From assembly GCF_963921235.1 (NCBI RefSeq), contig NC_086097.1:81842001-81906000 (forward strand): DNA of 64,000 nt, read 5' to 3'. The notes below the pieces were generated by a model. It had not been told where the DNA came from, searched no databases, and worked only from the letters and a program-made list of their open reading frames with translations. The translations under genes were made by a program, and so were the position numbers. The stretch's first letter is position 1. Each line of letters begins with the position of its first letter. This document shows, piece after piece, positions 1 to 64,000 of the stretch. This DNA is from Mobula hypostoma. Lineage: Eukaryota.

Positions 1-779
1 CTGCCACTTAGATGACGATATAACAGCGCTGGTAGAGTATAAATGTAGCATGTTGAATGCAAGTTTGATTGACCATCAATATTGTCTACAATTGACATTA
101 ATCAGTAGTCCTGGTTTCAGATTGAGAAAAATCAACCCATTTCTCCCAATTAATGATCATTTATGCAGCCATCCCTCCTCCATCTCTAAAGACGTAGAAT
201 ATAGACCTGAGTTGAGAACTAAGCGAAGTTGAAACATGTGATGTTCAGATCTGTAGCCCCAGTACCTGGGGCAGTGTAAGCATCCTTGATCTCCAAATTG
301 GTGGGTGGGTATTCATGCAGAGAGAAAAAAAATGATGCACACCATCTTGAGCGTGTTCATTGTCAAGAGGAAGAAAGTCTACAGAGAGGACAGATTACGT
401 TGTCAGTGTGCAGTGCCAGTGCTGCCATTTCTCAGCCCAATGTTCTACCTAATGATCTAGTTTATATCTGTTTGGCAGAATGTGCACATCAGCAGTGGAA
501 CGCAGTCCCCACCAATCAGCACAGAAGTAGGGAAAGTAATCACCATCTGCTAACAATATAGAGGATTATTTATTTCTTTTGAATGCTCATGCAATCACAC
601 CTCAGTGCTTTCTTCAGTTGCTTAGAAGGTTTTCAGGGTGTAGCGTGGCAGATGCTAAAGATCATTTTGTTTATTGAACTTCCCGCCGGAACAGTTGTGG
701 GCTTATTGGTCGTCACGCCACCGCCAGTAGAGTGGACAGACACCACAGGGAAGCAGACAAGCAGAAAATTAGGAAAATG

Positions 780-1236
780 ATGGGAGTTCAGTGATGGTCC
801 ATGTACAGGGGGAGAGGCATAGAGACGTAATGGACAATTCACTGGACTTCAATAAGAGCTGTAGTGAACAAAAGAAAATAATAAACATTAGACCAATAGG
901 GCAACTAACTAAAAACTCTCTAATTAAAAACTAACACCATCACTATAGCTCAAAAGCAGTAACCTAGCACTAAATTAATCCCGATCCTTTAACTGCATCT
1001 ATTAAAATCAGTAATCATCTTTCCTGGAATGTGGACTAAGGTAAGCAGGGAGTACTGTCATCACTGTGCTTCAGTCAAGACAACAAAATTGAAACAAAAG
1101 AGATACAGGTACAGTAAATACAATTACAAAGAATGCCTAATTTGCTGGAACATGTGATTCTCATATACATGATTGCTGCCTTCTTTCAGCTGTCTGCTTG
1201 TGAGAGTACCCAGACCTCGCAGCTGATTCTGTAACA
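780..1236 (-). repeat. 3' LTR of the Gypsy element
   Basis: Starts TGTTAC after the PPT on the minus strand. Colinear similarity to 5100-5539 (e.g. ttcctggaatgtggactaaggtaagc vs ttccagaatgtgatctaaggtaaac). Low-coordinate boundary approximate. Confidence 0.7.
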
Positions 1237-2694
1237 GGGCTTCTCTCCCTAGGTGCCGCTCCCGAGGTTCCAGGGGCCTGTGCCCACTGGAAGTCCCAGA
1301 TGAGAGACTTGCCCAAGTTAGGTCGAGCCGGATTGGACATTATCCCTCCCAATCAATGAGGTGCGGGACACTGCCCTGTAATGGGGGGTGCTGCACTGAA
1401 TAGTCCAGGATCCAGCCACCAAGCGGGCAAGAGTGGGGGGAGGGGTTGACTGGAGCAAGAAGGGAGGAAGTCACCAGCTTGAGCTGGGAAACATGGAGCA
1501 CCGGCTGAATCTTCACAGATGATGGTAGGTGTAACCTATAGGGGGCTCTGTTGATAGCCTTCTCCACTATGAGTGGTCCCACATAGTGTGGGGCCAACTT
1601 GTGGCTCTCTACTATAGATACCAGCCAGACTTTTCCCCCTAGCTTGAAAGGCCTCACCTGTTGGTGGAGCTGATCAGCCTGCTGGGCATATCATTTCTGG
1701 GCATGCAGCAGAGAAGCCCTGGCCCGTCTCCGCATGCACTTGCAGCATTAGACCAACTGTTCAGCAGCAAGGACTTACACATCAATTACTTGGTCAGGGA
1801 AAAGTGGGTATCGGAATTCCTTCTGGCATTCAAAGGGGGACATATCAGTGGAGGATGACTGGAGATTATTGTGGGCCTTCTCTACCCAACCATTGGGAGC
1901 TCCAGGTTGTGAGTTTGGAAGAGGCAAGGCAGTGCAGGTTTGCTGCAGATCCTGATTCACTCTGTTAGTCTGGCTGTCAGAATGGGGGTGAAACCTGATG
2001 AGAGTCTGGCTGTGGCTCCCAAAGGAGAACAGAAGGCTTTCCAAAAATGGGATGTGAACTGTGGTCCTCGATCAGACACTAGCTCCAGAGAGAAGCCATA
2101 CACTTTGAATACATGTTGAACCATGAGAATGGCACTCTCATGCGCTGCTGGGAGCTTAGGGAGGGCAATGAAGTGGACAATCGATCCATAACGACCCGAA
2201 TAGTAACTTCCCATCTGACAGAGGAATACCAGTGATGAAATCCACCGAGAGGTGGAACCAGGTGCAGTGAGGCACAGGCGGAGGGCTGAGTGGACAACCA
2301 TGGTGCTGACATATTGTCTTGCTTTGGACGTAAGTGGGACAGGCAGACTCAAAGTTGTGGACATCTTGGGACATAGTTGGCCACCATAAATATCTCTTTC
2401 TCAGTTCCAGGGTCCACCAAATGCCTGGGTGGCAACCATATGGGACGAGTGACCCCACTCCAACACTCTGTGGTGCACAGTGTCTGGGGCAAACAACGGA
2501 CTGGGAGGACTCCCACTTGGGTCTGGTTCTGACTGTTGGGCAGTGTTCACCTCTGCTTCTAGTCCCCCAGTCACCGGAGCGGCTAAGCATGCGTGGAGAA
2601 GAATGGCCTCTGAATTGGTGTTGTCCTCAGAGGTGTCGAACTGTTGGGAGGGAGCATCAACCTTGATATTCTAGCTGCCAGGACTGGACGTTCA

Positions 2695-3140
2695 CCAGTT
2701 CAATCTAATATCAGAGGAAGTTTACAGTATAAAACCTGAAATTCTTACTCTTTGCAGACATCCATGAAACAGAAGAAAAGCCTAAAGAACGAATGACAGA
2801 ATATGTTAACACCCCAAAGGTCCCCTCCCCTCTCACACACAAGAAGCAGCAAAAGCATCAACTCTCCCCCCTTGCTCCAGCAAAATCATCAACGCCCACC
2901 CCCCCATCAGCCACCACGCAAGCAACAGCAAAGTTCCCAAAGACCATGATCGTGAGCCCATCAAAAGCTACAGTCCATCCCCACACTTCGACATCTCAGA
3001 CAGGCTCACTCTTTCTACTAGCGAGGAGAGAAAGATATCGCTCCTGCAATAGAGGAGAAGCGAGACCAACAGCTCACTGTTTTGAAGTTACAATCTGCAG
3101 TGTCACTTATTCGAGTTCCCCTACTCAAAGATCCCCAGGT
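2695..3140 (-). mobile_element. Non-coding Rex1-tail retroelement fragment inserted in Gypsy pol
   Basis: Shares the 3' segment (cctgaaattcttactct..gcagacatccatgaaacagaagaaaa) with 37700-38030 and 9131-9905. Confidence 0.65.
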
Positions 3141-5099
3141 TCTCACTCCCCATCGAGAGCAAGAGATTGCTGGAGTGCAGGGGGCTTCTTTCCACAGCTG
3201 TGTACCAGGTTGTAAGCATTGTGCAGATCTATCTTAGAGAACGTAGTTGCTCCTTGGAGACGTTCAAATGCAAAAGCAAGCAGGACAAGAGGGTAGTGGT
3301 ACTTCACCATGAAATTGTTGGGGGACCAATAATCAATGCAGGGATGAAGATAGCCATCCTTCTTGCTCATAAAAATGAAGCCCACCCCTGCTGATGAGAA
3401 GATGGACAGATAAATCCTAAGGCCAATGCCCCCTTGATCTATTCTTCCATGGTCACCATTTAATGACAAGAGAAGGAAAAGAGGCAGCAGAAGAGGACAA
3501 GAACCAGGTAAGATGTCAATGGTCAATGGCACAGTCATACAGCCAGTGTGGAGGCCTTCTTCTTACTGAAGATCTCAGGAAAGTCAGCATGTTCAGCTGG
3601 AACACCAGACATGTCCACACCAGCAGTTGGCTCGAGGTGGGGGTTGGGGGCAGGGATTAACTGACAGGGGCTTGAGATGGACCCAGACAGGTAGACGAGC
3701 ATGCTGTTCCCCACTCTTAGAGTGCCTTTAGGGACCAGACGATCTGTGGGTTGTGTCAAGAGGGCCAGTGAAGGCCAAGCACCAGCAGAAGCTAAGATGA
3801 ATCAACAAGATCGGAGAGCTGTTTCCTATGCTTGCCACCAGCATGTATTGGAGGGGCACTTTGGAAAGGTGGATCTTGTCGGTGCCCAGAGTCCAGACAC
3901 CCAGAGCCTTTTCCTCTCCCAAATGTTGAGTAGGAACTCCCCATCTTTGAGTCTGAGAGATATCCAAGATGTTCCCAGCTGCCCAGGATCAATAAATGCC
4001 AGAAGCTCATGGGTCTGGGACCCCCATGACAGGGAAGCTGGGAGCATTACAGGACTAGGGGAAGACGCTTGCAGGGAGAATTGACCCATTAGAATTTCCC
4101 TTCTTGCTGATGTTGTCCCCTAGGTGCTTGGGACACAGTGCCCCTGAAGTATTCTACAGAACCATAGTAGGGGTGATTCTCTGTACCAATCTCATTCCTC
4201 CTTAGATGGGTGCAGGCCTCCAACCTGCATGAGCTCCTCCACAGACTGTGTACTGGATGCTGGTGGGGTGGGAAAGACAGACAGTGATCGGATGAGTCAG
4301 AGGCCGAGGCATTCTCTCTTTGTGCCACTCCGCTGCCCAGTTGTTTATCTGAATGGATAGATTTATCAGGTCATCCATGCTGTCCTGTTCATTACACACT
4401 CTGATCTCATGCTCACCCAACACTGGACAGGAGTTAGTGGGTAGCCACCTGACCCCATTCTGGAAGGACAAACCCTCCCTTGAACTCAACTACAAATTGC
4501 TGGAAAGACAGGGCTGCAGGAGAACCTTGTTTTCATAGGGCGTGGAACAGGCTGACTGGGGCTCCATCTAAGTGATTCACCATGTCAGCCATTTTATGTG
4601 CATCCTCTCTAAACTGACTTGGCTGGCACTGGAAAGTCAGCTCACACTGGCTAATAAAGATTCTGCTGATATTGGAGTCACTGGAGTATCTGCCTGGTGG
4701 AGGAACGCTTGGTTCAGGTCTGGAAGCAGTCAAAGAACTTGGGGCATTAGTGGCTGAGACTGATAGACTACAGCAGAGGAGGATGGTGAGGTGCTGGTGC
4801 TGGAGGTGGAGCAGTCCTGGCAGACAGCTGCTGACTAGCGGCAGTGAGGGCAGTAATGGCTGCCACCTGGATCTGGTTATCTGTTGTGAGCTGCCGAACC
4901 GTCATCCTGAGTGCTGACAGCTTTTCTTCCGCCCTAGACAGGGCTTGCCACTCTGAAAGTAGGTGTCCCACTGTGACAGCCATTGCTGCCAGCCTAGCCT
5001 CCACTGACTTTTAACTTCTCCATCTGACCAACAAAATTGAGGGCTGATTTTGGCTGTTCTCTCTCCAGAGGGTGCACTTTGACAGTCAATTCTTGCCGT

Positions 5100-5539
5100 C
5101 TGTTCATCGATGTCCTAAAAGCAAAGGGAGGATCACAGACACAGAATGAACAGTTCATTCAGAAACAGTTCAATCAGAAATGTAATGAACTAAGAAAAAG
5201 AATAAACTTGAGGCTCACAGGGCCACTAACTATCAACTTCCAAACTAACTAAAAACCAACAGCATCACTGCAGCACAAAAACAGTAACACTGCTCTTTCA
5301 ACAGTGTCTGGAATCTTCTATTCCAGAATGTGATCTAAGGTAAACATGGAGTGTTGCCATTGCTGTGCTTCAATCAAGACTTGACAGAACTGAAACAAAA
5401 GGAAGAGAGTTAAACACAATTGCAAAGAAACTGTAATTGGCCAGAACGTGGGCATTCTCACGTACCTGACTGCCATCTTCTTTAAGCTGCCCGCCCCCAA
5501 GAGCGCCCAGACTCGGTGGCAGTGTCTATGGTTGCAACA
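5100..5539 (-). repeat. 5' LTR of the Gypsy element
   Basis: Colinear with 780-1236; minus-strand start TGTTGC at 5539. Inner boundary approximate. Confidence 0.65.
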
Positions 5540-5899
5540 GAAAAGTTTTCAATGTAAGGCCTCTTTCATCAAATGTATTTGAGGATTTCTGGTCCCTTTC
5601 TAGAACAATGGCATTAATGTGGCACATCTCATGTTGTCTGCAAGCAGCATCTGTTATTTTCCTTCTGTTATCTTGTTGATAATTGGGTCACATGACTGAT
5701 TTCACTCTGGATTGCCAAACACCTGTAGAAAGCTCTGGAGACACTCTGAATTAACTTGAATATTGTTTGAATTTCTTGATCTCATATGTGCTACTTGTAA
5801 TGTTCTGCAATGGACTGCAATGGTTAAAGGCCAACAATGCTCCAAGCACATTCTCTTTAAATTCCAAAGCCTCTCATTCATTGTTTGACTTGCACCATA

Positions 5900-7815
5900 T
5901 GCCAGGGTGCTCTCTACAGTTACCTGATGAGGTAACCATGGCCTTTGTCCAGGAGCAGATGTCGTCATGTGGTTCCCAGCCTTCATAGAGTGCTTCAACC
6001 CTTAACCACTACACTCTCCAGTTGTTGGGTCGGCAGTGGTGGCCAAGTCATTGCCCATCTGCTTCCGAGTTCCACCTCAACTCCTCTCGCCTGCTCCATA
6101 TCCAGCAAGAGGCTCTTTCTGCTTCCTCCCCCATCCTGCGAGCGCTTGGTTCTGGTTCTTTTCATCAAGGCCCGGCGTAGAGCGCAACCTCCATGCTGAC
6201 CTTGCCAGGAACCCTCTAGAGCCGATCTGCGCGGGAAATAGCCACGACTGCCGTCCTTTGTCCCTGCACTCCTGGACTAAGGACTGGTACTTCATGGCCT
6301 TCCTCTCATGAGCCTCCTCATATCCTTCCTCCCATGGTATTGTGAACTCCACCAGGATGACTTCTTTGTCTTCAGTGGACCACAGTATGACGTCCGATCG
6401 AAGTTTGCACCACCTCTGGGAACTGCAGCTTCCTCCCCACATCGACCCTCATCTCCCATGATTTTGCAGTTTGCAGCAGATTGGATTAGGCCTCTTTGAT
6501 ATGACTGGCATGGCCATCTCCTTGATGAAAATGACTGCCTGTTTGCCTCCCTGCCAGCTGGTCCCTTTTTACACTTCTCCCAGTGAGTCAGCAAGGGACA
6601 GCAGGACCTTGTTGTGATTGACACCTATTTCGTCCTTGTGTTCAAGCTGTTTTGCATCCTGACAGTATGTGTGACACTGAACCTTGCTGACTACAAAGCT
6701 TGCCGATAGGGTCCACTCTCAGCCCCCATGTGTGCAGCTTGATGGTGTAGGGAGAGTGTCATACACGGAACGCAGGAGGAAAGAAATGTGGAAGGTCTCC
6801 AGTATCCAAAGCTCTGCCCAAGTGATCTTGTCCAGGCATCCTGTGACCCCAATTCCACTGCCTTCAATACCTGCCTTTTGTCTTGCAGTTCATGTCTCTG
6901 CCTGGATGATGTCACCTCTATCTCCTGAACTTGCACTCTCCCATCACTGGAAGTGTGCGGAGTCTAGGCCTTGCCATCCCAGGCATGGGTTGCCAATGAT
7001 GTCTCTCAGTTACAGGGAGCTCACTGCCTAGTCTATGGCCAAGTTAGCGGCCCACTTTCAGCCTGATCATATTGTGACTCCTGCTTGATTTATTAGCTTG
7101 TCATTGGAGCCCCTCAGAGTTGACACAATTTTACACTTTTCCACCTTGAACTCCTCCACTACTGAAGAGAACAGGAACTGTAGCTGGCCTGATATTATGT
7201 AGAGCCCCACTGAAGAAAAACTTGTGGGGATCCCCAGCGACCTCTGCAGATGCTTGTTGACCTTCCTCTTGATGCCTTCTACAGTGGTCATGGGGAACTC
7301 ATATATTGTGAAAACCCAGAGTAGCCCTGGTAGAAGACCATGTTGGTACAGTGATGTCTTTAATTTACCAGGGAGTCCGTGTTTGTCAATCTTCTTCAGC
7401 CATCCTTCAGTGCTCTTTACAGTGTCAGTGCTGTTGGCACTGTCCATCATTGCTGCATTAAACCACTTTCCAAGACACTTCACTGAGTTGTCCTCTATGG
7501 ATGGAATGACTTCTCCCTGTACTTGAAGACTTAACTTGCCAGTAACGTTGCCCTTTTTGATCACCATGCATCTGGATTTCCTGGCCTTGAAGGTCATCCA
7601 AGCGCAGGTAGCTACGTTGTCTAGGGTTTGCAATACCCATCTTGCGTGGACATGGGCTAGAGTGCTTACTGTGATGTCATCCATGAACCCCCATATTGCA
7701 GGTTGTCAGATAGCAGGCTCCAACACTGGGCCTCCGGTTATATCTGCTCTGCTGATATGAGGAGTTTCATACCCATGACAAACAAGATGGGGGAGATGGT
7801 ATGGCCGGTCACCCA
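5900..7815 (-). mobile_element. 5'-truncated Hero-clade (R2 group) non-LTR retrotransposon with restriction-like endonuclease, pseudogenised
   Basis: RT motif (F)MDDITV...KSRCMVIKKG...VKCLGKWF (7067-7684), decayed CCHC knuckle (KLCSQQGSVSHILSGC, ~6650-6705) and C-terminal RLE motif LRSDVILWSTEDKEVILVEFTIPWEE...ERKAMKY (6077-6442). Confidence 0.85.
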
Positions 7816-7849
7816 TCCAGTCCAGATGACCTATCCACCTTCAGACCCT

Positions 7850-10310
7850 TTTGCCTCTCAAAGAACTTCTCCTTGGTAATAGAGACAACACTCACCTCTG
7901 TTCCCAACTCTCTGGATTTTCTGGCAAGTTGATGGTTTCTTCCATAGTACTGAAACAAAATACTTACTCAGTTTATCTACCACTTTGTTGTTCTCTGTTA
8001 TTGCTGCTTCAGCATCATTTTCCAATGTCCAATCTTGCCTCTCATCTTCCCTATCTTATTGCTTACTGCTAATCTTTGCAATACTGTATGCCCTCTCTTT
8101 TACTTTTATGATGTCTTGCACTTCCTTTACCAGCCACAATTGCTTCATCTTCTCTTTAGAATGCTTCTTTTTCTTTGTGATAAAATGATCTTGCACCTTC
8201 CAAATCCCAGTAACTCTTGCCGTTGCTGTTCTACTATCATCCCTGTTCGGCTGCTAATCAGCTTTGGCTACTTACTCTCAGTCCTCTGTGGTTACCTTTA
8301 CTGAACTGTAATACAGACACATGTGATTTGAGCTTCTCCCTCACAAACTGTCGGGTAAATTCTATAATATTATCATCACTGTCCCCTTTACCTTCAGCTC
8401 CTTAAATCTGGCATATCTCCACAGTGACTCAACCACAAGCTGCTCTAAAAGCCAACTACATGAATTCTCTCTCTTTGAATCCAGAGCCGGCCTGATTTTC
8501 CCAGACGACCTGCATATTGCAGTCCCCATAACCATTGTAATATTGTCTTTCTCACATGTCTTTTTTTATCTGCTGTTGAAGTATGTACCCCACATCCCAG
8601 CTACCATTTGGAGGCTTTTATCAAACTCCTATTCGGGTCTTTTTTTCAATCCTTGCAGCTACTTAACTCTACCCACAAAGATTCAGCATCCTCTGATCCG
8701 ATGGTACTTCTTGCTAAGGATTTGATTTCATTTTCTGCCACTGCTTCACTCTACTCCTTCTGCCGCCTCCCTGCCTTTTTGCTAGGATGTGTATTCTTGG
8801 ATGTTTTGGACCTGGCTGTGATCTATTTTCAGCCACAACAATGTCATACTTGCCAATTTCTAACTGCACTTTATGATTGTCTACCTTGTTGCAAACACTG
8901 CATGTATTTAAAAATAACACCTTCAGTCCTATATTCACCACTCCCCTTCTCAAATTGGTCCCCGTGTTGCCTGAAGTAAAAATCTATTCCCTTTCTAACC
9001 ATTCTGCCTTATTTTATTCTGCAGTCTTCAGTAAACTCTCCTCTCCTTTCCTTTTAGTTTCTCCACACTTTTCCAATCTGCTGAACCTCACTCACTACTC
9101 TCCTCCCCCACGACCAGTACTGTTTAGTTTCAAAGGTTTCAAAGGTACATTTAATGTCGGAGTAATGTATACAATATACATCCTGAAATGCTTTTTCTTA
9201 GCAACCATCCACAAAAACAGAGGCTGCCCCAAAGAATGAATGACAGTTAAATGTTAGAACACCACAGCCCCCCCAGCTCCCTCCTCCCACGCGTAAGTAG
9301 CAGTAAAGCAATGATTCCCCCCTCCCCCACCAGCAAAAAAATCATTGGCGCTCCCCCCCTCCACCCCACCGAGCCCTCAAGCGTGCAGCAAAGCACCAAT
9401 AAAGACGCGGACTTGAGTACTCCAAAGACTACTCGTTCACCCAGTAATTCAACATACTACAGGCTTTCTCTCTCCCTAATAAGCAGGAAGGAGATGTCTC
9501 CATTTCACATTGAGAGGGGAGACATAACAAACAACTTGCTGATTTACGATGTTAAAAGTCCGTTGTATGGCTTTTGCCGAGCTCTGTGCCCAAAGAACTC
9601 TGTGCACCAATCTTCCGTCTCTCATGAAGCACCAATTTTCTGCATAGGCACTGACCTCGAGTCCGCCCGCCTCCAGCCACAAAATCCCGAAACTCCAAAG
9701 GCGAGCTAGTCTTCTAGGCCGCATCCTTGGTATATCAAATAACGGCCAATCGTGAGACCCCAAGAGCAGGTCTCTTTCCTGAAAAGAACTGTAGTCGGCA
9801 TGTAACTCCAGCTCAGGGTCTTCAAAAGAACCCTGAAAGGGAAAAATAGAGATATTAAAGATGGAAATAGAGCCATTTCCGAAGATGCAAGCAAAGGAGT
9901 TGCTGTTAGTTTAAAGCCTTAGTTATGTGAATCATCAGGACCCTGGCCCCGTCATGGTTCAGGTGGAGTCTGTCACATGGGAATAGCTCCCTCCTTCACC
10001 AATACTGGTGTCAATATCCAACGAATTCAAACCCACTTCTCCTTCACCAATCTTTGCGCCATACATTTAACTCTCTAATCTTATTGACCCTATTGCTTAT
10101 TGCCTCATGGCTTAGGAAGCAATCTAGACATTATTACACATTTTGGTTCTGCCTTTTTAATTTAGTCTCTAGCTACCCAAATTCCCTCAGCATAATCTCG
10201 TTCCTGGCTCTACCTACATTCTTGGAGCACACATGGACCATGACAATTGGATCTTCCTCCTCATACTCCATATTTCTCTGCAGGTTAGATAAGGTGGACT
10301 GACCCAAGCA
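7850..10310 (-). mobile_element. Degraded CR1 LINE (esterase-ORF1 to APE region), split by the insertion at 9131-9905
   Basis: EEEDPIVMVHVCSKNVGR (esterase-like, 10173-10403) and KVLFLNTCSVCNKVD...YDIVVAE (APE start, 8714-8953). Confidence 0.75.
9131..9905 (-). mobile_element. ~775-bp non-coding retroelement with Rex1-like 3' tail
   Basis: TTAGTTT duplicated at 9124-9130 and 9906-9912. Minus-strand tail ATTAAATGTACCTTTGAAACCTTTG. The host CR1 reads through once it is removed (compare 44701 onward). Confidence 0.75.
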
Positions 10311-10464
10311 CCAGGCAGGCCAACTACCATCCACATAACACCTGTGGAACTGGAGGAGCCAACACTTGACCACTGTTACGCCACCACCAAGAGCACTTTC
10401 CATGCTAATTCATATGCACGCACTTTGGAAAGTCTGATCAACTGGCTTTACTTTGACTTCTGGC

Positions 10465-12670
10465 GTACAGGCAGAGGCTGGGGGCTGCAGTGCCGGTGGT
10501 GAGGGCCACGAAGGTGTGGTCAAAGGAGGTGGAGGAGCACTTTCAGGACTGCCTTGAATGAGCGGACTGGACAATATTCAGCAATTCATCTTGAAATCTG
10601 AACAAATATGGCCAATGTTGTCACTGACTTGATCAAGACCTGTATGAATAAGCATGTGCCTTAGAGAACATATCCAAACCAAAAGCCGTAGTCTGTTGAG
10701 GGCTAGGTCTTTGGCATTCAAGGCCGGTGATCCAGAACTAAACAGAAGGTCCAGATATGATGTATGGAAGGCTAGTTTAAGAGCAAAAAAAAAACCAGTT
10801 CCAATTGTTGTTAGAGGTGGAATCAGATGTACATCAGCTCTAGCATTTCTTCTTACAAGGCAAAACCTAACATCGTGAATGGTTGTGATGCTTTACTCCC
10901 AGGTCAACGCCTTTTAAGCATGACTTGAAAGGGAGAATAAAACAATACACCTGCAGCACACACAAAATGCTGGAGGAACTCAGCAGGGCAGGTTGCATCT
11001 TGGAGACTGACATCAAAATATCTTTCATCTTTCAGGAGCGTGAACCCTCGCAAGGTGTCAGACCCCAGTTTTGTACCTGGAAAGACACTGATAACCAATG
11101 CCAACCAACTAACGAGAGTGCTCAAGGACACCTTCAATCTCGCAGTGCTGCAGTCAGAGGTTCCCACCTGCTTCAAAAAGGCAACAGTCATACTAGTGCC
11201 CAAGAAGAGCAGGATGAGATACATCAATGACTATGGCTCATACCTCTACTGTGGTGAAGTGCTTTGAAAGATTGGTCATGCCAGAGTCAACTCCTGCCTA
11301 AATATTGACCTGGACCCACTGCAATTTGCCTATCTCCACTCTAGGCCTACATCGAGTGCAATCTCATTAGCTCTCCACTTTACCTTGGAACAACTGGACG
11401 ATAGCAATACCTATGTTACACTTTTGTCTATTAATTACAGTCTAGCACTAACATCATCTTCCCACTCAGTACTAATCAACAAGTTCCAACACCTGGGCAT
11501 CTGCCACCTCTCTCTGCAACTGGATCTTTGATTTCCTCAGGAGGAGACTACAGTCAGTGCGGATCAGAAATACCATTACTCCTCACTGATGGTCAAGTCT
11601 GGTATGTCTCAAGGATGCTTGCTAATCCCAGTGCTCTCTACACCCCACTCTCTCTACACCCATAACAAAATGCCATCTGTAAATTTGTCAATGAAACTAC
11701 TGTGTTTTGCAGAATTTCAGATGGTGATGAGGAGGTATACAGGAGTGAGATAGATCAAGCAAGTTGAGTGGTCTCACAACAACCACCTTTCACTCAATGT
11801 CAGTAAGACCAAAGCATTGATTGTGGACTTCAGGAAGGGGAAGTCAAGGGAACACACACTAATCCTCATCGAGGGATTAGCAATGGAAAGGGTAAGCAGT
11901 TTTAAGTTCCTGGGTGTTAACATCTCTGAAGATCTACCATGGTACAAACATATTGATGCAATTACAAAGGCACAACAGTGGCTATATCTCATTGCGAGTT
12001 TTAGGAGATTTGCAATGTCACCAAGGACTCCAGCAAATTTCTACACTTGAAAAAGTAGTACGGTCAATTGAGACATGTATGATGTTCTCTTGAGGGGTTA
12101 TTCCCTTAATGGAGACCGCCTGTGCATGGCTTTGTTTGACTTGGGGAGGTTGATGCATGGGCAGCCACTACATGCTCCTTGACAGATTGGGTCATGGTCC
12201 AGTGGCATGCAGTGCAAAGTGATGTGGACTCTTCACTGCGGCAGCCTTCCTCTGTTTGACTGCTGTTGTGATGTGCCATCATCTTCCACCAGCTCCACCA
12301 TTAAGGTCTTGGTTGGATCGCTCTTTGTCTAGGTCTCCCCCCTCCCTTGAACTTACCTATCAGAAGCTAAGCTCCATATGGCATTGCTCTTGGAATCTCA
12401 GGATTTCACAAATGTCTCCACCACAAGGTGATAATTCTTGGAGAAGTCCACAGATGTACCATAGAGAGCATTCTAACTGGTTGTATCACTGTCTGTGTTG
12501 GAGGGACCACTGCGCAGGATTGGATAAAACTACAGAGTGTTGCAAACTCAGGCACTTCCATCACGGGTACTAGTCTTACCAGCACTGAGAACATCTTCAA
12601 AAGGCGATGCCTCAAAAAGGCAGCATCCATCATTAAGTACTGCAATCACTCAGGACATGCCCTTGTGATG
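10465..12670 (+). mobile_element. Degraded Rex1/Babar LINE (RT and 3' part), interrupted at 12046-12447
   Basis: VPTCFKKATVILVPKK, MIVDFRKGK...VSSFKFLGVNISEDL and RCTIESILTGCIT motifs typical of Rex1 RT. Confidence 0.85.
12046..12447 (-). mobile_element. Non-autonomous element resembling an RTE 5' UTR, nested in Rex1
   Basis: Minus strand CACCTTGTGGTGGAGAC...AGACAAAGAGCGATCCAACCAAGACC resembles RTE-clade 5' ends from memory. Rex1 text (aaatttctaca|gatgtacc) resumes after it. Confidence 0.6.
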
Positions 12671-13688
12671 GATATTCACTGTCCTGGGTAAGGGAGGTTG
12701 TTACTTTGTCAAGCTCAGCTTTCCAAACACAGCTACTGACATTTCTAAAGATCAAAGTGTTGTTTTTGAATGAGTTAAACTTCCAACTAATATTCATTGT
12801 TTAGCTTCTAATCATAAACAGGAACCAATCATTAGTTCTTATATAATTGGCAAGCAGCAATCAGTTTGAAGTTAAAAACACAGCTTTGTAAACAGTACTG
12901 TTTAGAAGACATAGACTTGCTGGCCCATAGCACGAGGCTTACTGCTGAAGATATGCTGTATAAGACGATGGATTGTTTAGTTTGGCTTGTTTCAAAATAG
13001 ACAACACTGGCTAAGTTGGTTAGTTCAAGAAAGCTTTCAGACTAGATGGACACAATCGCTTAGTATATCAATAGATGTTCTAGTAATAAGTTGGAAGGCT
13101 TATGTACTGTACTCATGGAGTCAGCTTCATAGCATTAATCTTCTCCAGAAGCTTTTAGATCACTTGTGTTGAAAAAATATCACATGCGTATGAAGTCAGC
13201 CAAGTAGCAGAGAAACAATATACTGTAAATGTAGAGAACAGTCCAGGATTATTAATCAAGAAGAATGATGAAAAAAAACACAGGATTAAATAAAATCCAT
13301 TCCTCTGCCTTTGATTTCTGCATGGAATTCATTAGTATGTCTGGCTAGCTTTTTGGAATTATAGCTGTATCTTAGAAGTATTTTGTGTTGTAGAAATTGT
13401 TTGTCATTTGGAAGTCTTTTTATAAGATAGAAGTCCTCTGTGAGTTTTATATGTGTTTTGAGAATGTTGTTTGGATTTAGACATTTATCACTGAAAATAA
13501 ATTGTGTTTAAACTACTATGTTAGCTGAAAGTATCTCCTCATTGGTAAGGAGTGGGGATCCACTGCTCAAATATTGGGTATTGTCAGCTAAACTCACTGT
13601 GGAGAATAAACAGGGAAATGAACTAATCTTTGAGGATTGGGTAGTTACAATAAAATCTCCATTTAGTGAGGGCACTCATAGCTATTTA

Positions 13689-15316
13689 CAGTGTCTATAA
13701 AAAGTATTCACCCTCCCTCTTGGAAGATTTCATGTTTTATTGTTCTATAACATTGAATCACAGTGAATTTAATTTGGCTTCTTTTGACACTGATCAACAG
13801 GAAAAGAATGTGTGCAAAGTAAAAACAGATCTCTACAAAGTGTTCTAAATTAATTACAATTATAAAACACATAATAATTGATTGCATAAGTATTCACCCC
13901 CTTCAAGTCAGTATTTAGTAGATGCACCTTTGGCAGCAATTACAGCCTTGAGTCTGTGTGGATAGGTCTCTATCGGCTTTGCACATCTGGACACTGCAAT
14001 TTTTCCACATTCTTCTTTACAAAACTGCTCATGCTCTGTCAGATTGCATATGGATTATAAGCGAACAGCCCTTTTCTAGTTCAGCCACAAATTCTTAATT
14101 GGATATGAAGTCTGGACTCTGACTTGGCCACTCCAGGTTGTTTTTAAGCTATTGCTGTGTAGCTTTGGCTTTATGCTTGGGGTCACGGACTTGCTGGAAA
14201 ACAAATCTTCTCCCAAGTCACAGTTACTCTTGCAGACTGTATCATGTTTTTCCCCAGGATTTCCCTGTATTTCGCTGAATTCATTTTACCCTTTACCTTC
14301 ACAAACCTTCCTGGACCTGCTGCAGTGAAGCATCCCCACAGCATGATGCAGCCACCACCATGCTTCATGGTAGGGATGGTGATGATGTGTGGAGTTTGAC
14401 TTGCACCAAACATTGCATTCACTCTGCTGGCCATAAAGCTCAATTTTTGTTTCATCTGACCATAGAAACTTCTTCCAGCTGACTTCAGAGTCTCCCACAT
14501 GCCTTCTGGCAAACTCTAGCTGAGATTTCATGTGAGTTTTTTTCCCCAACAGTGGCTTTCTCTTTGCCACTCTCCCATAAAGCTGTGACTGGTGAAGCAC
14601 CTGGGCAACAGTTGTTGTCTGCACAGTCTCTCCCATCTCAGCCACTGAAGCTTGTAACTCCTCCAGAGTTGTCATAGGTCTCTCGGTGGCCTCCCCCATC
14701 AGTCCTCTTCTGGCGCAGTCAGTCAGCTTTTAAGGACGGCCTGCTCTAGGCAGATTTATAGCTGTTTCATATTCTTTCAATTTCTTGATGATTGACTTAA
14801 CTGTACTCCAAGGGATATTCAGTGACTTGAAAATTATATTGTATCCATCTCCTGACTTGTGCTTTTCAATAACCTTTTTGCGGAGTTGCTTGGAGTATTC
14901 GCTTGTCTTCGTGGTGTAGTTTTTGCCAGGATACTGATTCACCAGCAGTTGGACCTTCCAGATGCAGGTGTTTTTTTTAACTACAATCAATTGAAACACC
15001 TTGACTACACACAAGTGATCTCCATTTAACTAATTATGTGACTTCTAAAACCATTTGGCTGCACCAGTGATGATTTGGTGTGTCATATTAAAGGGGGATG
15101 TATACTTATGCAATCAGTTATTTTGTGTTTTATATTTGTAATTAATTTAGATCACTTCGTAGAGATCTGTTTTCACTTTGATGTGGATGAATCTTCTTCT
15201 GTTGACCAGTGTCAAAAAAAAGCCAAAGTAAATCCACTGTGATTCAATGTTGTAAAACAATAAAACATGAAAACTTCCAAGGGGTGGGGGGAGGTGAATA
15301 CTTTTTATAGGCACTG
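13689..15316 (-). mobile_element. Full-length Tc1 DNA transposon of IR/DR type (Passport-like), 1628 bp
   Basis: Termini CAGTGTCTATAAAAAGTATTCA and TGAATACTTTTTATAGGCACTG. About 210-bp TIRs with an inner direct repeat (GCATAAGTATTCACCCC, ~13884-13900). TA on the left flank; the right flank reads AT. Confidence 0.95.
13908..14912 (-). pseudogene. Tc1 DD34E transposase pseudogene
   Basis: Start mutated to ACG, then KTSEYSKQLRKKVIEKHKSG...LPRAGRP; LYGRVAKRKPLL; LWSDETKIEL; PTMKHGGGCIMLWGCF; ends AVIAAKGASTKY*. Several frameshifts. Confidence 0.9.
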
Positions 15317-15369
15317 ATTATCAGATAGGACTTAAGGTTTTCTCTTGAGTTTAGAATGTTATGGGCAGC

Positions 15370-15665
15370 AAACCCAATACCTGCTTCTCAATGCTGTCAT
15401 CAAGGAGGTGGTATCAGAGCCTAAAGACACAAACTCAATGTTTTAGGAAACCATCTCTTCCCTCCACCTTTAGATTTCTGAATGGATAATGCTCCCATGT
15501 ACATTACCACACTTTTTTTTGCTCTCTTTTTGTTCTTCTTAGTTAATTTAATTACTGTATATATTGTAAATTATAGTTTTCTTTTATTATATATGTATTA
15601 TATTGCTGCCACAAAACAACTAGTTTCACAACATACACCAGTGATATTAAACCTGATTCTGAATC
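15370..15665 (+). mobile_element. Rex1/Babar 3' end fragment
   Basis: catcaaggaggtggtatcagagcctaaagacac... followed by 3' UTR ending aaacctgattctgaat, as at 53880-54196. Confidence 0.7.
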
Positions 15666-16033
15666 CTTGTGACAGGAAATTATGCCTATTTTCCTGACTA
15701 TGCTTTCTCAAGATACAATTACATTCCTCATCGCCTCCCACTCTTGAATGGTTCCCTGAACCACAGTGGGACCTTTATGTTGCTCATCCTTCATATAGCC
15801 TCAATTCTCATCCTCACAAGAAGCATGATTCTCAGTTGAAGACTCTCTTCTGGTACTACCCCCGGATGTCCCTACTGTCTTACTTGCAGCCAGACCCACT
15901 TGTCTCTGACCACAGACCAAATTTGAATCAGTTATTCCACTGTTTCCTGAAACAGTGTTCAGATAACACTGCACCTCCCTGATGTATCACAGACTTTGAA
16001 CCTTAGATTCCAGATTATCAATTTTGATCCTGA

Positions 16034-17282
16034 ACACAAAATAATCTGCAGATGCTGGGGTCAAAGCAACACTCACAACATGCTGGAGGAACTCAGCAGG
16101 TCGGGCAGCATCCGTGGAAAAAGATCGGTCGACATTTCGGGCCGGAACCCTTCGTCAGGACTGTAGGGGGAAGGGGCAGAGGCCCTATAAAGAAGGTGGG
16201 GGGAGGGTGGGAAGGAGAAGGCTGGTAGGTTCCAGGTGAAAAACCAGTAAGGGCAAAGATAAAGGGGTGGGGGAGGGGAGGCAGGGAGGTGATAGGCAGG
16301 AAAGGTGAAGAAGGAATAGGGGAAAACACAATGGGTAGTAGAAGGAGGCGAAACCATGAGGGAGGAGATAGGCAGCTGGGGGAGGGGGCAGAGTGACATA
16401 GGGATAGGGGAAGGGAGGGGGAGAGAATCACCGGAAGTTGGAGAATTCTATGTTCATACCAAGGGGCTGGAGGCTACCTAGACGGTATATGAGGTGTTGC
16501 TCCTCCAACCTGAGTTTAGCCTCATCATGGCAGTAGAGGAAGCCATGTATGGACAATCTGAATGGGAATGGGAAGCAGAGTTGAAGATATCTTTCCAAGT
16601 GAAGCAACACTTCACTTGTGAGTCTGTTGGGATCATCTATTGCATCCGGTGCTCCCGGTGCGGCTTCCTCTACATTGGTGAAACCCGATGCAGTTTGGGG
16701 GACCACTTCGTCGAGCACCTCTGCTCCGTCCGCCAAAACAGACAGGATCTCCCAGTGGCCACCCACTTCAGCTCTGCTTTCCACTCCCATTCAGATTGTC
16801 CATACATGGCTTCCTCTACTGCCATGACGAGGCTAAGCTCAGGTTGGAGGAGCAACACCTCATATACTATCTAGGTAGTCTCCAGCCCCTTGGTATGAAC
16901 ATAGAATTCTCCAACTTCTGGTAATTCCCTCCCCCTCCCTTCCCCTATCCCTATGTCACTCTGTCCCCTCCTCCAGCTGCCTATCACCTCCCTCATGGTT
17001 CCACCTCCTTCTACCACCCATTGTGTTTTCCCCTATTCCTTCTTCACCTTTCCTGCTTATCACCTCCCTGCCTCCCCTCCCCCACCCATTTATCTTTCCC
17101 CTTACTGGTTTTTCACCTGGAACCTACCAGCTTTCTCCTTCCCACCCTCCCCCCACCTTCTTTATAGGGCCTCTGCCCCTTCCCTCTACAGTCCTGACGA
17201 AGGGTTCTGGCCCAAAACGTTGACCGACATTTTCCACGGATGTTGCCCGACCTGCTGAGTTCCTCCAGCGTGTTGTGAGTGT
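16034..17282 (+). mobile_element. Penelope-like element (Neptune-type GIY-YIG 3' end) with a 5' inverted terminal repeat
   Basis: FTCESVGIIYCIRCSRCGFLYIGETR...FVEH...PVATHF (16590-16790). 16070-16585 is an inverted copy of ~16770-17280. TSD TTTGATCCTGA at 16023-16033 and 17286-17296. Confidence 0.9.
16127..16163 (-). ncRNA. Minimal type I hammerhead ribozyme motif (Penelope-associated)
   Basis: Minus strand GTC-CTGACGA-AGGGTTCCGGCCC-GAAA-TG-TC-GAC: core CUGANGA, GAAA and UH present; helix III palindrome has a CG>TG change. Confidence 0.7.
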
Positions 17283-18709
17283 AACTTTGATCCTGAGTTC
17301 CTCAAGTAAATAACACTAGCTGCAGATGTGGTTACCAGGAACCTCAATGGGCTCCACTAGCTCCATATCATGCAGCCATAACTCATTGCCTGATCTTCAC
17401 ATCCAAACATTATTTAATTAGTTGAAACGTGGTGTCTTCTTATTTAATTACTACGCTGTTGGTATTAGTCTCAGTACAAGCCTACTAAACAAATGGTCTG
17501 TCTTGAGTAATTTAAGGAGGATAGGTTATGGGTCTTAACAGGTCCTTTCTGAAGCCTCCTCCCTCCAAAACCACTTGAATGAAAGCCACTCTGACAATGA
17601 CAGATCCACTATAGCTGTGCCACTTGAACTTCCTTACCTTTTATTGACAGCAGCTACTCAGATAGCCAATTAATTATTCAACTAGGTTCTCTGTTTTAAG
17701 TCCTTCTCGCTCAAGCTCCTGTAAAATGAAACTCACTTGCAACAAGACTTATTGTTTTAACTCCTTCCCGCGAGAAACCAATGACTTGGGAAGTGATGGG
17801 AGAAAACTAGTAAATTAAGAAGGAAAATGTAGCTTGTCATCATTGAAAAATGACACCTTTGAGTGCTAATTTACATGTGCCTATTTGCTTTACATAATTA
17901 CACAGCTGTGAGAATTCACAGATGTATAAACACAGAATATGCTGTGATCAGCAATATAATAGGAATTTATAATCAAGACTGACACAATGATTATAATCAG
18001 TTTCAACTATCATCCATGGCAGGTGGTTGCTACACGTTCCTTTGTCCTGTTCTTTGGTCTTTGGCAATTCATTTCTCACTCTGCTTGACACATTTTATGA
18101 GGGCCAGAAATCCTTTAAGCACTCTCTAATAAGTGAAGAGAATTGTCACGTCTTGTGTCTTATCAAAGTGGAATGACTGCTGTCTTGACAATCACTTGAT
18201 TGGTGATTGACTGTTCGAAGCTCATATGCTGTGCACCTCATACTTAAACATGATAGATCCATAAAGATCTGTAAAGATTGCAAGAGGATTTGGGTGCAAG
18301 TGTACTTCTAATTATTTACAGCTCTGATGCAATTACATCTAGAATACCTTGTGGAGTCCCGATGAAGGGTTTCAGTCTGAAACATTAACAGTTCATTCCC
18401 TTTCAGAGACTTGCTGAATTCCTCCAGCACTTTGTGTGTGTTACTCAAGAGTTCCAGCATCCGCAATAATCTTTTTGACTGTGTGGATGTTTTATCTCTC
18501 AACCTCATGGTTGACATTTATCAACCGTGGGAATGAGTTCAAGAACCTTGAGGTAATGTTACAGTTACATAAGACCTTAGTTAGTCCCCAATTGGAGTAC
18601 TGTGTTCAGTTCTGGTCACCTCACTACAGGAAGGATGTGGATACTATAGAGAGAGTACAGAGAGATTTACAAGGATGCTGCCTGGATTGGAGGGTGAATC
18701 TTATGAGAT

Positions 18710-19123
18710 GCCGGGGTCAAGGATGTCTCTGATCGATTGCATGACATTCTGAAGTGGGAGGGTGATCGGCCAGATGTCGTGGTCCACATTGGTACCAGTG
18801 ACATAGCAAGGAAGAGTGAAGAGGTCCTGGAGAGTGAGTATAGAGAGCTTGGTAGGAAGTTGAAAAGCAGGACCTTGAGGGTGGTAATCTCAGGATTGCT
18901 ACCTGTGCTAGGTGCCAGTGAGGGTAGGAATAGGATGCTCTGGAGGAGGAACAAGTGGCTGAGGAACTGGTGTAGGGGGCAGGGTTTCAGTTTTCAGGAT
19001 AATTGGGACCTCTTCTGGTGCAGGTGGGACCTGTACAAGAGAGATGGGTTACACTTGAACTAGAGGGGGACCAATATCCTTTCAGGGAGGTTTGTTAATG
19101 CTATTGGGGGGGCTTTAAACTAG
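18710..19123 (+). pseudogene. CR1 ORF1 SGNH esterase domain fragment
   Basis: VVVHIGTSD (GxND block) and RDGLH (DxxH block); premature TAG at 19061-19063. Confidence 0.85.
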
Positions 19124-19245
19124 ATTTGCAGGGGGATGGGAACCACAGTACCAGAGCTGACAGTGTGGCTGGGGTGAAAATAAATGATGTTAAAAGTTCA
19201 AGCAAATCCACTAATAGAAAGGTTGTGAGTGGTGGTAAAAATCTT

Positions 19246-22050
19246 CTGAGGTGTATATATTTCAATGCTAGGAGTATTGTGGGGAAGGTGGATGAGTTGA
19301 GGGCGTGGATTGCCACGTGGAATTATGACGTTGTAGCAATTAGTGAAACTTGGCTACAGGAGGGGCAGGACTGGCAGCTTAATATTCCAGGGTCCGATGT
19401 TTCAGATGTGATCGAGGCAGAGGAATGAAAGGTGGAGGAGTGGCATTGCTTGTTAGGGAAAATATTACAGCAGTGCTTAGGCAGGACAGATTAGAGGGCT
19501 TGTCTACTGAGTCCTTGTGGGTGGAGCTGAGAAACAGGAAAGGTATGGCCACATTAGTGGGATTGTATTACAGACCACCCAATAGTCAAAGAGAATTGGA
19601 AGTGCAAATCTGCAGAGAGATAGCAGGCAACTGCAGGAAACATAAAGTTGTGGTGGAAGGGGATTTTAATTTTCCATATATTGATTGGGTCTCCCATACT
19701 GTTAGGGGTCTAGATGGTTTAGAGTTTGTAAAATGTGTTCAGGAAAGTTTTCTAAATCAATATATAGAGGGACCGACTAGAGGGGATGCAATATTGGATC
19801 TCCTGTTAGGAATCGAGTTAGGACAAGTGACAGAAGTCTGTGTAGGGGAGCACTTTGGTTCCAGTGATCATAACACCATTAGTTTCAACTTGATCATGGA
19901 CAAGGATAGATCTGGATCTAGGGTTGAGGTTCTTAACTGGAAGAAGGCCAAATTTGAAGAAATGAGAAAGGATCTAAAAAGCGTGAATTGGGATAGGTTG
20001 TTCTCTGGCATGGATGTGATCGGTAGGTGGGAAGCCTTCAAAGCAGAAATTTTGAGAGTGCAGAATTTGTATGTTCCTGTCAGGATTAAAGGCAAGGTGA
20101 ATAGGAATAAGGAACCTTGGTTCTCAAGGGATATTGCAACTCTGATAAAGAAGAAGAGGGAGTTGTATGACGTGTATAGGAAGCAGGGAGTAAATAAGGT
20201 GCTTGAGGAGTATAAGAAGTGCAAGAAAATACTTAAGAAAGAAATCAGGAGGGCTAAAAGAAGACATGAGGTTGCCTTGGCAGTCAAAGTGAAGGATAAT
20301 CCGAAGAGCTTTTACAGGTATATTAAGAGCAAAAGGATTGTAAGGGATAAAATTGGTCCTCTTGAAGATCAGAGTGGTCGGCTATGTGCAGAACCAAAGG
20401 AAATAGGGGAGATCTTAAATAGGTTTTTTGCGTCTGCGTTTACTAAGGAAACTGGCATGAAGTCTATGGAATTAAGGGAAACAAGTAGTGAGATCATGGA
20501 AACTGTACAGATCGAAAAGGAGGAGGTCCTTGCTGTCTTGAGGAAAATTAAAGTGGATAAATCCCCGGGACCTGACAGGGTGTTCCCTTGGACCTTGAAG
20601 GAAACTAGTGTTGAAATTGCAGGGGCCCTGGCTGAAATATTTAAAATGTTGCTGTCTACAGGTGAGGTACCGGAGGATTGGAGAGTGGCTCATGTTGTTC
20701 CGTTGTTTAAAAAAGGATCGAAAAGTAATCCGGGAAATTATAGGCCAGTAAGTTTAATGTCGGTAGTAGGTAAGTTATTGGAGGGAGTACTAAGAGACAG
20801 AATCTACAAGCATTTGGATAGACAGGGACTTATTAGGGAGAGTCAACATGGCTTTGTGCGTGGTAGGTCATGTTTGACCAATCTATTGGAGTTTTTCGAG
20901 GAGGTTACCAGGAAAGTGGATGAAGGGAAGGCAGTGGATATTGTCTACATGGACTTCAGTAAGGCCTTTGACAAGGTCGCACATGGGAGGTTAGTTAGGA
21001 AAATTCAGTCGCTAGGTATACATGGAGAGGTGGTAAATTGGATTAGACATTGGCTCGATGGAAGAAGCCAGAGAGTGGTGGTAGAGAATTGCTTCTCTGA
21101 GTGGAGGCCTGTGACTAGTGGTGTGACACAGGGATCAGTGCTGGGTCCATTGTTATTTGTCATCTATATCAATGATCTGGATGATAATGTGGTAAATTGG
21201 ATCAGCAAGTTTGCTGATGATACAAAGATTGGAGGTGTAGTAGACAGTGAGGAAGGTTTTCAGAGCCTGCAGACGGACTTGGACCAGCTGGAAAAATGGG
21301 CTAAAAAATGGCTGATGGAGTTTAATACTGACAAGTGTGAGGTATTGCACGTTGGAAGGACAAACCAACGTAGAACATATAGGGTTAATGGTAAGGCACT
21401 GAGGAGTGCAGTGGAACAGAGGGATCTGGGAATACAGATACAAAATTCCCTAAAAATGGCGTCACAGGTAGATAGGGTCGTAAAGAGAGCTTTTGGTACA
21501 TTGGCCTTTATTAATCAAAGTATTGAGTATAAGAGCTGGAATGTTATGATGAGGTTGTATAAGGCATTGGTGAGGCCGAATCTGGAGTATTGTGTTCAGT
21601 TTTGGTCACCAAATTACAGGAAGGATATAAATAAGGTTGAAAGAGTGCAGAGAAGGTTTACAAGGATGTTGCCGGGACTTGAGAAACTCAGTTACAGAGA
21701 AAGGTTGAATAGGTTGGGACTTTATTCCCTGGAGCATAGAAGAATGAGGGGAGATTTGATAGAGGTATATAAAATTATGATGGGTATAGATAGAGTGAAT
21801 GCAAGCAGGCTTTTTCCACTGAGGCAAGGGGAGAAAAAAACCAGAGGACATGGGTTTAGGGTGAGGGGTTAAAAGTTTAAAGGGAACATTAGGGGGGGCT
21901 TCTTCACACAGAGAGTGGTGGGAGTATGGAATGAGCTGCCAGATGAGGTGGTAAATGCGGGTTCTTTTTTAACATTTAAGAATAAATTGGACAGATACAT
22001 GGATGGGAGGTGTATGGAGGGATGTGGTCCGTGTGCAGGTCAGTGGGACT
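19246..22050 (+). pseudogene. CR1 ORF2 (APE endonuclease plus reverse transcriptase); 815 aa open from 19425 to 21872
   Basis: YFNARSI, ISETW, GDFN and SSDH endonuclease motifs; QHGF, DFSKAFD, QGSVLGP and FADD RT motifs. One frameshift near 19390 and a premature stop at 21870-21872. Confidence 0.95.
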
Positions 22051-22904
22051 AGGCAGAAAATGGTTCGGCACAGCCAAGAAGGGCCAAAAGGCCTGTTTCT
22101 GTGCTGTAGTTTCTATGGTTTCTAATAGGTTCAGCATACTTGGCCTTTTCTCCCTGGAATGATGGTGAATGAGGTGTATAAGATGATGAGGGGCATTGAT
22201 TGTGTGGATAGTCAGAGGCTTTTTCTCAGGGCTGAAAAGGCTAACACGAGAGGGCACAGTTTTAAGGTGCTTGGAAATAGGTACCGAGGAGATGTCAGGG
22301 GAAAGTTTTTCACACTGAGAATGGTGGGTGCGTGGAATGCACTGCCAGTGGCAGTGATGGAAGTGGTTTACAACAGGGTCTTTTAAGAACCTCTTAGATA
22401 GGTACATGGAGCTTAGAAAAATAGAGGGCTATGTGGTAGGGAAATTCTAGACAATCTCCAGAGTAGGTTACATGGTCAGCACAACATTGTGGGCAGAAGG
22501 GCCTGTAATGTGCTGTAAATTTCTATGTTCTATGTTTTTAATCTAAAGGATATACTTGCAATGTAGAGAATTCAGAGATGTTATTGAATTGATTCCTGGA
22601 GCGGCAAGTATATTGTTTGAGAAAAGTTTACCAACAGTCATGGCCAATAACATCTTGAATTAAGAAGACTGTGAAGTTATTTCTTAGAGATGTACAACAT
22701 TTTTACAGGGCTTGACTGGGTAGATGCAGAGAAGACCCTAAAATAAGGACTCAACTGTTCAGAACAGAGATGAAAAGAAATTACTTCATTCCTGAGCTTA
22801 GTGAATCTTTGGACTTCTCAACACTAGAGAGCAGTGATTCACATGAAGGCAGAGATCCAACATAAAATCTGTGAACTGAAGAACAGATGATGGACGGAGA
22901 GAGC

Positions 22905-23160
22905 ACAGCAGGCCTCCTGTCCCATGATCCTCTCATATCCCTTTTGCCTATCACCTGTCCAGCTCTTGGCTCCATCCCTCCCCCTCCTGTCTTCTCCCAT
23001 TATTTTGGATCTCCCCCTCCCCCTCCCACTTTCAAATCCCTTACTCACTCTTCCTTCAGTTAGTCCTGACGAAGGGTCTCGGCCTGAAACGTCGACTGTA
23101 CCTCTTCCTAGAGATGCTGCCTGGCCTGCTGCGTTCACCAGCAACTTTTATGTGTGTAAC
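22905..23160 (+). mobile_element. Penelope-derived 3' repeat carrying a hammerhead motif
   Basis: Pyrimidine-rich pLTR, hammerhead, then the tail gatgctgcctggcctgctgcgttcaccagcaacttt. Confidence 0.8.
23062..23097 (+). ncRNA. Minimal type I hammerhead ribozyme motif, intact core
   Basis: AGTC-CTGACGA-AGG(GTCTCGG)CCT-GAAA-CG-TC-GACT; helix I AGTC/GACT; palindromic ACGT helix III. Confidence 0.8.
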
Positions 23161-23199
23161 ATGAGGCTGAAGAGCTTTAAATATTCACAGTATCATCAC

Positions 23200-24665
23200 C
23201 CGCAATTGGGAAGGGAAGGAGATTCCGCGGGTCCTGAGAGATGCTGCAATCATGGCCATCTTTAAGAAAAGAGACAAATCTGGTAACCAGAAATGACTCT
23301 GGTAACTATAATGAAGTCTCTGTTCTGCATGCCACAGAAAAAGTCATCACAGGGTCCTTCTCAACTATCTTCTCTCTATGGCCAATGAGTTTCTCCCCGA
23401 AATATTATATAGAAATGGTCCTGGCTGTGCAGCAACTTAAATAAAACTGCAGGGTGCAATACTTAGACTTTTTTGATGTTAACAAAACCTTTGATTCTAT
23501 TTAACTGAAATATGGAACATTGTCCTCAGACTTGACTGCCGACAGAAATTTATCTCCATCTTACACTTGTTCATGCAAGCTGAAGTATTAACCAGGATTA
23601 ACAGAAGCACAATCGTGAAGACTAGCATCAAACACTGCCCCAGCAGTTTTCTCAGTATTTCTCGCTGTAATGTTAAATCTCATCTCCACATGGGTAACCT
23701 AAGGAGAAACTGTTCAATCTGCACTGACTACCCTCCAGAATCAAGTTATCGCAAACTAAAGAGCTGAGCTGCAGCCTGCACATAACACTTGGGTTTGTGC
23801 AAACTCATAGTCTGAACTTCTTGCCATCGTCAATACTTTCCCTTAAGCATGTGAGGATTAACTTTACACTCATCGTCTGCAAGACCAACCTGTCGTACAG
23901 TGTGCCCCAACTGTAAAGATCCTGGTAACACGATGGAAAATTTTGACCACTTCCCATATCTCAGGATCCACCTCACAACAAAAATACGCAGGGATGATGA
24001 AGCTGACGTTTGCCAGAAGAGCATTTGGTTGATTGAGGGAAAGGGTGGTAGTTGTAGATTAGGATCTTGGACCTGGCATACAGCACACAATCTCTTGGGC
24101 AGCAGAGATCCCCACCTTTCCATAGATAGGCAGAAGCATTTCATCTCTGCAAAATCATCCATGTTGTTGTAAGGATAAGCAAAGGAACTTCAATGTCCTC
24201 TTCCAGACCATCATCACTAGCACCAAGACAAAGTTACATTCAATAAAATTAGCAAGTTGCATCGGTCACATATCCAACACTTAATTCCCAAAACAAACAC
24301 TATATTCCAAGCTCTATTATGAGAAGAGATTACCAGATGGACAGAAGATTCAAGGATACGTTCAAAGCATCCCTGAAGAAATATAGTGTCCTTACTGGTT
24401 GCTGGGATCCTCTAGCCCTTGATTGCTTGGAACGGAGAAGGAGCACATAGGGGCAAGCTTTTTGATCACATGAATGTCTCAAGTAAGTAGAGGAGAAAGA
24501 AGACCACTTCACAAACTATTCGCCTTCTCACTTCATCATCTTCCTCTTGCTCCATCTGTGGAGGTCTGCACTTTCCATATTGGTCTCATTAGCCAACTTA
24601 AAACCCAGACAATGGAGTGGAGTGGAAGCTAGTCATACATGATCCTGAATGAATGCCTAGGAAGA
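23200..24665 (+). mobile_element. Highly degraded RTE-clade LINE
   Basis: LRDAAIMAIFKKRDKS-like segment, ENFDHFPYL and a C-terminal HIGLIS segment, consistent with RTE ORFs. Confidence 0.65.
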
Positions 24666-25019
24666 TTTTCTGAAATGTAAACTGACTATGGCTGGCAAGC
24701 TACTGAATGGCAGAATGGAATATAATCATTCGGGATATCAGCATAGCCTGGTAGCAAAGAGAGAGAGACAAACTGACAGGATTTATTCTAACGGCATGCT
24801 GTTGTGCACCAATTGCCACCAAACCACTATCAGTGCATTAATACACTGCAGTAGTATGTTCCATAACTCAAACCATGAGGCACCTCATCGAATTTACAGA
24901 GTAATAACAAACAAAATTCAAAAGATGTTAGTAAAATTCACTCCATTGCACTGCAAATAAACTATATAGACAACAACTCTTAAAAAGTTTTGAAAATCAT
25001 TCTGTGGAACCAACTCCAG

Positions 25020-25670
25020 CATCACGTGACCAGTTTCCACATTGGCTCATCCAACCACACCCATGAATGAAGCCCTATTTTGAAACTGCTTAGAGAATCT
25101 GTTCAAAATCCTCCCACCCTGATGGCATGAATATTGATTTCTCCTTCTACAAAACACATTCTGCCCCCTGTTCCTCTATTTCACACTCTGACCTTCCACT
25201 TCTTCTCATCTGCCTATTATATCCCCCTGGATCCCCTCCTCCTTCCTTTTCTCTGAGTGTCCACTCCCCTCTCCTATCAGATTCTTTCTTCTCCAGCCCT
25301 TGATCTTTCACACCCAACTGGTTTCACCTAGCCTCTTTCCCCTCTCCACCAATTTTTTTTTAAACTGGCATCTTCCCCCTTCCTTCTCAGTCCTGAAGAA
25401 CAGCCTCGGCTCGAAACATGGACTGTTTACTCTTTTCCATAGATGCTGTCTGACTTGCTGAGTTCTTCCAGCATTTTTTGTGTGTTGCTTTGGATTTGCA
25501 GCATCTACAGACTTTCTTGTGTTTGTATTCAAAATCTGGTCTGGCTCTAACAGGCCAAGTGAAACTTATATACGTTATACGCAATGTGCTGGAGCAGCTC
25601 AGCAGGTCAGGCAGCATCTATGGATGGGACTAAACAGTTGATGTTTCGGGCGAGACCCATCATCAGGATT
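25020..25670 (+). mobile_element. Degraded Penelope-like 3' end, with an opposite-strand short copy at 25580-25670
   Basis: Colinear with 16760-17280; decayed hammerheads at ~25389-25425 (+) and ~25636-25670 (-). Confidence 0.7.
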
Positions 25671-28600
25671 CTACTTTTATACCCTCTCCACTGGTATGAA
25701 ATGTTGCAGTAAGTGGACCAATACATTAGCACCAGCTCAAACCACCAAACTAGAACCAGTCATCACTTGTCATTACTCTTCATGAGTCTCACCCCTGTGT
25801 TCACCTAACTTTCATCTTTCCATAGTTGTGTCTCCATAGTGTCACCCAGGCACATGCAGGCAGTTCTGTTATGTTCAAGGCCATGGTGGTGAGACATTCA
25901 ACAAGCATAAAGATGAACCCTTTATAATACAACATCTCTCCTAATTGTCGTGATGAAGAAACTTTAGTCACCAGTTAAGGTTATCTTTATGTAAAACAAA
26001 TTCCATCAGTAATTCATCAGCCAAGTTGTTATCATCAGCCATGATTGTAAGAACATAAAATTATAATTTGCATCATTGTTTTCTAAAAGAAGGCTATTTT
26101 ACAATGTTGGGGTTTTTTCCTTCATCTATGATAAATCATGCCATCAAAGCTTGAATATTACACAGGAAGCCATTCCAACAAAATCTATGGTACTTCATCT
26201 TTTAATTGCTATAGCATGACTCAACATGGAGACAAAACCGTTTTTGTTATTGTCTGCATTAATGCAAATTTACTACTAAATCCATTGTGCAAAATTGGAT
26301 ATTTACTTTCCTCAATGTTCTAAACAGAAAGTATTCTTAATGATTAAAAACTGATACATGAATATGGGCATAATGGTGCCTCTGAGAGCATTTTGCGCTC
26401 TCTGCAGCACAGAATGGGGATGAAGTAAAATGTTCAATGATATTAGATATGCAAATGGTTATTGTGTTTTGAGCAATTTTGGACATTTAACTGTAAGATG
26501 CACTGCTTTGTGTGGTATTATTTTTGCTTATTTCCTTGAATCCGACATTAACAGTTAGCAAATTGAATCCTTTCCATAATACACTACATTATGCCTCTTT
26601 AGGATTAGCCACTTACATTTTCTGAAAATATAACGTATATTTTAATGATGATATCTTACATTTTAGTAAATTATAGTTGCATTTTATTGTCATTATTCTG
26701 TGGCAAATATTAATATATCAGGCATGTTCCAGTCCTGAAATGTCCAGGTGACTGAACTTCTATGTGAGGCTGCAATTAAATCTAACAAACACCCAAAAAG
26801 GAGGAGGGAATTGCAATAAAGGAATGCTGTGACCTAAAATATGGGGGTTCCTACTTATATGGTGCCTTAAGCTTTACAATGTTCTCAAGATGTCTGTGAA
26901 GATGCTCTCTTCCAGTTCTTATGCCGAAGGTACTTCCACTATTCTGTTGGGTACAAGGCCTAGCATTTAAAACCAATGACAATACAGAGATACTAATACA
27001 CAGAATGGTACACAATTTGCAGAGGAAAATACTCCTGAGTGTTTTTATTCAAGGTATAAGTTATTGGATCAGGAGGTACTTCTGGCTTTGTGAGTAAATG
27101 TTGTAGTTGCACATACTGTAGACACTGTGTGTTGTCATTTAGATTAGATTCCAATCAAAGAGGTTGAATTGTATTTGCGTTATAGATGGTGGGAGGTATT
27201 TATGGTGTCAGGAGGTAAGTCAGTCACTGTCTCTGATCTCTGACCTGCCCTTTCAGTCCTGGTGCTATTTATTGTGAGCTTTTGATCACTGGTAATTACC
27301 CTTGACCTATGTACCACCCCAGAATGTTGATGCTAGTGGTACTGGATAGCAAGTTATGCTTTTGGACAATCACTTTTTGGAAATGGTTATTGACCAGCTA
27401 TTTGAGAGACAAATTTTGCTTACATTACTCATGCTGTAGATCTCACTGAATACATTTGCTAACAAGCTGAGAATGGAATTAAATGTTGAACAATCTTTAG
27501 TGAAGACACTACAGCAGACCTCGTTATGAAAAGTCATTGGTGAAGTACCTTGAAGATAGTTGAAACTGCTTCTTTGACTTTCACAAACATAATTGTCTTC
27601 CTCAATATGGCTAGTGTCCAATGGATTAAGAAAATGGGAACATTTGTATAAGTGTGGCACAAATTGAAGGGCAAATAAAATGAATAGCAAATCTTTTATT
27701 TTTAGTAGTGTTGTTTGATTGATGAAAGTTGACCCAGACATCAGGAGAATTCATAGTTCTCCAAACTGAGAATAGGTATTTTGATGCAGCCTATTCAAAG
27801 AACTTGCATTTAACATCATATTAACAATGTAACTTTCTCTCAGTAGCATTATAAAGTCAATGTAGCACAGAAACTCTCTTTTTGCACCACATTGTCAGCT
27901 GAAGTGCCGTACTTGAAAATACTCCAGTGTCAGAGATGAATGCTTTGAACTAAAGCACCATGGTGTTAAACTGCAAATCAATTCCCTCTTTGGTGTCATA
28001 ATGCAGAACTTGAGAACAATGAGTACACTTATCTTACCTCATAGCAAGTTTCAAAGCTTTGCAAATTGTATGCATCTAGCTAATTTCTTCAGAATGTTTG
28101 TGGGGGTGGGGATTGGGGGGGGAGGAGAGAGAGAGGGAGAGAGAGGGAACGAACACATCTGGTGATTTATAATCCCGTTAAAGTTCTAGATTGGAAAATT
28201 ACATGACACAATAGTAACAGCATAAGGGGTAAGTATTTATGATAGTTACTAAGTTTATTAAATTGTATTTGGAAGTATCTAGATCATCCACTAAACATGC
28301 AGGAAAAATGAAGCCTTCTGAGATGAGTAATTGTCAATACTCCAGTGAGGCACAGAGGCTTGAAGGAAATCAAAGCACTCCAAGACAGGAGTCCAATTTG
28401 TATTAAATCAAAAAGATACTGAAAGAACAAGACTTCAAAGAGAGGTACTTCATCAAAGATCCATGACTAAACAATAGCAGCGCTGTTTCACAAGAAGGTT
28501 AGGTATAGTCTTTGTGATGGAAGATGATTAGTTAAGTGTTTTGACGTCCACTTTACCACAAGTGTATCTCCATAAAAAAGTCAAACAATAGTAGATCAGC

Positions 28601-29714
28601 CATGAAAACAACAAAGCCCAAAAGAAATAGATTAATGATGAGCTCACCAGGAGAAATACGTACACATACAGGTAAACCTTTTCAATGATTATATGACAAA
28701 TGACAATAAAAACAAAGAATTGTCTAGTCAGTCATTCTTTTCTGGCAACAGGAACAAATTTAACTCGTATGCTACAAACAATGGGATCAAGTTTCAAGTT
28801 CAGTTTTTGTCACTGGCCAGAGGGCCAACTAGGTTTTACGGCCAGGCTTCATTTAGGTTCCAGCGACATGCTTGGCATGCAATTCAGGCAGATGGCTAGA
28901 AATTCTGCACGTCTCGAAGGTGTAGCTCAACTGATGCAGCAAGGTTAAAGACTCATAAGCAGGCAAAAATCAGTTATGTGAGGGACACAACCAGATAGTT
29001 AGGCTGCTCAGTACATAGCAGCCATTACCAGAGGAAATTGCAAATTTACATTTTGGTCCTACTGGCTTCAGAATCCAATTGACATAAGCTAGTCTAGTTA
29101 AAGACCTACATGAAGTGTACAATATCACATCCCTACAAATTAACAGCTACCTGGAGATAACAGGAGTAGCTGCATTTCTTCAATTTTTAACATGTTGTTC
29201 CCTTAAGTCACACCTGCCAAATTACTGTAAGTCAGCCTTAAAAAGACCACAGCACACCTATCCCATTTGTACAATCACAACTTTCAAAAGCAAATTAGAT
29301 ATGCATTGCACACTTCGTTAATTGCATCAAAGTTAAATAAAAGTTAATAAGAACAAAAAAAAGATAAGGAACATATAAATCTGCAGACAACGAAAAAGGT
29401 TTAGAAAACTACCAATAACAAACAACACATTATGAATAAGGAATCCTACGCCACCTACAAAATTATGAAGCGTGTAGCAACTCCTTTGTCCAAAGTAACA
29501 TTTGAAAATGTTTCTGTCATTTATCTCCTTACCCAGACAACAGAAGGCATAAATCAGCTGTTAAAGGCAACCAATAAAATACTGTGTATTTCACATTTGC
29601 AAGATCAAAATATTTATTGATGAATGCTTTTACTAAAGAGTGCCACTTCTTTCAAAGTCAGGCCTTGGACACCATAATTTCATTCAATGTTCTGGCCTGA
29701 AGACCCCAAAGTCC

Positions 29715-32390
29715 TGGAATCAGATTCAGTATCAGGTTTATTATCACCGGCAATCGTGAGATTTGTCGTTTTGCAGCAGCAGTGCATTTCAATAAATAAT
29801 AAAAAAAATCATAAATTACAATGAGGAATGCAAAAAGAGAACAGAAAGATTAGTTAGGTAGTTACAGGGGTTCACTGTCCATTCAGAAATCTGACAGCAG
29901 AGGGGAAGAAGCTGTTCCTAAAATGGTGAGCGTGTGTCTTCAGGCTCCTATACCTCCTTCTTAATTGTAGCAATGAGAAGAGAGCACATCTTGGGTGATG
30001 GGGATTCTTAATGATGGATACTTCCTTTCTGAGTCATCGCCTATTGAAGGTGTTCTCAATGTTGGAGAGGCCAGCGCCATGATGGAGCTGGCTGAGTTTA
30101 CAACTTTCTGCAGCTTTTTTGATCCTGTGCAATGGCCCCTTCATACCAGGTGCCGATGCAGCCAATTAGAATGCTCTCCATGACACATTTGTAGAAATTC
30201 GCAGGAGTAGTTGGTGACATATTACGTCTCCTCAAACTCCAAATCAAATAAAGTCTTCGTCGTGAATTCTTTATAATTGTATCAATATGTTGGATCCAGG
30301 ATAGATCTTCAGGGACGTTGACACCCAGGAACTGGAAACTGACCACTCTTTCCCCTGCTGATCCCTCAATAAGGACTGATGTGTGTTGCCCTGACATCTC
30401 TTTCCTGAATTCCACAATCAATTCCCTGGTTTTACTGATGTTGAGTGCAAGGTTTGTTACAACACCACCAACCAGCTGATCTATCTCACCTCATCATCGC
30501 CGTCTGAAATTCTGCCAACGATTGTTGTGACATTGGCAAATTTATAGACGGCATTTGAGCTGTCTGGATGAAGAAGCAGCAGAGCAGTGGGCTAAGCACA
30601 TATCCTTGAGGTGTGCCAGTGTTGATTGCCAGTGAGGAGGAGATGCTGTTTCAGGTCCACTCCGACTGTGGTCTCCTGAGGAGGAAGTCAAGGATCCATT
30701 TGCAGAGGGACATTCAGAGGCCCAGGTTTTGGAACTTGTTGATTAGAACTGAGGGTATGATTTTGCTGAACAGCAGTCTGATATCAGAATTGCTTTTTCC
30801 TGCTGATCCAAGGCTGAGAGGAGAGTCAGTGAGATTGCATCTGTTGTTGTAGTGGGTCCAGCTCCTTGCTTAGGCTGGAGTTAATTCTAGCCATGGCCAA
30901 CCTCTGAAAGCACTTCAGCCCCGTAGATGTGAGTGCTAGTGGATGGTAGTCGTTAAGGCAGTTCACCCTGCTCTTTCATGATTGTCGTCCTTTTGAAGCA
31001 GTTGGGAACCTCCTACTGCAGCAGTGAGAGTTTGAAGGTGTCCTTGAACACTCCCACCAGATGGTTAGCACAGGTTTTCAGTGTCCTACCAGGTACACCA
31101 TCAGGGCCTACCACCGTGTGAGGGTTCACCCTCTTGAAAGATGGTCTGACGTCATCCTTCGCGACAGAGATCACAGGGTCACCAGATGCTGTGGGGATTT
31201 ACACAGGTTTAGTTTTGTTCTCCCTTTCATAAAAGATGTTGGACTCATCTAGGAGTGAAGCATTCAGCCATTCACAATGTTAGGTTTCACTTTGTGGGGA
31301 ATAATGTGCTGCAAACCTGCCAGAGGTGATGTGATTCTGACTCCATCTCTTACTTCAATCAAAATCGCGTTTTTTTTGCTCTTAAAATAGCCTTCCATAG
31401 ATCGTACCTGGACTTCTTGTATAGTTCTGGATCATTGGTTTTTAATGCCACAAATCTAGCGCTCAGCAGACTATGAATCTCCTGGTTCATCCAAGGCATC
31501 TGGTTTGGTTACATCTGGTATGTTTTTAAAGACACACATTCATCCACAAAGAGCTTGATGAAGTTGGTGACAACTGTGGCATATTCCTTCACATTTGAAG
31601 ATGAATCCCTGTATATTGTCTGGTCCACAAATCAAAGCAACTCTGTAAGAGCTCCTCTGTTTGCCTTGACCTTCTTGGTCCTTTCTACTGTTGCTGCAGT
31701 CTTTAGTTTCTGCCTTTGTGCTGGAAGTAGAGGCAGAGCCAGGTGACTGCAATTTCCAAACTATGGGCATGGGATGGCACGGTAAGTGTTCTTGTGGGTG
31801 GTATAACTGTGGTCAAGTGTGTTGTCTCCTCTTGTTCCACAGATGATATCTTGGTGGTAATTGTTCAGAGACCTCTTCAAGCTGGCCTGGTCGAAATCCC
31901 CCACAATGATCGGGAAGGCACCGGGGTGTACTATCTCGTGTCCACTGATCATGGTGCTCCATTCTTCCAGTATCTGGCTGAGGTTGGCAAAATGTGGAAT
32001 GTATTCGGCTACCAAGATGACATTAGAAAAGTCCTTCAGCAGATAAAATGGATGACTCATGACTGTTAGATGTTCCAGGTCAGGTGAACAGGATTGAAAC
32101 ATAACCGCCACGCTCTACGCTGTGATGAATTAATCATGAAACATACCCCAAGACTCAAAAGGTGACCAGTATTTTCAGTGGATGGTGAAGCCTATAGGCT
32201 GCAACACTGCATCAAAAATGGCAGGGGAGAGCCAGGTTTCTGTGAAATAACTTTTGCAGCAGTCGTTGATGTCCCTCTGGTGCTGCAACCTTGCTCTGAG
32301 GTCTTCAGTTTTATTTTCCAAACTGTACATTTACCAGCCGGACAGTCAGGTGTGGAGGTCTAAGGCCTCTGTATTTCAACTGTACCTTTA
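29715..32390 (-). mobile_element. Degraded Rex1/Babar LINE (APE, RT and 3' UTR)
   Basis: PIIVGDFDQASLK...TRGDNTLDHSY (APE) and MIVEFRK...SFQFLGVNVPEDLSW...FYKCVMESIL (RT 3' part); tail aataaacctgatactgaat. Confidence 0.85.
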
Positions 32391-32699
32391 ACCCAACATA
32401 CCTTCCATGCTTCCTTTTCATTAAAGGAGAAATATACTCATGCCCTGAGTCTGGGATTGGGGTCTACCAAACTGAGGATCAATAGACTTAAAGCGATGTT
32501 GTTTACTGAAGTACCCATAGCTGTGATTGAGAATTAGACCCACAGTAGTCCTAAACAGGAATATTTGGTTACTTCCCAGTCTATGACAATATTCCTGATA
32601 TTTTCAACACAGGATTTAAAAAAAAATAAGATTTCCTAAATTTGCAGTTTCCTTTTCATAAGGCTTGCATTTAGAAAGTATATTTTACAACTTGCAGAA

Positions 32700-33070
32700 C
32701 ATGCCAATGTACTTTAAAAGCAACAGACAGCTTTTGGGAATTGTCACCACTGCTGTATTGTTGAAAACACAACAGTTAAGTGGAGCACAACAAAACCCTC
32801 TGAACAGAAATGTGCTGGGAGATAGATATTCTTATTTCTTTCACTGTGGTTGCATAAGGGATAAATATCAACAGGAGACGGGGTTAACTCCTCTGCCATG
32901 GGATCTCTTATGTCCACTTGAGAGACCAGTTGAAAATCAATACAAAAGAGAGCAACTCAGTTCAGTACCATACTAGAATGGCAGCCCAAATCTTTGAAGA
33001 CTAATATCCGAAGTGGGATTTGAAAATAAAACTCCTGATTCAGAAAGGTATAACTCACTGAGCCACTGAG
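32700..33070 (+). repeat. Old SINE/L2-tail remnant
   Basis: gtgggatttgaa...ctgattcagaaagg...cactgagccac resembles L2/Deu-SINE 3' tails; weak. Confidence 0.4.
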
Positions 33071-33489
33071 AAAGTAAAAGAACCAATTGACAACTTGTGT
33101 CAATTGAATACAGTGGAAAAATGGTAACCGTCGGTGAACAGAGAGAAAAAAAATTCAGATGTGAATGAAAATATTTAAGAAATGAAACTGTAAAATAAAG
33201 TGTTTATTAAATCTCCCATTACATGATGCTCAAGACATAACACTTTGAATTGTTCTCTTTCTGGGAAAAAATATTTGATTTGCACTGATATAGTTTAAAG
33301 AATATGTACCCTATCTCTCTGTGGTGAATTAAGGAAGAAGCAAATGTGCAAGTCAAAGTATGGCGTTTGTGGGCTAGAAAGCTTTTGTACAGAACATAAG
33401 AACATAAGAAATAAACACAGACCAATAAAATGTCTGGATTTACACTTATGCTGAAATTCTTCTTCATCTTCACAACCCAGATCATCAGA

Positions 33490-33990
33490 AGAAAAGACCT
33501 CCCCACCATTGAGCACATCTACATAGAGCACTGCCACAAGAAAGCAACATCCATCATTAAAGATCTTCACCATCCAGACGGCACTCTCTCCCACCACTGC
33601 CATCAGAATGGAGATGCAGGAGCCTTAGGACCCTCACCCATGGGTTCAGGAACAGTTATTAGCCTTCAACCAGCAGGCTCCTGAACCATGGGGATAACTT
33701 CACTCACCTCAACTCTGAACTGATTCGGCAACTTAGACTAAATTTCAAGGACTCTCCAACTCATGTTCTCAGCATTATTATATATTTTTTTTTTGCACAG
33801 TTTGTCTTCTTTTGCGCACTGATTGCTTGTCAGTCCTTGTATGTAGTTTTATCATTGATTCTGTTGGATTTCTTTGCTCTAATACAAATGCTTGCAAGAA
33901 AATTAATCTCAAGGTAGTATATGGTGACTATGTACCAGATACTATCTTGAGATTCAATTACATAGATAATAAATTTATTTTGAACTTGCT
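33490..33990 (+). mobile_element. Rex1/Babar 3' end
   Basis: LPTIEHIYIEHCHKKATSIIKD; tail aataaatttattttgaactt. Confidence 0.8.
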
Positions 33991-34329
33991 GGTGGATTTC
34001 ATGTTTATAACAGAATGTTTACCTTGCCATTATTTTTGAACACATTTTGTAATATTCTTACTTTTAGTCTCTGACTATGCCTGTGATAATCCTAAAATTA
34101 TTTGAAGGATGAATATAAAACGTTCATTCCTCCAAGCTACCATTGCCTGTTTTGAAGTTGAAATATAGTAGGGGTTATTTCCACCAATTGGAAGAGCAGC
34201 AGGCTCACATAATTATAGCTTTGCTTCCTTTTCATTTCCACTAAGCTTAATGCCAATAAAAAAATAGCTGCACACTCTAATGACTGGTGGGCAAACTACA
34301 CCACTTGCATATTGATACATGGTGAAAAC

Positions 34330-34900
34330 AGGCGAGGGAAACGGAAATTCAAGCACATTATCCAGTCTGGACTGTTTCATTTTCGGTCTGTCTACACTGC
34401 CCGCCACCTCAGAGACAGCAGCCAACACGATCGAAGACTCCAACCGTCACATCATTCTCTCTTCCCTGTTCCATCAGGCAGAAGATGCAAAAGCTTGAAA
34501 AAACATACCACCAGGCTCCAAGGACAGCTTCCCTCCTGCTGCTATGCAGCTCTTGACTGGACCTTTTGTATGATAAATCAGACCTCCTGCTCCTGCCATC
34601 AGGCTGGTAGGTTAATTGGACATAGTAAATTGTCCTGTGATGAGGCTAGCATAAATCAGGGGTATTTCAATAAATAAATAAAGAACTTCTGATTGTTCAA
34701 TCTACTTTGTTGCATCCACTGCACCTTTTTTGACCAGCTGTACTGGATTTCAACTGTAACACTCTATTCTGCACTCGCTTATGGTTGTCTTTTTTGTACT
34801 ACCTCAATGTACTTGTGCCTGGAATGATCTGTCTGGATGGCTTGCAAACAAATCCTTTCACTGTATCTTTGAACATGTGGCAATGATAAGCCAATTACCA
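34330..34900 (+). mobile_element. Degraded Rex1-like 3' end containing a V-SINE (HE1-like) fragment at ~34600-34660
   Basis: PSGRRCKSLK motif; ggtaggttaattggacatagtaaattgtcc resembles the V-domain. Confidence 0.55.
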
Positions 34901-35070
34901 ATAACATCTTAACAATTCTATTTTGTGAAAATGTCAGATTTCTGCTTCCAGACAAGAAACTGACAGTTCAATTGCTCTGCTTAAATGTTGGGACATGCCT
35001 GAATGACATCCTGCCCCTTTGCCCTTGAAACTTTGCTGATGTGACTCATCTCTCCTCACTGACCAAAGAT

Positions 35071-36540
35071 TGTGGCAGAAGTACTTTGGAGTACTGGGCC
35101 ATCTTTACCACCAATGTCTTCACCCTTTCCTCTCCCTAACTTCACTCTCAGACACCTTGGTCCCTATATGCAGAGGGGCAACAGCAGACAGGAAGCAGGA
35201 AGAGGAGTGCTGTCTGTGGGCTTCATTGTGTCTGTGCACAACTCCATATCAATTAAATAAAAGCACACACGCGGGAGATGTCTTTAACTGGTATATTCAC
35301 ATTGCAGTGAGAGAGAGAGAACAATGTGCATGCGTAGACAACAGATCAATACGTAGTGCTGGGGGTGGGGGGGGTGTCATTGTTCTAAAGGAAATAGATC
35401 CATATATTACACTTTCTCTCCCTTTAGATTAATGTACCATAAAACTATATATGTACAAACCATTCAATTTCCCTTTCATAAACCCATATTCCAAATAAAC
35501 ATGCTCTCACAATAACAAGTCCATAATTAACTTCACAGTTCTAAAGGTTCAGTCTTTTGGGTGGCACTCCGTTTCTTTCAGGACAGCGCCTCTGGACCTG
35601 TGGAGTTGTGTCAGGTTTGGTAGGTGTCTTGTCTAAGACAACCTTCTTTGTTACCCATGTCACTTTGCTATCAGTGACATGATCATCACTGAGAGGTAAG
35701 TCCGGTGACTGTAATGTGTCCAGCTTGTTGGATGCAGTTGACTCAGGTGTGTTCTTCAGTTGAGCATCCAGTATCTGATCCACATGACATCTCCATATCT
35801 GATACCCAATATCCACTGTGTACATCAGTGGTTCAGTTCTGGTACCTATCCTACCAGGAGTCCACTTGTCTTCTGCGTCATCACATGCTTAGGACTTCTG
35901 TCCAATCTTGAAACTCCTTGCTGCTTCACTTGGCAACTGGCTGAACTGTTCATTCTGCACTTCCCTCCATAGACCTGGTTTCAGGAGGTCTATGTGAGAT
36001 CTCAGATTCCTCTTCATGAACAGCATTGCAGGTGTTTGATTTGTTGTCACATGAACAGAGTTCCAATACACAAAAAGAAAGTCATCCTCCATGTGCTGTA
36101 GAGAAATGTCTCTTTGTCCATCACTTTAATAGACTTCTTGAGGGTTTGGATAAACCTTTCAGCTAACCCATTTGTTGCTGGGTGGTGAGGAGCTGACTTG
36201 AAATGTTTGATACCATTTTTCTTCATGAACAGTTGAAACTCTTCTGACGTGTATTGTGGTCCATATCACTCACAGTTTGTTCCGGTAGGCCACTTCTGGT
36301 GAAGATAGTCCTCAGAGTGAAGGGAATCTTTGCCAAGGTGGTTGACTTCATTGGTGTAACCTCCGGCCTCTTTGAATGAGCATCCACAATAATCAGGAAC
36401 ATGGAGTCCATGGGAATAGCCCAGCAAAGTCAACATGTACTCCGAGCCACAGTGAAGACTGCCATTCCCACAGGTATAATGGTGCCTGTAGGGATGCATT
36501 TTGAACTTTTTGGCATCTTTTGGCCAAGTCTCTGATCTGT
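35071..36540 (-). mobile_element. Gypsy remnant: integrase, PPT and 3' LTR (35071-35411)
   Basis: VHVDFAG, FLIIVDAHSK, GLPEQ.VSD, APHHPATNGLAERF and C-terminal PPKRLNL*. PPT AAAGGGGAGAGAAAG directly precedes TGTAAT at 35411; LTR ends in CA at 35071. Confidence 0.85.
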
Positions 36541-36644
36541 TTATCTATTCCCTATTCTGCATGCACAGACACCAGATCAATACATAGTTCTAAAGGAGCC
36601 GGGGGGGGGGGGGGGCATTTTTTTTGCAGTGTAGTAGTCCAATC

Positions 36645-36780
36645 ACAAACAACAGGAAATCTGTAGATGCTGGAAATCTAGGCAACACACACAAAATGCT
36701 GGAGGATCTCAGCAGTCCAGGCAGCATCTATGGAAAAGAATACAGTCGACATTTTGGGCTGAGACCCTTCATCTGAGTCC
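36645..36780 (-). repeat. Short Penelope-derived repeat with decayed hammerhead
   Basis: aacacacacaaaatgctggagg...cagtcgacattttgggctgagacccttcatc. Confidence 0.75.
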
Positions 36781-37675
36781 TGACTTGCTGGAACTATCAC
36801 TCCATGAACACAATTACAGAAGAAATGCATTAGAATGGCCCCATCTAACAACTTCAGTCCTAGGATGAATGACCAATATCTTAAACATGAATTCTAAATA
36901 ACCGTTCTCACTTTGAAAACTAGAAACATATTTTTAACTAACACTTGCAATTTATTTTGTGTAAAAACTGTATATGAGAGGAATGGATTATTAATTATTT
37001 ACCTGTAATAATTCAGAAAAATAAAATTTGTTTATCTTTAGATAATGAAAAAAATATTTCCAGTGATTTCCGTGCTGATTTCATCAATTTCTTTTCACAT
37101 TCATTCAACATAGTGATGTTCTTGGTTCTCTACACACTGTAACTGTGAGAAACACCAACATAGTTATTAATTTTTCATTAGATTCTATGATTATATTTTT
37201 AGTGAAATGATGCACTTAATCAAAGATCATATTTCCCTTTGATGCTAAGTGTAATGAAAGGGTGATGCCTGCAAGGAGGTAGAGTATGTTTAGGATGAAG
37301 TAGTAATGGATTTCTGCACCCAGAACTCTGAATTATTCTTTCTAAATTGTGCGAAAATTAAAGCACACATATCAGATTAAGCATTGTTAATTCTTGTTAC
37401 GGGCTAATAGAAGTAGTCCTGTGCTTTGCTGCACTAGGACTTTTTTTTTAAAAAGTACATCCTTCACTTTCATATGAGACAGAATGGAATTGTTATCTTT
37501 TTACTCTCTCTCTCTCTCTCAAATCTTGATATGACTGGCTCTGTCGAGCCAGTCCAAATTGTGGTCACATAGAAATAAAACAGATGGTATGGAAGTTTGT
37601 ATCTTGGACAAAGAGAGGGGCTTTGGTTGGAGGGTGGTGATTGGGAAGAGATTACCCACATTCTCTCTCATTAGG

Positions 37676-38030
37676 GAGAGAGAGAGAGAGAGAGAGAGAG
37701 AGTCTGTGGCAAGTTGAACTGTTGGGGTGACTGGTGTTTTTTTTTGATGGACTGTAGATCATGATCTCTTAGGGAGCTTTGCTATTCCTTGCATGGCAGG
37801 TGGTTGGGGTTGATGCTTTTGGCTGAGCCAGGTGGGGGGAGGGGAGGGAGAGGGTTGACGCTTCTGCTGGGGCTTGTGCGTGGGAGGGGGAGGGAGGCTT
37901 TGGCGTTCTAATGTTTTCCTGTCATTCATTCTTTGGGGGTTTTCTTCTGTTTCATGGATGTCTGCAGAGAGTAAGAATTTCAGGTTGTATACTGTATACA
38001 TTCTCTGATAATAAATGGAGCCATTGAACC
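37676..38030 (+). mobile_element. (GA)n tract plus 3' part of the non-coding Rex1-tail element
   Basis: Reverse-complement match to 2700-2960; tail aataaatggagccattgaacc. Confidence 0.65.
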
Positions 38031-41000
38031 AAAACATTCAACATTTACCACCTTTTTCAAGTGAGTCCCTGCCCAGACAGTGAATCATATCATGGGAAAT
38101 TTTCACCCTATGTCATCAACTCACTCAGCAACCAGACAAGATCATCAATTCCGGCACTTGCTTCAACAGTGCGCTGGAAATATTAGTGAGTCACTCCCGA
38201 ATTTGCCAGTTTTCTTTCACAGAATTATATACAGGAAAATAGTGACCACCTGCCATTTTTATGAGGAGTTATTACATTTTATGGGAAAAATCATTTGAAA
38301 AATACTTAAAATGAAAGAACATACTGTGCCACTTGGAAGCAGAAAGTCCGAAGTATTTTCAGCTGTTTGCCTCCCTGTCTCATGTTAGTTATTGAGCGCA
38401 GGCCAAGTAAGTGATGAAGTTAACCATCTGCATTCCCCATTACAAAGCTCCAGTCTGATTAAGTGAATTATCTGCCTGGACGTTGAGTCCTAAGGACATC
38501 AACCCTGTGATTGTAATTTTTCAGACCCGGACACGACACTGCTGGTGGATTTGGTCTTGGTGTTCATTCTAATTAAGTTATAATTTTGCACCTGGTAAAC
38601 ATTTTTTTCTCTTTCATTGTTTTTTAGTATTTAGCTAGCACATTGAGAGAGTGAATCCTGGCTTCCTGCTGTGCTCTTTGTGTGTGAGATGTGGGAACGC
38701 TGGGAGACCTGATAACTGCGTCTGCATGAGGTGCATCCAGCTGCAGCTCCTCACAAACCATCTTGAGGGACTAGAGAGGCAGCTCGATGACCTTCAGCTC
38801 ATATGGGAGAATGAGGAGGTAATAGATAGGAGATACAGGGAGGCAGTCGCCCCAAGTTACAGAAGACAGGTAACTGGGTGACTGTCAGGAAAAAGGAGGG
38901 AAATGGACAGCCAGTGCTAAGTACCACTGTGGCCATTCCCCAATGATAAGAAAGCTCTTTCGATACTGTTGGGGGGAGGAGATACAACCTATTGAAGGGG
39001 GGGGGGGGATGCCACAGTGACCAGTCTCTCGCTCTCAGTCTGGGTATGTGGCTCGGAAGGGAAGGGGGAAGAGAGAAGTGCTGTATTGCTAGGGGATGCA
39101 GTGGATGTGAAAGAGACACCCAAGTGCCAGGGTCAGGGATGTCTTGGATCTGATCCACTGCATTCTAAAGGGGGAAGGTGAAAAGCCAGTAGTTGCAGTA
39201 CATATTGGTACCAATGATATAAGTAGGAAAAGGGATGAGGTCTTGAAGAGAGAATATAGGGGGTTAGGTAGAAAGCTGAACAGCAGGGTCGTAATCTCTG
39301 GATTGCTGCCTGCACCATACACCAGTGAGGGTAAGAATAGGATGATTTGGCAGCTGAATGTGTGGCTGAGAAATTGGTGCAGGGAGCAAGCAGATTTCTG
39401 GTTCATGAGAATCTGTGCAGGGGGAAGGTATGACCTGTTCCAAAATGATGGGTTATACCGTATCTGAACTCAAGGGGCACCAATATCCTTGCAGGCGGTT
39501 TTGTTAGAGTTGTTGAGGAGAGTTTGAGCTAATTTGGAAAAGAAGGTGGGAATCGGAGTGATACAGATGAGGATGGGGTAGTTGTATACAAGTAGACTCA
39601 GTGCGCAGTGAGAATGTGAGGAAGGACAGCTAGAGATTGGAAGGTATGATGTTTTGGGTTTCACTGAGTCATGGTTGAAAGAAGAAATCAAATCCTTAGA
39701 AAAAGATGACATAGGATCAGAAGATTTAGAATCCTTGTGGGTAGAGTTAAGAAACTGCAAGGATAAAAAAATCTTGATTGAAGTTATATACAAGCTTCCA
39801 AACAGTAGCCAGGACGTGGAGTACATATTACAAAGGAAGATAGAAAACACTTGTAAGAAGGCAAATATTACAATATTCATGAGGGATTTCAACATGCAGG
39901 TAGATTGGGAAAATCAGGTTGGTGCTGAATCTCGCAAGATGGAATTTATAGAATACTTATGAGATGGCTTTTTAGAGCAGCTTGTGGCTGAGCCCATTAG
40001 CGAAAAGGCAATCCTGCATTCAGTGCTGTGTAATGAACCAGATTTGATTAGGGAGCTTAAGGTAAAGGAACTCATCGGAGACTGTGATCAGAATATGACT
40101 GCTGTTTGCAGTTTGAGAGGGAGAAGATGAAGTCAGATGTATCAGTACTACAACGGAGCAAGGGGAATTACAAAGGCATGAGAGAGGAAAGTTGAATGGA
40201 ATGAGACACAAGCGGGAATGACAACAGAACAGCAATGGCTGATGTTTCTGGGAGGGGCGGGGTAAATTGGGAAGGTGCAGGATAGATACATCACAAAAAT
40301 GAATGAGTATTCTAAAAGGAGGACAAGGCAACCATGTCTGACAAGGGAAATCAAAGAAAGCATAGAAGGAAAAAAGAGGACATATAATACAGTAAAAATT
40401 ATTTGGAAGTTAGAGGATTAGGGAGCTTTTAAAAACCAACAGAAGGGAACTAAAAAAGCCATAAGGAGAGAAAGGATAAAATATGAAGGTAAGCTACCCA
40501 ATAATATAAAAGAGGATATATAAAGAATCAAAGGGAGGTGAGAATGGATATCGGACCACTGGAAAATGACACTAGAGAAGCATGGTGAACAAACGTTATA
40601 AGTATTTTGCATCAGTCTTCACTGTGGAGGATCCCAGCAGTATACCAGAAATTGGAGAGTGTTGGACGACAGAAGTGAGTGTAGTTGCTATTACAAAGGA
40701 GCAGATGCTTGGGAAGTTGAAAGGTCTGAAAAGATGTGCTGGCATTGGAGAGGATTCACAAGAGAAATTCTGGGAATAAAAGAAGAAGGTTCACAAGAAA
40801 AATTCGGGAATAAAAGTGTTATCATATGAGGAGCTTTTAATGGCTCTGGGCCTGTACTCACTGGAGTTTAAAAGAATGAGGAGGTGGTCATGTTAAAAAA
40901 TATCAAATATTGAAAGGCCTAGATAGAGTGCATGTGGAGTGGATGTATCCTATAGTGGAGGAGTCTAAGACCAGATGGCACAGCCTCAGAATAGGGGTCA

Positions 41001-41145
41001 TCCATTTGGAACAGAGATGAGGAGGAACTTCTTTAGCCAGAGGGTGGTGAATCAGTGCAATTAATTGCCACAGACGGCTGTGGAGGCTAAGATATCGGTT
41101 GTATAAAGCAGAGATTGATAGTTTAGTGATAAGTAAGAGCATGAA

Positions 41146-41339
41146 GGGGTGTATGGGGTGTCAGGGAGGGGTAGCACCTCTGGTGGAGGAACATGTCGCG
41201 TCCTTTTCAAGGCGGTTAGTCCACCTTTGGTCCCAACCTGGCACTCAGCTCTCACATGTGGCTCCCCGTAGCTGTTTGCATGTGACAGTGGCCACACCCC
41301 GGGCAACGGCTTCGACAAGCCGGCTAAACCAGGTGAGGG
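41146..41339 (+). ncRNA. HDV-like self-cleaving ribozyme candidate
   Basis: P1 GGGGTGT(41146-52)/ACACCCC(41294-300); P3 GGC(41260-62)/GCC(41291-93); L3 TCCCCGT; P1.1 GG(41301-02); GCAA; P4 CGGCTT-CGAC-AAGCCG; J4/2 GCTAA with C41324; P2 CTCTCACATGT/ACCAGGTGAGGG with one mismatch and one bulge. Confidence 0.75.
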
Positions 41340-41708
41340 TAGCCGATGGGTCTCAAACCCTCGGTGAGATAGGGAGTTGTCTATCCCAGCATGTGATGAC
41401 AGACTCCGGCGGATTGAGCGGACAAGACCGATGGAAGGTCCAATGGTCAAGAAGGCGGTCTCTGCAAGCGTCATGGAACGTGTAGAGCAGGACAAGACAC
41501 AGAAGATTTCCTGATCATCCACTGCGCCTGGTCCCATCTCCAGCCGTCTAGACTCTGTCTTGCCATTGGATCCAGATGGGAATTGGGAAGAGAGAGTGAG
41601 GCTGACACTGCGCAACTCTCCCTCACTTAAATCCAAATCACGCGCTAGTCTCGACACCATCATAATGGTGTCGAGGTCCTCATCGACGTCAACGATGGAC
41701 AAACAACC
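41146..41708 (+). mobile_element. 563-bp non-autonomous retroelement (SINE-like, RTE-5'UTR-like body) with a ribozyme head
   Basis: Perfect 12-bp TSD TAAGAGCATGAA (41134-41145, 41709-41720). CpG-rich, no credible ORF, 3' stem-loops and an AAACAACC tail. Confidence 0.85.
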
Positions 41709-42327
41709 TAAGAGCATGAAAGTTTACGGGGAAAATTGGTTTGAGACATAAATTGAATCAGCCATGATGGAATGGTGCAACAGACTTGACGGGTCAAATG
41801 GCCTAATTCTATTCCAATGGTACTGTGCTAGTATGGAAATAACAACATAAATGTCTGTATGTAGCTAGGGCGCCTAAGACTTTTGCGCAGTACTGTAGTA
41901 ATTTTCTGTATTGCACTGTACTGTTGCCACAAAAAAAATTCATGACATATGCGAGTGATGATAAACCTGATTCTGATACGGGTCTCTATTGTGGACTGAG
42001 AGTGGAAAAGGAGCAGGGAGAGGGAAATCATGATTGGGAAAAGGGGAAGGAAGAGGAAAAGGAGCAGGAAGCACCAAAGATATTCTGTAATGATCAATAA
42101 ACCAATTGTTTGGAATCAAATGACCTTTCCTGGTGGACTCAGGGCTGGGTATCTTGCCCTACACCATCCCCAGTCCCTGGCATTCCTTCTTTGCACCTAC
42201 CCCACACCTCTCCTGCAGTGCTCTACCCTTGGCACTCTCAACATCCTTTGCTCATACCAGCTTTACAAACTCACTCACCACCCCACGTAGAGAAATACAG
42301 TGCTGTGCAAAAGTCTAGGGCACCCTA

Positions 42328-42484
42328 ACACAAAGAAATCTGCAGATGCTGGAATTTCAAGCAACACACATGAAAGTTGCTAGTGAACACAGCAGGCCAG
42401 GCAGCGTCTATTGGAAGAGGTACAGTTGATGTTTCAGGCCGAGACCCTTTGTCAGGACTAACTGAAAGAAGAGCTAGTAAGAGA
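42328..42484 (-). repeat. Short Penelope-derived repeat with decayed hammerhead, inserted into a small CAGT-terminated MITE-like repeat (42297-42530)
   Basis: TSD TAGGGCACCCTA at 42316-42327 and 42485-42496. Confidence 0.8.
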
Positions 42485-42835
42485 TAGGGCACCCTAGCTG
42501 TTTATATGTTCCTGAGAATTTTGCAGTGTATATCTTATGGTCTTAAATACAAGCCAGAAGTTCACTGTGCACATTGATAATATCAAACCCATGGCAAAAG
42601 GCATGAGACTGAAACGTTTATGTGAGATTATAAATCGAAGGAGAAGAAACTCATTTTAATACTTGACATGTATTCTGGCTTGAATGACGTTACCACATCT
42701 GCTGCACTTAGTAATGTAAGTGGAGGAATAGAAAAAGCAACGTGAAGGTACATAAAAGTTCTTTAGTTTCTTATTTTCTTGAGTTTACATACCTGTCACC
42801 AACACTGCAGCACAATCTACAGAACACATGCAATT

Positions 42836-43375
42836 CATGTTCCCTCTAAGGTGTGTGAACATGTGCGCACGCTCAGATCTTTTTCTACTGGCGCACAAAG
42901 GAATATAAACTGCACAGAAAAGGTTGTCACCCTCTACCTCGTTGCCATGTTAAGTATATTTCACAACCTTACACAATCACGTTTCCTTTTCCGACTTCTG
43001 ATGAGGACAGGGTTGACAACATGGGGTTTGTGATGACTTGTCTGCAGGTTTTAGAAGTGGCTTATTTATACTATTTTTATTGAAGAAATTATTGATTCAC
43101 TATGTAAAATTCCAAAGAAGCAAAGGGCGTGAAGTACAAAAAAACTGCTAGTTCATTTAAAGCAGAATGGCTTAATGAAACAGTAGAAACTGCTATATTG
43201 AAAGCTCATGAGTTCAGGAACGTGAAGCTATGAGAAATATTTAAGTACGCTACAGGAACTGGTGTTACCTGTGTGTATTATCACGATGCAAGTTGCTGGA
43301 GAAATTTCAAGTGGGAAGAAGTGGAGTAATGTTTGGAAACTTGACTTTTTAAGCATCATTTAGCAAGCAAATCAC
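42836..43375 (+). mobile_element. 5' end of a hAT (Tip100-like) DNA transposon, decayed
   Basis: Terminus-like CATGTTCCCTCTAAG, then SSFKAEWLNETVET...VTCVYYHDA...WKLDF..HHLASKS, resembling the N-terminal zinc finger of hAT transposases. Confidence 0.6.
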
Positions 43376-44845
43376 TGCTTTTCCTATGTGCTTTTTCCGT
43401 CTCCTGGTGTATTTAGTACCTGACATCTTGACTACTGTTTGGAGGCAGTCCCATTGGGGTTTATTTAATTTTACAGTTCCTCACATCTGTTCACAATGAT
43501 TCTACATTTTCTGATGTAATATTTCTCTTTGCTGTTGATTTAATTAGATTTTTACCAACAGTGCCATTTCTCCTCCTTAGCCCACTCACCTGTCTTTTCC
43601 ATGGGGTGCATACACTTGGATGTTCAGCTCCCAACTCTGATTCTCCTTCAGCCATGTCTCCACAATATTGTGCCCACCATTCTCAATCGGTGCTGTTAAC
43701 TCATTTACCTTGTTAGGCATGCTATGTGCAATCAAATACCACACCTTCAGTCCTCTATTCATTACCTCCCCTCTCAACGTCATCTCCAAGTTGCCTGAAA
43801 TTAGATTTGGAGGTGTTTCATTTTGGAAGGTCAAAAATAATGGCAGAATATAGTATTAGTGGTAAGACTCCTGGCAGTGTGGAGGATCAGAGGGATCTTG
43901 GGGTCCGAGTCCACAGGACACTCAAAGCTGCTGAGCAGGTTGACTCTGTGGTTAAGAAAGCATACGGTGCAGTGGCCTTCATCAATCTTGGGATTGAGTT
44001 CAAGTGCCGAGAGGTAATGTTGCAGCTACATAGAACCCCAGTCAGACCCCAATTGGAGTACTGTGCTCAGTTCTGGTCGCCTCACTACAGGAAGGATGTG
44101 GAAAGCATAGAAAGGATATGGAAACCATAGAAAGGGTGCAGAGGAGATTTACAAGGATGTTGGCCATATTGGGGAGAAATAGATTGAGTGAACTCGGCCT
44201 TTTTCCCTTGCAGCGACAGAGGATGAGTGGTGACCTGATAGAGGTGTATAAGATGATGAGTGACATTGATTGTGTGGACAGTCAGAGACTTTTTCCTAGG
44301 GCTGAAATGGCTAGCACAAGAGGACACAATTTTAAGGTGCTTGGAAGTAGGTACAGAGATGTCAGGGGTAAGTTTTTTTACACAGAGAGTGGTGAGTGTG
44401 TGGAATGGGCCGCCAACAACGGTGGTGGAGGCGGAATTGATAGGGTCTTTTAAGAGACTGCTGGATAGGTACATGGAGCTCAGAAAAATAGAGGGCTGTG
44501 GGTAACCCTAAGTAATTTCTAAGGTAAGGACATGTTCGGCACAGTTTTGTGGGCTGAATGGCTTTTATTGTGCTGTGAGTTTTCTATGTTTCTTTATTGC
44601 TAAGTTTTCCTAAACCCTTTGTCCTATATATTTTATTTCATTCTGGAAACTTCAACAACCTTTCCTGCATTTTCCTTCCCTTTAATGTTTTCATTGAACC
44701 CACTGTTTAGTTTAAAGCCCTACCTCTAGACATACAGTCATTATGCAGTTCACTAGGGCACTGGTTTCAGCATGATTGAAGAGCCTCTCCCACTGGAACA
44801 GCTCCTTTCTTTCCCAGTACTGGTGCTAATGCCCTAAGAATTCAA
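43375..44845 (-). mobile_element. Degraded CR1 APE region (minus strand), split by a plus-strand CR1
   Basis: GLKVWYLIAHSMPNKVNEL...VETWL (43586-43834); 44590-44845 is colinear with 8990-9130 and 9910-10030. Confidence 0.7.
43780..44595 (+). mobile_element. CR1 3' fragment
   Basis: EVFHFGR...DQRDLGV...LEYCAQFWSPHYRKD; 20-bp tandem duplication at ~44097-44135; tail ttctatgtttct. Confidence 0.9.
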
Positions 44846-45330
44846 AGTGGCACCTGCTAAAATATTCCACGCTTCTTACAGAAGAGCAAGTCACAATAGC
44901 CATGATTTTTTATGCTCCTGGTTGCCTTCCAGACCAGAACAGCAGTATTTCCCATTTTATAGCACACTACTAAATTAGGAGCTTGCAAAACTCACTGCCC
45001 TAGGAAAGCATAATTTTCCTCTTTCTCCCTGGCTGGAAAGCAAAAAGAATTGCAAGCACTTGGCAACGCCAAGATTTATGACTTCTGAATGGAGCAGGGT
45101 GTCATTGCACTAAGATGTAATGCATTCAGAAAGATGTTAATTGCAGAACTACTTAAAGGTCAGCTTTAAGTAATACAAGGAAGACATCCTACAGTCTAAC
45201 ACTGGGATCTTAGTAATAAATGTGGATACAAATTTTATGTATGGCCTACACTTGCAAGTATTGAAATGGTGCATGGAAAAAGCTCAATTCAGATGCATGT
45301 CCTAGAGTGAAAGATTTGTTAGCCAAACGT

Positions 45331-46106
45331 TCAAAGTTCAAAGTACATTTATTATCCAAGTATGTATACATTATACAAGCTTGAGATCCGTCTCCTTACA
45401 GCCAGCCACAAAACAAAGAAACCTAAAAGAACCCATAAAAAAAGGCCGTCAAACACCCAATGTGCAGAGGGAGTGGAAAAAAACAAATTGTGCAAACAAT
45501 AAAAGTAAGCAAATAGCATTCAGAACAAAAATGATAAGAAGCTCAGATCAGCTAAAGCAGGCCACAGTCGGAGCTTCAGTTTACCACAGAGCCGAGTATA
45601 TGTCATGGAGTTGGGGCAGACCCGGCTCGACCATCGCCTCTTGTTCCGACACTCTGCCTTTTCAATCCATCTGGCCCGACGTTTAAATCGCCCAAACATC
45701 GGGGCATTCCTTGCACTAAGGACCTGGGCCCTGTCACACCAATATGCTCGGAGCCATGTAACGGCTTGCATTTGACCTTTCCAAATCAGCCTGGCACTTA
45801 GATTGATCAAACCTCACTCTCGGTTTAAGTGGATGGGCCTCAAATTTGCCTCTCCTCCACTTCCGACTTTGCTCCACTTCACTTGCCCCAACTTTGCCTC
45901 GAACACGCCTCAACCACGCTTCAACTTCTCCTCGTACCTGCACGCTTCAACCCTAGATCTAGCATTGCCTTCACTCACCTTTCCATTGACTGTGGTGATT
46001 GTTTACCATAAATATTACGAAAAGTGTTATTAATAAACTTAATTGTTTCCTTTGTTTCGTTTGCCACCAGTAAGTAGTCGCAGGGTGTCACCAGCGCCAT
46101 CTTAAA
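45331..46106 (-). mobile_element. ~775-bp non-coding retroelement with AAGATGGCG head and Rex1-like (TTTGAAC)n tail
   Basis: Minus strand begins TTTAAGATGGCGCTGG and ends AATAAATGTACTTTGAACTTTGA; CpG-rich. Confidence 0.65.
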
Positions 46107-46245
46107 CCGAACTCTTCAAATTCAAAATTCACAAGGATAATCATGTAATAATTTAGTATTCTCAGCTCTTTTTGTTTTACCTTTGTGTGATTGATGAAGA
46201 CTGTTGAAATCATGTGAAGAAGTGTCAAAGACAAAGAACTGAATT

Positions 46246-47249
46246 TGTCATAAAGGGGGAAATGGGAGCAGACCCAAATGCAAAACACAGACACTGAAGT
46301 ACTAGGAACAGGACTCAGAGTGTCAAGAAAGCAAGGGAAGTGGGGAAAGAAAGGATGCTGGACATTGACACAGGCCCTGGATGAGAGATGCAGGGCCTGA
46401 GCTAGGCAAGCAGGACCAGGACAAGGAACTGGGAACTAGGAGCCTGGGCATGGACTCTGAGGCAGAGACTGGACAAGGACCCGGAACCTGGGTCTTGACT
46501 CGGGCTCGGACCCCGGAACTAGGCGAGGACATGAAGTGGCTACAGGACTAGACATGGCTTGGGTTCCTCAAGGCGAGGATATGACGAGGCTTGAGTTCTT
46601 TGAGGCGAGGACATGACGAGGCTTGGGTTCAGACTCTGAGCCAGAGACTGGACAAGGACCCAGAATCTGGGTCTTGACTTGGGCTCGGACTCCTGGACAG
46701 GACAAGACGAGGGAATGCAGAGCCTTGATCGAGGGAGACAGGAACACAGAGCCTTGCTAGAGGGAGACAGGAACGCTGAACCTTGGTCGAGAGCATGGGA
46801 ACACAGGGACATGGAACACAGAGCCAGGACCCCTCCTTGGGTAAAGGACATAGGACCAGGACTCATACACAGAATGCTGAACATGACAGGACAGCTCCCA
46901 ACACTAGGTAGTGGCAAACAGCCGGACCTACCTAGCGAAGGCATGGGCACAGAGACAGTTTCAACTCAAGGAAAGAAAGTTCCTTATCTTGACACAGCAA
47001 GGCTCCGGACACAGTTTGCAGGGCAAGTCTTCAGGCCAAGGCTTCAGGCAGAGGTTGAAGGGAAGGGAAGGGAACAGTCCAGTAACTGAAGCTGAACCAA
47101 GGAGCTATTTATGCAGCCAGCCCAAAATGTGAATCATGTGCCTCAATTAAGGCACACAACAGGACAAGGGAAAACCAGAAAACCTGGAATATGGATCGAT
47201 GGACCAGACCGTGAACTGGAATGCGGACATCACGTACCAGACCATGATA
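46246..47249. mobile_element. Solo LTR (1004 bp) with internal tandem repeats
   Basis: TGTCAT...ATGATA termini (CA>TA change). 5-bp TSD GAATT at 46241-46245 and 47250-47254. About 60-bp unit repeated at 46452 and 46632. Confidence 0.8.
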
Positions 47250-47699
47250 GAATTTGACAGCATAAGGAAGCTAGGTTTACATCAGTGAAGCCAAACCTTA
47301 ACTAGGGGTATTCATAGTTTAATATTTAATGCAAATTCTGTTTACCAGCTTAAGGATCTCCTCCAGATTCATCTTGTAAAAGATTGTTGACAAGTAATAT
47401 TCAGCATATGAATAACTACAAAAGTAAACAGGATGTAATACCAAAGATTCAATTAAAATCAATGTAATTTTAATGGATGATGTAAATGCCTCCTCATAAA
47501 CCAGCATATCTACTCATTTGAATAAATGAGTCTTGCTCCCCAGGGAAACATAAGTGACAAGGACAAGAGCGGGAATATTAATGAAACATTCATCATTAAG
47601 TATAATTATAGCTTCCTTAAGAAACAAGTGGGGGGAAATCATTCAGCTTATTGTAGTACAAAGAAAAGGAAAACATGCCAGAGGGTTGGGCTGAAATAA

Positions 47700-48330
47700 G
47701 ACTATAAGGCCATAAGATACAGGAGCAAAATTAGGTCATTTGGCTCATCGAGCCTGCTCCACCATTTCATCCATTTCCCTCTCAGTCACAATCTCCCCCA
47801 TATCCCTTCATGCCCTGACTAATCAAGGATGCATCAACCTCTGCTTTAAATATACCCTATGACCTGGGCTCCACAGCCACTTGTGACAACAAATCCATAC
47901 AGGTTCACCATTCCCTAGCTAAGGAAATTCCTCCTCCATTCTAAATAGGCATCCCTATATGCTAAGGCTCTATCCTCTGGTCTTAGACTCTTCCATCATA
48001 GGAAAGATCCTTTCTATATCCACACTGTTGAAGTCTTTCAACATTCTATAGTTTTCAATGAGGTCACCACTCAATCTTCTGAAATCCAGCAAATACAGGG
48101 TCAGAGCTATCAAACACTCTTCATTTGACAAGCCATTCAATCCTGGAATCATTTTCATGAATTTCCTTTGAACCCTCTCCAATGTCAGCACATCCTTTCT
48201 CAGTTAAGAGGTTCAAAACTGCTCACAATACTCCAAGGGCAGCCACACCAGTGCCTTATAAACTTTCAACATTACATCCTTGCTTTTATATTCTAGTCCG
48301 CCAAAATTAATGCTAACATCGCATTTGCCT
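47700..48330 (-). mobile_element. CR1 3' fragment
   Basis: LTLERVQRKFMKMIPGL...GDLIE (47970-48191) plus 3' UTR. Confidence 0.85.
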
Positions 48331-48789
48331 TTTGTACTAAATCTTGTGTTAAAAATGTCCCCTCAACAAACACCACTATATCAACCACCTTACCACATAA
48401 ACAGTGCATGCAAATGGATGTAGCTTCCTTCACATCTCCGTTTCTTTCTAGCAGGGTGCTCTGGCATACAACATTGCTTCAAGATTGGCATAATTAACAT
48501 CAGTTCAGTCCCTAAAGTGGGCAAGAATTGTGGAAGCATTTGGAAGAGCTGGGAAAGTATTGTTTTGTCAGCACTTACATTGGAAATGGAAGATAAACCA
48601 CAGGGTACTGATGTCAAAAATCAATGCAGTTTCCATTTTGAAATTCATTTGGCCTGAAAAGGGCAGAGATTGAAAAAGCAGTGGAAGAGATGCAGTTGGA
48701 GTCAGCACAGACACAGCCTTGCACCTAGACAAAGAATCCCAGTCAAGAGAAGGTAGCCGAAGAACCTTAGGGAATATGCTTTTTTCCAT

Positions 48790-49110
48790 GCATTGTTAGC
48801 AGTTGTGTTCAAACTGCTTTTGTTGGATTTGTCAGTAAAACAATGTTTGAGAAGATTACATTTCCACCTGAAGCAATATTTGAACTGTGCCAGCTGTTTC
48901 TCCTTGAAACCACGACCTATTTCAACCAGGGCAATGGCAGTGAAAGCTACAGCTTTGAACTTCAATGGTGGGCATTGTTGGGGGCTTTAAAGGATGCAAA
49001 TCAGTATGCACTGGACAGTGGTCATTCACTTTCCTATCTCTCCAGCAAAACAAACAGCATACGCAACCAGCCTTTTCAGAATGGCGAATTTTCCCATCAT
49101 GCACATAAGG
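48790..49110 (+). pseudogene. PIF/Harbinger transposase N-terminal fossil
   Basis: Across frames LDLSVKQCLRRLHF / EAIFELCQL / RAMAVKATALNF / HFPISPAKQ...FRMANFP follows the HARBI1-like HTH region. Confidence 0.6.
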
Positions 49111-50004
49111 ACATGTTGCCTGGTCAAGATTATTGGACCTTGATGTTACTCGTGGGCCTTATCTTCTCAAACAAACCTATGGTCATTCATTTGCCGGTGA
49201 TGAAAAGTTACCCTAGAGATCAAAATGCATAAATGTCTAGGCATTGCTTTGTGCTGAGTTTCAGGCGTGGCAAAATCTGAATGGTTATTCGAAAACTAAA
49301 TTTTTGTTCTGGAACTGTACACACTCACCACAGTGAAAAACGGTAATGGCTGTTGTAATGGACAACATGCATGCAGTTTTCACATGTTTGCTGGGGTAAA
49401 GTATGTTAAATGCAATCAAATTACTTTAGCTGCTACATTATGCTGATGATTTATGATGCACTATAATTACCAGTTTTATGCGGCTGCAGATTGACAAATT
49501 TTAAAATTGGTATTTAAATTGCAAATTTAGTATCACTGTTTGATATCTGTAATAAAACCAAAGCAATTTACTGTAAAGTACTGTCAATGCTATCGCCGCA
49601 GTGTTGTCAATAAATAGGTGTGGTCCAGAAATTGAACTGAGACAGTCCTGTTTTAGAGTCACAGAATCATACAACATTGAATTTCATGCAAAATACATTC
49701 AGAGTCTTCACTTTACTAAACAGGAGCATTTTTGCCAGGTTCATTTTGCCAAAACAGGAGACTTCCAGGGACAAAACAAATTAGATATCCATTTTCCAAA
49801 TAGCTTCCTGTTTCAGCCTCCTTCTGCAAAACTGGATTGCCCAGGCTGACCTACTTTTAGGAAAAATGGGTGGACCTTTGTCTTCCTGATTGTCACTTTT
49901 GATGTGAATTTAACCCGTCTCTGATTATGACTTCACGAGTCACAATTACCCCCACTGGTAAGACAAACATTTGCAATCCATCTTTAGTTGTTTGTGATCC
50001 AGCT

Positions 50005-50930
50005 GTGCTCTTTGTAATGTATATAAGTGACCTGGATAAACATTTACACGGGTGGGTGAGTAAGTTTGCAGATGATACAAAGATTGGTGGTGTTGCGGAT
50101 AGCGTAGAAGACTGTCAAAGAATACAGAGAGATGTAGATCAGTTGCAGATATGGGTGGAGAAATGGCAGATGGAGTTTAACCCGGCCAAGTATGAGGTGT
50201 TGCACTTTGGTAAGTCAAATGTAAAAACCCTTAATAGTGTTGATTAGCAGAGGGATCTTGGAATCCAAGTTCGTAGCTCCCTGAGCGAGGCACACAGGCT
50301 GATAGGGTGGATAAGAAGGTGTATGGCATGCTAGCCTTTATTAGTTGAGGCTTTGAGTTGCAAGTCAGGACGTTAAGTTGCTGATTTATAAAACTCCAGT
50401 TAGCCCTCATCTGGAATATTGCTCACAGTTCTGGTTGTCCCATTATAGGAAGGATGTCGAGGCTTTGGAGAGGGAGCAGAAGATGTTTACCAGGATGCTG
50501 CCTGGATTACCGGACATGTGCTACAACAAGATGTTGGACAATCTTGGGTTGTTTTCTCTGGAGCAGCGGAGGCTGAGGGGAGATCTGATAGAAGTTTATA
50601 AGATTATGAGAGGCATAGATAGAGTAGGTAGGCAGTATCTTTTCCCCAGGGTTGAAATGTCCATTGCCAGAGGCCATGCATTTAAGATGAGAGTGTGTAA
50701 TTTTAAAGGCGATGTGACAGGCAAGTTTTTTTTTACTTAAACAGTGATGGGTGACTGGAATGCGTTGCCTAGGGTGGTGGAAGAAGGAGATACATCAGGG
50801 ATTTTTAAGAGACATGAATGTGAGGAAAATGGAGGGATATGGACATTGTGTAGGAATAAGCCACTAGTTTAGTTGGTCATTTGACTTACTCATTATTACT
50901 GTTCCTGTGCTGTACTGTTCTGAGTTCTAA
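50005..50930 (+). mobile_element. CR1 RT 3' fragment
   Basis: VSKFADDTKIGG...WQMEFNPAK; HLEYCSQFW. Confidence 0.9.
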
Positions 50931-51649
50931 CTTCTTTTGATAATGTGGTGGCTTCCTGCAGAGGAACGTGAAGACTCAGTTACCACGGTGACGATGTGGG
51001 ATAACTTGGAGGCCAGGCTAGGTATATCAGGTGTCCTTCCCTTAATAACACTGTACAACAAAAGGATAGTTATAACTGTCCAGTAACTACATGGCTTCCA
51101 TTACCAATCCTTTATTCTATATTTGCTTAACTAAATGTATATAAGTTACTTGGCTGCTATGACTGAACTTGAACCATTGTCTTCAGATCAATGGCTAGCA
51201 GAGTAACTCAACTGGAAAATTTCTGTCCATTTGGGAGTTTCTTTGGAAGAGTTACATTGGAAATGCTCATCTGTTCCACATGTATAGGTAGACCTATTAT
51301 GGACTTTCAGCATTTGATCTAACAAGAAACTAAATTTTGAAAATAGGTCTCCTTTGATCTCTCAGCTCTTTGAAGGTACACACTTCATTTTAGTTTCAGT
51401 AACCAGAAACCAATGCATTGATATGTAACTCCACAGGGTCAGTTGTCCACTTGGCACTTTGCCCAACTCCACTGTCTAGACCTCTAATGTAACAAGCAGA
51501 AAGTGAAGCCATACTAAAGTAGGCAAAGTAATTTAATATTCCAGGATTGTCCGCAGCAACAGATATTGGGCTGTTTATTTTTAATATCCAGCCTCAATCT
51601 TGCTTTCCCACAGTGGAAACTTGTGATCATCAGTCATATTCTCTGAATA

Positions 51650-54196
51650 CGACTGGCAGGGTTTGCAGGACATTACTTCCTACAAGGTGAAACCCAATAG
51701 CATGAATGACAGCGATGCTTCACTACCATATGAACTCAATGCCTCCTATGCCTGCTTTGAAAGGGAAAATGTAACTACAGCTGTGAAGATCCCTGCTGCA
51801 CCCAGTGATGCTCTGATCTCTGACTCAGAGGGAAATGTCTTTAAGGAGGGTGAACCCTCACAAGGTGGCAGGCCCTGATGGAGTACCTGGTAAGGCTCCA
51901 ACCCAGGAATATTCAAGGACATTTTCAACCTCTCACTGCTATGGTCAGAAGTTCCCGCCTGTTTTAAAAAAACAACAATTATACCAGTGCCTAAGAAAGA
52001 AGAGTAGTGTGAGTTGCCTTAATGACTATCACCCAGTGGCACTCACATCTACGGTGATGAAATACTTTGAGACTTTGGTCATGGCTAGAATGAACTCCTG
52101 CCTCAGCAAGGACCTGGACCCACTGCTACTCACCACAGTAGTCTACAGCAGATGCTATCTCAATGGCTCTTCACGTGGTCTTAAATCACCTGGTATGTCA
52201 GTATGTTGTTTGTTGACTATAGCTCAGCATTTAACACCATCCTTCCCACAAGCCTGATCGATAAGCTACAGAACCTGGGCCTCTGTACCCACCTCTGAAA
52301 TTGGATCCTTGACTTCCTAAGTGGAAGACCACAGTCTGTGCGGATTGGTGATAACATCTTCTCCTCGCTGATGATCACCACTGGCTCACCTCAGGAGTAT
52401 GTGTTTAGCCCATTGCTCTACTCTCTCTATACCCATGACTGTGTGGCTAGGCATAGCTCAAATAGCATCTATAAATTTGCTGATGATACAAGCATTGTTG
52501 GTAGAATTTCAGATGGAGATAAGAGAGTGAACAGGAGCGAGATATATCAGCTGGTTGAGTGGTGTTGCTGTGTTACATACCTTGTGGGTGTCTTGTGACT
52601 GTCTTATGACCATGATGTAATTGAGTAACTTGTGAGCATGATGTAATGGTCTTGTGATGGTGGAGTGATGTAATTTTCCCGCCAGTGTGAGGTCACGTGA
52701 TGACACGTTCTCAACAGGTATATAACGGGAAACCCCTGTAGTTATGCAGTTGATTCGTTGTTTAATTTGTCAGTTACTCCATTATGCTGCATATTTGTCT
52801 CATGACGCAGTTTCGTTTCAAAGTGAAGTTTTACTTTCTATTGTAAGTCTAGTATTGGAGAGCGAAGACCTTACTAAAGTACAGGAACCCAAAGGATCGA
52901 GTAAAGTTGGTATCATTTGGCGGTTTAATACAGGATCGACCTTATTGAATCTTCATTCAGAAATAGTGACCTGCATCTGAGGTAACCTCTGTAAGATCAG
53001 GAAGAATTTTGCAGTTATCATTCACCAGGAAAAGGTCAGTTCCTCTAAGCTGTTTTATTTCCTTCGTCGTGAATCCTTTGGAGAATCAGCCGTAACGTCA
53101 TGTATTCAAAGAAATCCGTTTCCAGAGAAGTCTCTCCTTATTGACTGTGTAAATCACTTGGACTTTTGAATTTACCATTTTAAGTCTGTGTTCGAATTTA
53201 CCACTTTAAGTCTGCTTTTGAATTTACCACTTTAAGAACTGTTCCAGAGTTGCCGTATAGCAGTTAACTTCCAGTTAAGTTAGTCGCTTGAATAATTTTT
53301 GCCATTGTTGAGCAGAGTTTAATAAATGTTTATGTTTGTTTTTTTAAAACCTGACTCAATTCTAAATTCATTGTTGCTGGTCACGTGACAGCAACAACAA
53401 CCTTGCACGCAATGTCAGTAAGACCAAAGAGTTGATTGTGCACTTCATGAAGTGTCAGATGAAGGAACATATACCAATCCTCATAGAGGGATCAGATGTG
53501 GAGGGAGTGAGCAATTTCAAGTTCCTGCATGTCAAGATCTCTGAGGATCTAACCTGGTCCCAACATATCAAATCAGCTATAAGGAAGGCAAGACAGTGAC
53601 TATGTTTCATTAGGAGTTTGAAGAGATTTGGTTTGTCACCTAAAACACTCAAAAACTTCTATTCAAGTACTGTGGAGAGCACTCTGAAAGGCTGCATCAC
53701 TGTCTGTTATGGGGGGATGGGATGCTATTGCACTGGACTGAACGAAGCTACTGAAAACTGTTAGGTTATTCAGCTCTATTTTGGGTTCTAGCCTCCATAG
53801 TATCCAAGACATTTTCAAGGAGCACTGCCTCAGAAAGGCAATGTCCATTATTAAGGACCTCCAGCACCCAGCGCATGCCCTCTTCTCACTGTTAACATCA
53901 GGGAGGAGGTACAGAAGCCTGAAGGCACACACTCAGTGATTCAGGAACAGCTTCTTCCCCTCTGCCATCTGATTCCTAAATGGACATTGAATCCCATAAA
54001 CACTATCTGCCCTTTTTTTAGTATATGTTATTTCCGTTTTTGCAGTATTTTTAATCTATTTAATGAACATATATTTACTTACTGTAATTGATTTCCTTAT
54101 TTTTTTCTATATTATCAGGTATTTCATTGAACTGCTGCTGCTGAGTTAAAAAATTTCACGATGCATGCCGGTGATAATAAACCTGATTCTGATTCC
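51650..54196 (+). mobile_element. Degraded Rex1/Babar LINE interrupted by a solo LTR
   Basis: [33 protein letters not shown]...KFADD; tail aataaacctgattctgatt. Confidence 0.9.
52571..53390 (+). mobile_element. Solo LTR (820 bp)
   Basis: TGTTAC...GTGACA termini, TATATAA at ~52719, AATAAA at 53321, three GAATTTACCA(C/T)TTTAAG repeats (53168-53237). Imperfect 4-bp TSD (GCTG/GCAA); Rex1 resumes afterwards. Confidence 0.8.
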
Positions 54197-55067
54197 GAAC
54201 CACTCTCACATAATTGACCTCACAATCCGCTCCATTCCGAGTTATCCCTTTTCTTTACTGACACCTCTCCCCTCCTCAAAAACTGCTCACTCACCCCGAT
54301 CCAGGTAACCATCACCCTCAGTCACAAATAATTATCCCCCAGGCCTTCACCTTGCTCATAACCTTCTTCAGATCAGATTCTTTCCCGCAAAAAAAAAGCA
54401 ATGGAAAATGTTCCAAGTGATAATCTCCTCACAATATTCAGCTGTGAGGAGGCATTGCAAATGTTGTCCTGAAAGGGAAAAACCAATCAGCAGAAAGGTC
54501 AGCTCATGTATTTAATTTAGATCGTATTTCCAAATAGCAGAACAGGCTTAAAGAAAATGGTTCCCCTGGGTGAGGTAAAATTTATCCCACAGTATTAAGA
54601 AAAATGGAGACAGAGTTCCTGAAGTGTTGACCAACAATGAGCAAGCCACCTGACAATGGAGGGGTACTGCTGTGAAGCTAAACCTGTTCATGTACTCAAA
54701 AAAGATAATAAAACCAACAAAGGCAACTCCAAGTATAGTGTAAAGTAACTGCAACTTACCTGAATATCTATTTTGCTTCGTCATTTCAGCAGCTTGGAAA
54801 AGTGACAGCATTAGACCTATTGCTGGTGTGCTTTTTTAAAAAATATGTATTCTTTGTTTTGGACAAAAGAGGCAAGACTGCTTGCACTTGAAGCAGTGGG
54901 AGCTTTGATGGCTGTTGCGCAATGCAGCCTTATCATTATATGCCAAGAGTCTCAAGTAGACCAAACCAAGTAAGGATGGAAGATTTCCCTTCCCAAAGTA
55001 TCTTTAGGATTTTATTTAGGATTTAGGATCTTTAGGATTAAGAGGATTTTATAATGTTCCAGAGGTT

Positions 55068-55850
55068 CGAATAGACTCTTCTCGGGCTTCTAACCAGGTA
55101 CAGGTATTGATTTTACCCGACGTTGCAATGACGAACTCAGACATCTTCATCAGGGATGATGCCTGGGCATGTCTAGTCTGGTGGTATTTATACCACATTG
55201 TCCATTCCTCCTGATTGGTTAGTCGTCATCCAATCAGTTTTTTGCTGTCCCACATTGTTTACAATCGAATTGTGGATTAACACCATCCACACAACCATAA
55301 GGAATCTCAAATCACAGTTTATGCAGGTCAAAGATGTGTTTACAGGATTCTCTCTGAATGGGGAGCAGCATATATCAGCCAGATGGGACACAGTGTGGAA
55401 ATCCGCATCAAGGAGCACAGCAGGTGTATTCGTTTGGGTTACCCAGAGAAATCGGCAGTAGCAGAACATTGCATTCACAATGGCCGTAGGATTGACTTTG
55501 ATGGCACAAAACTACTGTGCCATGCCATTAGCTTTTGGGGGCACCTGGTGAAGGAAGCCATTTAAAATAAAACTAGAGGAAAAGAATTTTAACAAACACA
55601 AACGTCTCGCTCTAAGTAAGAACTGGAATTCGATTGTTAACAAAAAGGGACAGCAGAAACCTGATTGAATGAGGACTAACTAATCAGGAGGAATGGACTA
55701 GGGGGCTATAAATACCACTGGACTAGACATGCCCTAGCATCATCCTTGATGAAGATGGCAGAATTTGTCATTGAAATGTTGGTTAAAATCGATACCTGTA
55801 CTCAGCTGAAAGCCCAAGAAGAGCTTATTCGTCATATACACCAGGAAAGC
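55068..55850 (+). mobile_element. Penelope-like element (Poseidon-type GIY-YIG 3' end) with inverted terminal repeats
   Basis: RIKEHSRCIRLGYPEKSAVAEHC...LVKEAI (55383-55565); 55068-55271 is an inverted copy of 55627-55831. Confidence 0.85.
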
Positions 55851-56319
55851 ACTAGATACTTTTCCCAGAAGTTCCATGATATTCATATTTTTAGATTATT
55901 TAATTAACTGTATTAAAACCCATCAACTGCAAAGGTGCAATTTGCACTCTTGTCTCCAGATTCTTAAATAATCCAGAAAATAAACCCCAATGTTATTGTG
56001 CCCTTGATACTTCAACTTCCAGCAGGCATTTGCAGGATGCCATATCTGTAAGGTCATCAATTCACCTCAAAGGTATAGAGGATCAGATGAACTGGTGTCC
56101 ATGGCTGGTTCCTTGATTTGGTAATAGGATGACTATTGCTTTTAATTTACCTCAGTGATCTAGATCCAGAATGTTACTTTAAATTCATCAGCTTTTCAAA
56201 CAATATCAAAGATGAAGTGGCAATGGAGTCTCAGGAGGAGCCTAAAAGTTGCAAGATGAATCACATAAAATATGTGAAACAATCATTCACAAATTAAGCC
56301 CAAACTGGTGTTACTTCAA

Positions 56320-56905
56320 AGTTTAAAGTTCAAAGTAAATGCATTATCAAATGACATACATGTCACCATATATAAACCAGAAATTCATTTACTTGCAGGC
56401 ATTCAGAGTAAATCCAAAAGATCACAAGGGAATCAATGAAAGACTGCACCTACCTGGACAAACAATAGATCAGCAAAAGACAATAAACTGTGCAAAAACA
56501 AAAAAGAAAAATAATAATGATAATAAATAATTAAGCAATAAATATCAATAACATGAGATGACGAGCTCTTGAAAGTCCTGACGAAGGGTCTCGGCCTGAA
56601 ACGTCGACTGCGCCTCTTCCTATAGATGCTGCCTGGCCTGATGCGTTCACCAGCAACTTTGATGTATGTAGCTCTTGAAAGTCCATAGGTTGTGGGAATA
56701 ATTTAGTGAACGGGTGAGTGAAGTTATCTCTTCTGGTTCACGAGACTGATAGCTGAGGAGTAATAACTATTCCTGAACCTGCTGATATGGACCTGAGGCT
56801 TCTTTACCTTGTATGTGATGGCAGCAGCAAGAAGAGAGTATGACCTGGATGGTGGGGTTCCTTGATAATGGATCGTGGTTTCCTGTTACAGCGCTCCATG
56901 TAGAT
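56320..56905 (-). mobile_element. Older Rex1 3' end (continues ~57880-57910), hosting two younger insertions
   Basis: Tail aaagtttaaagttcaaagtaaat; host text ctccatgtagat|gtgctt rejoins across the insert. Confidence 0.7.
56574..56609 (+). ncRNA. Minimal type I hammerhead ribozyme motif, intact core, on a 91-bp insertion
   Basis: AGTC-CTGACGA-AGG(GTCTCGG)CCT-GAAA-CG-TC-GACT, identical to 23062-23097. Confidence 0.8.
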
Positions 56906-57877
56906 ACTTTATACTTTATACTTTATTGCCGCCAAACAATTGATACTAGAACGTACAATCATCACAGCGATATTTGATTCTGCGCTTCCCGCTCCCTGGA
57001 TTACAAATATTAAATATTAAAAATAGTAAAAATTTGTAAATATTAAAAATTTAAATTATAAATCATAAATAGAAAATAGAAAAATGGAAAGTAAGGGGGT
57101 GCAAAAAAACCGAGAGGCAGGTCCGGATATTTGGAGGGTACGGCCCAGATCTGGGTCAGGATCCGTTCAGCAGTGTTATCACAGTTGGAAAGAAGCTGTT
57201 CTCAAATCTGGCCGTACGAGTCTTCAAGCTCCTGAGCCTTCTCCCAGAGGGAAGAGGGACAAAAAGTGTGTTGGCTGGGTGGGTCGTGTCCTTGATTATC
57301 CTGGCAGTACTGCTCTGACAGCATGCAGTGTAAATTGAGTCCAAGGACGGGAGATTGGTTTGTGTGATGTGCTGCGCCATGTTCATGATCTTCTGCAGCT
57401 TCTTTTGGTCTTGGACAAGACAACTTCCATACCAGATTGTGATACACCCTAGAAGAATGCTTTCTACAGTGCATCTATAAAAATTTTTCAAGGTTTTAGG
57501 GGGCAGGCCAAATTTCTTTAGCTTTCTCAGGAAGTAAAGGCGCTGGTGGGCCTTCTTGGCAGTGAACTCTGCTTGGTTGGACCAAGTCAGGTCATTTGTG
57601 ATATTGACCCTGAGGAACTTAAAGCTTTTGACCTGTTCCACTTGCGCACCACCGATGTAAATTGGGTCGTGCGGTCCGCTACTCCTTCTGAAGTCAACAA
57701 CCAATTCCTTCGTCTTGCTGACGTTGAGGGATAGGTTATTGTCTTCACACCATGCCACCAGGTTCTTAATTTCCTCCCTGTACTCAAACTCATCATTACC
57801 TGAGATACGGCCTACAATTGTTTCGTCATCAGCAAATTTATATATTGAGTTTGATGGAAACTTGGCTACACAATCTA
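56906..57877 (-). mobile_element. Young 5'-truncated Rex1/Babar LINE with an open RT C-terminal frame
   Basis: [17 protein letters not shown]...LNVSKTKELVVDFRR...NSFFP uninterrupted to the stop at 57156; (TAAAGTA)3 tail; CpG-rich. Confidence 0.92.
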
Positions 57878-59599
57878 CTAAGATGTGCTTAGTGGTGGGG
57901 GGCGGGGGACAGTATTCAATGTCCATCTCTGTGTGTGACGCTGGGAGCAGCCTGTAGACCAGTGAGTCCTCTGTGGCGAAGCTGCTCAGGGTGAACCACG
58001 ACACATGCCCTTGCAGAATATGGCATTTGCAAGCCACTTCACACTTTGTCTTCCTTGGTGATAGAGGACGTGGGTGGAAAGCTGCTGCAGGAACAAACGG
58101 AGCGTAGTAGAGTCGCAGTGAAGTGCTGGAGGAAAGAATGAGTACTTTGCATAATGAATGAAGTAACATACAAGAGTGCTTTGTTCAAGAGAGTGCTAAA
58201 CTTGTTGACTGCTGTTGGAATTGCAGACATTCGAAAAAGTAGAGAACGTACATTCACAATCCTGATTTGTGTCATGTAGATGACAGAAAGGCTTTGGGGT
58301 CTCAGATGAACAACTCACCACCTGATCTCAGATTTCTGATCTTGTCTGTAGCCATAGTGTTAAGGAGCTCCATTTGAGCTTCTGTCTCATGTTAATGCTG
58401 GGGTATTAACAGTAGATTCCCAGTGAATGATAAGGAAGGTGGTTAAATAAAGATTGGAGCATTCCTACTATACATGATCAAAATATAAATTGATATATAA
58501 ATGAATGTGCTAATTTCTCAAAATGGTAACATCTGATATATTTTATTCACTATTTGTGGGAATTACAATCCAAATACACTACAATAAATTATTTCTGGGC
58601 TGGAGCATATGAGTACTGGTTCGATCATCAGTGAAAAAACCTCATCAATCAATGAAAATTTTACTTAGATCTCTAGTATAAAATGTAGGACTTTCAGGGC
58701 TTTACAGGTTATGTTGTGGAGATGCTGGTTCAGAATTAGCTTAGATCACATTAGCCTTTCAGCTGCAAGAGTTCAGAGGCCGTGTTCTAGGCAATGAGGG
58801 ACTCATGAAAGTGTCCGAATATCCCTATGAAGCTATATTCCCATACATCATATTCCAACAAATATCCCACAAAATAGGTACAGTATGTGTTCAAAAGTAC
58901 AGAGAACAAAGGGAATTCATTGTCGATATACAGTTTAATTTCATGAAACTTATCAAGCCAACTGATCCAAGAATGCTGAAAAAAAATCACAAACCTGTAA
59001 ATACCTTCAAAGGAAAAGAAAGATTAACATTTTCAATGCAATTCTTCATGAGAAACTTTCTACACACAACCTGCATTTTCTGATTTTCTATAATTAATTG
59101 TGCAGATGGTAGTTTCGTTCAAATGTTGTTGCATTTGGATTGGTAGCCCGGAGGGGCTAGATTGGAGACATGGTTTTTATCCTTAGCATGGGAGCTGGGG
59201 AACTGAATTTGGTTGGTTAAATAAATATGGAACAAAGAATGAGTTTCAGTTGAGAAGGCTGGTAGATTGTTGTTTGCTTTAATCTCTTACACTTTCCCTG
59301 GTGCTCAGGATGTAATTTTTACTGTGCTAGATATAATACAAACGTTTGTAGGTGTTGATCAGGCATCCACACTGTCTGACTAGTCTGTAACAGTGAGCCT
59401 GAGCTCACAGAATACCCTACCTCTAGTTCCCACTCTCTGCCTTCTTGGAAGCTGGACCTCATCTATATTGTACTGTATCATGAATCCATTTTCTGTATAT
59501 AGAATACTGTGCCGTTTATTTCTGATGACTCAAAGGAAATTATTATTTTACATTCTCATTTACATTGATTGATTATAACCACCTCCTTAAAGTGGGATA

Positions 59600-59985
59600 T
59601 TGAGTTGCAGAGCCATAGAGCAATACAGCACGAAAACAGGCCATATGGCCCAGCTTACGCCTGCTGACCAAAATGTCCATTTAAGCTAGTTCCACTTGCC
59701 TGCATTTGATACATCCCCCTCTAAATCTTTCCTATCCATGTACCTGTCCAAATCTCTTTTAAAAATAGTTGCTGTACCTGCCTCGAGCAGTTCTTCTGGC
59801 AACTGATTCCTAATACACATCACTTTTTGTGGCAGCAGTGTATTGCAATACATAATAATAAAAAACTATAAATTGCAATGAGAAGTATATATAAAAAAAT
59901 AAACTTAAGTTACCCCTTGGGTACCTTTTATTTTTCCCCCTCAAACCTTAAATCTACACCCTTCAGTTTTTGATTCACTGGGAAA
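59600..59985 (-). mobile_element. CR1 3' UTR fragments
   Basis: cctatccatgtacctgtccaaat...; cctcaaaccttaaatctacaccc. Confidence 0.65.
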
Positions 59986-59993
59986 AAGAGTGT

Positions 59994-60760
59994 TGTTGTG
60001 ACTGAGAATGAAGTCACCACAAAGGCACTGAAGCTGGTGATATAGACGTCTTTATTCATCACAAAAAACAGGCATTTTTCTAGAGATCCTCCCAGTGGAG
60101 TCTCACAAATCCAAAGGTACATCACATTTTTATACCCTTAAGATTCAGCACCTTTTTCAGCACCTAAGTTACAGAGAAAGGTTGAACAAGTTGGGTCTTT
60201 ATTCTTTGGAGCGTAGAAGGTTGAGGGGGGACTTGATAGAGGTATTTAAAATTATGAGGGGGATAGTTAGAGTTGATGTGGATAGGCTTTTTCTATTGAG
60301 AGTGGGGGAGATTCAAACAAGAGGACATGAGTTGAGAGTTAGGGGGAAAATGTTTAGGGGTAACATGAAGGGGAACTTCTTTACTCAGAGAGTGGTAGCT
60401 GTGTGGAACAAGCTTCCAGCAGAAGTGGTTGAGGCAGGTTTGATATTGTCATTTAAAGTAAATTGGGTAGCAATATGGACAGGAAAGGAATGGAGGGTTA
60501 TGGGCTGAGTGCAGGTCGGTGAGACTAGGTGAGAGTAAGCGTTTGGCAGGGACTAGAAGGGCCGAGATGGCCTGTTTCCATGCTGTAATTGTTATATGGT
60601 TATATAGTTATAAGATCAAGGTACAATACAATTTCAATAGTTACAATGACATTGTTTACTTCAATACTTCTGGTTGACAATGCTTCCTTTGAATGACATA
60701 CCAACAGTGGTAGACACCCCTGAATGTTCAAACACCGCTTCTGGGACAAAATAATTGACA
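59994..60760 (-). mobile_element. Possible solo LTR split by a CR1 insertion
   Basis: TG...CA ends; minus-strand TATAAA (~60130) and AATAAA (~60051); TAAGAT flanks the CR1. No LTR TSD seen. Confidence 0.35.
60160..60610 (+). mobile_element. CR1 3' fragment
   Basis: LSYRERLNKLGLYSLERRRLRGDLIEVFKI; tail gttatatggttatat. Confidence 0.9.
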
Positions 60761-60769
60761 CTTCATTTA

Positions 60770-61015
60770 CTTGTTATTTGCCATGCAATATGATGTGGGC
60801 GATCATGATCTTTTGACCATGATTGTTCTTGGGAATTCTTTTCTACAGAAGTGAGTTCCATTCCCTTCTTCTGGCCAATGGCTTTAAAAGACAGGTGAAT
60901 ACAGCCACAATCAATACGCTTCAGAGATTGTCTGCCTGGCATCAGTGGTTGCATAACCAGGACTTGCAATATGCACCAACCGTTCACGCAACCATCCACC
61001 ACCTGCTCCCAGGTC
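60770..61015 (-). repeat. RTE/BovB-related SINE remnant
   Basis: Minus strand AGAAGAAGGGAATGGAACTCACTTCTGTAG...CCAAGAACAATCATGG resembles the Bov-A/Sauria-type segment. Confidence 0.5.
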
Positions 61016-61439
61016 ACCCAATTATGGACACAGACATTCTAAGAATCTCTGAGTGAAGAGAGCTAGACGCACAAAATTAATGTTTGTGTGAGCTGACACT
61101 CTGAGTACACAAAAGATCATCTATTTGTTGTGCTAAGCAATAGCATCAATCTGGTCTGCAATCTTCTTTGGACTTGTTTACAATATTGCAAATAATTTAA
61201 GCTCATAATTGCCTGGTTTATGTAGGACAATTAACACAACCTCATTGTCTTAATGTTTGGCGAATCGTTCATGGTCACCATTTTGCAAACCATATCTCTT
61301 GCTCCAGTGCAAACAGCGTCTATTTGCAAAGGAGTGCTTTTAACGTCAATTTACTGCTTGCAATTTACAATTTACTTTAAGAACTGAAGACTGGTTCTTG
61401 ATTGAATTAATGTTTGCTATATTCACATAACTCCAGAAT

Positions 61440-62797
61440 ACTCCCTAACTCTGTGTGCATTCACTCTACTTATGTCCTCTTGATTTCAAACACCTCTGTA
61501 AAGTCATCCCTAATCTCTTGTACTCCAATGAATGAAATCTTGTCTGCCCACCACTCCCTATAAATCAGTCTCTTGAGTTCTGTCAACAATCTCGTTAATC
61601 TTCTTTCAACTCTTTTCAACCTGATGACATCTTTCCAAGAAGACCATAAGACCATAAGACACAGGAGCAGAATTTGGCCATTTGGCACATTGAGTCTGCT
61701 CCACCATTCAATCCTTTTTTCCCCTCCTCAACCCCATATCCTTGGCCTTCTCCCTGTAATCTTTGATGCCTTGGTCAATCAAGTATCTATCAATCTCTGC
61801 CTTAAATACACTCAATGAGCTGGCCTCCACAGCCGGTTGTGGCAACAAATTCCACGAATTCACCACCCTCTGGCTAAAGGAATTTCTCCACATTTCTGTT
61901 TTAAATGGATATCCCTCTCTCCTGAGGCTGTTCCCTCTTGTCCTAGACTCCCCCACCATGGGAAATATCATTTCCACGTCTACTCTGTCTAGGCCTTTCA
62001 AATTCAAAAGGTTTCAATGAGATCCCCCCCATCCTTTTAAATTCCAGCGAGTACAGACCCAGAGCCATCAGACATTCCTCATATGATAACCCTTCCATTC
62101 CCAGAATCATCCTTGTGAACTGCCTCTAGACCCTCTCCAAAGTCAGCACTTCTTTTCTTAGATGAGGAACCCAAAACTGTTCACAATACTCAAGGTGAGG
62201 CCTCACTAGTGTCTTATAAAGCCTCAGCATCACATCCCAGCTCTTGTATTCTAGACCTCTTGAAATGAATGCTAACATTGCATTTGCATTCCTCACCTGC
62301 GAGTTAACCTTTAGGGTGTTCTGCACAAGGACTCCCAAGTCCTTTTGCATCTCAAATCTTTGGCTTTTCTTCCCATTTAGAAAATAGTCCGCACATTTAT
62401 TTCTACTACCAAAGTGCATGACCATGCATTTTCCAACATTGTATTTCATTTGCCACTTTCTTGCCCATTCTCCTAATCTGTCCAAGTTCTTCTGCAGCCT
62501 ACCTGTTTCCTCAACTCTACCTGCCCTTCCACCAATCTTCATATCATCTGAAAACTTGGCAACAAAGCCATCAATTCCATTATCCAAATCATTGACAAAA
62601 ATGTAAAAAGATGCAGTCCCAACACCGACCCCTGCGGAACACCACTAGTCACTGGTAGCCAACCAGAAAAGGGTCCTTTTATTCCTACTCACTCCCTCCT
62701 ACCAATCAGCCAATGCTCTAACTGTTTTAGTAACTTTCCTGTCATACCATGGGCTCTTAACTTGGTATGCAGTATCATGTGTGGCACCTGGTCAAAG
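61440..62797 (-). mobile_element. CR1 RT 3' fragments (older 61440-61640; younger 61640-62797)
   Basis: FVAKFSDDMKIGG...WQMKYNVGKC...HLEYCEQFW; tail tcttatggtcttatggtc. Confidence 0.9.
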
Positions 62798-64000
62798 GAA
62801 GAATAACCTAAACTATATATCAAAGAATACAATTTAAAAATTGTGCAAGGTAAAAAACTAAAATCAAAATTAAAACAGAATGCTGGAAATATTCAATGGA
62901 TCTGGAAATACCTGTGGAGTGAGAAACAAAGATCATATTTCAGGTCAATATTTCATCATTCACTTTTTTTAAAAATTTTGCTTTTAGATATATTAAATGA
63001 GGATTATAAGATTGTGTGCTTGATAAGTGGTTGAAGTAAAGGGAAATTAAAGATTAACTGAAAAAGGAAGAATGAACGGACTAGCTAAACTAGTTAGCCC
63101 AACTGCGAATTTTCAAGTGACCATTTCTGTGTAATTCCATCTAATAGTTACCTCCCGTGAAAAGTTGATCTGATTGACAATTTCCCCTTGTAAAATGTGT
63201 TTTGAACAATTGTGAATGATATTGTTCTCCCTCCTTGACATGAAGTTTAAGTAATGTGAAAGAGTACTCCAACCCAGAGTGGAATAGAATCATTATTATG
63301 CACTGCTTTGTGGGACAGCATATGTGACAACAACGTGTAGATTAATCACTACTTGAGGAACTGAAATCATTTCTTTCCCGTGGTACTGTGAAAATCATGA
63401 ATTGTCTTAATTGTTCTGAAGCTATCTTTGAAGTGTCGGAAATGAAGTCATGTGCTTCCTTACACAGATGACAAACTGATCTATCTTCTTTGGAAGTTAT
63501 TTTGATCTCATGAAGTTCAGACTAAATAGTTTGCTCTTTTCCCGAGCTTTATCCTGCATCCGCCCAGTATGTACTTCAGCTGTAAAGGAATTGATTGCTT
63601 ACACTCCATCCAGCCAAATCAGACAGCATCTTGCATTGCCTGTGCTATAAGCAAAGGGCCAATTTACAAATGAGGTCACTTCCACTGGCCAGATGAATTA
63701 CTCCAAGCTTCTGCTGCCAGCCACTTTGATCCTCCATCCCATTCAGATCTCTCTGTCCGTGGTTTCATGCACTGTTATAATAAATCTCAGTGCAAACTTG
63801 AGAAACATTCCTAATCTTCTGACATTGAGCCTGCGGGGTTACAGAAGAAGCTGCTTCCTGGACTCAGTTTGCTTTCTCTGTGATATTTCCTCAGTTTTTC
63901 CCTCCCATTAACACATCCTGACTTGCTAGGTATGGCCTACAACCCTGATATTTGCAGCACATAATATTCCATCTGTATTACATCTCTCCAACTGCCCCAT

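Follow-up and report, generated by a model that had tools for sequence, protein, structure and literature searches.

What sets the 5′ end of the retroposon at 41146-41708 of the window (the whole 64,000-nucleotide stretch of Mobula hypostoma DNA that we analysed), and could it be an HDV-like ribozyme, one that carries an additional hairpin in its L3 loop? The limits of the element follow from a 12-bp target-site duplication (TSD), TAAGAGCATGAA, and between the two repeats lies a single forward-strand copy of a 562-bp non-coding retroposon, which we named family A. Its host site is an older interspersed repeat, which the insertion interrupts. Family A occurs at high depth in contigs of sequencing runs X1, X2, X12 and X13, in which loose contig ends were found at 41146 and 41705/41707; these do not mark the ends of molecules and say nothing about cleavage. 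The older repeat (40800-41133 and 41721-41830) is itself at very high depth in the same four runs. Elsewhere in the window the GC skew is strong, at -0.28 in 8001-10000 and +0.30 and +0.43 across 18001-22000.

We searched the 3.48-Gb genome (200 contigs) for the element and retrieved 5,155 first-look candidates. All 40 of the matches that were scored proved to be 95-100% identical to it and essentially full length, and the mean divergence of 45 copies from the family A majority was 3.0%. At the 30 best loci, the copies are flanked by TSDs of 8-15 bp and their 3′ ends read ...CATCG-N7-CGATGGACGAACAAC with an (AAC)n or (CAAC)n tail after it; an exact GGGG at the predicted base 1 (G1), adjoining the TSD, opens 21 of the 30. 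A pattern for the ribozyme core (TCCCCGT, 10-40 N, GCC, 7 N, GGGCAAC), in which the P1 strand was left free, gave 1,555 matches in the genome compared with two for a reversed control. From the 100 matches listed of these 1,555, ordered by position and not ranked by similarity, we drew 29 distinct copies, 18 of which start exactly at G1. Seven others start at most 3 nt from G1 or are altered there, and the remaining four are 5′-truncated, at bases 10, 14, 34 and 111. The TSDs of 8-15 bp, the (AAC)n or (CAAC)n tails and the varying 5′ truncation are traits of non-LTR retroposons. Two copies (L045/L046) were found head to tail, with their cores 576 bp apart and a spacer of a few tens of bases that ends ...GTATGGGTGT, like the element's own 5′ end. 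A flank identical to this spacer precedes a further copy (L044) about 1 Mb away, and the arrangement may be a duplicated composite or an extension of the 5′ end.

The first 194 nt of the element fit a complete HDV-like nested double pseudoknot, with the helices in the canonical order P1-P2-P3-P1.1-P4 and lengths of 7, 10 (in the family majority), 3, 2 and 6 bp (Table 1). The first-pass annotation of this DNA had proposed such a layout, with the 5′ strand of P1 directly after the TSD, and we found every pairing that it listed in the place given for it, P1 starting at base 1 of the element. The GGGCAAC stretch of the core pattern spans 41301-41307.

Table 1. Features of the family A copy in the window, and identity between the majority sequences of families A and B along the element (bases are counted from G41146)
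Feature	Position	Strand	Description or basis
TSD, 5′ copy	41134-41145		TAAGAGCATGAA, same 12 bases at 41709-41720
Retroposon, family A copy	41146-41708	+	near full-length matches in genome; most copies TSD-flanked
P1 5′ strand GGGGTGT	41146-41152	+	element's first bases in 21/30 and 18/29 copies; predicted cleavage site 5′ of G41146
J1/2, 96 nt	41153-41248	+	long hairpin domain; closing stem 41156-41165 / 41237-41246 (MFE folds)
TTTT run inside J1/2	41204-41207 (bases 59-62)	+	invariant in 30 family A copies
P2 5′ strand	41249-41258	+	P2 97.2% of cells paired (67 copies)
P3 5′ strand GGC	41260-41262	+	P3 3/3 Watson-Crick; 98.0% paired (67 copies)
L3 core TCCCCGT	41263-41269	+	U41263/G41268, conserved U/G pair; CC 41264-41265, P1.1 strand
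Inserted hairpin, 21 nt	41270-41290	+	5-bp stem 41271-41275 / 41285-41289; between L3 core and P3 3′ strand
P3 3′ strand GCC	41291-41293	+	pairs with 41260-41262
P1 3′ strand ACACCCC	41294-41300	+	7/7 Watson-Crick with 41146-41152
P1.1 GG	41301-41302	+	can pair with CC 41264-41265
J1.1/4 GCAA (family B: TACA)	within 41301-41306	+	A/B comparison
P4 hairpin, 6 bp, loop CGAC	41307-41312 / 41317-41322	+	Watson-Crick 6/6
J4/2 GCTAAAC	41323-41329	+	C41324, candidate catalytic C; AA 41326-41327
P2 3′ strand CAGGTGAGGG	41330-41339	+	pairs with 41249-41258
Perfect 11-bp hairpin, family A-specific	41650-41675	+	sequence and family comparison
3′ stem-loop CATCG-N7-CGATG, then GAC(R)A(M)CA(M)C and short repeat tail	41681-41708	+	common to families A and B
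TSD, 3′ copy	41709-41720		perfect 12-bp direct repeat of 41134-41145
A/B identity	bases 1-40		40/41
A/B identity, J1/2 apex	bases 41-80		24/40
A/B identity	bases 81-160		73/80
A/B identity, P4	bases 161-180		15/20
A/B identity	bases 181-200		20/20
A/B identity	downstream of 200		~50-85%; 95% in bin 361-380; lower toward 3′ end

The U and G of the L3 core correspond to the residues whose role in HDV-like ribozymes, a trans G·U pair, is described in PMC3386971 and PMC3774820. In old copies the L3 T was kept in 27 of 29 and the G in 28 of 29, the J4/2 C in 26 of 29 and both of the following As in all 29; identified from position alone, C41324-T-A-A fits the C-N-R-A of HDV-like ribozymes. The mismatch previously noted in P2 is present in the window copy but does not extend to the family, since A41256 is a private mutation and the majority has C at this position, giving a 10-bp P2 with one G·U. 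As for J1/2, which the first-pass annotation had called unusual at about 95 nt, the length stands (96 nt) but the oddity does not, as the J1/2 loops of R2 ribozymes are reported to measure 216-498 nt (PMC3774820). The closing stem of J1/2, which lies 3 nt past P1 and 2 nt short of P2, is 94.9% paired in 67 copies. For the window copy, pseudoknot-free minimum free energy (MFE) folding returned P1, P4 and the J1/2 stem; for the family majorities P2 took the place of P1, and in the fold of the majority of the sister family B, described below, P3 and the inserted hairpin appeared as well. No HDV-type Rfam model matched at the gathering score, nor at E<=10 over 41050-41800, in agreement with the earlier suggestion that standard searches would miss this variant.

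Two features of P1 are less typical. The cleavage-site pair of HDV and CPEB3 is a G·U wobble; here it is G-C in 49 of 67 copies, G·U in 6 and unpaired in 12. A second GGGGTGT, which doubles as the 5′ side of the stem closing J1/2, occurs at 41155-41161 (bases 10-16), so that an alternative, competing P1 register is possible. One copy (L054) begins at this second G run (G10), the great majority of copies beginning at G1. The duplication of the P1 5′ strand at a distance of 9 nt (GGGGTGTAT GGGGTGTCA) was observed in families A and B alike, and it recalls the short duplications proposed to shift cleavage sites in R2 (PMC3774820).

Another departure from the HDV layout is in L3, where 21 nt had been noted between the loop core and the 3′ strand of P3. 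The insert was indeed there, and its length was 21 nt in each of the 100 matches listed of the 1,555. Together with the 7-nt core it brings L3 to 28 nt. L3 of HDV-like ribozymes measures 7-8 nt, and we know of none with an L3 of 28 nt; full-text literature searches turned up neither an HDV-like ribozyme with an insertion in L3 nor the family A element. The stem of the insert is 96.4% paired in 67 copies. It is also present in the older family B, and the two majorities are identical over all 21 bases, compared with about three differences expected at the local rate, which hints at constraint at the level of the sequence itself. We considered the inserted stem as a substitute for P3 and dismissed it, because its loop offers no CC for P1.1 and its 3′ strand does not adjoin P1′. 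A separate insert-less lineage was likewise dismissed. Only five genome matches had the insert replaced by 8 nt or fewer; among them were an unrelated stretch of DNA and a family B copy from which the hairpin has been deleted, the remaining three being known from the pattern match alone.

The hairpin starts one nucleotide past the conserved guanine of L3. C29, the residue next after this guanine in the antigenomic HDV ribozyme, is described as staying accessible while the RNA folds, as bulged out in the model and as the position of loop III that was conserved least under selection (PMC3386971), and on that account the insertion falls at the most permissive point of L3. By analogy with C29, the hairpin probably projects into the solvent and leaves the core undisturbed.

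A relative with 75% identity beside one family A copy led to two older families, B and C. Family B is about 545 bp long, starts with GGGGTGTATGGGGTGT, is flanked by TSDs and ends ...CATCG-N7-CGATGGACAACCACC, the tail stem-loop CATCG-N7-CGATG being common to both families. Like those of family A, its copies begin at the first base of P1. They are more diverged, at a mean of 15.2% from the family B majority (12 copies), and the insert-bearing form appears, from these values, to have passed through two waves of amplification, B (15.2%) and A (3.0%).

The majorities of A and B are identical at 387 of 574 positions and thus about 33% apart. This identity is unevenly distributed, with 133 of 141 positions identical in the ribozyme parts and 254 of 433 in the remainder of the element. 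The first 200 nt contain 28 differences and one indel, and none of the 28 is in P1, P2, P3, P1.1, the insert, the U or G of L3, or the C or AA of J4/2. Positions 4-5 of L3 change from CC in A to AA in B, and J1.1/4 from GCA to TAC. P4 has five base changes, all of which keep pairing (G-C to C-G, G-C to A-U and U-A to U·G), two of the pairs being compensatory. Among individual sequences, changes on both sides of a pair were found at two P4 pairs (in 11 and 6 sequences) and as singletons in the insert stem and P1. The share of paired cells is 94.7% across 67 distinct copies and falls to 34-49% when the 3′ partners are slid, and this, with the G1 starts counted above, bears out the expectation that 5′ ends and pairings would be conserved among copies.

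The covariation proposed as a check on P1, P2, P4 and the insert helix gave a divided answer: P4 has its two compensatory pairs, but P1 and P2 do not vary between A and B. As P3 is likewise invariant, covariation does not test the catalytic core, for which the evidence is conservation; when sequences are this close, conservation by itself is compatible with any function. Differences distributed in this way are what one would expect if an HDV-like core is under constraint while the J1/2 apex and P4 are free to change.

Family C was first seen at L046:2441-2760 and has 4,256 first-look candidates, which may overlap families A and B (loci L061-L089, for example L062, L065 and L068). It is about 1.1 kb long and consists of an unrelated 5′ module (TACAGTGGATTCTGGTTAATTGGG...) joined to A/B sequence at base 78, running on past the family B tail into a further 3′ module and lacking the 5′ strand of P1. 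We dismissed it as a functional test, since from its structure it is best read as one 5′-truncated family B copy that was nested in another repeat and later amplified, and such a copy says little about function. Separately, L084:1931-2200 holds five tandem 57-bp units from the 3′ end of family B, a minisatellite from the tail region.

We also asked how often such a layout arises by chance. Our relaxed descriptor consisted of a 7-bp P1, a J1/2 of up to 150 nt, a 3-bp P3, an L3 starting U-Y-C-N-N-G with up to 40 extra nt, P1.1, a P4 of at least 4 bp, C-N-R-A and a P2 in which 7 or more of the 10 positions pair. Its only matches in the 64-kb window were at 41146 and 41155. When the window was dinucleotide-shuffled and both strands were searched, one set of 20 shuffles yielded 33 starts and another of 45 yielded 62 (~1.4-1.7 per shuffle), so that a relaxed match by itself is not significant. 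An all-Watson-Crick P1 was present in only 3 of the 62 shuffle matches. The window copy has a layout score of 27 and the family copies at 46 loci score 24-28, compared with 18-23 for four non-family matches (three cores) in 288 kb of real flanking DNA searched on both strands. No shuffle or natural background match attains a family A score, the shuffles having been scored with P3 and P1.1 as 0/1 flags and the window and loci with the corrected score. The quality of the match and its start at the exact first base of the retroposon set the fold apart from chance.

What kind of element does this fold head? The first-pass annotation had suggested a ribozyme-headed SINE family, and a large family whose copies start at the equivalent of G41146 does exist, but it is not one of classical SINEs. 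ARAGORN detected no tRNA genes in five loci, and ARAGORN and Rfam gave no tRNA, 5S or 7SL-like head, so that the small-RNA head with an internal RNA polymerase III promoter by which classical SINEs are defined is missing from family A. A TTTT run would terminate RNA polymerase III, and the one within J1/2 argues against transcription of family A by this enzyme. The element has no protein-family (Pfam) match either, and we therefore class it as a head-less non-coding non-LTR retroposon. An open frame of 218 aa on the reverse strand (41061-41717) spans the whole element; of 45 copies 27 keep it open, as does the family A majority over its full 186 codons. As a gene it was dismissed, given the lack of a Pfam match and its closure in family B, where the longest frame is 112 aa. 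From base composition such a frame is roughly a 1-in-100 event, and it is probably due to chance. The 3′ stem-loop with its tail is presumed to be the recognition site of a partner reverse transcriptase. A search for the partner LINE with a regular expression for the tail over ~350 kb gave only family copies and unrelated look-alikes, and a genome-wide tail pattern that excluded families A and B gave 17 matches, mostly resembling tail variants of family B, with no partner among them.

Taking these results together, we consider it likely that family A is a young, non-autonomous LINE-like element headed by a working HDV-like ribozyme with an L3 insert, which processes its 5′ end. Copies would be transcribed passively within longer RNA polymerase II transcripts. 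The nested double pseudoknot would then form from P1, the J1/2 domain, P2, P3, the L3 sequence UCCCCGU, P1.1, P4 and the J4/2 sequence CUAA and, judging by the fold, C41324 would catalyse cleavage just 5′ of G41146, shedding all upstream host sequence. As the tail, the TSDs and the AT-rich flanks suggest, the reverse transcriptase of a partner LINE would recognise the 3′ stem-loop and the (AAC)n-type tail, and target-primed reverse transcription would copy the RNA to its exact 5′ end. The final step is observed: new copies start at G1 beside a TSD of 8-15 bp. Consistent with this reading, we found no rival route to the 5′ end, there being no tRNA, 5S or 7SL-like head and a T4 run at bases 59-62. 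Several observations weigh against it, namely the mostly G-C cleavage-site pair, the lack of an HDV-type Rfam match, the duplicated GGGGTGT, the 28-nt L3, the absence of A/B variation in P1-P3 and the ~1.4-1.7 chance starts per shuffle of the relaxed descriptor.

The main rival holds that the fold is the vestige of an ancestral LINE ribozyme, that the L3 insertion killed catalysis and that an internal promoter sets the end at G1. An L3 insert of this size is without precedent in the literature searched, the cleavage-site pair is G-C and not G·U, and P1-P3 show no covariation; in addition, the first 77 nt of L1Tc are reported to be promoter and ribozyme at once (PMC3383444), which indicates that promoter function can be what preserves a 5′ domain. 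However, the insert predates both waves of amplification, and the ribozyme elements stayed intact in the master lineage while neighbouring sequence diverged by at least 40%. The P4 substitutions are, moreover, all pair-preserving, which a DNA promoter would not require, and family A has no Pol III head and contains the T4 run. We regard a vestigial fold as rather unlikely.

Rather unlikely too is the proposal that the L3 hairpin contributes to function and marks a separate subclass of HDV-like ribozymes, effectively a 'P3.1' helix, which might serve as a docking site for the protein of the partner LINE or as a switch that gates cleavage. If so, the thousands of dispersed copies would expose the animal's transcriptome to widespread, and possibly regulated, self-cleavage within host transcripts.

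We think it improbable that the region serves as a structured RNA in some other capacity, for example to bind the protein of the partner LINE, to promote nuclear export or to fold in connection with translation, and that its likeness to HDV is partial convergence. The hairpin and bases 1-40 are conserved in sequence, beyond what structure would call for, and family C has bases 78 onward without the P1 5′ strand. Such convergence would nevertheless have to produce five helices, the L3 U and G, the CC/GG of P1.1 and C-N-A-A in the right order and from base 1, and family C, as a probable amplified truncated B copy, has little bearing on function. Pure chance, in the form of a relaxed pseudoknot layout in a GC-rich repeat, for which the shuffle counts above speak, is very improbable given that no background match is at the family score (with shuffles on 0/1-flag scoring), that the layout starts at base 1 of the element and that it was kept in two families ~33% apart with compensated changes in P4.

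Should the RNA of family A cleave, an additional helix at the 3′ end of L3 would prove compatible with the HDV fold. An L3 of 7-8 nt is built into descriptor searches and Rfam models alike, which would pass over such forms, so HDV-like ribozymes may be undercounted in large animal genomes. A working ribozyme would also provide, in family A, a vertebrate case of a head-less retroposon that reaches very high copy number and is processed by a ribozyme, would explain the exact 5′ end of an element without a promoter of its own, and would place thousands of potential self-cleavage sites within host transcripts.

The release of retrotransposon 5′ ends from co-transcripts by HDV-like ribozymes has been established for R2 (PMC3774820), and the same role for L1Tc and its non-autonomous partner NARTc (PMC3185411, PMC3383444). 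Kojima reports 5′ ribozymes in six LINE clades and notes the 'bipartite non-autonomous LINEs' to which RTE, Ingi and R2 give rise and which retain the LINE 5′ end (PMC5786205), and R2 SIDEs are ribozyme-bearing non-autonomous derivatives of R2 (PMC3414825). A non-autonomous element with a ribozyme at its head, which the first-pass annotation had put forward as a possible SINE family, was therefore preceded by NARTc, the SIDEs and the bipartite LINEs (PMC3383444, PMC3414825, PMC5786205).

With the ribozymes of R2, as described in PMC3774820, family A shares the nested double pseudoknot, a cleavage site (in family A a predicted one) at or beside base 1 of the element and a long J1/2, and the role proposed here, that of freeing the element RNA from a co-transcript, is the same. 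Its L3 core differs at one of seven bases from the UCCUCGU of the R2 motif CCUCCUCGUGG (PMC5035012). It differs in the 21-nt L3 hairpin, the G-C first pair of P1 and the lack of an Rfam match, and the element itself is dispersed, non-coding and present in thousands of copies. Family A also resembles the R2 SIDEs, NARTc and the bipartite LINEs, which are described as short, non-coding and head-less, with a LINE-type 5′ ribozyme and 3′ end (PMC3414825, PMC3383444, PMC5786205). Unlike these, family A has no autonomous partner among the sequences searched, so we infer its origin by internal deletion, and its host is a 3.5-Gb animal genome. The copy number of R2 SIDEs is far below that of family A.

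Structured J1/2 domains are reported to activate large HDV-like ribozymes (PMC4908430). The J1/2 helix of family A closes a few nucleotides from P1 and P2 and could be a 'pinch' of this type, whereas the ribozymes described in that study have a normal L3 (PMC4908430). The CPEB3 ribozyme shares with family A the HDV-like fold in a vertebrate genome and the 7-nt U..G core of L3. It is single-copy, intronic and compact; family A, in contrast, is retroposon-borne and has large insertions in J1/2 and L3. The kind of element is thus already known, and its novelty here lies in the helix in L3, in a first pair that is G-C, in a very high copy number and in the large animal genome that hosts it.
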